Below are positions 1 through 64,000 of a stretch of DNA of 64,000 nt, in pieces. The stretch covers positions 24,988,001 to 25,052,000 of the forward strand of contig CM075987.1 of the NCBI GenBank assembly GCA_038087875.1, in the 5' to 3' direction. Source of the stretch: Malacoraja senta (taxonomy: Eukaryota). The notes under the pieces were generated by a model, which saw only the letters and a list, made by a program, of their open reading frames with translations, ran no database searches and was not told the origin of the DNA. The translations under genes were made by a program, and so were the position numbers. The first letter of the stretch is position 1, and each line of letters opens with the position of its first letter.

Positions 1-355
1 AGACTCGTGAGACAGGCCTTTTACAGTAGTTGAGGCAGGGACTATCGCAACGTTTAAGAAACATTTAGAAACATTTAGATAGGTACATGGATAGGACAGG
101 TCCAGAGTGATATGGGCCAAACGCAGGCAGGTGGGACTGGTGTAGATGGGACATACCGGTTGGTGTGGGCAAGTTGGGTGGAACACACACTGTATGACAC
201 TACGACAGATAATGCTTACGAAACTCAGTAAGGTAGGCAGCATCTGCGGAGAGAGATCAAGAATAATGGTTTCAGGTCAATGACATTCAGGAAAGATTAT
301 TCTCTCACTCTCCAGATGCTGACTGATCCGCTGAATATCTCCAGCATAAGTTGTT

Positions 356-359
<4 letters not shown>

Positions 360-392
<33 letters not shown>

Positions 393-401
393 CTCTCTCT
401 C
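360..401. repeat. (CT)n microsatellite
   Basis: Direct reading. Confidence 0.95.
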
Positions 402-826
402 GGATTTTTAGCATCTGCAGTTTTTTTTTGCTTTTTCATGACATTTCCTCGTGGATTTGACACAGATGATTTTCTTGCATCTCAAGTCTTCTTTGAGTTG
501 AACATTTGATGCTCAAATGCTTGAAACATCAGAGATGATTTATTTCTGTTAATCTTACCAGCCATGGCATTTTGTGAACACATGTGGTGGGAGTGAAAGG
601 GAGGTGGGTGGAGGTTGTGAAGAAGCCACCGTGTCCACTACAAGTTCAAATCAAACATGTTACACTAATTCTTCCATTGTCAGCTACCCATACAAGGAAG
701 GATGTTAACTTTCAGTTAAATTCCAAAAGGAAGCTACATATAGCTTGATGACAAAGAATTCAGAGCAAAATCTGCCTAGGCCGTGCTGGGATATTGGGCT
801 GGAATATTTACCCTCAGAACAGGGTA

Positions 827-1133
827 TGGCACGGTGGCGCAGTGGTAGAGTTGCTGCCTTACAGCGCTTGCCGCGTCAGAGACCCAGGTTCGATCGCAAC
901 TACGGGTGTTGTCTGTACGGAGTCTGTACGTTCTCCCCGTGACCACGTAAGTTTTCCCCGGGATCTTGAGTTTCCACCCACACTCCAAAGACGTACAGGT
1001 TCGTAGGTTAATTGGCTTGGTATAAGTGTAAATTGTCCCTAGGGTAGTGTTAATGTGCGGGGATCGCTGGTCGGCGCGGACTCGTTGGGCCGAAGGGCCT
1101 GTTTCCGTGCTGTATCTCTAAACTAAACTAAAC
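827..1133 (+). mobile_element. V-SINE (HE1-like), full length
   Basis: tRNA-like head with A box tggcgcagtgg and B box ggttcgatc, V core cgttctccccgtg...cccacactccaaagacgt, CR1-like tail gggccgaagggcctgtttccgtgctgtatctc(taaac)n. Confidence 0.9.
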
Positions 1134-1594
1134 AACTTTAACACTGAGTATTAACACTCCACCCCACTGACTATCATACCCTCTCTATTGAAGCCCTGAC
1201 ATCCAACACCGCATGATCTCCAGTCCTATCTCAATAAGACTACCTGCAATAATTCCCACAAATGGGTTCCCATTATTTTACAGCCTTGGACAGATCTCTT
1301 ATATTGCTGCAATATTTGAGGGGGGGGGAGGGTGGTGTCCCCCCTACCATTCGTACGGAGCTTTCGCATTTTTCAGCTTGAAATTGTGCAATCTGGTGCA
1401 TACTGTAGCGAGTCTTTTAACTTACACTTGAATGCAATATTTATGCTTAAATTGGATTAGCTATGAATAAAGTTAGGCTAATTTACATTCCTAATTACAT
1501 TCCACAGTAGAGCCAGGCTCTGATCAACAGGTGCAGCACATGAATGATCTAAGTATATTTATGTATGGAAATCAGATTATAATCAAACACTTGG

Positions 1595-1885
1595 CCCATG
1601 GTGACCAACCTGGGTCTCACTACACACCTGGTACTCCTCCTGACCCTGACTCCAGTTGCATACCTGACCCTGAGTCCAGCCTTACACCTGGCCCTCTATT
1701 CCACCCTGATCATAGTTGCTTACCTGCTTAGGTTCCCAGTGCTGAACACTCCCATTGTCCCAGCTTTGACTGCACACCTAGTACTATTCCAGACCTTCAC
1801 TCTGGATGCCCACTTGGCCTTTCTCCTAGCCCCTCTGCACTGACAATATATCTGGCCCACACATAAAGCCCCATATCTGACCACT
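1595..1885. repeat. Degenerate minisatellite-like tract
   Basis: Recurrent acacctgg / cctgaccctga.tccag units with roughly 12/24-nt spacing. Confidence 0.5.
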
Positions 1886-3151
1886 GGACTTAACTTACTA
1901 CGTTCAAGTCCACAGGTGCTTATCTAATGCGGTAATATTTTATGGGACTCTTCACAGACCAAATTTTGTATAACAAAATTTTGTGTAACAAAATTTGCTA
2001 CATCCATTGGCTTCCTTGTTATCTAACATGCTAGTTACTTTGTCAAAGAAGTCATCAATTGGTTGAACACAATTTCTCATCCATAAAATTATACTCACTC
2101 AGCTGTATAAGTATTCTGTTACCATTTCCTTCATTTTCCTAACAAACTGTCCTGGTCATTTTCACCGCCAATATTTTCAGTATTTTGCTGTCTTCCTCTC
2201 AGCTGGAACTTTTCCGAAATGCAAAGTCCAATAACTATATATTTAAGCAATGTTATTCTATTAATAATATTGCTTAAATATTATGTACTCTTGAGTACAT
2301 CATCTTTTCTGTGGTATTCATAACACAACAATGATAAAAATATCTTTGTTTTGAGTGCACCTACCAACATACATACATTATTATATTACAGTTAATATGT
2401 ACCGAGGGAAAATTTTTGTTCCAATGCTCCCCATTCCCAATTACTTTTACATTGAAGTGATTGAAATCTAAGTGAAGTTTAAATGGCATCAGAAAAATAA
2501 AACCTCCGGAATGGATGATATTCATTACGTGGATGGTTGGAGTCAGTATCAGCACAATTACTATATTAAACTTTGAATCTTCAGATGTCCTGGTTTAATC
2601 TAAAACTAAAGACAAATAATAACCTCCTAACACATTCCCCTGCAAGTATATCTGTTCAATCCTTTAAAATATGCCCCTTCTTTGAACAAGCTCTTAAACA
2701 TCGCATCTGAATCAGTTTCCATCTGATTACACTCCTTGAGGATGTTCATCTACGTGTTCAATTAATAAAACAAAGAGATTGGGGACATTTCTATTCAACC
2801 TGTCAAAGGAATTGGGGGGGGGGGGGGTTTAGAAATAGTCAGTGAGCTGCCTTCCCAATAGTCAGCTACCTTCCCAATATTTAACTGAAGGAAATAATGG
2901 GTTATCGTGGCTGTATGTTGTGACACACAGCCTGACACCTTGCATGTCTTTTTAATATTACACTTATCCCATCCCCCTGGATATTGCGGATTAATAAATT
3001 ACGGTTTTGTCAACTAATTACAAATCAGGGTAATTACAAATCAATAACATTAGCCAACTCTGAAACACGAAGCGCTGAGCATTGGGATCCAGACATCACG
3101 GACAACTGGCCTCAGTTGCCCGCTCACATCTGGCAGTGCTCTCGGTCTGAA

Positions 3152-3375
3152 CCAGGGGCCGTGGAGCGTTTTTTAAAGTGGGGGGGGTGGAGCGATCACT
3201 GATCACTGGCCTTTGGGGTACCCGGCGAGGGAGTGGAGCAACCAAGTGGGGGCCGGGTGTAGGAGGAGGGTGTCCCCCCTCCCGGGGTAGGAACTTTTTG
3301 AAATTTGATGTATTAAAATCATGTTTTAGTGCATTGTAGAAGTCTTATTTCAATGTTTTTTGTTTGAAGTATATT
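3152..3375 (+). mobile_element. Probable hAT-type MITE fragment
   Basis: Starts caggggccgtgg, with G-runs and a gggtgtcccccctc palindrome that is also seen at ~1320-1420. Confidence 0.45.
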
Positions 3376-3677
3376 TAAGAGGTAACTTTTTAAGGGGTAA
3401 CTTTTTCCACACAAAGGTTGGTGGGTGTATGGAACAAGCTGTCAGAGGAGGTAGTTGAGCAGGGACTATCCCAACATTTATGAAACAGTTAGACTGATAC
3501 ATGGATAGGACAGGTTTGGAGGGATATGGACCAAAAGCAGGTAGCGTAGCTGGGTGTGGGCAAGTTGCGCTGAAGGGCCTGTTTTCACACTGTATCACTC
3601 TATGACTACATTATACCTCCACCATGCATGAATGCTTCAAAATCAAGTGGTCGAGTTTTATTGCCATATACTCAAGC

Positions 3678-4020
3678 ATAGAAACATATAAAATAGGTGC
3701 AGGAATAGGCCATTCGGCCCTTCGAGCCAGCACTGCCATTCAATATGATCATGGCTGTTCATCTAAATTCAGTACCTCTTTCCTGTTTTTTCCCCATATC
3801 CCTTGATGTCTTTAGCCCCAAGACCTAAATGTAACTCTCTCTTGAAAACATCCAGTGAATTGGCCTCCACTGCCTTCTTTGGCAGAGAATTCCACAGATT
3901 CACAACTCTCTGCGTGTAGAAAGTTTGTCCTCATCTCAGTCCTAACTGGACTACCCTTTATTCTTAAACTGTGACCCCTGGTTCTGAACTCCCCCAACAT
4001 CGGGAACATTTTTACTGCAG
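3678..4020 (-). mobile_element. CR1 3' fragment
   Basis: FPMLGEFRTRGHSLRIKG...RVVNLWNSL region and CR1 3' UTR. Confidence 0.88.
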
Positions 4021-4124
4021 TTACAGTAAGTGAAAATCTAGCAGGCAAGCCGGATGCTTTCTCCAACCACCCCCATTTGAAGGCCACTATCTTCCACCGT
4101 TTCTACCCAGTGCTTGGTACCTAC

Positions 4125-4376
4125 TTCCAGCAGCCACTGGTTGTCCTCCAGGATGCACCGAGCCGCAGCCTGATCCATGCCGGTCACCTGGGCGAATTCA
4201 ACACAGAGACTCTCACGGCAGTGGAGCAACGCTTCCGATGCCTCCGACGGCCCAGGACTCTTGCACTGAGACTGCTCCATGGCCGGAGCTGCAGCGAGCA
4301 ACTTGCCAGCCCGGCAAACACTCGCCAGCCCCGGCTCCCCGTCCGCATCTGTCCCCGCCGCAGCTTCTGCTTCCAT
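4125..4376 (-). CDS. TDP2: TDP2-like (tyrosyl-DNA phosphodiesterase 2) first coding exon, N-terminal UBA-like domain
   Basis: 84 codons from ATG, ending LCVEFAQVTGMDQAAARCILEDNQWLLE, which resembles the recalled vertebrate TDP2 N-terminus (LCVEFASVASCDAAVAQCFLAENDWEME). Followed by a phase-0 donor GAA|gtaggt at 4124. No downstream TDP2 exon recognised in 1-4124. Confidence 0.8.
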
Positions 4377-4415
4377 CCCTCCCTCAGCCCCGGCTCTCCA
4401 ACATCATGCAGTTGA

Positions 4416-4550
4416 TATGAGTTTTGAAATTCTCGTTGATCACAGAATTTCTCACGGCAGAGCGTGATAAATTTGTGATCAGCGTGAGAGAGTGAGAATT
4501 TGGCGAAACGTGTGATTCTCACGCTCAATGCGTGAGAATTGGCAGCCCTG
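4416..4550 (-). mobile_element. DNA transposon (hAT-like) terminal fragment
   Basis: Minus-strand end cagggctgccaattctcacgcattgagcgtgaga with repeated (c)gtgaga subterminal motifs; other end not found. Confidence 0.6.
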
Positions 4551-4830
4551 CAGTGCGGAAACAGGCCCTTTCGGCCCACCGAGTCCGCACGACCAGCGAT
4601 CCCCGCACACTAACTCTATCCTACACACACTAGGGTCATTTTACTATTTTACCAAAGCCTATTAGCCTACAAACATGTGCGTCTTTGAAGTGTGGGAGGA
4701 AACCGGAGCACCCGGAGAAACCCCACGCAGGTCACAGGGAGAACATACAAACTCCGTACAAACACCATCTGTGTTCAGCATCGAACCCAGCTCCCTGGTG
4801 CTTTAAGGCAACAACTCTACTGCTGCGCCC
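4551..4830 (-). mobile_element. V-SINE
   Basis: Reverse complement of the same consensus. Confidence 0.85.
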
Positions 4831-5730
4831 TTGCCGAATGCAATTATTTGTTTGCATTATCAAATGGATATTAAATCAGCTTTCCCCTTCAGCTGCAATC
4901 CTGTTTCAGTTTGTTTGCTAAATAATTTACAAAAAGGGTGAAGTATTAACTATTTCTTTGAAAAATCATGTCTTCAGAGAAATAATTCTACAAAACTTCA
5001 AACGAGAATGGGAATGGGTGGAATTGTTCGGGGTTATTGATTGGGCATGGGTTATTGATTGGGGACGATCAGCCATGATCGCAATGAATGGCGGTGCTGG
5101 CTCGAAGGGCCGAATGGCCTCCTCCTGCACCTATTTTCTATGTTTCTATGTTTCGATAATTAGATGACCCGTTTAAGTTGTAGTTTAGCTGGTTATTAAA
5201 AATTCAAAAGGATTATCATTCAAGTAAAACATGAAATTATGCAATAATTTTGTTATTTCTGAATATCACCTTTTCCACCATCTCTATTTATCCCCCTTCA
5301 TACTACAGTGGGAGCACAAATATAACTTTTCTAAACAATGTCTAAAAGCCATCTCTTCTTTCTACTCTCTTTACACTGAATCCCAAGAGCGCCACTTCAA
5401 TTCTAACAGAACTCAACAACAATTTCCTCCCACCCACTTCAGCTAAACAGTGTGGTCTGCCAATTCACATTTTTAAAACATTCAATCACCTTACAAATGG
5501 TTACGAGATCAAAGTAATTCTTGAGATATAGATGCATGGTTTGGAAACTCGAAAACTTCTGATCTGATTGAAATCGGTGTAAATATGAATCTATCCTGTT
5601 GGTATTGGTACCTATAATTAAATCCTTCACCCCAATCTCTTCATTTTCGTATCCTTCATGTGTCCTTACAATACCTTGTGTTTCAGAGAATAAGAAGCCT
5701 GAAGATGAACGTGCTCATAATCTTTGGTTT

Positions 5731-6025
5731 GGTTTAAAGAGACAGCGCGGAAACAGGTCCTTCAGTCCACCGATTCCGCTCCGACCACCGATCCCCGCAC
5801 ACTAACACCATCCTACACACACACTGGGGACAATTATCGACTTTTACCGCGCCAATAAGCCTACAAACCTGTACGTCTTTGGAGTGTGGGAGGAAACCGG
5901 AGCACCCGGAGACAACCCTCGCAGGTCACAGGAAGAACGTACAAACTCCGTACAGACAGCACCCGTAGTCAGGATTGAACCCGGATCTCCGGCGCTGTAA
6001 GGCAACAACTCTACCGCTGCGACAC
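5731..6025 (-). mobile_element. V-SINE
   Basis: Same consensus. Confidence 0.88.
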
Positions 6026-6602
6026 TGAACCCAACAGAAATATGCCCCGCACTTTATATTTGTTAGTGTATCTATAATTGCTGTAATATTAACTTTACCT
6101 GTTGTCATCCAATTTAAGACAAAGATTGTATACGTACCGTATTTTAAATGATGTATTGTGGTCAATTTATTTCACTCTCCCCCATTACCATTAAAAACTT
6201 CACTGCAATAAATCTCCACAATAAACATGTCGAAATAAAGATTTGGTCTGTTAGCTTTTGTCAAAGCAGGCTGGTTTCAAAGATAGTCGAGGGATATTTG
6301 GAGGAGGGATGAGTGTTTGCTGCACAGTAGGGGAGGATTAACCCTGCTCTTTCCAGCAGAGAGTTTGGATTCTCTTCAAAGTTAATGAAATTCAGTGTCG
6401 AGAATAGTTGAACCATGTTCCAGCAACACCCAGTCGCATATTTTAGATTAAAACCTGAGACTTGAAAGCCTTGGATTTACACTTTAGACTTTGGAGGAAC
6501 AGCACGGATACACACACTTCGGCCCACCGAGTCCGTGCCAAACAGCGACCACCCCGCACACTAGCACGATCCTACACATACTACGGACGATTTACAATTC
6601 GA

Positions 6603-6888
6603 GATCGGCAACTTGCGCGTCCAGGAACGAAAAAGACTGCAAAAAGTCGTGACCACTGCCCAGTCCATCACCGGCTCTGACCTCCCCAGCGTTGAAGGGA
6701 TCTATCGTAGTCGCTGCCTCAAAAAGGCAGCCAAAATCATCAAGGACCCACACCATCCTGCCCACACACTCATCTCACCCCTGCCATCAGGAAGAAGGTA
6801 CAGGAGTCTGAAAACTGTAACGTCCAGGTTCAGGAACAGCTTCTTCCCTACAGCCATCAGGCTATTAAACACAACAGCGAATAAGCTG
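6603..6888 (+). mobile_element. Rex-like LINE RT C-terminal fragment inside a V-SINE, running into the assembly gap
   Basis: ERKRLQKVVTTAQSITG...KDPHHPAHTLISPLPSGRRYRSLKTVTSRFRNSFFPTAIRLLN. Confidence 0.85.
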
Positions 6889-7088
6889 NNNNNNNNNNNN
6901 NNNNNNNNNNNNNNNNNNNNNNNNNNNNNNNNNNNNNNNNNNNNNNNNNNNNNNNNNNNNNNNNNNNNNNNNNNNNNNNNNNNNNNNNNNNNNNNNNNNN
7001 NNNNNNNNNNNNNNNNNNNNNNNNNNNNNNNNNNNNNNNNNNNNNNNNNNNNNNNNNNNNNNNNNNNNNNNNNNNNNNNNNNNNNNNN
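6889..7088. other. Assembly gap (200 N)
   Basis: Run of exactly 200 N, a fixed-size scaffold gap of unknown true length. Confidence 1.
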
Positions 7089-7392
7089 GTGTGGGAGGAA
7101 ACCGAAGTTTCCGGAGAAAACCCACGCGGACACGGGGAGGACGTACAGACAGCAGCCGTAGTCGGGATCGAACCCGGGGGGGTCTTTGGCGCTGTGAGGC
7201 AGCAACTCTACCACTGCGCCACCATGCTGCCATCTTCTTACTGTCTCTTATTACACATGATAAAAATAGTGATCCAAACATGTGCTGAGGCCAACATCAT
7301 GTGCAGCTATTTTGTAATTAGTTCATGGCAGTAAATTGAGTCAAAAAGATTGTTACTTTGCCTCCAAAATGAACTCACAATAAACTGAGGAG

Positions 7393-7662
7393 GACGAAAG
7401 TGCTGGAGAAACTCAGCGGGTGCAGCAGGATCTATGGAGCGAAGGAAATAGGCAACGTTTCGGGCCCGAAACCCTTGGGTTTCGGCCCGAAACGGTGCCT
7501 ATATCCTTAAGGGTTATTTCCTTAAGGGTTGCCTATTCACTTAAGGGTTTCGGGCCCGAAACGTTGCCTATTTCCTTCGCTCCATAGATGCTGCTGCACC
7601 CGCTGAGTTTCTCCAGCACTTTTGTCTACCTTCGATTTTCCAGCATCTGCAGTTCCTTCTTA
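7393..7662. mobile_element. Penelope-derived short inverted-repeat insertion (family A)
   Basis: Arm gctggagaaactcagcgggtgcagcag...aacgtttcgggcc and its reverse complement surround rearranged copies of the core. Similar structures at ~24605-24775, 26340-26475, 36984-37095, 39930-40212, 44915-45170, 45520-45705, 50806-50985 and 60260-60450. Confidence 0.8.
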
Positions 7663-8811
7663 GAAACCAAGGAGAACATTTGATCAAGCTGAAAATAGTG
7701 AATATTGTGCAAATTTGTGCCTTGCCCAAACTCCCCAACTGGGATATTGTTTTTTTATTTTTTGCTGGGAAAAAAAAAAACCTTCCATGAAATTTTTATT
7801 TGATAAGAAATCGGTGCCAGCAGGCTTCTGTGCAGATGAAGGCTTCGGTGAACGGGCTGCTGTGGAGAGATCGTTTGAGAAGTCATGACCTGTATACTGT
7901 GAGCTGGTGCGGTGAAGATGTGGCATCAGTCTATCTAGCGGGCAGCTGGCGGCTGCAAAACGCACAGGTCAGGTCTCCAACGTCCTTCAAGGAGGAGCAA
8001 AACCCCCGATAAAGACTTCTTAAAGCAAGGATGTTCCCTTGTTGTGATTTTCTTCAACGAGGATGTTTTAGTAATTTTTGTTTTAGTTTTAGAGATACAG
8101 CATGGAAACAGGCCCTTCGGGCCACCAGGTCCATGCCGGCCAGCGATCCCCGCACATTAACACTATCCCACCCACACTAGGGACATTAAGCTTGATGGGC
8201 CAAATGGTCTGGTCCTATCACTTATGACCTTATGACCTAATGAGTGGTGCTCAAGTCATTAGAATCAATGTTATTTTTGAAGCAATTATCAGACAATAGA
8301 CAACAGACAATAGGTGCAGGAGTAGGCCATTCGGCTCTTCGACCCAGCACCGCCATTCAATGTGATCATGGCTGATCATCCCCAATCAGTACCCCGTTCC
8401 TGCCTTCTCCCCATATCCCCTGACTCCGCTATCTTTAACAGCCCTATCTAGCTCTCTCTTTGTGACAAGACTGTGCAGATCCATGAGGGTTTTGTACGTT
8501 TTCGTTCACTGCATTTATGTCTCGTCGTTTATGACACGACCACTCCAGTGGTGTTTTTGCGTGAATAGCTTTCATGATTTAGAAGTACAATCAAAACTTT
8601 GAAAGATTTTTGCTGATTTTAAACAGTATAAGCCCTTTCTGATTAATTAAAAAAACGTGGTAAAATGAAAATAATTATGAGACAAACAGGCTTCTCCTCA
8701 CTTGTTTTCTCTGCAGCTTTTCAACCAACGCTGCAATCATTGAGATTAATGATTCCGGATCAAAGTATTAATTCCTCAGCAGGAGGAATTGGGGAGGCCG
8801 ATGGTGGAGTT

Positions 8812-9215
8812 CAGTTCAGTTCAGTTTAGTTTATTGTCACGTGTACCGAGGTACAGTGAAAAGATTTTGTCGCGAGCTAACCAGTCAGCGGAAAGACAAT
8901 ACATGATTACGATCAAGCTGTTCACAGTATACAGATACATGATAACTTGACAAGGGAACAATGTTGAGTGCAAGATAAAGTCTGATCAAGGATGGTCCGA
9001 GGGTTACCAAAGAGGTAGATAGTAGTTCAGGACCGCTTGCTGGTTGTGGTACGATGGTTCAGTTGCCTGATAACAGCTGGGGACAAACTGTCCCTGAATC
9101 TGGAGGTGTGCGTTTTCACACTTCTGTACCTTTTTCCCGATGGGACAGGGGAGAAGAGGGAGTGGCCGGGAGGGGCGACTCGTCCTTGATTACGCTGCTG
9201 GCCTTGCCGAGGCAG
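8812..9215 (-). mobile_element. Rex-like LINE 3' fragment
   Basis: PGHSLFSPVPSGKRYRSVKTHTSRFRDSLSPAVIRQLN plus tail gtgacaataaactaaactgaac. Related pieces at ~20055-20445, 38630-38710 and 63350-63850. Confidence 0.8.
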
Positions 9216-9299
9216 TGACCACCACCAATTATTACTGAGCAAGTTGGTGACTTGCATGTTTGACAATGCATGCGCTGAAGTTCCAGACCTAACATTAAT

Positions 9300-10175
9300 T
9301 TCGAGAGGACTAGCAAATAAAAACAGGGATGTAATGCTGAGGCTTTACAAAGCACTGGTCAAGGGCCTGTCCCACTTTACGAGCTAATTCAAGAGTTCTC
9401 CCGAGTTTCCCCTGATTCGAACTCGGAGAATTACGGTAATAGCCGCTCGTAGGTATTTGGGGCTCTCGTGGAAAAATGTTGAAGAATCTTCACGAGTCTT
9501 CACGAGCTTACCGCATTTCCCGAGAACCTGCCGTTGGCGTTACGAGCCGCTAAGAGACGTCCTGAGCTGCGACGTACCCGCTACGTACATTCTACGTGCT
9601 TACCACGAGTTTGATTTTTTTTCAAATTCGGGAGAGCTCTTGAATTACCTTGTACAGTGGGACAGGCCCTTCAGACCGCATTGGGAGTATTGCGAGTAGT
9701 TTTTGGACCAATATTTGAGGAAGGATGTGCTGGCGTTGGAGAGGGTTCAGAGGAGGTTGATGAGATTTAACCCAGGGATGAGTAGGTTAACATATGATGA
9801 GGGTTTGATGGCACTGGGCATGTACTTGCTGGAGGACGAGGGGGGACCTCATAGAAACTTACTGAACAGTGAAAGGCCTGGATAGAGTGGAGAGGATGTT
9901 TCCACTAGTGGGAGAGTCCAAGACCAGAGGCCATAGCTTCAGAGTAAAAGGATGTACCTTTAGAAAGGAGATGAGGAGGAATTTCTTTAGTCGGAGGGTG
10001 GTGAATCTGTGGAATTCATTGCCACAGACGGCTGTGGAGGCCAAGTCATTGGGTATTTTTTAAGATTGACAGATTCGTGATTAGTAAGAGTGTCAGAGGT
10101 TATGGGGATAAATCAGGTTGACAGGGAAAGATAGATCAGCCATGATTGAATGGCGGAGTAGACGTGATGGGCCGA
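9300..10175 (+). mobile_element. CR1 3' fragment interrupted by a Harbinger MITE
   Basis: RPHWEYC, RVQRR and TRGHS motifs. Confidence 0.85.
9362..9670. mobile_element. PIF/Harbinger-type MITE
   Basis: 15-bp terminal inverted repeats (TIRs) agggcctgtcccact/agtgggacaggccct and a 3-bp TSD tca (9359-9361, 9671-9673), interrupting a CR1 fragment. Confidence 0.85.
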
Positions 10176-10354
10176 GTCTAGAGATATGGAAGGGTAAGGT
10201 GTCAAAACGACAGATCAAAGCAGATGATGATAAAGGAAATGTAGTGTACGGTTTATTGTTAGCTGAGGGGAAGGTGACAACGAGGCACACAATCAGTAAT
10301 ATTTAATCAGGAGGACAGTGAAGCTAATCGGAGAACTAGGATGGGGGAGCAACA

Positions 10355-11105
10355 GACAATAGACAATAGGTGCAGGAGTAGTCCATTTGGCCCTTCGAGC
10401 CAGCACCGCCATTCAATGTGATCATGGCTGATCATCCCCAATCAGTACCTCGTTCCTGCCTTCTCCCCATATCCCCTGACTCCGCTATTTTTAAGAGCCC
10501 TATCTAGCTTTCTCTTGAAAGCATCCAGAGAACCTGCCTCCACCGCCCTCTGAAGCAGAGAATTCCACAGACTCACCACTCTCAGTGAGAAAAAGTGTTT
10601 CCTCGTCTCCGTTCTAAATAATAATAATAATAATAATAATTCATTTTATTTACTGGCGCCTTTCTAACACCCAAGGACACCTTACAAGGCATAGAATCAC
10701 AAAAAATACAAAACACATAATCGGAATAAATTAAATATAAAAACACCACAGTACACAAATCAAGGACAGAATTCAATTACAAAAGCACAAAAAGAAAATA
10801 AGAAACACAATTTGAGGAGAGAGCAGCGGCAGCCAAACCGCGCCAGCGTCCACTCTCCCCTCCGACCGCCATCTTGCACACAGACTAACAGGCACAGCAC
10901 ACAAAATCATCCCCCCACAATGACCACCACTGTGGGGGAAGGCACAATGTCCAGTCCCCAACCCAGTTCTCCCCAGAGTCAGGCCCATCGAGAAATGGCT
11001 TACTCCTTATTCTTAAACTGTGGCCCCTGGTTCTGGACTCCTCCAACATCGGGAACACGTTTCCTGCCTCTAGCGTGTCCAAGCCCTTAACAATCTTTTT
11101 TGTTT
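10355..11105 (-). mobile_element. CR1 3' fragment (interrupted)
   Basis: CR1 tail and RTRGHSLRIRSKPF. Confidence 0.8.
10617..10990 (-). mobile_element. Non-autonomous retroposon with L2-type 3' tail, inserted in a CR1 fragment
   Basis: Minus-strand end aaggtgtccttgggtgttagaaaggcgccagtaaataaaatgaa(tta)n. A shorter copy of the same 3' part lies at ~55695-55890. Confidence 0.65.
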
Positions 11106-11340
11106 CAATGAGAGAGAGAGGGGGAAAGCAAGAGTTACTTGAAGTTAGAGAAATCAATATTCATACCGCTGGGTTGTAAGCTGCCCAAGCAAAATATAAG
11201 GTGCTGTTCCTCCAATTTGCGTTGGGCCTCACTCTGACAGTGGAGGAGGCCCAGGACAGAAAGGTCAAGTGTGGGAATGGGAGGGGGAGTTAAAGTCTTT
11301 GGCAGCAGGAAGATCGTGTAGGCCCAGGCGGACTGAACAG
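11105..11340 (-). mobile_element. Penelope-like element GIY-YIG C-terminal remnant
   Basis: DLSVLGLLHCQSEAQRKLEEQHLIFCLGSLQPSGMNIDFSNF* is typical of vertebrate Penelope ORF C-termini. Confidence 0.85.
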
Positions 11341-12081
11341 AGCTCAACAGATTCAACGGCCGGCTGCTTGTAAAGTTTGCAAGGAGAAATAAATAATCTT
11401 ATGTGGGCGTACCTCATCAAGGATTAATTCACATGTTGTGGCAGCGTGCGATAACTAACAAAATTCACCTCACGTTCCACATGGAAGCAGATGCAAGAGT
11501 TTCAATTTTATTTTTTGCCTTGAGATAAAGTTACTTTTTCGTTGTGTAAAAGTCAAATCCTCATCTGTACCATACTGATAGAAGCAAATGTGTTGCAGTC
11601 TGTGATGCATGAATATAATTTTTAGCCCCTTGAGTGGCTCCAATCGAATTTTGGGCAAGGAATTTTTCTGGTTTACACGACGTGACATTTGGGGCTTGCA
11701 AGTCTGAATTTTATATAAACCCATTTAATTGGTGATGGGAACACAAAGTGTGAGAGGATCTCAGCAAGTCAAGCAGCATCTCTGGAGGACATGGATAGGC
11801 TACATTAGTTTAGTTTAGGAAGGAACTGCAGATGCTGGTTTAAACCAAAGATAGACACAAAAACCTGGAGTAACTCAGCGTTAAAGGCAGCATCTCTGGA
11901 GAGAAGGAATGGATGACGTTTCAGGTCGAGTCCCTTCTTTAGACTCAATGTGTCTGAAGGGACTGTTTCCATCCAGACAAAACTTCCTCCTACTCGCCTC
12001 AGTTTTCCCAACAAGTCCTTACCATGTATCTGTATACTGTAGATGGCGTCAATGTAATCAGGTATTGTCTTTCCACTGATT

Positions 12082-12560
12082 TAGACACAAAATGCTGGAG
12101 TAACTCAGCGAAACAGGCAGCATCTCTGGAGAGAAGGAATGGGTGGTGTTTCGGGTCAAGACACTTCTTCAGACGGGTTAGAGATAAGGGAAACGAGAGA
12201 TATTGACGGTGATGTGGAGAGATAAAGAACAATGAATGAAAGAATATGCAAAAAAGTAAAGATGATAAAGGAAACAGGACATTGTTAGCTGTTTGTCGGG
12301 TGAAAACGAGAAACTTCAGTGGGAGAGGGATAGAGAGAGAGGGAATGCAGGGGCTACCTGAAGTTAGAGAAATCAATGTTCATACCACTGGGCTGTAAGC
12401 TGCCCAAGTGAAATATGAGATGCTGTTCCTCCAATTTGCCTCACTCTGACAACGGAGAAGACCGAGGACGGAAAGGTCTGTGTGGTAATGGGAAGGAGAA
12501 TTAAAGTGTTTAGCAACTGAGAGATCAGGTAGGTTCAGGTGGACTGAGCGAAGGTGTTGA
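12082..12560 (-). mobile_element. Penelope-like element 3' fragment: GIY-YIG end, 3' UTR and terminal repeat with degenerate hammerhead core
   Basis: HLRSVHLNLPDLSVAKHFNSPSH...DLSVLGLL, then CT-rich UTR, then ctgaagaagtgtcttgacccgaaacacc and the common end ctccagcattttgtgtcta. Physically links the short repeats to a Penelope ORF. Confidence 0.85.
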
Positions 12561-13989
12561 CTGGTTAGCATGCCACAAAAGTTTTTCACCGTACCTCAGT
12601 ACATGTGACAATAAACTGAGCTGAACTGAATGAAAAAAAAGATTTAAACAGTGCGCATTCTTCCAAATCACAAGATGGCAACAAAGCCAAATTTAAAACA
12701 TGTGATTCCGCAATGTCACAGACCTTGCAGAAGAGACTCGGTATTTTACGGCTACACGCAGTCATTGATGTGTGTTTGTTGGCATCCAGAATAAACCAGC
12801 AATTAGTCTTGATAAACGAAACAATAAATATGTCAGAAAACAAGTAAGGTTATGCATGGCTACTGGTGTGCTGAGGATTTGTTAAACTGAAATATTACTG
12901 CCAGATGTACACCAATTGTGTCCACAGAACAAACTTGCCAAATGGATAATGTAAACACTGTTTCATCTCCATCAAATACAGAGCTGAAGTTTACGTCACT
13001 TGAGTTACTGTCTGTTCTGCATTTATGTCTGCAATATTCATGATTTAATATCTTCCATCTGGATGTTCCAGATGTGCATTCATGATAGTGATTCTCTTTT
13101 TTTACATGGCCGTTTTCTCATGGGCTTCTTCTGAAATGACTTCATATTTGACGGGACAGATCTGCTGGATCCTCGCAGGGCAAGCAAGCATTGGTTAAAG
13201 ATGCACCTGTGGAAATCTGCAATCTTCCCAACCAGACTCTGACCGAGGATGGAACAGGGTGATACGTGGGCGGATGGAAATAGAGATTTAAAAAAATATT
13301 CCCCCGAATACTTTGCAGGACGGCACGGCGGCAGAGTTGCTGCCGATTCGATGCCGACTACGGGTGCTGTCTGTACGGAGTTTGTACGTTCTCCCTGTGA
13401 CCTGCGTGGGTTTTCTCCGAGATCTTCGGTTCCCTCCCACACTCCAAAGACGTACAGGTTTGTAGGTTAATTGGCTCGGTGTAAATGTAAAGTGTGTGGA
13501 GATTAGTGTTAATATGCGGGTCGGCGGTGAATTAACCACCCAATTTGTGCCACCCATGCAGTAGAATTTCGGAACTGATTTTTAAATAGTCTCTCAGTTG
13601 GAACACTAGCATTGGATAGTCCGACATCCATTTCAGGCAAAGAGAAGATTGAGCCAATGCAACATCGTCAGATGAGGACAATATTCCTGTCATCAACATT
13701 CCTGGCCTCTTCCTGCCATCCCACCTGGACCCAACATCAAAATTCATTCATTACATTTGGCTGAGATCGTTGGATTCTATCACGATACAGTCCTACAATG
13801 GCGCAGCGGTAGAGTTGCTGCCTCACAGCGCCAGAGACCCAGGTTTGATCCAGACTATAGGTGCTGCCTGTACGGAATTTTTACGTTCTCCCCCTACATA
13901 TAGATACATAGAAAATAGGTGCAGGAGTAGGCCATTCGGCCCTTCGAGCCTGCACCGCCATTCAATATGATCATGGCTGATCATCCAAC

Positions 13990-16900
13990 TCAGTATCCCG
14001 TACCTGCCTTCTCTCCATACCCCCTGATCCCTTGAGCCACAAGGGCCACATCTAACTCCCTCTTAAATATAGCCAATGAACTGGCCTCAACTACCCTCTG
14101 TGGCAGAGAGTTCCAGAGATTCACCACTCTCTGTGTGAAAAAGTTTTTCCTCATCTCGGTCTTAAAGGATTTCCCCCTTATCCTTAAGCTGTGACCCCTT
14201 GTCCTGGACTTCCCCAACATCGGGAACAATCTTCCTGCATCTAGCCTGTCCAACCCCATAAGAATTTTGTACGTTTCTATAAGATCCCCTCTCAATCTCC
14301 TAAATTCTAGCGAGTATAAGCCAAGTCTATCCAGTCTTTCTTCATATGAAAGTCCTGACATCCCAGGAATCAGTCTGGTGAACCTTCTCTGCACTCCCTC
14401 TATGGCTATAATGTCCTTCCTCAGATTTGGAGACCAAAACTGTACGCAATACTCCAGGTGTGGTCTCACCAAGACCCTGTACAACTGCAGTAGAACCTCC
14501 CTGCTCCTATACTCAAATCCTCTTGCTATGAAGGCCAACATACCATTCGCTTTCTTCACTGCCTGCTGCACCTGCATGCCTACTTTCAATGACTGGTGTA
14601 CCATGACACCCAGGTCTCGCTGCACCTCCCCATTTCCTAATCGGCCACCATTTAGATAATAGTCTGCCTTCCCGTTTTTGCCACCAAAGTGGATAACCTC
14701 ACATTTATCCACATTATACTGCATCTGCCAAACATTTGCCCACTCACCCAGCCTATCCAAGTCACCTTGCAGCCTCCTAGCATCCTCCTCTCAGCTAACA
14801 CTGCCCCCCAGCTTAGTGTCATCCGCAAACTTGGAGATGTTGCTTTCAATTCCCTCGTCCAGATCATTAATATAAATTGTAAATAGCTGGGGTCCCAGCA
14901 CTGAGCCTTGCGGTACCCCACTAGTCACTGCCTGCCATTGTGAAAAGGACCCGTTTACTCCTACTCTTTGCTTCCTGTTTGCCAGCCAGTTCTCTATCCA
15001 CATCAATACTGAACCCCCAATACCGTGTGATTTAAGTTTGTATCCTAATCTCTTATGTGGGACCTTGTCGAAAGCCTTCTGAAAGTCCAGATACAACACA
15101 TCCACTGGTTCTCCCCTATCCACTCTACTAGTTACATCCTCGAAAAATTCTATAAGATTCGTCAGACACGATTTACCTTTCGTAAATCCATGCTGACTTT
15201 GTCCAATGATTTCACCACTTTCCAAATGTGCTGCTATCCCATCTTTAATAACTGACTCTAGCAGTTTCCCCACTACCGATGTTAGACTAACTGGTCTGTA
15301 ATTCCCCGTTTTCTCTCTCCCTCCCTTCTTAAAAAGTGGGGTTACGTTTGCTACCCTCCAATCCTCAGGAACTACTCCAGAATCTAAAGAATTTTGAAAA
15401 ATTATCACTAATGCATCCACTATTTCTGGAGCTACTTCCTTAAGTACTCTGGGATGCAGCCTATCTGGCCCTGGTGATTTATCGGCCTTTAATCCATTCA
15501 ATTTACCCAACACCACTTCCCGACTAACCTGGATTTCACTCAGTTCCTCCATCTCCTTTGACCCGCGGCCCCCTGCTATTTCCGGCAGATTATTTATGTC
15601 TTCCTTAGTGAAGACGGAACCAAAGTAGTTATTCAATTGGTCCGCCATATCCTTGTTCCCCATGATCAATTCACCTGTTTCTGACTGCAAGGGACCTACA
15701 TTTGTTTTAGCTAATCTCTTTCTCTTCACATATCTATAAAAACTTTTGCAGTCAGTTTTTATGTTCCCTGCCAGTTTCCTTTCATAATCTATTTTCCCTT
15801 TCCTAATTAAGCCCTTTGTCCTCCTCTGCTGGTCTCTGAATTTCTCCCAGTCCTCTTGTATGCTGCTTTTTCTGGCTAATTTGTACGCAACATCTTTTGC
15901 TTTGATACTATCCCTGATTTCCCTTGTTATCCACGGATGCACTACCTTCCCTGATTTATTCTTTTGCCAAACTGGGATGAACATTTTTTGTAGTTCATCC
16001 ATGCAGTCTTTAAATACCTTCCATTGCATATCCATCGTCAACCCTTTTAGAACTAATTGCCAGTCAATCTTGGCCAATTCACGTCTCATACCCTCAAAGT
16101 TACCTTTCTTTAAGTTCAGAACCGTTGTTTCTGAATTAACAATGTCACTCTCCATCCTAATGAAGAACTCAACCATATTATGGTCACTCTTGCCCAAGGG
16201 GGCACGCACAACAAGTCTGCTAACTAACCCTTCCTCATTACGCAATACCCAGTCTAGAATAGCCTGCTCTCTCGTTGGTTCCTCTACATGTTGGTTTAGA
16301 TAACTATCCCTCATACATTCCAAGAAATCCTCTTCCTCAGCACCCCTGCCAATTTGATTCACCCAATCTATATGTAGATTGAAGTCACCCATTATAACTG
16401 TTTTGCCTTTGTTGCACGCATTTCTAATTTCCTGTTTGATGCCATCCCCAACTTCACTACTACTGCTAGGTGGCCTGTACACAACACCCACCAGCGTTTT
16501 CTGCCCCTTAGTGTTTCGTAGCTCTACCCATACCGATTCCACATCCTCCAAGCTAATGTCCTTCCTTTCCACTGCGTTAATCTCCTCTCTAACCAGCAAC
16601 GCTACCCCACCTCCTTTTCCTTTCTCTCTATCCCTCCTGAATATTGAATATCCCTGGATGTTCAGCTCCCAGCCTTGGTCACCCTGGAGCCATGTCTCCG
16701 TGATCCCAACTATATCATAATCATTAATTGCTATCTGCACGTTCAACTCATCGACCTTATTACGAATGCTCCTTGCATTGAGACACAAAGCCTTCAGGCT
16801 TGTTTTTACAACGCTCTTACCCCTTATACAATTATGTTGGAAAGTGGCTCTTTTTGATTTTTGCCCTGGATTTGTCTGCCTGCCACTTTTACTTTTCACC

Positions 16901-17115
16901 TTGCTACCTATTGCTTCCGCCCGCATTTTGCACCCCTCTGTTTCTCTGCTCACCCATTTAAGAACCCCACCACCTCTTATTCTCTGTTTATTATTGTTTT
17001 CTTCTTTCCCCCCTACATGTTGGGTCTGAGTGCTTTCCTTCTCTGCCTCCTGCCTCACACACTGTCTAATAGCATTCTCTATTTGAGTCCCTCCCCCCAA
17101 CCATTCTAGTTTAAA
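13990..17115 (-). pseudogene. CR1 ORF2: APE endonuclease + reverse transcriptase, one premature stop
   Basis: Motifs LNARS, GITETW, MGDFN, SDH (endonuclease); [19 protein letters not shown] (RT); RPHLEYC and RTRGHS (C-terminus). ORFs 14791-17334 and 13990-14760 are in the same frame, separated only by TGA at 14791-14793 (GSVS*EEDARRL). Confidence 0.93.
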
Positions 17116-17272
17116 GTCTCCCCAGTAGCCTTTGCAGATCTCCCCGCCAGGATATCGGTCCCCCTCAGGTTCAAGTGCAACCCATCCTTTTTGTACAGGT
17201 CGAACCTTCCACAAAAGAGGTCCCAATGATCCAGAAATTTGAATCCCTGCCTTCTGCACCAGTCCTTCAGCC
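17106..17272 (-). CDS. CR1 ORF1 C-terminal fragment (SGNH esterase-like)
   Basis: [35 protein letters not shown]...ETLN*, with the DxxH (DGLH) motif typical of CR1 ORF1 esterase domains. Confidence 0.85.
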
Positions 17273-17892
17273 ACGTTCTCCCCGTGACCTGCGTGGGTTT
17301 TCTCCGGGTGCTCCGGTTTCCTCCCACACTCCAAAGACGTACAGGTTTGTAGCTTAATTGGCTCAATATAATTGTAAATTGTCCCTGGTGTGCAGGGCAG
17401 TGTTAGTGTGCAGCGTAGTGCAATTGTCCCTCGTGCGATAATGCTAATGTGCGGGTGATTGCTAGTCGGCGCAGACTCGGTGGGCCGAAGGGCCTGTTTC
17501 CACGCTGTATCTGAGCATTAAACCAAACTATCTCATGAATGGAGGGGACAGGTAAAAATCTTCGTGATGATAAATGAAACTGTGTCTTTCCTTTTATCAT
17601 ATCAGGCAAAGCAAGCTATTCTGTAGCTGACTCATTTATAATATACTTTTGATCCCCATTTCTCTCGGGAAGCCTCAGGATATGCAGCATTGATACATAG
17701 CCTCCTGCAGCAATTACATTTAATGTTTGCACATTAAAATACATTTCTAAGGTTGAACAAAATGTAGTAACTTCAAACTTAATTCTGTTCACCGAGGACA
17801 TTGCTTCCACCTCCTTGGATCAAATTAAATGCATTGATGTTATTGTTGAGCCAGTAGACAGGGCAATAGGTGGGAAGTGCCTGATCTTAGTG

Positions 17893-18197
17893 TTTAGTTT
17901 AGAGATACAGCGCGGAAACAGGCCCTTCAGCCCACCGAGTCCGCACAGACTAGCGATTCCCGCACACTAACACTACCCGACACACACCAGGGACAATTTA
18001 CAATTTTACCGAAGCCAATTAACCTACAAACCTGTTCCGCCTTTGGAGTGTGGGAGGAAACCGGAGAACCCGGAGAAAACCCACGCAGGTCACGGGGAGA
18101 ACGTACAAAATCCGTACACACAGCACCTGTAGTCAGGATTGAACCTGGATCTCTGGAGCTGTGAGGCAGCAACTCTACCACTGTGCCACCGTGCCAC
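17893..18197 (-). mobile_element. V-SINE
   Basis: Same consensus, full length. Confidence 0.9.
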
Positions 18198-18245
18198 CCA
18201 AGTTGATGTAATTTGTTGTCAGGAAGCAATCACTGGCCTTGTTAA

Positions 18246-18556
18246 TGGGGCTGTCCCACTGTACGAGCTAATTCAAGAGTTCTCCCGAGTTTCCCCTGAT
18301 TCGAACTCGGAGATTTACGGTAATAGCCGCTCGTAGGTACTCGGGGCTCTCGTGGACATTTTTCAACATGTTGAAAAATCATCACGAGTCTTCCCGAGCT
18401 TACCGCGTTTCCCGAGTACCTGCCGTTAGCGTTACGAGCCGCTAAGAGACGTCCCCGAGCTCCGACGTACCCGCTACGTACATTCTACCACGGGTTTCTT
18501 TTTTTTTTTAAACTCGGGAGAGCTCTTGAATTACCTCGTACAGTGGGACAGGCCCT
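18246..18556. mobile_element. Harbinger-type MITE, second copy
   Basis: Same body and TIRs as 9362-9670; TSD degenerate. Confidence 0.8.
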
Positions 18557-18744
18557 TTGGTGTTTGGATGATAAACTCCTTCTGAATACAAGTACTGCAA
18601 ACAGTGTCTCCACAACACCTTCCCAATTAAATAGAAAGATAAGCAACTCAACAGCAGTGGCCCCAGACAAAGCCAACATCTCCACCACAGAGCATCAGGT
18701 CATTCTCATCCCACACTCCCAAAACGCTCCGCTATTCACTGGAA

Positions 18745-19148
18745 TTTCGAAGGATGAGAGGGAATCTTACAGAAACCGATAACATTCTTAAGGAATTGGT
18801 CAGGCTAGATGCAGGAAAAATGTTCCTGGTGTTGAGGGAATTTAGAACTAGGGGTCACATTTTAAGAATAAGGGCTAGGCCATTTAGAACTGAGATGAGG
18901 AAAAACTTTTCACAGAGAGAGTTGTGAATCCTTGGAATTCTCTGCCACAGAAGACAGTGGAGGCCAATTCACTGGATGTTTTCAAGAGAGAGTTAGATAT
19001 AGCTTTTAGGACTAGCGAATCAAGGGATATGGGAAGAAAGAAGGAACAGGGTACTGATTTTGGATGATCAGCCATGATCATATTGAACGGCAGTGCTGGC
19101 TCGAAGGGCCGATTGGCCTACTCCTGCACCTATTTTCTATGTTTCTAT
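18745..19148 (+). mobile_element. CR1 3' fragment
   Basis: CR1 ORF2 end and 3' UTR with ttctatgt tail. Confidence 0.85.
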
Positions 19149-21602
19149 GAGATGCAACCAAGCAGACTGAGAAGATTCCAGAAAGTGAACCAGAAAGTGA
19201 TTATAATCCAAGATGGTGACCAAGCCCAGCGATTGTCTGCACATGTAGGAAGGAACTGCTGGTTTACACTGAAGATAGACACAGAATGCCGGAGTAAATC
19301 AGCGATTCTCTGCGTGCTGGTCCCAGAACCGGATCTGCAATCTCTCATTTCTTTCGCTCCGCTCCGTTAAACCTCGTCTCCAACGGCAGCATTTCTTACA
19401 GGACTTGATCTAGCATTTAACGCTATTCACATTCCACTGTATCTGTACACTGTGGACGGTCGGATTGTAATCACAAATAGCATTTCCATTAACTAGAAAG
19501 CACCAAACAAAAAAGCTTTTCACTGTACCTCGGTAGAAAAACCACACTGTTGCTGGGAGAACGTGCAAACTCCACGCAGGCAGCACAAAAGGGTGGGGCC
19601 ATACCCTGCCAGGGGGAGGTGGTGGGGCAAAGATCCATGAGCTGTGCCTCACCAGGAACTGCTTGGCCTATTTCCTTCACTCCCTAGATGCTGCCTCACC
19701 TGCTGAGTTTCTCCAGCATTTTTGTCTACCTTTGATTTTCCAGCATCTGCAGTTCCTTCTTAACCATTCTGCTGGTCAGTTGGGCAGTAATCTACAACGC
19801 CAAGCTTATGCAAAATGGCTCCTCTCATCAAAGAATTGAAAGTCTGTAGGCTGAAGTCAGATGCAGAGAAGAGCACTCCGCCAATGAGCCAATTGATAAC
19901 CGAAAAGAGACTTCTATCAAGAAAATTCAGGACTCAACAGTTTACTTCAAGACAATTATCCTTCATCTCTAACCTGCACAGGTCTCTGTCTCCGCTACAA
20001 TCTCCCACAATCTTTTCATTTGAGACCTACGACAGAATCTTGGAGCCTACCCAAAAGGTACAGAAGTGGGAAAACGCACACCTCCAGAAGGGTTTCGGCC
20101 CGAAACGTTGCCTATTTCCTTCGCTCCATAGATGCTGCCGCACCCGCTGAGTTTCTCCAGCAATTTTGTCTACCTCCAGATTCAGGAACGGTTTCTTCCC
20201 ATCTGTTAACAGGCAAGCGAACCATCCTATCCAAACCGGAGAATACCCCTGACCTACTATCTACCTCTTTGGTGACCCTCGGACTATCCTTGATCGGACT
20301 ATGCTGGATTCCCTTATCATGTATCTGTACACTGTAAATGGCTCAATTGTAATCATGTATTGTCTTTCCACTGGCTGGTTAGCGCACAACAAAAGCTTTT
20401 CACTGTACCTCGGTACAAGTGACAATAAACTAAACTGTAAACTGTAACTCAACATGACAATAAATTTAACAATACAGAGTGGCAAGCTGTTTAAAACATA
20501 CTTAACCCAGCTTTGAAAACATTTGGAGCATCTGCATAAATATTAAGTTTGTCATGATTCTGCTTATTATGGTAAAAGTTGTAAAAAACGCGTGGGTTTT
20601 CTCCGAGATCTTCGGTTTCCTCCCACACTCCAAAGACGTACAGGTTTGTAGGTTCACAAAAATGCTGGAGAAACTCAGCGGGTGCAGCAGCATCTATGGA
20701 GCGAAGGAAATAGGCAACGTTTCGGGCCAAAACCCTTCTTCATTTCATTTGAGACCTACGACAGAATCTTGGAGTCTACCCAAAAGGTACAGAAGTGGGA
20801 AAACGCACACCTCCAGAAGGGTTTCGGCCCGAAACGTTGCCTATTTCCTTCGCTCCATAGATGCTGCCGCACCCGCTGAGTTTCTCCAGCAATTTTGTCT
20901 ACCTCCAGATTCAGGAACGGTTTGTAGGTTAATTGGCTTGAGTTTGTATACTTGATGTAAGTGCAAATCGTCCCTAGTGTGTGTAGGCTTGGGTTAATGT
21001 GCTGGGATCGCTGGTCAGCACGGACTCGGTGAGCCGAAGGGCCTGTTTCCACGCTGTATCTCTAAACTAAACTAAACTGAACTAAACTGTTAAAAACGCT
21101 CAGATCTGTGCCTTTTTAATCACCTTCCACTGGGGTCAAGGAAAGAGCGTTCACGTCGCGGCCCTGTCTCCACCAATCTTTCCACCACCACACACAAGAA
21201 GCACAAGAAGTGACAAGACAGACACCATTGCGTGCAGATGCCGAGAAGTGTGTTCAGCTCTGGCTGAACAACTTCTAATCTTGTGTGTGGACTCGATAAG
21301 AAGATCACCTTCCACAAATTACTGTGCATTTGATGGAAATGACAGGACAATTCTGGAATTCACTAATGTCAAATTGTTATAATTTAAAGGTCAGTTACTG
21401 CCAGCAGGTTCATATTCCACACCGAGCTTAGATCACAGATTCGTACTCTCAATTCATTTCATAGCAGGCAGTTGCCAAAGGCACACGTCTGAGATGAGGA
21501 ATTGCTGGTTTCTTATTCCTGTTAAAACAAACCAAAACCCTCAAATTTGTCTGTCACTCTCGTTTCCGAACATGAGACCACATCAGACACAGTAAACATT
21601 AC

Positions 21603-21704
21603 CTTTGCTCCTTTTCCTCCCCCTGTGCTCAGAGTAGAAGGTGAGGTGGGTTTCATCGTCCGCTTCTGTGCCAGAGTCCTCTTCCGCTCTGAGAATACCA
21701 CTCC
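21603..21704 (-). CDS. ASTN2: Astrotactin (ASTN2-like) internal coding exon, cytoplasmic loop
   Basis: Acceptor ttgttttcactcaccag|, donor AAG|gtaatg, 102 nt, phase 1-1. Translates (G)SGILRAEEDSGTEADDETHLTFYSEHRGRKRSK(G), matching the recalled ASTN2 motif SGSEADDETQLTFYTEQYRSRRRSKG. The recalled ASTN1 motif is DSGTEAENDPQLTFY. This frame is not shown in the ORF track. Confidence 0.85.
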
Positions 21705-21921
21705 CTGGTGAGTGAAAACAAAGCCGCCTTTAATTGAGATGGACAAGAACGTCCTCCTTTGATCTTAAGACGAGAGAGCCCGCAGGGGGTCGAGTCCCAT
21801 CGCGCCAACACCTAGACTAACGCTGGAAGTAACGCACCTCGGGTAGATGGGGTGTTGCGCACAGGGTCCGTGATTGCCAATAGAGAAGATGCCCCAGATA
21901 GCCTGACTGTGCATCGAGGGC

Positions 21922-22208
21922 GGCCGGGTGGCGCGGTGGTAGAGGTTGCTGCCTTACAGCACCAGAGACCCGGGTTCGATCCTGACTACGGGCGCTGTCT
22001 GTGCGGAGTTGTACCTTCTCCCTGCTTTGTCCAGGCACTCCGGTCTCGTCCCACATTCCAAAGACGTGCAGGTGTGTAGGTCAATTGGCTTCTGTAAATT
22101 GTCCTCGTGCTTTGGATGCCAAATTGGGATAATATAGAGTATGGGTGATTGTGGATGGCGAGGGCCAAAGGGCCTGTTTTCCATGCTGTATCTCTAAACT
22201 AAACTAAG
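21922..22208 (+). mobile_element. V-SINE
   Basis: Same consensus, diverged. Confidence 0.85.
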
Positions 22209-22550
22209 TGGTATCGTAGTTCTGCAATAGGTCCCTGTGCCTACAATATCCTCTTGAACTCTGCACCTCCTACGATGTCAAGATTCAAATTCTCTTGGTA
22301 TACCAGAGTTCATATGTTCATAAATGACAGGAGCAGGAATTAGGCCTTCGGCCCATCAAGTCTACTCCGCCATTCAGTCTTGGCCAATCTATCTTTCCTC
22401 TCAACCCCATTCTCCTGCCTTCTCCCCATAACCCTGACACCCGTACTAATCAAAATCTATCTATCTCTGCTTAAAGTTATCCATTGACTTGGCACTAGAT
22501 GCTGCAGTAACTCAGCCGGGACAGGCAGCACCTCTTGAGAGAAGGGAATG

Positions 22551-22585
22551 GGTGACGTTTCGGGGTCGAGACCCTTCTTCAGACT
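22551..22585 (-). ncRNA. Minimal type I hammerhead-ribozyme-like motif in a Penelope terminal repeat
   Basis: Minus strand CUGAAGA-A-GGGUC UC GACCC(C)-GAAAC-GUC: CUGANGA and GAAA boxes, stem II, palindromic ACGU mini stem III and GUC cleavage triplet. Confidence 0.65.
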
Positions 22586-22974
22586 GAGAGTCATGGAGAG
22601 GGAGACTAGAATATGGAAGGGTGTGGTGTGAAAAAGAGAGATTCAAACGGGATGAGATCAAGGTCTATCTTTTTGGTGCAACATATTGCGTCTATTTCCA
22701 TTGTTGGAGCCATCAAATGCCCAAAAATATATTATAACAGGGTGGAGGAGCTCAGAGATCGCGGACACTTACCTGAATTGTTACAAAGTTGAGAACATCT
22801 TATAGAAAAGTTGCATTTGGTTTATTTTAACATTAGAAGAGTGGATGGAATCGCTTTCATTTGGAATGAAAAATTAAGGAAGCTTTAATTTGAATGTTTA
22901 GTTTAGTTTAGTTCGAGATACTGGTGGTGGCCCATCGTAGCCAGAGCATAGAGAGATACAGAGATCTCTGATTT

Positions 22975-23237
22975 AGAGATACAGCGTGGAAACAGGCTCT
23001 TCGGCCCACCGAGGCCAGGCTGACCAGCGATCACCCACACACTATTTCTATCCTACACACCAGGGACAATTAACAGAATGTGATTAACCGACAAACTTTC
23101 ACATCTTTGGAGTGTGGGAGGCAACCGGAGCACCTGGAGAGAACCCACACGGTCACAGGGAGAAGGTATAAACTCTGTACAGACAGCACCCGTAGCCAGG
23201 ATCAAAACGGGTTGAGATAGCAACTCTACCGCTGCGT
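22975..23237 (-). mobile_element. V-SINE
   Basis: Same consensus. Confidence 0.85.
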
Positions 23238-24097
23238 TCATTTTCACTTGCTCTTTGAGAAACCGAAATGGCCGCGTTGAGCAGTCCCTACCTCTTTTCC
23301 CACAATCCGCGGCGGAGTTGACAAGATGACGAAAGACAACTGACATTTCTACACAGTGTGTGCGAGAATGTCGGCGCCCGTTCTCATCCTGAGCAACTAC
23401 ATTGCAAAGCTGGAAACGTTCCAACTGTGCGCCGCAGTCAGAACACATTCTCGGCAAAGATGCAAACTGTTCCTGCTGTCTCATTATCTTGTCAAGCTTT
23501 GCAACAGTCAAAGCACACTCCCCAAGTGTCTTGCTGTACACACTGCAGGAGGAAGGAATATTCTCTCAGCTCACACAACAAAGACAGCGGTAACTTGATT
23601 TAACTGTCGGCCGGCCGAACAATGGGATCTTTCATCCTTCCACACAGAAGAAAGTGCAAGCACGGATAGTATGGAGGCAGACATTGAAATAACAGCACTT
23701 CTTCTGTGCTTTTAAATGTGTCTTTCAATTAAGTTAGCACTGACTTTTGAATCTGGCTCGTGATAAAATCAACCTTGGGAAAGCAAAAACATCACGAAGG
23801 TGAGGTTGGACATAAAATGCTGGAGTTAATGAACTTCACAGTCTCGACCCGAAACGTCGCCCATTCCTTCTCTCCGGGAAAGCTGCCTGAGTTACTCCGG
23901 CATTTTTGTGTCCATCTTCGGTGTAAACCAGCCTCTGCAGTTCCTTCCTACACATGAAGCAGATGTGTTTGTTAACCTTTGCTCTGACCGCTGGGTCATT
24001 TCTGCCGTGTGAGGTTGGGAAAAGCTGGAGCATGGGAACGTTTAATGCTTGAGGAAAGAAAGAAGCGAATGAAACCAACGCCATTAGAACATAGGAA

Positions 24098-24562
24098 CAA
24101 GGTTAATTCCCGGGATGGCGGGACTGTCATATGCTGAGAGAATGGAGCGGCTGGGCTTGTATACTCTGGAGTTTAGAAGGATGAGAGGGCATCTCATTGA
24201 AACATAAGATTGTTAAGGGCTTGGACACGTAGAGCAGGAAACATGTTCCCGATGTTGGGGAGTCCAGACCCAGGGCCCACAGTTTAAGAATAAGGAGTAA
24301 GCCAATTTAGAACGGAGACGAGGAAAACACTTTTTCTCACAGAGAATGGTGAGTCTGTGGAATTCTCTGCCTCAGAGGGCGGTGGAGGCAGGTTCTCTGG
24401 ATGCTTTCAAGAGAGAGCTAGATAGGCTCTTAAAAATAGCGGTCAGGGGATATGGGGAGAAGGCAGGAACGGGGTACTGATTGGGATGATCAGCCATGAT
24501 CACATTGAATGGCGGTGCTGGCTCGAAGGGCCAAATGGGCCTATCTTGCTATCTATTGTCTA
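24098..24562 (+). mobile_element. CR1 3' fragment
   Basis: CR1 ORF2 end with many single-base indels; another fragment at ~25040-25370. Confidence 0.85.
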
Positions 24563-26039
24563 GAACAGTGGGCAGGAAGAAACTGCAAAAACTACTGTCA
24601 ACTCAAAATGCTGGAGTAACTCAGCGGGTCAGGCAGCATCTCTGGAGAAAAAGGAATGGGTGAATGTTTTTGGGTTGGAACCTTCTTCATACTGCATGTA
24701 TGGGTTCCGACCCGAAATGTCACCCATTCCTTTTCTCCGGAGATGCTGCTTGACCCACTGAGTTACTCCAGCCCTGTGTGCCGTCGAACAGTACACTGGA
24801 ACAGAAAAGGCCTGTCCACCCACAATGTCTGTGCTGAACATGGTGTCAAGGCAAACCAATCTCATTCAATGATTCAATTCAATGATTCAACGATACATAA
24901 TTGTTCAAATGTACCGAGGTACGGTGAAATGATTTGGTTTGCGTACAACCTGGCACAATCCTACAGCAGACCTCAGGTAGGCAGAACACAAGTGTCGCCC
25001 ACGTTTCTGGCAACGACAAAGTTACAAAAGTTCAAAGAGTTTCCATTAGTGGGAGAGTCGAGAACCAGAGGTCATAGTCTCAGAATTAAAGGACATTCTT
25101 TTTGGAAGGAGATGAGGAGAAATTTCTTTAGTCAGAGGGTGGTGAATCTGTGGACTTCTTTGCCACAGAAGGCTGTGGAGGCCAAGTCAGTGGATATTTT
25201 TTACGGCAGAGATAGATAGATTCTTGATTAGCACGGGTGTCAGGGGTTATGGGGAGAAGGCAGGAGAAAGGGGTTAGGAGGGAGAGATATAGATCAGCCA
25301 TGATTGAATGGCGGAGCAGACTTGATGGGCCAAATGGCCTAATTCTACTCCTATCCCTTATGACCTTATGAACAGTCCTATCTTCTGCCAGCCAAGTCCC
25401 CTATCATTCTCGGGGCCCCCATTTGTTCTCGGTGACCCTTCCAACCCCCTTGCTAGGTCCCCCCTTCGTTCTTGATGGCCCACCACCGCCAGGTAGTTCT
25501 CGCTGGCCCACCTGGCCCTCATCTACTGCTTGTGATCCACTCCCTCCTCAATGGGATCAGTATTTGACATCAAAAACCAAAACATGCTGCAGCCAGGATC
25601 CTTCATCAACATCTGGCTTTTTTTTTGGTTTGATTTTCAATATTTGATCTGGAGAAGAGTGATCAAAAAGAAGAGTCCCAACGTGAAATGTCACCTCACC
25701 ATGTCCTCCATAGCTGCTGCCTGATCCGCTGAGTTATTCCAGCACTTTGCTTTCTTGCACATCCCTGCATCCCTCCCGTTGTCACCTCTTCCCCAGCCAA
25801 CATTGGGCCAATATGGGCCCAATCCTTCCTTGGCCATCTGTTGCTGTCCCTGATCTGTTCTGGCCTTTTCTTACCTCCAGTTTCCACTCCCCCTCCCCTG
25901 CCCCTATTTTCAGTCTGAAGAAGGGTTCCGACCCAAATCGTCACCCATCCTTTTTCTCCGGAGATGCTGCCTGACCCACTGAGTTACTCGAGGCCTGTGT
26001 GCCCGCTGAGTTTCTCCAGCACTTTGTGTCTATTTCCCA

Positions 26040-26310
26040 ACGTCTATACTCAGTACTCTGACACACGAATGCCAATACGTCAAAAGCCTTTTTGACCTCT
26101 CTATCGACCTGCGACACAACTTTCAAGGAAATATGTACCTGCACGCCAGCATCCCTCTGCTCTACAACACTCCCCAGAGCCCTGCCATTCACTGCATAGG
26201 TCCTGCCCTGGTTAGACTTGCCGAAATGCAACACATCACATTTCTCTGCATTAAATTCCATCAACCATTCCTCGGCCCACCTGCCCAACCGATCAAGATC
26301 CTGCTGCGAT
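26040..26310 (-). mobile_element. CR1 RT internal fragment
   Basis: WAEEWLMEFNAEKCDVLHFG...EQRDAGVQVH. Confidence 0.85.
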
Positions 26311-28101
26311 TTTTGACTTGTAATATAATCCCTACAAAAGACACAAAGCGCTGGAGGAACTCAACGGGTCAGGCGGCATCTCTGGAGAACACGGACGGTT
26401 GACATTTCAAGTCGGGGCCCTTCTTCAGGAAACGTGCCGGGCCCGCTGAGTTAACTCCAGCGCTTTGCGTCCTTTCATTTAGCAAACCACCAGCTGCAGT
26501 TCTTGTTTCGATATAATCCCAAAGTCTGGCAGGTATCAAGAAGCAGGATCTGCAAAGGTCACAGGATTTGTGGCTGTTTCACACAGCAACAAGAATGTTA
26601 TGAGATTGCTTCAGGGTGATTTAGTCTCTCAAGATGGCGGAATATAAATAGAGCGCTGTTCAAGAAGATCAAACAGCGGCCATAAAGGGAGGAAAAAAAT
26701 GTGCACACCTGCGCGATACTGACTCAGCTCACAATTAATCACCAAACTCACAGAAAAAATTGAAAAACCAGCCAAAGCAATACTGCTTCTCCAAAAAAAA
26801 ACTAATTTCAATGCTGCAGCCGTTGATACAAATTACACATGATTAATTATTGCTGAATTAAATTTAGATTGGCAAGGTTCTTTTGCAATCTGATCACCAC
26901 GTTTGTTTTATGTAGCCCTCAAGGATGATTGGAAAATCATGAAACGATTTGTAATGCAAAGCTGATCTGAAAGTCAAAACGTGTTATTAATTGGACATTT
27001 GCAATTTTCATGGGCTGTTTGACAAGTCAGGTTCAGTGCAACACAGTTAATATCACCATTAATGTTAATCATTTGCAGAAATAAAAAAGGATTTAGTTCA
27101 TGCGGCTCACAATAGCTCTGTTTGTGATGCGGAAACTTAACAAAGAAGGTAATAACTTGGTTGTTCGGAGTCCCCTGTTGAAAAATGTCACGTTTGACTT
27201 ATCTCTGCCGCAGGCGTCACATAGATATTGGGATGTAGTCTGTTTTAACTGGCTTAAAGTAAGCATTTCCAGCAGTCCAAACAAGCCCCCGGCCACTTCA
27301 GTACAAGAGCAATTAATTCCAAAGTATTAGGATTATACAGCCCTCCCTCTGAGGTGAAACAGTGGAAACAAAATCACACTCACAATCGGGACCGTACTTC
27401 ATTCTCTTTGGTTTGTCCAAAACAGGTGCTGCCACAACAGAGAAGCAAGCGCGCTGTCAACTCTTGTCGCTGCATCCCACGTCACCTGAGGTTTCATGCA
27501 AAGCCCCAGCCTCTCCTGCCGTGCACAGAGAAACAATCTCGGAGGAGCAGCAAGGGTCACGGGCTGTGCAGCTCTGTAACGCGGGGAATGTCAATGGATG
27601 AGATTGCTCCAGGGCTATCTATCCACAGCCTCCCTCAAGGGGCTGGATACAAATCGGTGGACGTAAAAGTCACAGTTTTGCTCAAGAGTCAAGAGTGTTT
27701 TATTGTCATGTGTCCCAGATAGAACAATGACATTCTTACTTGCTGCAGCACAACAGAATATGCAAACATAGTACACGGTAAACAATATAATAAACGAGAA
27801 ATAAAAAGTAGAATATGTGTATATACATATATATTATATACATTATCTACACTATATATAGTATATATATATGTGTGTGTGTGTGGTCATATATATTGCA
27901 TACATATATATTACACGCGTACACACACACATATATATATTATATATTTATATATGTGATATATTTGGCAAGTCTAGCAAGGGCATAGTATATATATATA
28001 GTATATATAGATCCCTCTGCATTACGACACTTTCCAGAGCCCTACCATTCACTGTTTAGGTCCTGCCCTTGCTAGACTTGCCAAATATATCGTGTATATA
28101 A

Positions 28102-28225
<124 letters not shown>

Positions 28226-28348
28226 CTCACATATATATACATGGTATACACACACATGTATACAGTCTGAAGCAGGGTCTCGACCTGATACGTCATCCAT
28301 ACCTTCTATCCAGAGATGCTGCCTGTCCTGCTGCGTTACTCCAGCATT

Positions 28349-28380
<32 letters not shown>

Positions 28381-28381
<1 letters not shown>

Positions 28382-31363
28382 TTGAATTTGAATTTGAATC
28401 TCTTTATTGTCATTGCACTATGGTAGAACAAAATTTAAAAGTCAATCCCACGGTGCCATTCACAAGAGCAATTTTAAATATATAAGAAAAGTTAAAAATA
28501 TATACATATAAAAAGAAAAAATACAGCTAACTAACAATAGCAGCTGAGGTGGAACCATTCAGTTGAATGTGAGTGTTATTTCTTATTTAGCATAGTTAAG
28601 TTCACGTATGGCTATGGGGTCGAAGCTGTCTCTGAGTCTGTTTGTGCGAGTTTTGAAAGACCTGTACCGTCTGCCAGAGGGCAGCAGGTGGAACAGGTTG
28701 TGTCCAGGGTGGGAAGGGTCCTTCAGGATGTTGGCTGCCCTGCCAAGGCAGCGAGAGCTGAAGATGTCCTTCAGGGAGGGCAGTGGGCAGCCAGTGATTT
28801 TTTTGTGCGGCGTTGATGACCCTTTGAAGGGCTCTCCTGTCCGGAAGGGCTCTCCTGTCCGCTGCAGAGCAGCTGGCATACCATGTGGTTATACAGTAAG
28901 CCAGCACACTCTCGATGGAGCAGCGGTAGAAGGACACCAGCAGCTTCTCCTCCAGGTTGTTTTTCCTGAGGATCCTCAGAAAGTAGAGTCGCTGCTGGGC
29001 CTTCTTGACTGCTGTGGTGGTGTTTGTAGTCCAGGAGAGATCCTCCGTAATTTGTGTGCCCAGGAATCTGAAGTCTGAGACCCTTTCCACACAGTCCCCA
29101 TTGATGAATAGGGGTTTGGGTGACTGCACTGTTCTTACGAAGTCTATGATAATTTCCTTTGTTTTTGTGGTGTTTAGGATGAGGTTGTTGTCTGAACACC
29201 ATGCTGCCAGTCTTTGGACTTCCTCCCTGTAGGCTGTCTCATCTCCTCCTGAGATACGTCCAACCACAGTCGTGTCGTCCGCAAACTTGACGATGGTGTC
29301 AGTGGAGTGGGCGGGGGCACAATCGTGGGTGTAGAGGGCGTAGAGAGGGGGCTCAACACACAGCCCTGTGGGGAGCCGGTGCTGAGTGTGATGGGGAGGT
29401 GATGGCCCAGTCTGACGGTCTGGGGGCGGTTAGACAGAAAGTCCTTGATCCAGAGGCAGATGGGTTGGGAGAGTCCTAATCCATGAGTTTGGTGACCAGT
29501 CTGCTGGGGATGATCGTATTGAAGGCGGAGCTAAAGTCAATGAAAAGCATCCTCACATAGCTCCCCTGGTGTTCGAGGTGGGTCAGTGCAGTGTGAAGAG
29601 CAGTGGTGATGGCATCCTCAGTGGACCTATTTGCTCTGTAGGCAAACTGGTGTGGATCGAAGGTGGGCGGGAGGCTGGCCTTGATGTGCTGCTGGACCTG
29701 CCTCTCGAAACACTTCATGATGACTGGTGTGAGAGCGACCGGTCGGTAGTCGTTAAGGCCGCTGATAACAGGCTTTGTTGGTAGTGGGATGATTGTGCAG
29801 ACTTCATCTGGTAGTGGGATGATGGATTTGGACAGGGACAGGTTGAAGATTTTCGTGAAGACCTCGGAGAGCTGGTCTGCACATTCCTTCAGAACCCTTC
29901 CTGTCACGCCATCCGGGCCGGCAGCCTTTTCGTCGGGTTCACCGCCCTGAGCACCCGCCTCACTTCATGCTCCTGCACAGTGAGGGTGCAGTTGTTGTTG
30001 TTGGGGGCTGGTGGGAGAATGGTGACGAGCTCTTCTGGTTCTGCCTCGAAGCGAGCAAAGAAGCAGTTCAGCTCCTCTGCCAGTGAGGCGTCGCCGTCGG
30101 CCGTCGTGCTGTAGTTGGTGATGTGCTGGATGCCCTGCCACACCCGCCGTGGATCGTTGTTGTTAAAGTGGTCCTCTATCTTCCTCTTGTGGGCCGCTTT
30201 GGCATCCCTGATGCCTTTCTTCAGGTTGGCTCTAGCAGCGCTGTACAGGGCTCTGTCGCCAGACCTGAAGGCGGTTGGTGTTGCGGTCCTTGAGGAGAGT
30301 TTGGACCTCTTTTGTCATCCACGGCTTCTGGTTGGGGTACACCCGGGTGAGTTTGTCGACGGTGACGTTGTCAACACAGTTCTGGATGTAAAAGAGTACC
30401 GTGGATGTGTACTCCTCCCAGTCCTGATTTCCAAAAATGTCCCAGTTTGTCCTTTCAAAGCAGTCCTGTAGTCCTGGTTGCACATTTGATGCGTTGTTCA
30501 AACTTGGGGAGAACTGATTTTAAGTCTGCGTGATTGAAATCACCAGCTATGATATGGGCTGCTTTGGGGTAGGTGTTCTCTTGTTTTACTGATAGCGCTA
30601 TGGAGGTATCCTAGGGCTATGCTAGCATTAGCATCCGGTGGCATATAGACAGCTGTAACTATGACCACGGTAAACTCACGTGGAAGGTAGAAAGGCCTGC
30701 ATCTAACTATCAGGTACTCCAAATCAGCAGAACAGTGTCTGTCTATGATTGTGGAATTTGTGCACCAGTTGTTGTGTACGTAGATGCATAACCCCCCTCC
30801 TTTGCTCTTACCGGAGTCTTTGTTTCTATCCCAGCGAAATGCTGTGCGGCCTGCTAGCTCAATGGCTCCGTCCGGTACAAGTGCGTGTAGCCACGTCTCT
30901 GTTATTAGCAGAATGCAACTGTCCGCGATGAATTTGTTTCCGGCGACCTGTAGTCTTAGTTCGTCCATTTTGTTGGTGATAGATCTGGCGTTGGTGAGAA
31001 TGATGCTGGGTAGCGGTGGTTTATGTGGTTGTTGCCTTAGCCTAGCGAGTAGTCCGGACCGGCGACCGCGCTTTTGCTTCCTGTGCCTCCTCCGTCTCCG
31101 GCGTTTGCTGGGGCCGACAACAATCCACGGAGAGCCCGGTGTCCTGGCTATCTCCTCCGGTATGTTGCATGAATGCAGAACACCACACACTTAACTGCCT
31201 GTTTACACTGTAATCCGATAATCAGAAGATCCTGTCGGCTGAAGTTGAGATTCGCACGACAAAACGTAACATTGTCAAACAGACATACAAAAAAAAACAC
31301 ACGAATAAAAGCACCGAAAGGGAGAGCTTCGAGCCGCTGCGACTGTGCGTGCTGCTATCTTGG
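28381..31363 (-). mobile_element. Rex/Babar-clade LINE, apparently full length, frameshifted
   Basis: ORF pieces: RKQKRGRRSG...LPSIILTNARSITNKMDEL, ITETWL (endonuclease); [26 protein letters not shown] (RT); KKAQQRLYFLR, RTNRLRDSF (C-terminus). 3' end AATGACAATAAA plus (ATTCAA)n tail. Flanked by (TA)n on both sides. Confidence 0.92.
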
Positions 31364-32209
31364 ATATATATATATATATATACACATACATGCATATATA
31401 TATATATACACACACACACATACATACATATATACACACACACACACACACACGTACGTACGTACACATAAAAACCAACAAACAATAATAGTATAAAAAG
31501 ACATAGTTCAGAGTTTATTTGGAGGTTGTAGTGTTTAATAGCCTGATGGCTGTAGGGAAGAAGCTGTTCCTGAACCTGGACGTTACAGTTTCCAGGCTCC
31601 TGATGGCAGGGGTGAAATGAGTGTGTGGCCAGGGTGGTGTTGGTCTCTGATGATGCTGGCTGCCTTGTTGAGGCAGCGACTCCTGCAAGCCCCCTTCGAT
31701 GGTGGAGAGGTCAGAAGCCGCAGGGGTCACCACTTTCTGCACTCAGTGTTCTGACTCGCAGTGGAAGATTATTGTGAACGTCTAATGTTTTTTCTTTCAT
31801 GTACCAGGTTGGCATCAACGTTTCGTCTCGCTCCCTGTCAGTTGCACATACCCTTTGTGGAGGTGGAAATAAGCAGTCTCTGTGGTTTTGAAAATCCTCC
31901 TCAAAAGCTGGTGAAAGCAGATCCATTGTGAAACACAGCAGCTGTCCCCCAGAGACAATCTGTCACAAGACCGAACAGAAAAGGAATATTCCTTCAGGTA
32001 AATTCTCAATGGAAAAGAATGAATCCAAGAAATGCTGTTTCCAACGCCAAATATGGAAATTCTTGTCAAAGAAATGTAGTCAGGAGTGGCCTTGTAGGAG
32101 CACAAAGGATGTTGTTATCTTTCTTTGTGTCAGTACAAATGGATCAACACCAACCCCGGCATCTCCTCAACAATGCGCTTTTTCCATAACTTTAGAATAA
32201 CACTCAACA

Positions 32210-32480
32210 GGGCGGCACGGTGGTGCAGCGCCAGAGACCCAGGTTCGATCCTGACTACGGGTGCTCTCTGTACAGAGTTTGTACGTTCTCCCCGTGGGTT
32301 TTTCCCCGGGTGCTCTGGTTTCCTCCCACACTCCAAAGACGTACAGGTTTGCAGGCTGATTGGCTTGGTGTAATTGTAAATTATCCTTGGTGTGCAGGAT
32401 AGTGTTAGTTTGCGGGGATCGCTGGTCGGCGCGGACTCGGTGGGCTGAAGGGCCTGTTTCGGCTAAACTCCAAACTAAAC
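32210..32480 (+). mobile_element. V-SINE
   Basis: Same consensus. Confidence 0.88.
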
Positions 32481-33204
32481 TTAAAAAACAACCAAAAAAA
32501 CAAAATTAATTGTGGGCTCCCCTTTGGCCTTTCTTGGCGATGTTGTTCACTCACTACTATATTGCACAAGAATCTGAGATAATTTAGTGTTGTGTAACTG
32601 TGTGGGTTCATTTTGCCTGAGGCCTTGAATCCTGTCGCTAAAAAAGGCGAAAAACAAAATGATTGCCTTCTCGTCATGCAGGAAATTCCATTTCTTACCT
32701 ATTAACTCCATCCTTTTCATTACAACCATCAGAGTTGAACCCGGATCTTCAAATGTTAACGTCTCAAAGGATGAGCATATCAATAAGGAACAGGCAAAGG
32801 TCACCTGGCCTCTGAGATTTGACCTGCCATTTAGTAAAGTCTGAGATCTCAATTTTGCATTTTCATCAACCAATGGTAACCTTTTAGCCCCTAGTTTATC
32901 ACGGATCTCTTTATATGTACCTTAAAATTATTCAAAGACACCACTTTCACTATCCTCTGCTGAATTCGTCCATAAGGAGGCTATTAAACTGGAAAGGGTG
33001 CAAGTCATCTGGCTATTAAACACTACAACCTACAATAAGCTTTGAACTACATAGACTTGAGGGCAATCCTTCCTTATAACCTACAGCTTTGACCAAGAAG
33101 TTGTTTCCTGGCACGTTGAGAGGATGTTTCCACAAGTGGGAGAGTCGCGATCTCTCAAGTTCTTTAATTTTCCTTGTTCTTAATCATAAAGCTCTCTACA
33201 GGGG

Positions 33205-33635
33205 AACTGATGAGTGTTTGACGGCACTGAGCCTGGACTCACCGGAGTTTATAAGGATGAGTGGGCACCAAATTGAAACTTACCGAATAGTGAGAGGCCT
33301 GGATAGTGGATGTGGAGAGGATGCTTCCACCAGTGGGAGAGTCTAGGACCAAAGGCCATTGTCTCAGAATAAAAGTACCTATCTTAAGAAAGGAGATGAG
33401 GAGGAATTTCTTTAGTCAGAGGGTGGTGAATTTGTGGAATTCATCGCCACTGACGGCTATGGAGGCAGTGTCAATGGATATTTTTAAGGCAGAGATTGAC
33501 AAATTCTTGATTAGTACGGGTGTCAGGGCAAAGGCAGAGGAGAAGGCAGGAGAATGGGGTTGAGAGGGAAAGATAGATCAGCCATGGAGTAGACTTGATG
33601 GGCCAAATGGCCTAATTCTGCTCCTATAACTTATG
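33205..33635 (+). mobile_element. CR1 3' fragment
   Basis: SRTKGHCLRIK...RVVNLWNS. Confidence 0.85.
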
Positions 33636-33727
33636 ACCATATTACACTAATCAAAGGCTCAATATGAGGAGAAGTTGCGATTGTTGGACTGGCCTGGATC
33701 ATTGAATCCAACATTCCCATTGCATCT

Positions 33728-34015
33728 AGTGGCACAGCGGTAGAGTGGCTGCCTCACAGCGCAGGAGACCCGGGCTCGATCCTGACTACGGGGGCCGTCT
33801 GTACGGAGCTTGCCCGATCTCACCGTGAACTGCATTGGTTCTCTCCGGGATCTCCAGTTACCTCCCACAATCCAAAGACGTGCAGGTTTGTACGTTAATT
33901 GGGCTTGGTAGAATGATCAATTGTCCCTATAGTGCTATCGTACAGGTATCGCTGGTCGGCGCAGGCGAGGTGGGCCAAAGGTCCAGTTTCCGCGCTGTAT
34001 CACTGGACTAAACTA
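33728..34015 (+). mobile_element. V-SINE
   Basis: Same consensus. Confidence 0.85.
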
Positions 34016-34653
34016 ATCTCTCAAAACAAAGTATCATACTTTGGAGCAATTTTACCATCGCTCCTCTTAAGAACAAATGCATTGCTCATTACTATTCACC
34101 CCTATGACAGCAATGATACATTTCCTCACCTTATGCCCCAGAGGGTGCATGATTAGATGCACTGGCCCATGCAAATCGCTAATGAGTAATAGTAATCACT
34201 TTTGCAGCTAAGATTTCAAATTAAATCCTGCAATTACTCTCCACTGTCAGGTAAACTGTGTAATATTTACCGGAGACTTAAAGAACAACAAATTATCCCG
34301 CAGAATCTGGTAAACAAGGTCGAACATTACCATCGCAATTAAATCCCAACCTATATATGCACAAAAAAGTGACAAGAGACCTTATTTATTCTTATTTATT
34401 CGTTAGGTAATGCAACAATATGCACACAACACTGGCATTTCTAATTACTGAGAGACGCAAGAAAATCAAGCCAACTTGGTGCTAATCGAAGACAACTGTC
34501 TCTCCAACTCCAAAGACAACTGAGCCAACAAAATAATGTCCTTGTCTTTTGCAAATGATTCAACATGTCTGGTCTATAACCCTTGCATAAGTTCATAAGT
34601 GAAAGGAGCCGAATTAGGCCATTCGGCCCATCAGGTCTACTCCGCGATTTAAT

Positions 34654-35451
34654 CCGGAAGTGGCGGCGCTGCCTGCAGTCCGTCTGTCTTTTCTTTTTTT
34701 GTTTTTCTTTTGTCCTGTTGGACGTATGTTTTAGTTTGTTTTAGTTGTGTATGTGTGGGGGGGGTGGGGGGGGGAGAAACTTGTTTTTAGTCTCTTCCTT
34801 CGGGGGGGAATGCGACTTTTTCTTGGTCGTATCTCCGTCTCCGTCTGCGCTGAGGCCTATTCGCGGAGCTGGCGGCCTCCAACTGGGACCGACCTCGAGG
34901 CTCCGGAGGCAGAGGCAGGACTCACCATCGCGATGGCTGGCCGACTTCGGGGCTGTGGTGGCGCTGCAGCGGCGGCCCGACTCCGGAGCATCGGAGCTTT
35001 CGGCCACGGGCCCAGTGGGCAACAACGTGGGATCCTCGCAGGTCCCAGGTTGGTGACCGGTTCTCCGGAGCGCCTGCAACAACAGCTTCGATCGCTGGAC
35101 TGGAGGGTGGCAGCTTTGTCCGCCCCCCGGGCCGCGGAGTTTGAATCGGCCCGTTCGCGGAGCTCGGATTCGGCCGCGGGACTTACCATCACCCGGCAGG
35201 GGGGGGGCCCAACATGGAAAGCCTGGATTGCCTCAATGCAGAGGGAGAACAAGGAGGGAAGAGACAAGGACTTTAAGACTTTTGCCTTCCATCACAGTGA
35301 GGAGGTGCCTGGTAGACTCACTGTGGTGGATGTTAAACTGTGTTCATTGTGTGTTCTGTTATTTTATTCTCTGTATGGCTGCAAGGTACGCAATTTCGTT
35401 CAAACTGGAGACAGTTTGAATGACAATAAAGGATATTTTTACTTTACTTTA
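34654..35451 (+). mobile_element. GC-rich non-autonomous retroposon with Rex-type 3' end
   Basis: Interrupts a CR1 tail. 5' box ctgcagtccgtctgtctttt, G-run, CpG-rich body, tgccttccatcacag hairpin, and 3' aatttcgtt-hairpin-aatgacaataaa plus microsatellite. Confidence 0.75.
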
Positions 35452-35549
35452 TTGTGGCTGATCTATCTCCTCCTCCCAACCCATTCTCCTGCCTGAAAAG
35501 GAATAGGTAACATTTTGGGTTGAAATCGTTCTTCAGATAGGGCCAATAA

Positions 35550-35970
35550 CCTCTAGAATTTAGGAGATTGAGAGGGGATCTTATAGAAACGTACAAAATT
35601 TCCTATGGGGTTGGACAGGCTAGATGCAGGAAGATTGTTCCCGATGTTGGGGAAGTCCAGGACAAGGGGTCACAGCTTAAGGATAAGGGGGAAATCCTTT
35701 AAGACCGAGATGAGGAAAAACTTTTTCACACAAGAGAGTGGTGAATCTCTGGAACTCTCTGCCACAGAGGGTAGTTGAGGCCAGTTCATTGGCTATATTT
35801 AAGAGGGAGTTAGATGTGGCCCTTGTGGCTAAAGCGATCAGGGGGTATGGAGAGAAGGCAGGTACGGGATACTGAGTTGGATGATCAGCCATGATCATAT
35901 TGAATGGCGGTGCAGGCTCGAAGGGCCGAATGGCCTACTCCTGCACCTATTTTCTATGTATCTATGTATG
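35550..35970 (+). mobile_element. CR1 3' fragment, near-identical to the 3' end of the young CR1 at 13895-14310
   Basis: Sequence matches the reverse complement of 13895-14310 with few differences. Confidence 0.9.
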
Positions 35971-36027
35971 TAAGGTGATTGGTCATTGATCTGTTACTCT
36001 AACTCTGTTGTCCACTCTGCAAATTGA

Positions 36028-36320
36028 GTTTAGTTTAGTGATACGGCACGGAAACAAGCCCTCTGTCCCACCAAGTCCACACCACCCAGCGATCCCTCTC
36101 ATTATCCTACACACTAGGGACAATTTAAGATTTTTACCAAAGCCAAATTAACCTCCAAACCTGTACGTCTTTGTAGTATGGAAGGAAACCGGAGCACCCG
36201 GGGAGAACCCACGCGGTCACGGGGTGAACGTGCAAACTCCTTTCAGACAGCGCCCATAGTCAGGGTCAAACTCTGGCGCTGTAAGGCAGCAACACGACGG
36301 CTACACCACCCTGCCGCCCG
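36028..36320 (-). mobile_element. V-SINE
   Basis: Same consensus. Confidence 0.85.
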
Positions 36321-37204
36321 GATGTTATCAGACCTGCTGTCATTTCAATGTTTAACTTCAGAACTTATGCTTTTGCACTATTTTGCTTTTATTCTGAACT
36401 TTCAACATGCCTCGGGCAAATTATAAGAAGATAATTAAGATGTCGGGGCTTTGAGTGAATTTCCACTTTAATGTACCAGATACCGCGGACAAGCAAAAAG
36501 CTGAATTTTGAGTTAATCTCATACTTCTGCTTGGCTGCAAACTAAATTAGGGAAGCATGTTTCACATTACATCGACAACGATGATATCACTTGCCTCAAG
36601 CTACAGTAAGCATTGATACTGAGCCTGAGAGCGTGTTCATATCCAAATCCACTGAGCGAGACAGCAAAAAGCAGGCTGTTAGTTGAGCCACGCAGATTGG
36701 AGACTGCTGACACCCCTAACAAAATAGGGGAAGATTTACAGGTGAGAGACAGATGACCTGGTGGCCTGCCATCTCCCCACAGGTCACAATGCACACTTTT
36801 GTTCAATGTTGATTTGTGCACGTTGACGTTTGTATCCTCAGTTTTGATTACGTTAGCTATCACTCACTGGTCATGCAAACGCACACCTCCAGATTCAGGG
36901 ACAGTTTCTTCCCAGCTGTTATCAGGCAACTGAACCGTCCTCCCAACGACTAGAGGACAGCGCAGACTCGGTGGGTATCTGAGTTTTTAAAGAAGGAACT
37001 GCAGATGCTGGAAAATCTAAGGTAGACAAAAGTGCTGGAGAATTCCTAAGATGCTGTTGCACCCGCTGAGTTTCTCCAGCACTTTTGTCTACCTACGGTG
37101 GGTATCTGAGATGCTTATCTAAGATGTATCTAGGTGCTTATGTATACTGACACTTGCACTGAACTGTACAAAAATGAATTTCACTGTACCTCGGTATATA
37201 AATA

Positions 37205-37580
37205 TATCCACTGACTTGGCCTCCACAGCCTTCTGTGGCAATGAATTCCACAGATTCACCACCCTCTGACTAAAGAAATTCTTCCTCATCTCCTACCTAA
37301 AAGGACGCCCTTTCATTCTGAGGTTATGACCTCTAGTCCTAGACTCGCCCACTAGAGGAAACATCCTCTCCACGTCCACTATCCAAGCCTTTCACTATTC
37401 TGTACATTTTTCTAAACTCCAGCGAGTACAGGCTCGGTGCCGACAAACGCTCATCATAGGTTAAACTACTCATTCCTTGGATCATCTTGTAAACCTCCTC
37501 TGGACCCTTTCCAGAGCCAGCACATCCTTCCTCCGATAAGGTCCCAGAATTGCTCACAATATTCCAAATGTGCCTTATAG
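37205..37580 (-). mobile_element. CR1 fragment
   Basis: YDERLSAPSLYSLEFRKM; a further CR1 tail at ~37970-38140. Confidence 0.8.
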
Positions 37581-38191
37581 AGATAGTTGGGGCTGTTCTC
37601 CAATTCTCAAGTTCCAGATTCTTTTCCAAGTGGGAATTGTATCTATTTTCATGGTCATTAAGGTGTGGTCTTATCGAAAGTAGAAACTGCATTGCTTCAC
37701 ACTGAACATCTCCTTGTAAAACTATATTCGGTTTCATCAACAGGTTAAGCCCTTGAGTTTTCCTTTGTTTTTATTCATCAATGCTCTCTCTGCAGGTGAA
37801 ATAATATTTTGTGGTGATTACATCTCTCATGCCTGCTCACAAGCGGAAAATTGCTTCTGAGCAGGTCAGTGAACTCCTTGGGAAAAGAAGCAAACAGCTT
37901 CTAACGTGTACTGGATGGGAGGGAGATTAACTTCTCAGCTCCTGATTCTATTGCAGTAAAAACAGAACATTTAAGGCAGAGATAGATAGATTCTTCATCA
38001 GTACGGGTGTCAGGGGTTATGGAGGGAAGGCAGGAGAATGGTGACCGGAGGGAGAGATACATCAGCCATGATTGAATGGCAGAGTAGACTTGATGGGCCG
38101 AATGGCCTAATTCTGCTCCTATCACTTATGAACTTATGAAAATGCTTGAAATATTCAGTCGATCAGGGAGCATCTGTGAGGAAGGAACCAG

Positions 38192-38490
38192 AGTTTAGTG
38201 TAGTTTAGAGGAACAGGCCCTTCAGCCGCCCGAGTCTGGGCCGACCAGCGATCCCCGCACATTAACACTATCCTACACACACTGGGGACAATTTATACTT
38301 ATACCAAGCCAATTAACCCACAAACCTGTACGTCTTTGGAGTGTGGGAGGAAGCCGAAGATCTAGGAGAAAACCCACGCGGGTCACGGGGAGAACGTTCA
38401 AACTCCGTACAGACGGCACCCAGAGTCGGGATCGAACCCGGGTCTCTGGCGCTGTAAGTCAGCAACTCCACCGCTGCGCCACCGTGCCGT
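38192..38490 (-). mobile_element. V-SINE
   Basis: Same consensus. Confidence 0.88.
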
Positions 38491-39064
38491 GGTCTCTATT
38501 CTTGCAGTATCCTGAACTTGTTTCATTACAATGAACCCCTACTTGCAATTCTGGGATATTTAGTTTAGTTGGGTTTAGTTTAGAGATACAGCGCGGAAAC
38601 AGGCCGTTCGGCCCACCGAGTCTGCGCTGTCCTCTAGTTGTTGGGAGGACGGTTCAGTTGCCTGATAACAGCTGGGAAGAAACTGTCCCTGAATCTGGAG
38701 GCGTGCGTTTTCATGATCTGCGAATGACAGCTAACGTAATCAAAACTGAGGATACAAAAGTCTACGTGAACAAATCGACATGAAAGAAAGTGTGTGTGTG
38801 ACGTTTGTAGGCAGTGTGTGTAGCAGTAGTACACTGAGCCAGTGTACGGAGTCGCCAGTGTAGCGCCACTTGTTGTACTGTAAGTGCAGGGATATTGATC
38901 TGACCATGAAGGTCTGTTTTCCTGCCGGCGAAGCAGGGACGGCCTGGCCAAGCGCATCTTGGAGCGGTCTGTGGGAACTGGATGGTTTTAACAGCCTGGA
39001 GGATCATTGTGACGTGTGCTACCTTAACCAGTACCCCTTGCAACTGGGGCACGGTGAGTGACCC

Positions 39065-39355
39065 AGTGGCGCAGCAGTAGAGTTGCTGCCTCACAGCGCC
39101 AGAAACCCGGGTTCGATCCTGACTACGGGCGCCGTCTGTACGGAGTTTGTACGTTCTCCCTGCCACCTGCGTGGGTTTTCTCCAGGAGCTCCGGCTTCCT
39201 CCCACACTCCATAGACGTACAGGTTTGTAGGACAATTGGCTTAGTTAAATTGTAAATTTCCCCCAGTGTGTGTAGGATAGTGTTAGTGTGTGGCGATCGC
39301 AAGTCGGTGCGGACTCGGTGGGCCGAAAGGCCTGTTTCCGCGCTGTATCTCTGAA
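39065..39355 (+). mobile_element. V-SINE
   Basis: Same consensus; another copy at ~39605-39850. Confidence 0.88.
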
Positions 39356-40114
39356 CTTGTTTCTCTATCTGAACTCCCCCCTCTGGGGGATTTAAAACAT
39401 AAGTTTTGCATCAGACGTTATACACAAACATGCTTTATGTTCTTAATCCTTGTGCATCAATCCTCATCATATTTTTGCAGAAGCTTGCCAAGACATGGTT
39501 GCAGCATTTGGACACCATCTACCTTTTGCTAATCCATCTTCAAACCCATTGACAATCTCATCCGAGAAGTGTCATCTGTTCCTTTATTCAACCTCTACAG
39601 CCTGGGCAGCACGGTGGCACAACTGTAGAGTTGCTGCCTTACAGTGCCAGAGACCCGGGTTCGATACTGACCACCGGTGCTATCTGTACGGAGTCTGTAC
39701 GTTCTCCCCCGTGAACTCCGGGTCTCCTCCCACATTCCAAAGACGTACAGGTTTGTTAGTTAATTGGCTTCGGTAAAAATTGTGTGTGTGTAGGATGGTG
39801 CTAATGTACAGGGATTGCTGGTCGGTGCAGTCTCGGTGGGCCAAGGGCCAATATTCAGGTAAAGAGGCCCAAGCCAAATGATTAAATACAAACTATTTCA
39901 ATGTTTACAACAAAGTCATGTTGGATAGGAAGGAACTGCAGATGCTGGTTCACACTAAAGATAGACACAAATGCTGGAGTAACTCAGCGGGGCCGGCTGC
40001 ATCTCTGGAGAGAAGGAATGGGTGACGTTTCAGGGCGAGACCCTGTGAGCCAGGAGAGATGCAAACGAGAGATGCAGGCCAAAAGTTCACAAAGACATAC
40101 AGACAGACACAAAA

Positions 40115-40152
40115 TGGTCTGAAGAAGGGTCTTGACCCGAAATGTCACCTAT
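40115..40152 (+). ncRNA. Minimal hammerhead-like motif (Penelope end)
   Basis: tggt CTGAAGA agggtcttgaccc GAAAt GTC acc. Flanking ggt/acc can form a short stem I; one CpG-type substitution. Confidence 0.55.
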
Positions 40153-40537
40153 TCTTTTTCTCCAGAGATGCTGCCTGACCCGCTGAGTTACTCCAGCAAT
40201 TTGTGTCTATCTTTCCCTAGAGTCTAAAGTCATTGGAAGTGGGCACAAGTGGGTACTGTTGACTTTTCGTTGATTTTTTAATGGATACTTAGCTTACTCA
40301 TTAATCAGCACAAACCTTTCTGAAGTTTCTCAGATTGTAGTGCTCTCAACTTGTTATAATTACCAGCAAGTAGCGCTAGCACTCTTTTGGCTGCCTTGCT
40401 AATCTGAGCATTTCCCAATAATTTTACTTCATCTGATGAAAGTCCTGTCTAATTCTGACTACTGAGTTGTCATGGTATCCCGCTTGTGTGACAATTATGA
40501 ACAAGTTGCGTCGCTATAGATACTCGGCTTTACAATG

Positions 40538-40858
40538 CGGCAGGGTGGCGCAGCGGAAGAGTTGCTGCCTTACAGCGCCAGAGCCCCGGGTCCCGGGTTC
40601 GATCCCGACTATGGGTGCTTGTCTTTTTACGGAGTTTGTACGTTCTCCCCGTGACTTGAGCGGGTTTTCTCTGGGATCTCCGGTTTCCTCCCTCACTCCA
40701 AAGACGTACAGGTTTGTAGGTGAATTGGCTTGGTGCAAAGGTAAATTGTCCTTAGTGTGTGTTGGATAGTGTTAATGGGCGGGGATCGCGGTAGGCGCGG
40801 ATTCGGTGGGCCGTAGGGCCTGTTTCCACACTATATCTCTAAACTAAACTAAACTAAA
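40538..40858 (+). mobile_element. V-SINE
   Basis: Same consensus. Confidence 0.88.
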
Positions 40859-41518
40859 TGAGACTGGTAGCAAAGGTTGAGATTCAAAAACTAGGAGTGA
40901 ATAATTTTCTCCGAGTTCTTCGGCTTCCTCCCACATTCCAAAGACGTACAGGTTCATCATCGTTACTTATTTTGTTCCATATCTCTTTATATCACTGTCT
41001 ATATCTCTCGTTTCCGTATCCCCCCTCAGTCTGGAGAAGGGTCTCGACCCGAAACATCACCTTTTCTCTAGAGATGCTGCCTGACCCGCTGAGTTACTCC
41101 AGCTTCCTACTCCTATCTTCAGTTTAAACCAGCGTCTGCGGTTCCTTCTTACACAACATAGAGGTGTAATGTGAATGGCAATAATGGTGCAAAATACAGT
41201 GTTTGGTGTTTTATTGCTGTATTAGTATTTACGAGATAAAATATGTTATTGAAACTGTGGTATGACTGCAAATTTCTAAGAAGTAGCTGTTCAATTATAG
41301 ATAGCACTTTTTATATCTCCTGCTCTTCGTTTGGATAAATTATGAAACAAATTTGAATTGGACAGCTAAATAAACGTGTGGAGTATATCTCGGAAGAAAT
41401 GATTTCAGTCAATTCTGCTCAGGTAGTCAGTACATTTATAATGACAAGTAACTTTTAATCAAAAACTTTGTCTTAAAATGTATGAACTGCTTTTGGCACA
41501 AAGACATTCATTCCCATA

Positions 41519-41925
41519 TTTAGTTTAGTTTAGCTTAGAGATACAGCGCGGAAACAGGCCCTTCAGCCCACCGCGTCCACGCCGACCAGCGATCCCTGCA
41601 CACTAACACCATCCTACCTACACACACTAGGGACAATCTACATTTATACCAAGCCAATTAAACTACGAATCTGTACGTCTTTGGAGTGTGGAAGGAAACC
41701 GGAGCACCCGGAGAAAACCCTCGCAGGTCAAGGGGAGAACGTACAAACTCCATACAGACAGTGCCCGTCGTCAGATAGACAAAAGTGCTGGAGAATCTCA
41801 GCGGGTGCAGCAGCATCTATGGAGTGAAGGAAATAGGCAACGTTTCGGGCCGACACCCTTCCTCAGCGTCAGGATGGAACCCGGGTCTCTGGCGCTGTGA
41901 GGCAGCAACTCTACCGCTGCCCCAC
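41519..41925 (-). mobile_element. V-SINE interrupted by a Penelope-end insert (~41775-41866, TSD cgtcag)
   Basis: SINE halves rejoin across the insert. Confidence 0.85.
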
Positions 41926-42096
41926 GCAGCCTGACAGCAGCCAACTCTTTGTTACCGTCACATTAAAGTCAGCGGTCTTACCGCTGGGATCCTTCGGCCC
42001 GCCAAACCTGCACTGACCATCGACCACCCTCTTTCACCTATCCTACAGTAACCTTATTATTAAATAATCTCTGCAGATTCTTGTCAACCACTAGAG

Positions 42097-42308
42097 CAAG
42101 GTTTCCCATCTCGGGGTAAATTTATCCCCAGGGGGTACATTTGTTGATTCTGGATTTGTATACATTTGTTCTCATTGACTGACTGTGTTTGGTTCTGGTA
42201 CACCGGTATCTGTTCATCATTAGTTGTTCATAAATAAGTGAAATAACATTGTTATGTGCTATTAAAGTTGCCTGGGGTAAACGGGACGAAAAAGGTTGGG
42301 AACCCCTG
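42097..42308. mobile_element. hAT MITE related to 58590-58808
   Basis: Shared ends (ggggtaaattta..., ggggtaaacgggacgaaaaaggttgggaacc); imperfect 8-bp TSD cactagag/tgctagag. Confidence 0.8.
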
Positions 42309-42311
42309 TGC

Positions 42312-42780
42312 TAGAGTCATAGAGACACAGTGTGGAAACAGGCCCTTCAGCCCAACTTGCCCACACCGACCAACTTGTCCCAGCCACACTAGTCCCACCT
42401 GCCTGCATTTGGTCCAAATCCCTCCAAACCTGTCCTATCCATGTACCTGTCTAACTGCTTCTTAAATGTTGGGATAGTCCCTGCCTCAACTACCTCCTCT
42501 AGCAGCTCATACCATGCACCCACCATCCTTTGCGCGGAAAAAGTTACCCCTCAGATTGCTATTAAATCTTTTCCCCTTCACCTTAAACATATGTCCTCTG
42601 GTCCTCAATTCACCTACTCTAGGCAAGAAACTCTTCCTCTCATGATTTTATACACCTCTGTAAGATCACCCCTCATCCTCCTGCACTCCAGGGAATAGAG
42701 ACCCAGCCTACTCAACCTCTCCCTATAGCTCACACCCTCTAGTCCTGGCAACATCCTCGTAAATCTTCTTTGTAGCCTTA
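42312..42780 (-). mobile_element. CR1 3' fragment, second subfamily (ctatgact tail, same type as the SINE tail)
   Basis: Related copies at ~20-205, 3385-3608, 43136-43280, 46162-46500, 52825-53100, 54017-54385 and 59455-59780. Confidence 0.8.
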
Positions 42781-43929
42781 CTGGTGAAGACATGATCTAT
42801 CTCCTGTTCCAGAGAATGGGATGATTATCTCAGCGTCCTTATTCCAAATTCACTGCCATGATACATATTGTCCATCCAAATTGAACGACCCAATACATTC
42901 TGTCCAAAAATAGATGAAAGGGAAATAAAGAGGGTGTGTGAACTAATCTGAGCTTTTTAAGCTGAAGTTATCGATATTGGGGATGAAGAACAGGAGGAAA
43001 AGACATTCGGCGAGTCGATATTACCAAAACGTGAGGCTCAACCATTGCTACCAATTCATCTTAAATGAAGAATCCTCCCCATGAACTCACAAATCTAAAT
43101 AAGGTTACATTTCAAAATACAATCCCGACTTAGAGTCTTAGAGTCACACATTGTGGAAACAGGCCCTTGGGCCTGACTTGCCCACACCGACCAACATGTC
43201 CCATCTGCACTAGACCCACCTGCCTGCATTTGACCCATATCCCTCTAAACCTGTCCTATCCATGTACCTGTCCAAATGTTCCTTGGACCGTGGCTAGCAT
43301 TAAACACCCACTTATCTTTCACAGTTGAGAAATTTTGAGTTAATCAATACTTCATGAACTCATGATTTCTCATCAATCACCTTGTTTTTTTCCCCCATTG
43401 TGGAAATGGGATGAAAGTGTTTGCGTTATTCTGTGGCATTGTGGCTGATCGGTGACCTAATGACACGATCCGCCTTTGCCCCATGTTTCTGCATCTTATT
43501 TCTAAAATACAATTTTTATCTGCGATTTGTTGACAAAGAGTTCAAAATTTGTACCCACCTTGGCATCGGAGAAGATCACCCCTCATGGGAGAAGTCCTTT
43601 GTGCGTTAAGTCCCAAATATAGTGACTTTGGATACTCAAGCCCTATCATAGACATCCCAACTCCATTCCCCATCCTCTCGGTTTATTTAATACCTTGACA
43701 AATAACCTCAACAGATCAGTGCATAACCTTTTACATTGTACTTTATAACCTTTGCCAATTTTCACACAGTAGGTGTTTTGATAACTTGTGGGAAACACTC
43801 AATTTTTCATTAATTTAGTCCAATTATAGTTTTGACCTCTTTATAATCTAAATTTGATCTTAATGTGAAAAACACTTGTCCCCCTATTCAAATCAAATAA
43901 AGCACATTACCTTTAAAATCATTTTAATC

Positions 43930-44352
43930 ACGGTGGCGCAGCGGTAGAGTCGTTCCCTTACAGCTCCAGAGACCCGGGTTCGATCCTGACCACGAGTATG
44001 GTCTGTACGGAGATTGTACGTTCTCCCCGTTACCACGTGGGTTTTCTCCGGGTGCTCCGGTTTCCTCCCACATTCCAAAGAAGTACAGGTTTGTAATTGA
44101 CTTCGGTAACAGAATTTGTGTTTATTGTCTGTTTTGTTATTATTGGTTCTGTGTATGACTGCAGGCATCACAATTTCGTTCCGACCGAAAGGTCTGAATG
44201 ACAATAAAGGAAACTTGACTGGACTTGACTAATGATGGCAAATTATCCCCAGTGTGTGCAGGATAGTGCCAGTGTACGGGGTGATCGCTGGTCGGCGCGG
44301 ACTCGGTGGGCCGAAGGGCCTGTTTCCGCGCTGTATCTCGAAAGCTAAAACT
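43930..44352 (+). mobile_element. V-SINE with an inserted Rex-type 3' tail (~44110-44230)
   Basis: SINE consensus interrupted by aatttcgttccgaccgaaaggtctgaatgacaataaa. Confidence 0.8.
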
Positions 44353-44761
44353 AGGAAACTGAAACTATATAACAAATATGCTGTGCAGTTTTATTTTCTA
44401 ATTCAATGAAATTAAAACCATTATTTCTGCATACAGCACACAGAAGGTGCCAAATGATGCAGCACACTCGTGTTTTTCGTTTCTATGTGTGCCAAGCAGC
44501 TGTAGCGAGAGCCTGCTGTGCAAGTATAGAAAAGGTTGAAAGAACAACAATGTTGATTTGACATCACCAACATCAATCCTTACCCCACCTACATCTGCAG
44601 ACAGCATGGGTCTTGGATGCTTAAGTGAAGACCTAAGGCTTGCTTTGGCAGTGGTCCAAGTGCATGGTTTAACCTGATGGTTGAGGGCATCTTCTTCCAT
44701 AATAAGGTGTCTTTGAAACTTTTCATTGATTCTGACCATATCTATCATCCTCCGTCGGAGC

Positions 44762-45355
44762 TTAGTTTTTAGTTGAGTTGAGAGATACAGCCTGGATACA
44801 GGCTCAGTCCCACCGAGTCCGCGCCGACCAGCGAGCCCCGCACATTAACACTATCCTAAGCATGCTGGGGACAATTTTCATTTTTAACTCGCCAATTAAC
44901 CTACAAAACCTGTGTGAGAAAGAACTGCAGATGCTGGTTTAAATCAAAGGTAGACACAAAATGCTGGAGTAACTCAGCGGGACAGGCAGCATCTCTGGAG
45001 AGAAGGAATGGGTGACCCGAAACGTCACCCATTCCTTCTCTCCAGTTCAGCCATGATCACATTGAATGGCTGTGCTGGCTCGAAGGGCCGAATGGCCCAC
45101 TCCTGCCCCTATTGTCTATTGTCTATTGAGATGCTGTCTGTCCCGCTGAGTTACTCCAGCGTTTCGTGTCAAACTACAAGCCTGAACGTCTTTGGAGTGT
45201 GGGAGGAAACAAAAGACATCGGAGAAAACCCACGCATGTCACAGGGAGAACGTACAAACTCCGTACAGACAGCAACCGTAGTCGGGATCGAACCCGGGTC
45301 TCTGGCGCCGTAAGCGCAATAAGGCAGCAACTCTACCGCTGCGCCACCGTGCCAC
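44762..45355 (-). mobile_element. V-SINE containing a nested Penelope palindrome, which itself contains a CR1 tail
   Basis: Three-level nesting; perfect hairpin ggagagaaggaatgggtgac-ccgaaac-gtcacccattccttctctcc at ~44997-45043. Confidence 0.8.
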
Positions 45356-46539
45356 CTTCAAGCTCACTGCTCATCTCTTTGAATGTTCCCCTCCCAATCA
45401 TCTCTCCAGTCGCTGCAGATTGGTAATTACCCCTCCCACCATCTCCTCTGCCACATCTCCTGGTATCTGTGCAAGCGTGTAACCGCATGATGCAAGGGTC
45501 ATCCATTAACGTGCTGGGAGGAACTGCAGATGCTGGATTAAATGGAAGATAGACCCAAAAAGCAGGAGTAACTCAGCGGGTCAGCGGGTCTCTGGAGAAA
45601 AAGGAATAGGTGACAATTCTGGTCTTGACCCTTCTTCGGGCCCCAGTCTCTTTTGTCCACAGATGCTGTCTGACCTGCTGAGTTACTCCAGCTTTTTGTG
45701 TCTATGTTCGGTCATTCATTAATCATGCTTCAGAGAATACTTAGATTAGGGGATGCATTAATTAGACACGATTTTACTTTTGTTTGGCTGTTCAAATGAT
45801 TTACAACAAATAGTTGGATTACCTAAATGAGGTTTTTATCTCGCCGGGTCCTATCGCAGGGAAACAGGTTGAAGGGAATAATAAGCAGAGCGCAACAGCG
45901 GAGATGCTGGCTCTGCTCACGTCATTGAGCTGAGGGTTAATTGGCCTGGCAAACCTTAATATGCAGCAAGCCAGTGACTCATAACGTAATGTAATGAATG
46001 CTGATGCTTCCCTACAAACTTGTACTACTAAGAAAAAATGTACGCGGTATTGCCACCAACACAAATAATGTTGATTGCATCGAGATAAAGCAATGTATTG
46101 ATTGGTACCTCAGTAAATTAACATGCTAAAAGTTATCACCAATATTACCGCAGGTTTCTCTTAGAGTCATAGTCATAGAGTGATACAGTGTGGAAACAGG
46201 CCCTTCGGCCCAACTTGCCCATACCAGCCAACATGTCCCAGCTACACTAGTCCCACCTGCCTGCACTTGGTCCATATCCCTCCAAACTTGTCCTATCCAT
46301 GTACCTGTCTAACTGTTTCTTAAATGTTGGGCTAGTCCCTAACTCACTACCTCCTCTGGCAGCTCGAAAAAGTTACCCCTCAGATTCCTATTAAATCTCT
46401 TCCCCTTCACCTTGAACTATGTTCACTATGTCCTCTGGTCCTTGATTCCCCTACTCTGGACAAGAGGTTCTGGGCAATCTATGCCTCTCGTGATTTTATA
46501 CATATTCTATGCTACAATTCATTTGCCGATTTGTTTATT

Positions 46540-47102
46540 AACATAGAAGCATAGAAAATAGGTGCAGGAGGAGGCCATTCGACCCTTCGAGCCAGCACCG
46601 CCATTCATTGTGATCATGGCTGATCGTCCCCTATCAATAACCCGTGCCTGCCTTCTCCCCATATCCCTTGACTCCACTAGCCCCTAGAGCTCTATCTAAC
46701 TCTCTCTTAAATCCATCCAGTGACTTGGCCTCCACTGCCCTCTGTAGCAGGGAATTCCATAAATTCACAACTCTCTGGGTGAAAAAGTTTTTTCTCACCT
46801 CAGTCTTAAATGACCTCCCCTTTATTCTAAGACTGTGGCCCCTGGTTCTGGACTCGCCCAACATTGGGAACATTTTTCCTGCATCTAGCTTGTCCAGTCC
46901 TTTGATAATTTTATATGTTTCTATTAGATCGCCCCTCATCCTTCTAAACTCCAGTGAATACAAGCCTAGTCTTTTCAATCTTTCCTCATATGACAGTCCC
47001 GCCATCCCAGGGATCAATCTCGTGAACCTACCCTGCACTGCCTCAATCACAAGGATGTCCTTCCTCAAATTAGGAGACCAAAATTGTACGCAATATTCCA
47101 GA
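46540..47102 (-). mobile_element. CR1 3' fragment
   Basis: ORF 46634-47068 is the CR1 ORF2 C-terminus. Confidence 0.9.
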
Positions 47103-47304
47103 CTCTAAGATGAGATTGGATGCCGAGAGGATTTTTCCCCATGCAGTGGTGACAAATCAGGGATCACAATTACAGGGCAGAAGGTAAAACATTTAGGATT
47201 GAGATGAGGAGACGTTTCTTCACTGGGACCATACCAAACCAATGGAAATCACAATAACAAAAGACAGTCTAGTACAAATTGCCAATTAAACTTAAGAAGG
47301 AGAT

Positions 47305-47805
47305 AGATTCACGAGGTTAATCCCCGGGATGGCGGCACTGTCATATGAGGAAAGATTGGAAAGACTGGGCTTGTATTCACTGGAATTTAGAAGGATGAGA
47401 GGATATCTTATAGAAACGTATAACATTAGAAAAAGGACTGGACAAGCTAGATGCAGGAAAAATGGTCCCAATGTTAGGGGAGTCCAGAACCAGGGGCCAC
47501 AGTCTAAGAATAAAGGGGAGGCCATTTAAAACTGCGATGAGAAAAAAGAATTTCACCCAGTGATTTGTGAATTTGTGGAATTCACTGCCACAGAAGGCAG
47601 TAGAGGCCAATTCACTGGATAAATTTAAAAGAGAGTTAGATAGAGCTCTAGGGGCTAGTGGAATCAAGGGGTATGGGGAGAAGGCAGGCACGGTTTACTG
47701 ATTGTGGATGATCAGCCATGATCACAATGAGTGGCGGTGCTGGCTCGAAGGGCCAAATGGCCTCCTCCTGCACCTATTTTCTATGTTTTCTATCTATGTT
47801 TTCTA
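47305..47805 (+). mobile_element. CR1 3' fragment, inverted relative to 46540-47102
   Basis: LSYEERLERLGLYSLEFRRMRG and 3' UTR. Confidence 0.9.
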
Positions 47806-48574
47806 TTCCCGGACAAAAACCACATCAATAAACTTGACTGAATGGCCTTGACCAGTTGCTATTTTCCATTTTTCAAAGTTAACAAATGTCCAATGAAAAA
47901 TGAACAAACCTCACGCTCGCTACTATTGAGGATCACCTTAATATTTAATCCAGGCCTGTTAAAATATTTACTTTGCTCCTAAGAGGTCATCTTTTCACTG
48001 TGAAATTAACAAAAGCAGAACTGCAAACCTTTTGAAGAATAATGTTGATCATATTCCTACACTTAATTCAAACATTTGGAAAGTTTTGCTTCCGAAGACT
48101 CACCTACTTTCAAATAATTGCCAGACTACTTTAAGTACTCGATAACCTTAAATTATCAATAGAAGCTGGGGATGAACAGAAGGGGGCAGCAGAGTTTTCA
48201 CTTTGGCTACCATTGGTGAATGAATTGCAAATTGCATCTAAAATTGAACTTGTTCTGTTAGTTTGTTTCACACAAACCAACCCCAATTGAGATCCAATTC
48301 GACATGGCGTGACATCCCCCTGGTTGGCCGAGCTAAAGGAACCACCAAGTACCTTTAATGGCATTGAATGGAAGAAAGACTTGAACATGGACCTGTTGAG
48401 ACTTGCGTCAGAGATGGCACTAGATCTGTCTTTAGCCATCGTTGCCAGATTCCAGTTGATGGATCACAGACTTCCACTAGATCTGTGCTCCATCAATTGG
48501 ATTCCAACAAACAGGGATTCACCTGTTCAGTGATACCTTATCCATTTCAACATAGCAATCTGAGAAACAGGAGC

Positions 48575-50208
48575 ATGGTGTATTACCTGAATGGTGTCAG
48601 ATTAGGAGAAGGGGAGGTGCAACGAGGTCTGGGTGTTCTTGGACATCAGTCACTGAAATAAACATGCAGGTACAGCAGGCAGTGAAGAAATCAAATGGCA
48701 TGTTGGCCTTCGTAGAGAGAGGATTTGAGTACAGGAGCAAGGAGGTCCTACTGCAGTTGTACAGGGCCCTGGTGACACCATACCTGGAGTATTGTGTGCA
48801 GTTTTGGTCTCCTAATTTGAGGAAGGACATTCTTGCTATTGAGGGAGTGCAGCGTAGGTTCACCAGGTTAATTCCCGAGATGGGGGACTGACATATGATG
48901 AAAGAATGGGTTGACTGGGCTTGTATTCACTGGTATTTAGAAGGATGAGAGAGGATCTTATAGGCGGCGCGACTTTTCGTTGCAGCGGCCTCTGCAGTCC
49001 GTCTGTCTTTTTATTATTTTTGTCTCGTTTTTATGTAGTTTTTATTATTTTTTTTTGTCGGGGTATGTGTGTGGGGGGGTGGGGGTGGGGGGGGGAAACT
49101 TTAAAATCTTTCCGCTGCACGGGAGACCCGACCTTTTCTTTGTCGGGTCTCCGTTGTCGTTGGGGCTGGGCAACGTGGAGCGGCCTCCAGCAGGAACGAC
49201 CTGGGGCTCCAGTTGTGGAGCTGCGGACTACTCACCGTCACGGGGCTGGCCGAGTCTGGAGCGGGTGGAGCTGTGGTGGAGCGCTGCTGCTACCCGACCC
49301 CCGGAGATTCGGAGGCTACGGCCGCGGGTCTGGCGGACGGCGGCACTGGAAGCCCGCGGGTCCCCTGGTGGGAGACCGCTTTTCGGGGCTTCCGCAGCGG
49401 CGACTTCTCCCGCCCGAGTTGCGGGGTTGAGGAGCACCTGGAGCGGGGCTTTATCCCCCCGCGCGGCTTGGAATGGCTGCCGGACTTTGCGGGCGAGCGC
49501 CGGGGCTCTACCACCAAGACCCGGTGCGCGACCTTGCATCACCCGGCGTGGCTTTAATGGCTGCGGGACAATCACGGCCGGGGGCTTTGACTTTGACTCT
49601 GACATCGGGGGGGGGGGGGAGTGCAGTGGAGAGATACGTTATTTTTGCCTTCCATCACAGCGTTGTGATGGATGTATGTGTAAATTGTGTTGTGTCTCGG
49701 GTCTTCTTTGTTTTGTATTGTATGGCTGCAGAAACGACATTTCGTTTGGACCTCAAGGGGTCCAAATGACAAATTTGTCCCTCAAAAAGACAAATAAATT
49801 GAATTGGAATTGGAATTGGAAATTGAATTGGAAACATATAAAATTCTTAAGGGATTGGACAGGCTAGATGCTGGAAAAATGTTCCCGATGTTGGAGGAGG
49901 TCACAATTTAAGAATAAGGGGTAGGCCATTTAGGACTGAGATGAGGAAAAAACTATTTCACCCAGAGAGTTGTGAATCTGTGGAATTCTCTGCCATAGAA
50001 GGCCGTGGAGGACAAATCACTGGATGTTTTCAAGAGAGAGTTAGATTTAGCTCTTTGGGCTAATGGAATAATGGGATTTGGGGAAAACGTGGGAACGGGG
50101 TACTGATTTTGGATGATCAGAGCCATGATCATATTGAATGGCGGTGCTGGCCCAAAGGGCCGAATGGCCTACTCCTGCACCTATTTTCTATTTTTCTATG
50201 TTTCTATG
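48575..50208 (+). mobile_element. CR1 3' fragment interrupted by the GC-rich retroposon
   Basis: QVQQAVKKSNGMLAF...YLEYCVQFWSP; resumes at 49831. Confidence 0.88.
48963..49830 (+). mobile_element. GC-rich non-autonomous retroposon, same family as 34654-35451
   Basis: Interrupts CR1 ORF2 (gatcttata|gaaacatata). Same 5' box, hairpin and Rex-type 3' end; (gaattg)n tail. Confidence 0.75.
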
Positions 50209-51819
50209 TGTAAGCTCTTAAGCCTACTTTACCATTCAATAGAAAAGTGGTTGATCCAACTTTGGTCCCAATGCCACGTTCCATCTCTCTGCCTGTTGCT
50301 CTTGACTTCCTTGTATCTTTTGTATCTGTCAACCCCTGATGTCGATATGTTCCATGACACAACTTCTATAGTTCGAGCAATCGGAAATTCAAAAGACTCA
50401 CCACATTTGAGGAAGGAAATTATCATCTTGTAGAAACAAGGCACTGGAGATGTTGGTTTATCTGATGCCGGGTCCCAACCCAACACATCGCCTGTCCATG
50501 TTCTCCAGGGATGCTGCCTGACAAGCTGAAGGACTCCAGCACTTTATGTCCTACTCATCTCCATCGCTACTCGACCCTATCCAGAATCAATGCTCCCTAG
50601 TTTTAGGCTCATCCACTAAAAGAGAAATCCTCTCAATATCCCCCCCTCTGAATCTAAAATGTTTCAATAAAAATACCTCTCATTCTTCTACCATGGAACC
50701 ATCCCAACCTCTCTTCATACTTCAAAATCCTTCATCCCAGGAATCAAACTTCAAAATCCTTCATCCCAGGAATCAAACTAATGAACCTTCCAGGCATGAA
50801 GAGAGACACAAGATGCTGGAGTAACTCAGCGGGACAGGCAGCATCTCTGGAGAGTTTCTCCAGCATTTTGCGTCAATCTTCTAAGCACGTCTGAAGAAGG
50901 GTTTCGACCCGAAACTTCACCTATTCCTTCTCTCCAGTCCTTCTTCTGTCTGACCCGCTGAGTTACACCAGCGCTTTTTGTGTCAACCTTCTAAGCATGG
51001 TCGCCAATACTGCTATATGCTTCTTTAAGTGTGAAGACCATATATGTATGTAGTATTCTAGGTGAGTATTCTCACCTGCACCTACAAAGTTGCATGGAAA
51101 CCTCCCTAATAATATACTCTCTTCCCCTTGAAAAGAAAGACCAACAATCAACCTATTTCCTTCGCTCCATAGATGCTGCTGCACCCGCTGAGTTTCTCCA
51201 GCATTTTTGTGAACCTTCCTAATTAACATCTGTGCCTGAATGTTGACCTTCGGTTGTTCGTCTACTAGGATTACCAGAGATCCATGTGGCACAACATTTT
51301 ACCATCACACTCTAAGTTATAATTTATTTCTCATCCTTCCATTTAAAGTGGATATCTCTACTTCTCTACATCACGCAGCATCTGCCAATTCCTTACCTAC
51401 TCACTTAACCGATCGATATCCTTTTTGTTGGGTCCCTGGTGCTGAGAATTTGTTAACCCACCTATCTTTGTATCTTTTTTAAATATTTGACATATTTACA
51501 TATTCAAATATTTGACATATTACATATTCATCCGAATCCACATTATAGATCGTGAATAATTGAAGGACCATCAATGGTCCCCAGACCATTTCCCTGGTTT
51601 TAATTGCTAATTGAAAAATAAATCATTTATACCAACACATGGCCAATCCATTATCCATGTCATTCCCTGCTCTGGGCATTTTGATCTTGCACGATAATCT
51701 CTCATGATGCTCTCCATTGAATGCCTTCTAGAAATCCAAAATATACTACATCTAATGGTTTTCCTTTATCCACCCTTTGTGTTACATCCTCAAAGAACTC
51801 CAGCACATTTGTCAAACAC

Positions 51820-52435
51820 AACCATTCGGCCCATCAAGTCTACTCTGCCATTCAATCATGGCCGATCTATCCCTCCCTCCTATCCCCATTCTCCTGCCTT
51901 CTCCCCATAACCTCTGACATGCATACTAATCAAGAATCTATCTATCTATCTCTGCCTTAAAAATATCCACTGACTTGGCCTTCACAGCCTTCTGTGGCAA
52001 AGAATTCCACAGATTCACCACCCTCTGACTAAAGAAATTTCTCCTCATCTTCTTCCTAAAAGAACGTCCTTTAATTCTGAGGCTTTGACCTCTAGTCCCA
52101 GACTCTCCCACTTGTGGAAACATCCTCTCCACATCCACTCTATTAAAGCCTTTCACTGTTCTGTACGTTTCAATGAAATCCCCCCTCATTCTTCTAAACT
52201 CCAGCGAGTACAGGCCCAGTGCCGTCAAATGCGCATCAAAGGTTATCCCACTCATTCCTGGGATCGTTCTTGTAAACCTCCTCTGGACCCTCTCCAGGAC
52301 CAGCACATCCTTCCTCATATATGCTGCCCAAAATTGCTCACAATATTCCAAATGTGGCCTTACCAGCTCCTTGTAGAGCCTCAGTATTACATCCTTGGTT
52401 TTGTATACAAGCCCTCTTGAAATAAATGCTCGCAT
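51820..52435 (-). mobile_element. CR1 3' fragment
   Basis: ORF 51938-52435 (RPHLEYC...); another copy at ~53445-53805. Confidence 0.9.
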
Positions 52436-55400
52436 ATCTCTTACTTTAAACCATATTGAATCTGCTTGAGTGTCTTATAGTTTTTTTTTCATGTTGTAGC
52501 TATTCTTCACCAGTAGAAAGAGTAAGGGAGGTTCCAATTGAAAAAAATATTTTTCAAACATGAAATTGAATAATTTGAGTATTTTAGCTTTTAAGATGCA
52601 AAGTAGTTGTTAATTTTATTTGGTTCAACATGCCTCAGTAATACCCAGTTAAAATGTGTGAATATCAGTCACACATTGCAATATTGCACCTGCAATAGTT
52701 GGGCCGAAGGGTCTGTTTACCTGCTGTATGTCTGAAGAAGGGTCTCAACCCGAAACATCACCCATTCCTTTTCTCCAGAGATGCTGCCTGATCCGCTGAG
52801 TTACTCCAGCTATTTGCGTCATATCCATGTACCTGTCCAGTTTTTTTCTTAAATGTTGCAATAGTTCCTGCCTCAACTGCCTCGCCTGGCAGCTTGTTCC
52901 ATACACCCACCACCCTTTGTGTGAAAAAAGTACCCCTCAGATTCTTTCCCCTTCACCTTAATCCTATGCTTCTCGATTCCCCTACTCTGGGCAAGAGTCT
53001 CTGTGCATCTAACTGATCTATTCCTCTCATGATTTAATTCCCCTCTATAAGATCACCCCTCATCCTTCTGCGCTCTAAGGAATAGAGTCCCAGCCTGCTC
53101 AATATTCCTCAGACCCTCGGATCCTTTTCATTTTTCTCTGCGGCCTCACCAACGTTTTATACAACTGCAACATGACCTCCCAACTTCTATACTCAATACT
53201 CTGACTGATGAAGGCTAAGTCTCCTGACTGCAGGAAGTCTGCAATCCAGTTGGCTGCTTGGACAACTTTGCAAGATATTTTTATTTTGTACAACTTCAAG
53301 GCAGTGGATGCAAATTTTTGAAAAGCTTCCAGTGACAGGATAAGGCATTTTCAAGCTGAGAAAATAACCCTGTGTCTTTTCCCGCAGATGATTCTCAACA
53401 TGCCACGTATTTCCTGCATTTTTCATGTACATAAATTGATGTTCATAAGTTCATGAATCCATAAGTGATAGGAGCAGATTAGGCCATTCAGTCCAGCAGG
53501 TCTACTCCACCATTCAATCATGGCTAATCTATCTGTCCCTCCTGATCCCATTCTCCTCATAACCCCTGACACATGCACTAATCAAGAATCTATCTATCTC
53601 TGGTCTTCAAAATATCCATTGACTTGTCCTCCACAGCCTTCTGTGGCAATGAATTCCACAGATTCACCGCCCTCTGACTAAAGAAATCCCTCCTCATCTC
53701 CTTCCTAAAGGGACGTCCTTTAATTTTGTAGCTATGACCTCTAGTCCTAGACTCTCCCACTAGAGCAAACATCCTCTCCACATCCACCCTATCCAAGCCT
53801 TTCATTGCATTTTCACTGCATTTTCTGTTTTTTGTTTTGTCTTGGGTTGCTGGAGATGGAATTCTCTGCTGTAAATATGGGCGGCAGCAGTCAAATCATC
53901 CAGACAGACGGGGGACCTTTGTTATGCCCTGAAGTTCTTGAGACACAAACCTCTTTCTTTCTCTCTCGCTTGCTTATACTATTAAGATATGAGATGCAAG
54001 TATTAATGTGTATTATAGAGTCATAGTCATTTAGTGATACAGCGTGGAATCCGGCCCTTCAGCCCAATTTGCCCACACCGGCTAACATGTCCCAGCTACA
54101 CTAGTCCCACCTGTCCGCGTTCGGTCCATATCCCTTCAAACCTGTCCTATCCATGTACCCGCTGAGTTTCTCCAGCATTTTTGTGTACCTTCGATTTTCC
54201 AGCATCTGCAGTTCCTTCTTTAACACTATCCATGTACCTGTCTAACTGCTTCTTAAAGGTTGGGATACTCCTTGTCTCAACTACCTCTTCTGGCAGCTTG
54301 TTCCATACACCCACCACCCTTTGTGTGGAAAAAGTTACCCCTCAGATTCCTATTAAATCTTTTCCCCCTTCACCTTAAACCTATGATTTGTGTAGATTTG
54401 TCCTGGAGTGAAGGAGTAAAGATGAATACTTCTCTAGAGGTACAGTTATATCAAACCAATGCAGTAGATGGACAGAATGCAGTCTGGGTGTTAATTCTAA
54501 ACCTCTCAATACTCTGATAATTGAAATCTGGAAGAGATACTTTTTCTAAAAAATTCATTTTCTCTGAACAATATAAATACTTAAATGCAACTAAATCAAT
54601 ACTTCTGTCCAGCCCACACTACCATCAGTTAGCGGTGAGATGGGTTGATCACAAACTTCAAGGTGCTGAGAACCACAGTAAATTTCAATTCTGAAGCAAA
54701 GAAATTCATTCCTGCTTGCTTATTGATTTACCCAAGTAATCGTCAAATTGGTATAGTTCGCGAATTGGAAAAGTCTCATCTGTGATTGATTGTGGTTCTT
54801 TATCCCAGCCGTGAATAAGTGCCTTCCCACTTTACAGTCCCTATCCTTTGAAGGCTTAATTTCCACCTAGGTTTGAAGACAGCTGGCCTCAGACTGGCAT
54901 ATTTACCAGTGCGAGCAATATCATAGCTCATTCTCTCATTGTATTTGTTTTGCTAAGTCTTCATCTGAGTCACCCATCCGTCACCCGACCAGCGAGTACA
55001 ATGCACAGACAACCATTCATTCCATCTGAGCTGCACAATCGTTAATGACAAAAAAAACGTCACCACAGTTGTGACATTTCTGACTTCGCTTTTGAACATT
55101 ACACTTAGGAAATTACAGGGACAGATTTTCTACTTTTGGTGAAGGGGGGACAAGGGATCATTATTTACGGCTTCCCAAACTTATTTCTGGCATTCAAAAG
55201 ATCACACTGAGAAATTGAAAAATATAAAGTTCATTGTGATTTATCTCAGCGGGCAGATTCTTTCAAATTCAGATTCCATTATTTTTTTTTTCTTTTTTCA
55301 TTTATTGTAAAGACCGCAGCTCTCCCTTTAGCCATCTCTTTTCCATTGTCAATCTTTCCAGCAGTCTCAGTCTCTTCGATACTTTTAGACAGGCACGTGG

Positions 55401-56421
55401 GTAGACAGGGGATGGAGGGATAAGGGTCTTGTGGAGGTAGAGGCGGTCCGATTAAAATGGCAATGTGGCCCAAGGTCTAGAGAGGGCGGTGAATCTGTGG
55501 AATTCATTGCCACAGAAGGCTGCGGAGGCCAAGTCAATGGGTAATTTTAAGGCAGAGATAGATAGATTCTTGATTAGTCAAGGGGTTATGGGGAGCAGGC
55601 AGGAGAATTGGGTTAAGAGAGAAAGATAGATCAGCCATGATTGAATGACGGAGTGGACGATGGGCCGAATGGCCTAATTCTGCTCCGATCACTTATAATA
55701 ATAATAATAATAAATTTTATTTATTGGCGCCTTATACCAAAGTCTCAAGGACACCTTACAGAGCTTAACAAGTGAGAAACAAATAATCGGAGTAAAATAA
55801 ATTATAAAGACATCACCAATACACAAATTAAAGACAGAATTCGATCCAAAGACACACAAAGAAAAAAATCAGAAACACAATGTGAAGAGAGATACAGGAT
55901 ACAGGTACATGGATTATATTCTGGCACGGTCAATATTATATGATCTTCTCCTTCACAAGACTGCAGTCAGTTGAGTTCTTTCCATCCAAATTTCACAGTT
56001 TGACAGAAATAAGTGAATGTTTTTTTCCACTCTGTGTTATCCGTCACCTCTCACTGTGTTTTCTTCCTACCTGCCGTGAATTTAGCAAGTGCCAAAATGC
56101 AATGGTGCATTTCAGGTCATGATCTTGAACTTTCAGTTGTAATATAAAAGCTGAGTTGGGAAACGGTCCTAAAATGGAGAATCCATGCACCTGTATCCAT
56201 GTTTTGTTCCGTTTGAAACCCATGCAAATATTTGCCTTACATTGAGTTCACACAAATTCTATGTTAAATCTGGCAGCACTGTGCTGAATGTGTAGGAAAG
56301 AACTGCAGATGCTGGCTTGCACCAAAGATAGTCAAGAAATGATGGAGTAATAACTCAGTGGGTCAGGCAGCATCTCTGGAGAAAAGGAATGGGTGATGTT
56401 TCGGCTCAAGATCCTTCTTTA

Positions 56422-56756
56422 AACCCCTGTCCCACTGTACGAGTTCATTCAAAGAGCTCTCCCGAGTTTGCCCTGATTCGAACTCGGAGAATTACGGTAA
56501 TAGCCGCTCGTCGGTACTCGGGGCTCTCGTGGACATTTTTCAACATGTTGAAAAATCTTCACGAGTCTTCCCGAGCTTACCTGCCATTAGCGAGTCTTCC
56601 CGAGCTTACCTGCCGTTAGCGTTACGAGCCGCAAAGAGACGTCCCCGAGCTCCGACGTACCCGCTACGTTCATTCTCCGTGCTTACCACGAGTTTGATTT
56701 ATTTATTTTTTACTCGGGAGAGCTCTTGAATGAACTCGCATCGTGGGACAGGGCCA
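56422..56756. mobile_element. Harbinger-type MITE, third copy
   Basis: Same body; inserted into a Penelope terminal repeat (ccttct tta...cta gactga). Confidence 0.8.
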
Positions 56757-58589
56757 CTAGACTGAGGCATTGTTCTTAAGGTAGTCAACTTGGAACAGAG
56801 TTTGAAAACCAAAAGAAGCTTCGGATGTTGGAAATCTGAAATAAAAAGAGAAAAATGCTGGAAAGACTCAGCGGTCAAGCTGCATCTGTGGAGAGAGAAA
56901 CAGAAATGATATTTCAAGTGAAAGGCAGGTCCAGGATATTCTGTTTTTATGTGTGCAGAAAGGAATTGCAGATGTTGGTTTATACTGAAGATAGACACAA
57001 AGTTCTGGAATAACTCAGCGGGTCAGGCAGCATCTCTGGAGAAAAAGGATGGCTGATGTTTCTGGGCCGGACCTTCTACAGACAGTTTTTTTTATTTATG
57101 AATAACAGACCTCCACCACAGACTACAACTTTAAGGGGACTTTCAGACGGTTGTCTAACTTCCTCCTTTCCCTCCTTGAGACCATGTTGACCAAGTGCAA
57201 ATGCTCTACAATTTTTGGACGCGTTCCATGTGGATTTGCAATCCAGCTCTGAGAAACAATGTCATCATCAAACCTTTCAGATCAACGAAGTTATGAGCCT
57301 CTGCTTTTGAAAATGTAAAGGACTCTGACAAGAAAAAAAATACTTGCTTCTAAGAATCCGCCGCTCCAGAGAAAAACAAGGATAACGAAAAAGTCTCCAG
57401 ACCCCAGCCACAAAGCTTTCCATCTTGGATACCACCACCACCTTAAATTAAAACTTACAGCTGATAACACAATGAATGAGACCAAAGGAATGCAGCAGAG
57501 AAGTGGGGTTATCATGGGGAGCTTGGGAGAACTTTAATTTGGTGCAAGCCAGCATCTGCAGTTCTTTCCTACACATTCAGCACAGTGCTGCCAGTATCTC
57601 GAGAGTTAAGGCAAGTTGGGTTTAGTTGGGTGTCACGTGTGGAAATCTCAGCTGATTTGACAGTCTTTGTCTTGCTGTTTGGTCCATTCTGTATCAGGAT
57701 ATCTGTTATCATAAGTGACTGGTGTGAAATTAAAATATTTGGACTTTGCTTAATTGCCTTGTTAAATTGTTTCTCTCAGAAACACAATTTGATGCCAAGC
57801 CAAAGCTTGGGTTGAAAATTTTCCATTCGTCAATGGGAAAAAAAACAGTTTCCTCAAACTGCCAGTCCAACACTGAGCACATCAAACATCCAAAGATGCA
57901 GGCCCTCTTCTGTGTTACAGTAAAATTACAGTGAGGGAAATTCAAGGAAAATTGGTATAACCAAGGACCTGGGTACAACCGCCGTCAGGCCTTGTATAAA
58001 ACAAGGCTAATAATTCAAAACTGTCAGAAGTAATTGGATATGAAGGTATTATGAAGTTTTGCAAATAAATCAAATGCATAGCGAAGGTTCACCATGTGTG
58101 GGTTGTTAGTACATGCATTCGGCCACCACCAGTTTCACCACCTCCATCACCAACCTACCATCACCTATTAGTGTAGAGAGTCGAGAGGTAGACTTAACAA
58201 TGGTAGTTGTGTGTCCTACCTCTCATTTTACTCCTCCTTCCTTTCTTTCGTCCTGTGGATGTGCTGCGCGGTGCCTGCTGCAAGTGGGAGATCTCAATGG
58301 GCGTGTTTGTTCGAAAACTCTCCTGGAACCTCTGCATCAATGACTGCACTGTATCCTGAGTCACATCAGCGGCTACAATGCGTCAATTTGATCGTTAAAA
58401 TGTGAGCACGTTATAACTTCCCAGTCATCATTTGATCATCAAACCGAGCAAGCACAAATGGCTAGAGTATTTGAACAAATATTTAGAAAAACAACGTTGC
58501 TTTTGTGAAAATGTGCTTGAAAACCAACTTAATTACTCTGGTTTGTAAGCAGTCAGTTCTCCAGTTGGCACATCACAATCGGTTTAGAA

Positions 58590-58808
58590 CAAGAGTTCCC
58601 AACCCAGGGTAAATTTACCCCCCAGAGGGTACATTTGTTGATACTGGCAATAAGAACGTTAAAAACAGTATTTTAAAATTTCCCCTTTGTCTGTTGCTTT
58701 CTCATGGTAGGTGTCAACTCAAATTCTTGAACAAAACAGGGTGGGGGTAAAATTATTTTTGAAAAGTTGGCAGGGGGTAAACGGGACGAAAAAGGTTGGG
58801 AACCGCTG
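58590..58808. mobile_element. hAT (Charlie-type) MITE
   Basis: Ends caagagttcccaacc / aggttgggaaccgctg with a perfect 8-bp TSD gtttagaa (58582-58589, 58809-58816). Confidence 0.88.
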
Positions 58809-58834
58809 GTTTAGAATGAGCACACACAGAATAG

Positions 58835-59425
58835 ACACATAGAAATATAGAAAATAGGTGCAGGAGGAGGCCATTCGGCCCTTCGAGCCAGCACCGCCAT
58901 TCATTGTGATCATGGCTGATCGCCCCCAATCAATAACCCGTGCCTGCCTTCTCCCCATATCCCTTGACTTCACTAGCCCCTAGAGCTCTATCTAACTCTC
59001 TCTTAAATCCATCCAGTAATTTGGCCTCCACTGCCATCTGTGGCAGGGAATTCCACAAATTCACAACTCTCTGGGTGAAAAAGTTTTTTCTCACCTCAGT
59101 CTTAAATGGCCTCCCCTTTATTCTAAGACTGTGGCCCTGGTTCTGGACTCGCCCAACATTAGGAACATTTTTCCTGCATCTAGCTTGTCCAGTCCTTTCA
59201 TAATTTTATATGTTTCTATAAGATCCCCCCTCATCCTTCTAAACTCCAGTGAATACAAGCCTAGTCTTTTCAATCTTTCCTCATATGACAGTCCCGCCAT
59301 CCCAGGGATCAATCTTGTGAACCTACGCTGCACTGCCTCAATCACAAGGATGTCCTTCCTCAAATTAGGAGACCAAAACTGTACGCAATACTCCAGATGT
59401 GGTCTCACCAGAGCCCTGCACCACT
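58835..59425 (-). mobile_element. CR1 3' fragment
   Basis: ORF 59118-59444; near-identical to 46540-47102. Confidence 0.9.
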
Positions 59426-60646
59426 GCAGAAGAATGAGAGGCACGAGAATGAGATGCAGAGTCTCTTGCCCAGAGTGGGGGAATCGAGAACCACAGGACG
59501 TAGGTTTAAGGAGAAGGGGGAAAGATTCTATAGGAATCTGAAGGGTAACTCTTTTGACTCAAAGGGTGGTGGGTGTATGGAACGAGATGCCAGAGGAGGT
59601 AGTAGAGGCTGGGACTATCACAACATTTGAGAAGCAGTTAGAAATGTACATGGATAAGTCAGGTTTGGAGGGATATGGACCAAACACATGCAGATGGGAC
59701 TAGTGTAGATGGGACATGTTGGTCGGTGTGGGCAAGTTGAGCTGATGGGCCAGTTTCCGCACTGTATGACTCAATGACTCTGCAGTGAAGGAGCTGTAAT
59801 GACACGATTAGCACCTTTACATCAGTGACTGGGTTGTCAGTGTTCATATACTGGCTCGTCATTCAAATTCACTAATTTTCCAACTGGGAAAACTCTCATT
59901 CATTTTGGATGGAATAGAGGGCAGCAAACAATTCAGATATTAGCCATCCATTGTGTGTGTAAGCCCTTAGAAATATAAAACTCATACCGTAAACCTCTCT
60001 GCCCTCACCACCCCATGTCCCAGCCTTTCAAAGCCAAGGATGCGACCAACATTTTCAGATATATATTATCAAATTTGTTTTTATTTGGGAAAAGAATATG
60101 CAATTAATCTACAACCTTTTCTTACTTGTTACTTTGACAGTATTCTCTATTATTTTAATAATCCCGTAAACGATACGAAAACCAGATGTTAAAACTGCAC
60201 ATGGTCGCTCTTGGGCCATCTGGATTAGTTATGGCAAACATTTGTAAACAGGTTGTGCAGGGAGGAACTGCAGATGCTGGTTTATACCGAAGATAGACGG
60301 AAAAATGCTGGAGTAACTCAGCGGGTCAGGCAGCATCTCTGGAAATTGACACAAAATGCTCCAGAGTTGCTGCCTGACCCGCTGAGGTACTCCAGCATTT
60401 TGTGTCGATCTCGAGATGCTGCTTGACCCACTGAGTTCCTCCAGCACTTTGAGTCCAACTTTGGAAGCAGGTTGCTCACTTGTCTACCGCGTCTTGTTGG
60501 ATTGAAAATAGTCCATTCATGGGCGAAAACAGTCAGCCTCGGAATTGGTCATTCGAAAAGATTCAGCCCCAAAGGTGAGAAAAGGGCACTTGATAACCTC
60601 ATGGAACCATTATTATTCTGTTAACAATGAACACTGAGGATTAATG

Positions 60647-60690
60647 TGAATGGATGAATGAATGAATGAATGAATGAATGAATGAATGAA
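60647..60690. repeat. (GAAT)n microsatellite, tail of a Rex-type retroposon fragment (~60647-60890, minus)
   Basis: Adjacent ctttattgtcacat is the reverse complement of atgtgacaataaag. Confidence 0.8.
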
Positions 60691-61254
60691 CGGATACTTT
60701 ATTGTCACATATGACAAGTCAGAGTGAAATCCTTTGCTTGCTTACCCAAGGTATGCAAAGAGTCACCACATAAAGAGCACTGACAAGGTTACAAAGTATC
60801 CCGCGCCATGTCCTCCTATGTCCCCCCTCCACCCCCCCCTCCCCCACCCACCTCACAGCGGTCCCCCCTCGCCGGGTCCTCCTTTGCTCTAAAAGTAGGA
60901 CGTATCTAATTTTACATCAAGAGCGAGAAAAAATTACTTATGTGAATTGTGATACAGAACACTGCGGTACAAATTTCAGCTGATTTAACAGTCTTGTTTT
61001 TGCTGTTTGGTCCATTCTGTATCGGGATATTTGTCATCATAACTGACTGTTGTGAAATTAAAAGTCTTGGACTTTGCTTAATTGCCTTTTTAAATAGTTT
61101 TCTGCCTGAAACACCATTTGGTGCCACGTTGCATTTTGTTTCACCAGCAGCAGCTTGGGTTGAAAAATTTCCATTAGTCAATGAAAAAAAAAAAAGTCCT
61201 CAAAATACCAGTCCACTGATCACATCAAGCATTCAAAAAGTCTGGATCTTTCTT

Positions 61255-61545
61255 ATTTAGTTATACAGCGGGGAAACAGGCCCTTCGACCCACCGAGTCT
61301 GCACCCACCAGCGATCTCAACACATTAACACTCGGGACAATTTTACATTTATACCAAGCCAATTAACCTACAAACCTGTACGTCTTTGGAGTGTGGGAGG
61401 AAACTGAAGGTCTTGGAGAAAACCCACGTGGTCACAAGGACAACGTACAAACTCTGTACAGACAGCATTAGTTGGGATCGAACCCGGGTCTCAGGCACTG
61501 CAGGTGCTGTGAGGCAGCAACTCTACCACTGCCCCATTGTGTTGT
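61255..61545 (-). mobile_element. V-SINE
   Basis: Same consensus. Confidence 0.85.
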
Positions 61546-62416
61546 CCCCTACTGTGTTAAAGTGGATTACAATAGACAATAGACGATAGACAATAGGTGC
61601 AGGAGTAGGCCATTCGGCCCTTCAAGCCAGCACCGCCATTCAATGTGATCATGGCTGATCATCCTCAATCAGTACCCCGTTCCTGCCTTCTCCCCATATC
61701 CCCTGACTCCGCTATTTTTAAGAGCCCTATCTAGCTCTCTCTTGAAAGCATCCAGAGAAACTGCCTCCACCGCCCTCTGAGGCAGAGAATTCCACACACT
61801 CACCACTCTCTCCCACACTCCCACAATGAGGGAAATTCAAGGAACATGGGTCTCACCAAGGACCAGGGAACAACCAAGGTACTTCCTTGCATAAAACAAG
61901 GCTAATAAACCAAAACTGTCAGAACTAATTGGATATGAAGGTATTGCAAAGTTTTGCAAATAAATCAAATAAATGCTGATTCTTATTAAAAATAACAAAT
62001 CCTTGTACAGTTTATCAGGTCATTTCACTGGGCGTAGGATCATCTTGGATTTAGTTTCCAATTTGGTATTGACTTGCTCTCGCCAACACTACTAATATCG
62101 CTATGTTTTGGAGACTTGTTTTTAAGTTTTTGAATCTCCACTTTGTGAAAACGTCTTCCAAATTATTTTGCTTTTTGTTTGTAACATCATGATGGGGAAA
62201 AGGAGCCTGATCCATAGTGAGCACTAGTCCATTGGAAGAAGACATCTAAAAACCAGACCGCTTATTCAACTTAAGTTGGAGACAGAGGGTCATCTAAATG
62301 TTAACAGTTGCAGGGACCCTAAATCTGAAGACCAAAGTTTACATAATCCTTGGATGAAAGATCTCAAAACCATGGCAGCCTTAGAGAGGTGTGCTCAGTA
62401 AATATTCTGGAGGATT

Positions 62417-63150
62417 CAAGAGCGGAACTCGCTATCAAAACATGGAGGGGACGGGGGACACAATTTTTTGGCGGCCACGCGCGCATGCGCACACTCACAC
62501 ACACACACGCGCGCGAGGCTTCGGAGGCTCAATCCAGCGCTAGATGCAGCTCAACTCTGCCTGTCTTCACCGGGTTAACTACAGCCCTGCCTGGGCTGAC
62601 AGGTTACCAGCGCTGCTTCTCCGCGCAGGCCATATTTCCCGCAAGTCCAGGAAGGGTAGTAAGCTCACCTGGCGGGACAGGCAGAGTTAGCTGGGTTTAG
62701 CGCTGTTTCTCTGCGCTGGCCCGTCTGACTGCTGACCAAAGATCCTATAGCGGAGGATCTTTGCTGCCGACCTCTCTGGCCACCCGCGGGGGGGGGGGGG
62801 GAGGGGGTACTCGGGTGGGGACGGGACAGCGCCGGAGACCCGGCCGGGATCGATCCTGCCTGCGGATGAAGCGCAGGTCTGTGCCACGTCTCCCTCCTCC
62901 AATCACCGCACTCTATCCTCAGTCCCACCCCACCCCCCCACTCATCCCTCCTCCAATCATCGCGCCGAATCATGTCCCGCCCCCATTGCCTGCTGACCGA
63001 CGTCTCTCTCCTCCAATCGGCGCCCTCGATCACCGGATTTTAAAATCAGGATTACAAAAACTTGGGGGGATGTCCCCCACCTCTCAAAACATGGTGGGGA
63101 TGTGTCCCCTCTGCCCCCCTCCCCCCCCCCCCCTGGGTTTTCCGCCCCTG
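62417..63150. mobile_element. GC-rich non-autonomous hAT-type DNA element
   Basis: Perfect 8-bp TSD ggaggatt (62409-62416, 63151-63158); imperfect TIRs caagagcggaa / ttccgcccctg. Confidence 0.8.
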
Positions 63151-64000
63151 GGAGGATTGGAAGAAACATACGAGAGAAGGGCGGCACAGTGGTGCCGTAC
63201 GTCTTCGGAGTGTGGGAGGAAACCGGAGCTCTTGGGGGAAAACCCACGCAGGTCACGGGGAGAACGTTCAAACTCCGTACGGACAGCACTTTCTCTGGCA
63301 CTGTAGGGCAGCAACTCTGTCGCTGCGCCACCATGCTGCCCATAACAGGTTTAGTTTAGTTTAGTTTAGTTTATTGTCACATGTACTAAGGTACAGTGAA
63401 AAGCTTTTTGTTTCGGGAGGAACTGCAGATGCTGGTTTCAGTCGAAGACTGAAACTAAATGCTGGAATAACTCAAGGGGTCAGGCAGAATCTCTGGAGAA
63501 AAGCAATAGGTGACGTTTCGGGTCAAGATTTTTGTCGTGTGCTAACCAGTCAGCGGAAAGATAATACATGATTACAATCGAGCCGTTCACAGTGTGCAGA
63601 CACATAATAAAGGGCATAACCTAAATAATGTTTAGTGCAAGATAAAGTCAGTAAAGTCTGATCCAAGATAGTCTGAGGGTCTCCAATGAGGCAGGTAGCA
63701 GTTCAGGACTCCTCTCTAGTTGTTGGTAGGATGGTTCAGTTGCCTGATAACAGCTGGGAAGAAACTGTCCCTGAATCTGGAGGTGTGCGTTTTTACACTT
63801 CTATACCTTTTGCCCGATGGGAGAGGGGAGAAGAGGGAGTGGCTAGGGTGCAACTGCTCTCTGGTTGAATGCACCCGGGACTATGCTGTTGAAACAGGGT
63901 GGTCTTCTGGTGGGAAGTGAACTTACGGCACTGAAAGAAGCCCTGTTATATTTTCAATGGTTCCAACTATTGAATGGTTCCAGGGTGGCACGGTGGTGCA

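What the first reader, a model, noticed from the sequence alone, without database searches (positions are those of the whole stretch)
17085..17120. Canonical -1 ribosomal frameshift heptamer (U_UUA_AAC) exactly at the CR1 ORF1/ORF2 junction
Seen: on the minus strand ORF1 ends gag acT TTA AAC tag (heptamer 17109-17115, stop 17106-17108). The heptamer is correctly phased as X_XXY_YYZ in the ORF1 frame. ORF2 is in the -1 frame and stays open through this point ([11 protein letters not shown]...) for ~100 codons before the endonuclease. A G-rich tract (GGUUGGGGGGAGGG) begins about 6 nt downstream, where a stimulatory structure would sit. Known: UUUAAAC is the coronavirus-type slippery site, and LINE ORF2 is usually thought to be made by re-initiation or translational coupling. 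Inference: this CR1 lineage may make an esterase-endonuclease-RT fusion by programmed -1 frameshifting.
Basis: partly seen in the sequence, partly recalled or inferred. Interest (0 to 1): 0.72.

Follow-up and report, generated by a model that had tools for sequence, protein, structure and literature searches.

The report
Conserved frameshift signal in CR1 retrotransposons
A common jumping gene of sharks, reptiles and birds ends its first gene with the same ribosome-slippage signal that many viruses use, so it probably makes its copying enzyme by slipping back one base, which has not yet been tested in the lab.

Summary
Confirmed: U_UUA_AAC (17115-17109, minus strand) ends CR1 ORF1, phased, just before TAG; the -1 frame runs 110 stop-free codons into the endonuclease. 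This copy is dead (5'-truncated, stop in ORF2), so the evidence is comparative. 60 of 104 ORF1 esterase homologs end Leu-Asn whatever the tail length; 8 end Gln-Gly-Asn, and two such loci read G_GGA_AAC-TAG, a second slippery heptamer. Published vertebrate CR1 consensuses keep TTTAAAC (11 of 11 visible ORF1 ends) while the stop varies (TAG, TAA, TGA). Stork, stingray and metagenomic ORF2 models read on from F-K-L. Teleost L2-type relatives mostly lack the site, and their -1 frame is closed. Best reading: programmed -1 frameshifting gives an esterase-endonuclease-RT fusion (0.75); untested. Against: in-frame AUGs lie in most linkers (here 63 codons in), some shark families carry a UAAUG stop-start, the pre-AUG linker shows no synonymous bias, and no stimulator is shown beyond a G-rich tract. 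My searches found no CR1 frameshift paper; two classic CR1 papers were not seen. The scan noted the same signal earlier in another (shark) genome.

The parts
17109..17115 (-). Slippery heptamer U_UUA_AAC, last two ORF1 codons (Leu-Asn) plus the wobble base before them
   Evidence: conservation
17106..17108 (-). ORF1 stop (TAG) directly after the heptamer; TAG, TAA or TGA in relatives
17089..17102 (-). G-rich tract, candidate 3' stimulator (two-tier G-quadruplex predicted; function not shown)
   Evidence: G4Hunter 1.9, top 0.06% of 20-nt windows of the element; G-quadruplex in the MFE fold when allowed
17106..17273 (-). Remnant of ORF1: last 55 codons of the SGNH/GDSL esterase with the DGLH motif
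   Evidence: (PF13472, E 0.0012, below cut-off); full-length relative P0003 matches PDB 4C1B at E 1.5e-25
16786..17115 (-). Stop-free -1 frame linker, 110 codons, from heptamer to endonuclease
16924..16926 (-). First in-frame AUG of ORF2 (KMRAEA), 182 nt after the heptamer, behind four out-of-frame AUGs (17104, 17075, 17018, 16957)
13990..16785 (-). ORF2 APE endonuclease, reverse transcriptase and C-terminal part; broken by an in-frame TGA at 14793-14791
   Evidence: (PF03372, PF14529, PF00078)
13894..13989 (-). 3' UTR and short tandem tail of the CR1 copy
   Evidence: shared with many truncated copies in the window
17273..17283 (-). 11-bp target-site duplication, 5' copy (3' copy at 13893-13883); the CR1 is inserted in a SINE
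   Evidence: read from the printed ends
17274..17530 (-). SINE-like repeat hosting the insertion; not part of CR1 ORF1
   Evidence: many copies in the window

Best explanation
The site is the conserved ORF1/ORF2 junction of esterase-type CR1 LINEs, seen here in a dead, 5'-truncated copy from what is probably a skate- or ray-like fish (inferred from nearest named homologs). Most ribosomes stop at the codon after the heptamer and release ORF1p. A minority slip back one base with tRNA-Leu and tRNA-Asn on U_UUA_AAC, helped by a pause (the G-rich tract 6 nt on and/or the adjacent stop), and read through a loose linker into endonuclease and RT, giving an ORF1-ORF2 fusion; predicted trans-frame reading ...[22 protein letters not shown]. 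Shown: position, phase, conservation, swap to a second heptamer, open -1 frame. Inferred: slippage, the stimulator, the fusion protein.
For: (1) ORF1 ends: 60 of 104 homologs whose end lies 18-45 aa after the DGxH motif end LN, 8 GN, 75 end in N (165 proteins examined); LN stays terminal at tail lengths 25, 26, 27, 32 and 39 aa. (2) The residue before LN takes 11 values but is K/E/Q/M/W (no codon ending in U) in 1 of 60 against 16% nearby (p 3e-4; 1 of 40 distinct ends, p 0.008); before GN it is Q in 8 of 8. (3) DNA: L017 and L023, found with a pattern about 400 nt upstream that does not contain the heptamer, end G_GGA_AAC-TAG; L023 is open in -1 for 70 codons into the endonuclease. (4) Consensuses in Supplementary Table 2 of PMC13343379: 18 of 23 hits for TTTAAAC plus stop lie at CR1-type junctions (11 TAG, 6 TAA, 1 TGA; 12 species codes); with terms lacking the heptamer, 11 of 11 visible ORF1 ends have TTTAAAC, 9 with the stop next (13 rows, 2 cut off); 10 variant terms gave no hit at a CR1 ORF1 end. 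(5) 7 of 7 wood-stork gene models, P0181 and P0194 read F-K-L (TTT AAA CTA) and then 95, 69 and 103 aa to the endonuclease. (6) 60 codons between heptamer and first in-frame AUG are stop-free in window and L023 (1.6% and 0.4% of shuffles). (7) 7 teleost L2-type loci, 4 of them placed in a separate clade by the RT tree, have a closed -1 frame within 5-19 codons and 6 of 7 lack a heptamer. (8) No listed variant at 17106-17136 and no common indel in three runs.
Against: No translation or reporter data. Nearly every linker holds an in-frame AUG; in stork it is kept 13 aa before the endonuclease in 7 of 7, and in three shark-like families at -26. 3 of 6 TAA junctions read UAAUG with the AUG in the ORF2 frame, the SART1 coupling motif (by eye). 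Of 15 listed variants between stop and first AUG only 3 are synonymous in the -1 frame, against 9 of 12 below the AUG, and 15 changes are too few for the lack of new stops to count. Any 60-codon stretch of the window is stop-free 10% of the time. 3 of 4 consensus linkers read by eye hit a -1 stop (they visibly lack bases). Control L015 ends in a phased C_CCA_AAC with a closed frame. Position -10 also shows 1 of 60 K/E/Q/M/W, and sequences are related, so the p-values overstate. 36 of 104 homologs end otherwise. Gene models are open frames by construction. 28 of 68 variant rows were not shown.
Confidence: 0.75

Rival explanations
1. ORF2 is made separately by termination-reinitiation or translational coupling at an AUG (here 16926, or the UAAUG overlap in some sharks), as for L1 and SART1; the heptamer and open linker are a relic or serve pausing.
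For: In-frame AUGs in most linkers, with purine at -3 in window and L023; UAAUG in 3 of 6 TAA junctions; synonymous bias only below the AUG; review PMC2881922 (passages) gives ORF1-dependent re-initiation as the model for SART1 and L1.
Against: AUG position varies from the stop itself to 1-91 aa before the endonuclease, with none in 35-59 aa in P0186, P0196, P0208; 4 (window) and 6 (L023) out-of-frame AUGs precede the first in-frame one; it does not explain the fixed codon choice or the swap to G_GGA_AAC. The two routes could coexist.
Confidence: 0.15
2. The sequence is kept for another reason: a C-terminal Leu-Asn needed by ORF1p, or an RNA/DNA motif (protein binding, RNA processing, RT pausing) unrelated to decoding.
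For: LN sits 26 aa after DGxH in 45 of 60, which could be helix packing; TTTAAAC plus stop-like triplets also occur in two dogfish CR1 5' regions; G-runs could bind proteins (own knowledge).
Against: LN stays terminal as tail length changes; a protein need would not fix TTA, AAC and the preceding T; GN/GGGAAAC keeps the XXXYYYZ grammar but neither the residue nor the sequence; L2-type esterases do without it.
Confidence: 0.07
3. Chance heptamer and chance open purine-rich frame in one dead copy.
For: 449 XXXYYYZ heptamers in the window; L015 shows one before a stop with no open frame.
Against: 0.19% of stops have one; conservation from chimaera to birds and a second heptamer in a distant family.
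Confidence: 0.03

Closest known systems
Viral and LTR-retroelement programmed -1 frameshifting (IBV U_UUA_AAC; G_GGA_AAC)
   Same: Phased X_XXY_YYZ; both heptamers seen here are listed among the most shift-prone in PMC5009743 (passages); structural protein upstream, polymerase downstream in -1.
   Different: Host is a LINE; no pseudoknot or stable hairpin shown; candidate stimulator is a G-tract; stop follows directly; efficiency unmeasured.
Dictyostelium TRE5-A / TRE3-A (APE-type non-LTR elements)
   Same: Said to require a -1 frameshift for ORF2 (figure legend of review PMC5911963; primary papers not seen).
   Different: Different LINE clade and ORF1 type; I did not see their shift site or any experiment.
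Canonical CR1 LINEs with esterase ORF1 (PMC13343379; ZfL2-1 esterase, PDB 4C1B)
   Same: Esterase ORF1, APE-RT ORF2; RT groups with bird CR1.
   Different: Their expression is not described as frameshifting in the papers checked: 0 hits for 'frameshift' in PMC13343379, PMC2734521, PMC4120745, PMC3905857.
SART1 UAAUG coupling and L1 ORF2 re-initiation
   Same: Bicistronic LINE RNA, ORF2 dependent on ORF1 translation (PMC2881922 passages); UAAUG occurs at some shark CR1 junctions.
   Different: Those give separate ORF2p; here TAG/TGA junctions have no overlapping AUG and the frame is open from the heptamer.

Membership tests
Canonical CR1 LINE | ORF2 with APE endonuclease and RT | tested here: met
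   PF03372, PF14529, PF00078
Canonical CR1 LINE | Esterase-type ORF1 | tested here: met
   (only 55 codons present in this copy)
Canonical CR1 LINE | RT groups with named CR1 rather than L2 | tested here: met
   11-row clade (95/97) with duck and stork proteins, apart from four teleost-type loci (100/100); 18 rows, midpoint root, no named L2 reference; calling those four L2 is inference
Canonical CR1 LINE | Intact, active element | tested here: not met
   5' truncation at 17273 and stop at 14793-14791; a dead copy of the family
Programmed -1 ribosomal frameshift site | Phased X_XXY_YYZ heptamer | tested here: met
Programmed -1 ribosomal frameshift site | Downstream ORF in -1, open from the site | tested here: met
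   3 of 4 gappy consensus linkers could not confirm it
Programmed -1 ribosomal frameshift site | Nucleotide-level conservation beyond protein need | tested here: met
Programmed -1 ribosomal frameshift site | 3' stimulatory structure 5-9 nt downstream | tested here: inconclusive
   weak folds, no Rfam match, pseudoknots at shuffle level; G4Hunter peaks right after the site in window, L023, L017 (top 0.06%, 0.6%, 0.9%), but a quadruplex is the MFE only in the window
Programmed -1 ribosomal frameshift site | No independent start for the downstream ORF | tested here: not met
   in-frame AUG at 16926 and in most relatives; not strictly required for frameshifting but it leaves re-initiation open
Programmed -1 ribosomal frameshift site | Measured frameshifting or trans-frame product | not testable with these tools
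   needs reporter, ribosome profiling or mass spectrometry
UAAUG/AUGA termination-reinitiation (SART1 type) | Stop and start overlap at the junction | tested here: not met
   window has TAG then an AUG in +1 opening 12 codons only; met in 3 shark consensuses

The most novel reading that the evidence does not exclude
Esterase-type CR1 LINEs across jawed vertebrates and some non-vertebrate-type lineages all make ORF2 as a Gag-Pol-like ORF1-EN-RT fusion by a programmed -1 frameshift on U_UUA_AAC or G_GGA_AAC, stimulated by an RNA G-quadruplex and the adjacent stop: a retrovirus-style expression strategy kept for hundreds of millions of years in one of the most widespread animal LINE clades.
Probability: 0.5. 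Interest if true: 0.85.

Novelty: new variant of a known kind. Interest (0 to 1): 0.72.

Why it matters
How LINEs translate ORF2 is a long-standing question, answered so far with re-initiation for L1 and SART1 (PMC2881922, PMC5009743 passages). CR1-group elements cover 22-34% of shark and ray genomes (PMC13343379) and CR1 dominates bird and reptile repeats. A conserved -1 frameshift would mean their RT carries ORF1 (coiled coil plus esterase) with it, fixes the ORF1:ORF2 ratio, changes how CR1 ORF2 starts are annotated, may explain difficulty in building active CR1 constructs (inference), and exposes CR1 to frameshift-targeting host factors. It can be tested with a short reporter insert.

Tried and rejected
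No whole genome is held, so no copy-by-copy survey. No second junction copy lies in the window. Viral-contig scans gave no CR1 (none; one unrelated SGNH locus; chance hits). Prokaryote-genome scans: 0 hits, then 2 contaminant-like LINE fragments; L024 is too short to reach the junction and L025 has a non-esterase upstream ORF. Of 19 metagenome loci, 9 reached an intact ORF1 end (2 CR1-type, 7 L2-type); the other 10 were cut short, decayed or phage; amniote-type L010 ends just before the site. Rfam: no match. Hairpin and H-type pseudoknot stimulators: not above shuffles. No natural single-ORF fusion on a raw contig among 12 longer hits; the fusions were gene models, weak evidence either way. 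The 98-aa ORF1 and an ORF2 start upstream of the heptamer were rejected: upstream DNA is SINE, the -1 frame has no Met there, a common variant at 17202 closes it, and L023 closes 16 codons upstream, though with a Met 3 codons before its heptamer. Literature: searches showed no paper describing CR1 frameshifting; PMC11835228 and PMC13405545 appeared in listings with the terms and were not opened; Kapitonov and Jurka 2003 is not held; Haas 1997 and the 1997 turtle CR1 paper (recalled) were not seen.

Full report
Observation. On the minus strand the window reads gag acT TTA AAC TAG, heptamer 17115-17109 and stop 17108-17106, in the frame ending [26 protein letters not shown]. The -1 frame is open for 110 codons to the endonuclease, with 11 and 9 stops in the other frames and 3 of 3000 dinucleotide shuffles stop-free. 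11 of 5757 stops in the window follow a phased heptamer. The G-rich tract starts 6 nt after the heptamer.

The element. Pfam finds a weak GDSL/SGNH match upstream and APE endonuclease and RT downstream. The copy spans about 17273-13894, is 5'-truncated with 55 ORF1 codons left, sits inside a SINE with an 11-bp target-site duplication, and has an in-frame TGA at 14793-14791. It is dead. Nearest named ORF1 homologs are from skates and rays; the RT tree of 18 rows places it with duck and stork CR1 proteins, L023 and P0194 (95/97), apart from four teleost-type loci. No genome is held.

Protein-level conservation. 16 of 17 close ORF1 homologs aligned end LN and one IN while the residues before vary (P0018, a frameshifted copy, was left out). 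After a profile search, 104 of 165 proteins had their end 18-45 aa after the DGxH motif: 60 end LN, 8 GN, 75 in N, 36 in neither LN nor GN. Named LN members include a snake, a turtle and a monitor lizard. LN is terminal at tail lengths 25 (1), 26 (45), 27 (3), 32 (8) and 39 (3). The residue before LN is K/E/Q/M/W, which have no codon ending in U, in 1 of 60 against 87 of 540 at positions -4 to -12 (p 3e-4; 1 of 40 distinct ends, p 0.008); before GN it is Q in 8 of 8. Caveats: the rows are related, and position -10 is equally poor in these residues.

DNA-level conservation. A degenerate pattern about 400 nt upstream, not containing the heptamer, gave 19 metagenome loci; 9 reach an intact ORF1 end. 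L017 and L023 end G_GGA_AAC-TAG, and L023 is open in -1 for 70 codons into EN-RT (2 and 17 stops in the other frames). The 7 teleost L2-type loci end in TGA with the -1 frame closed within 5-19 codons; 6 lack a heptamer, L015 has a phased C_CCA_AAC. In Supplementary Table 2 of PMC13343379 (searched by terms; apparently only the first 400 letters of each consensus are held, and the consensuses lack bases), TTTAAAC plus TAG, TAA, TGA gave 12, 8, 3 hits, of which 11, 6, 1 lie at CR1-type junctions in 12 species codes that I read as alligator, crocodile, bearded dragon, bullfrog, coelacanth, bowfin, a halosaur, chimaera, sawfish, stingray, catshark and dogfish (names expanded from memory). With terms lacking the heptamer, 13 CR1-type rows showed the ORF1 3' part; 2 were cut off and 11 of 11 had TTTAAAC, 9 with a stop next (one search added two rows already seen). 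Ten variant terms found no CR1 ORF1 end. By eye, ScyCan_CR1-1a is open 37 codons into the endonuclease; AllMis_CR1-1b, SquAca_CR1-22 and PogVit_CR1-2 hit a -1 stop but visibly lack bases. A G-run follows within about 10 nt of the stop in most junctions, not in the AldAff, AmiCal or SquAca-17a rows. Contigs of three runs laid on 16700-17273 show no listed variant at 17106-17136 (40 of 68 rows shown) and no indel at 8% or more.

The -1 frame in other lineages. Seven of 7 wood-stork gene models, the stingray model P0181 and metagenomic P0194 read F-K-L and then 95, 69 and 103 aa to the endonuclease. Gene models are open frames by construction, so this shows family-level openness only.

The AUG question. 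The first in-frame AUG here is at 16926, behind four out-of-frame AUGs; in L023 behind six. The 60 codons before it are stop-free in both (329 and 75 of 20000 shuffles; but 10% of arbitrary 60-codon stretches of the window). Among 120 ORF2 homologs the Met position before the endonuclease varies widely, and P0186, P0196, P0208 have none in the 35-59 aa shown; yet stork keeps one at -13 and three shark-like families have one at -26. Three of 6 TAA junctions form UAAUG in the ORF2 frame. Variants before the AUG are synonymous in the -1 frame in 3 of 15, after it in 9 of 12, four of these inside the endonuclease; none of the 27 creates a -1 stop, four create stops in other frames, and one upstream of the heptamer (17202) closes the -1 frame. 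So the early linker is open but not constrained in sequence, which fits a loose tether or a non-coding spacer. The earlier scan note called ORF2 AUG-less; that does not hold for this lineage.

Stimulator. Folds of four downstream stretches give z of -1.21, -0.74, -1.91 and +0.25; no Rfam match; best pseudoknots at shuffle level. G4Hunter peaks directly after the site in window, L023 and L017 (top 0.06%, 0.6%, 0.9% of windows), and a two-tier quadruplex starting 6 nt after the heptamer is the MFE in the window only. That quadruplexes can stimulate -1 shifting is my own knowledge. Inconclusive.

Mechanism. Most likely (0.75) tandem -1 slippage on U_UUA_AAC gives an ORF1-EN-RT fusion in a minority of rounds; re-initiation at an AUG alone 0.15, and it may coexist; other constraint 0.07; chance 0.03. 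The strongest points are fixed codon choice with a free stop codon and free preceding residue, and replacement by G_GGA_AAC in a distant family. Slippage itself is inferred.

What is known. PMC5009743 (passages; first 300,000 of 449,034 characters held) lists U_UUA_AAC and G_GGA_AAC among the most shift-prone heptamers and treats mammalian LINE ORF2 as unconventional initiation. PMC2881922 (passages) gives re-initiation for SART1 and L1. PMC5911963 (passages) states in a legend that TRE5-A and TRE3-A need a -1 frameshift; PMC5006619 and PMC4255032 (passages) add nothing on this. Term searches of PMC13343379, PMC2734521, PMC4120745 and PMC3905857 found no 'frameshift'. Library searches listed no paper on CR1 frameshifting; the library lacks most subscription papers, and the 1997 chicken and turtle CR1 papers were not seen, so an earlier remark is possible. 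The scan's note e1-8041403 reports the same in another genome; it is not counted as evidence, but it gave the TRE5-A lead.

Verdict. Real, conserved feature; a known mechanism in a host where I found it undescribed: new variant of a known kind, interest 0.72.

Noticed in passing
window 35553-35978: A truncated CR1 3' end 97.9% identical over 426 nt to this copy's 3' end: the family was active recently.
   Followed up: no
window 17274-17530 and 13883-13650; many copies, e.g. 17962-18104, 38257-38397, 41521-41742: Abundant SINE-like repeat; this CR1 is inserted inside one copy with an 11-bp target-site duplication.
   Followed up: partly
L009, L012, L022 ORF1 ends: 3 of 7 teleost L2-type loci have an AUGA start-stop overlap opening only 17-19 codons in the -1 frame, well before ORF2; possible re-initiation relay.
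   Followed up: no
window 16926 and L023: In both, the first in-frame AUG lies 182 nt after the heptamer although the linkers differ in length (110 and 70 codons); probably chance.
   Followed up: no
L024, L025, P0186: LINE fragments in prokaryotic records (Aeromonas cavernicola, a Nitrosocosmicus MAG, Carnobacterium), most likely animal contamination.
   Followed up: partly
P0110, P0177-P0179, P0112, P0147, P0080, P0130, P0141: Other ORF1 ends in KN, EN, SN, FN; KN would fit A_AAA_AAC. No DNA seen.
   Followed up: no
PMC13343379 Suppl. Table 2, AldAff_Crack-2; SquAca_CR1-3 and -18: A consensus labelled Crack has an esterase-type ORF1 end with TTTAAAC-TAG; two dogfish CR1 5' regions hold TTTAAAC-TAG/TAA upstream of ORF1.
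   Followed up: no
L002-L004, L013: Chance pattern hits in one phage gene type with a long open stretch; unrelated to CR1.
   Followed up: no
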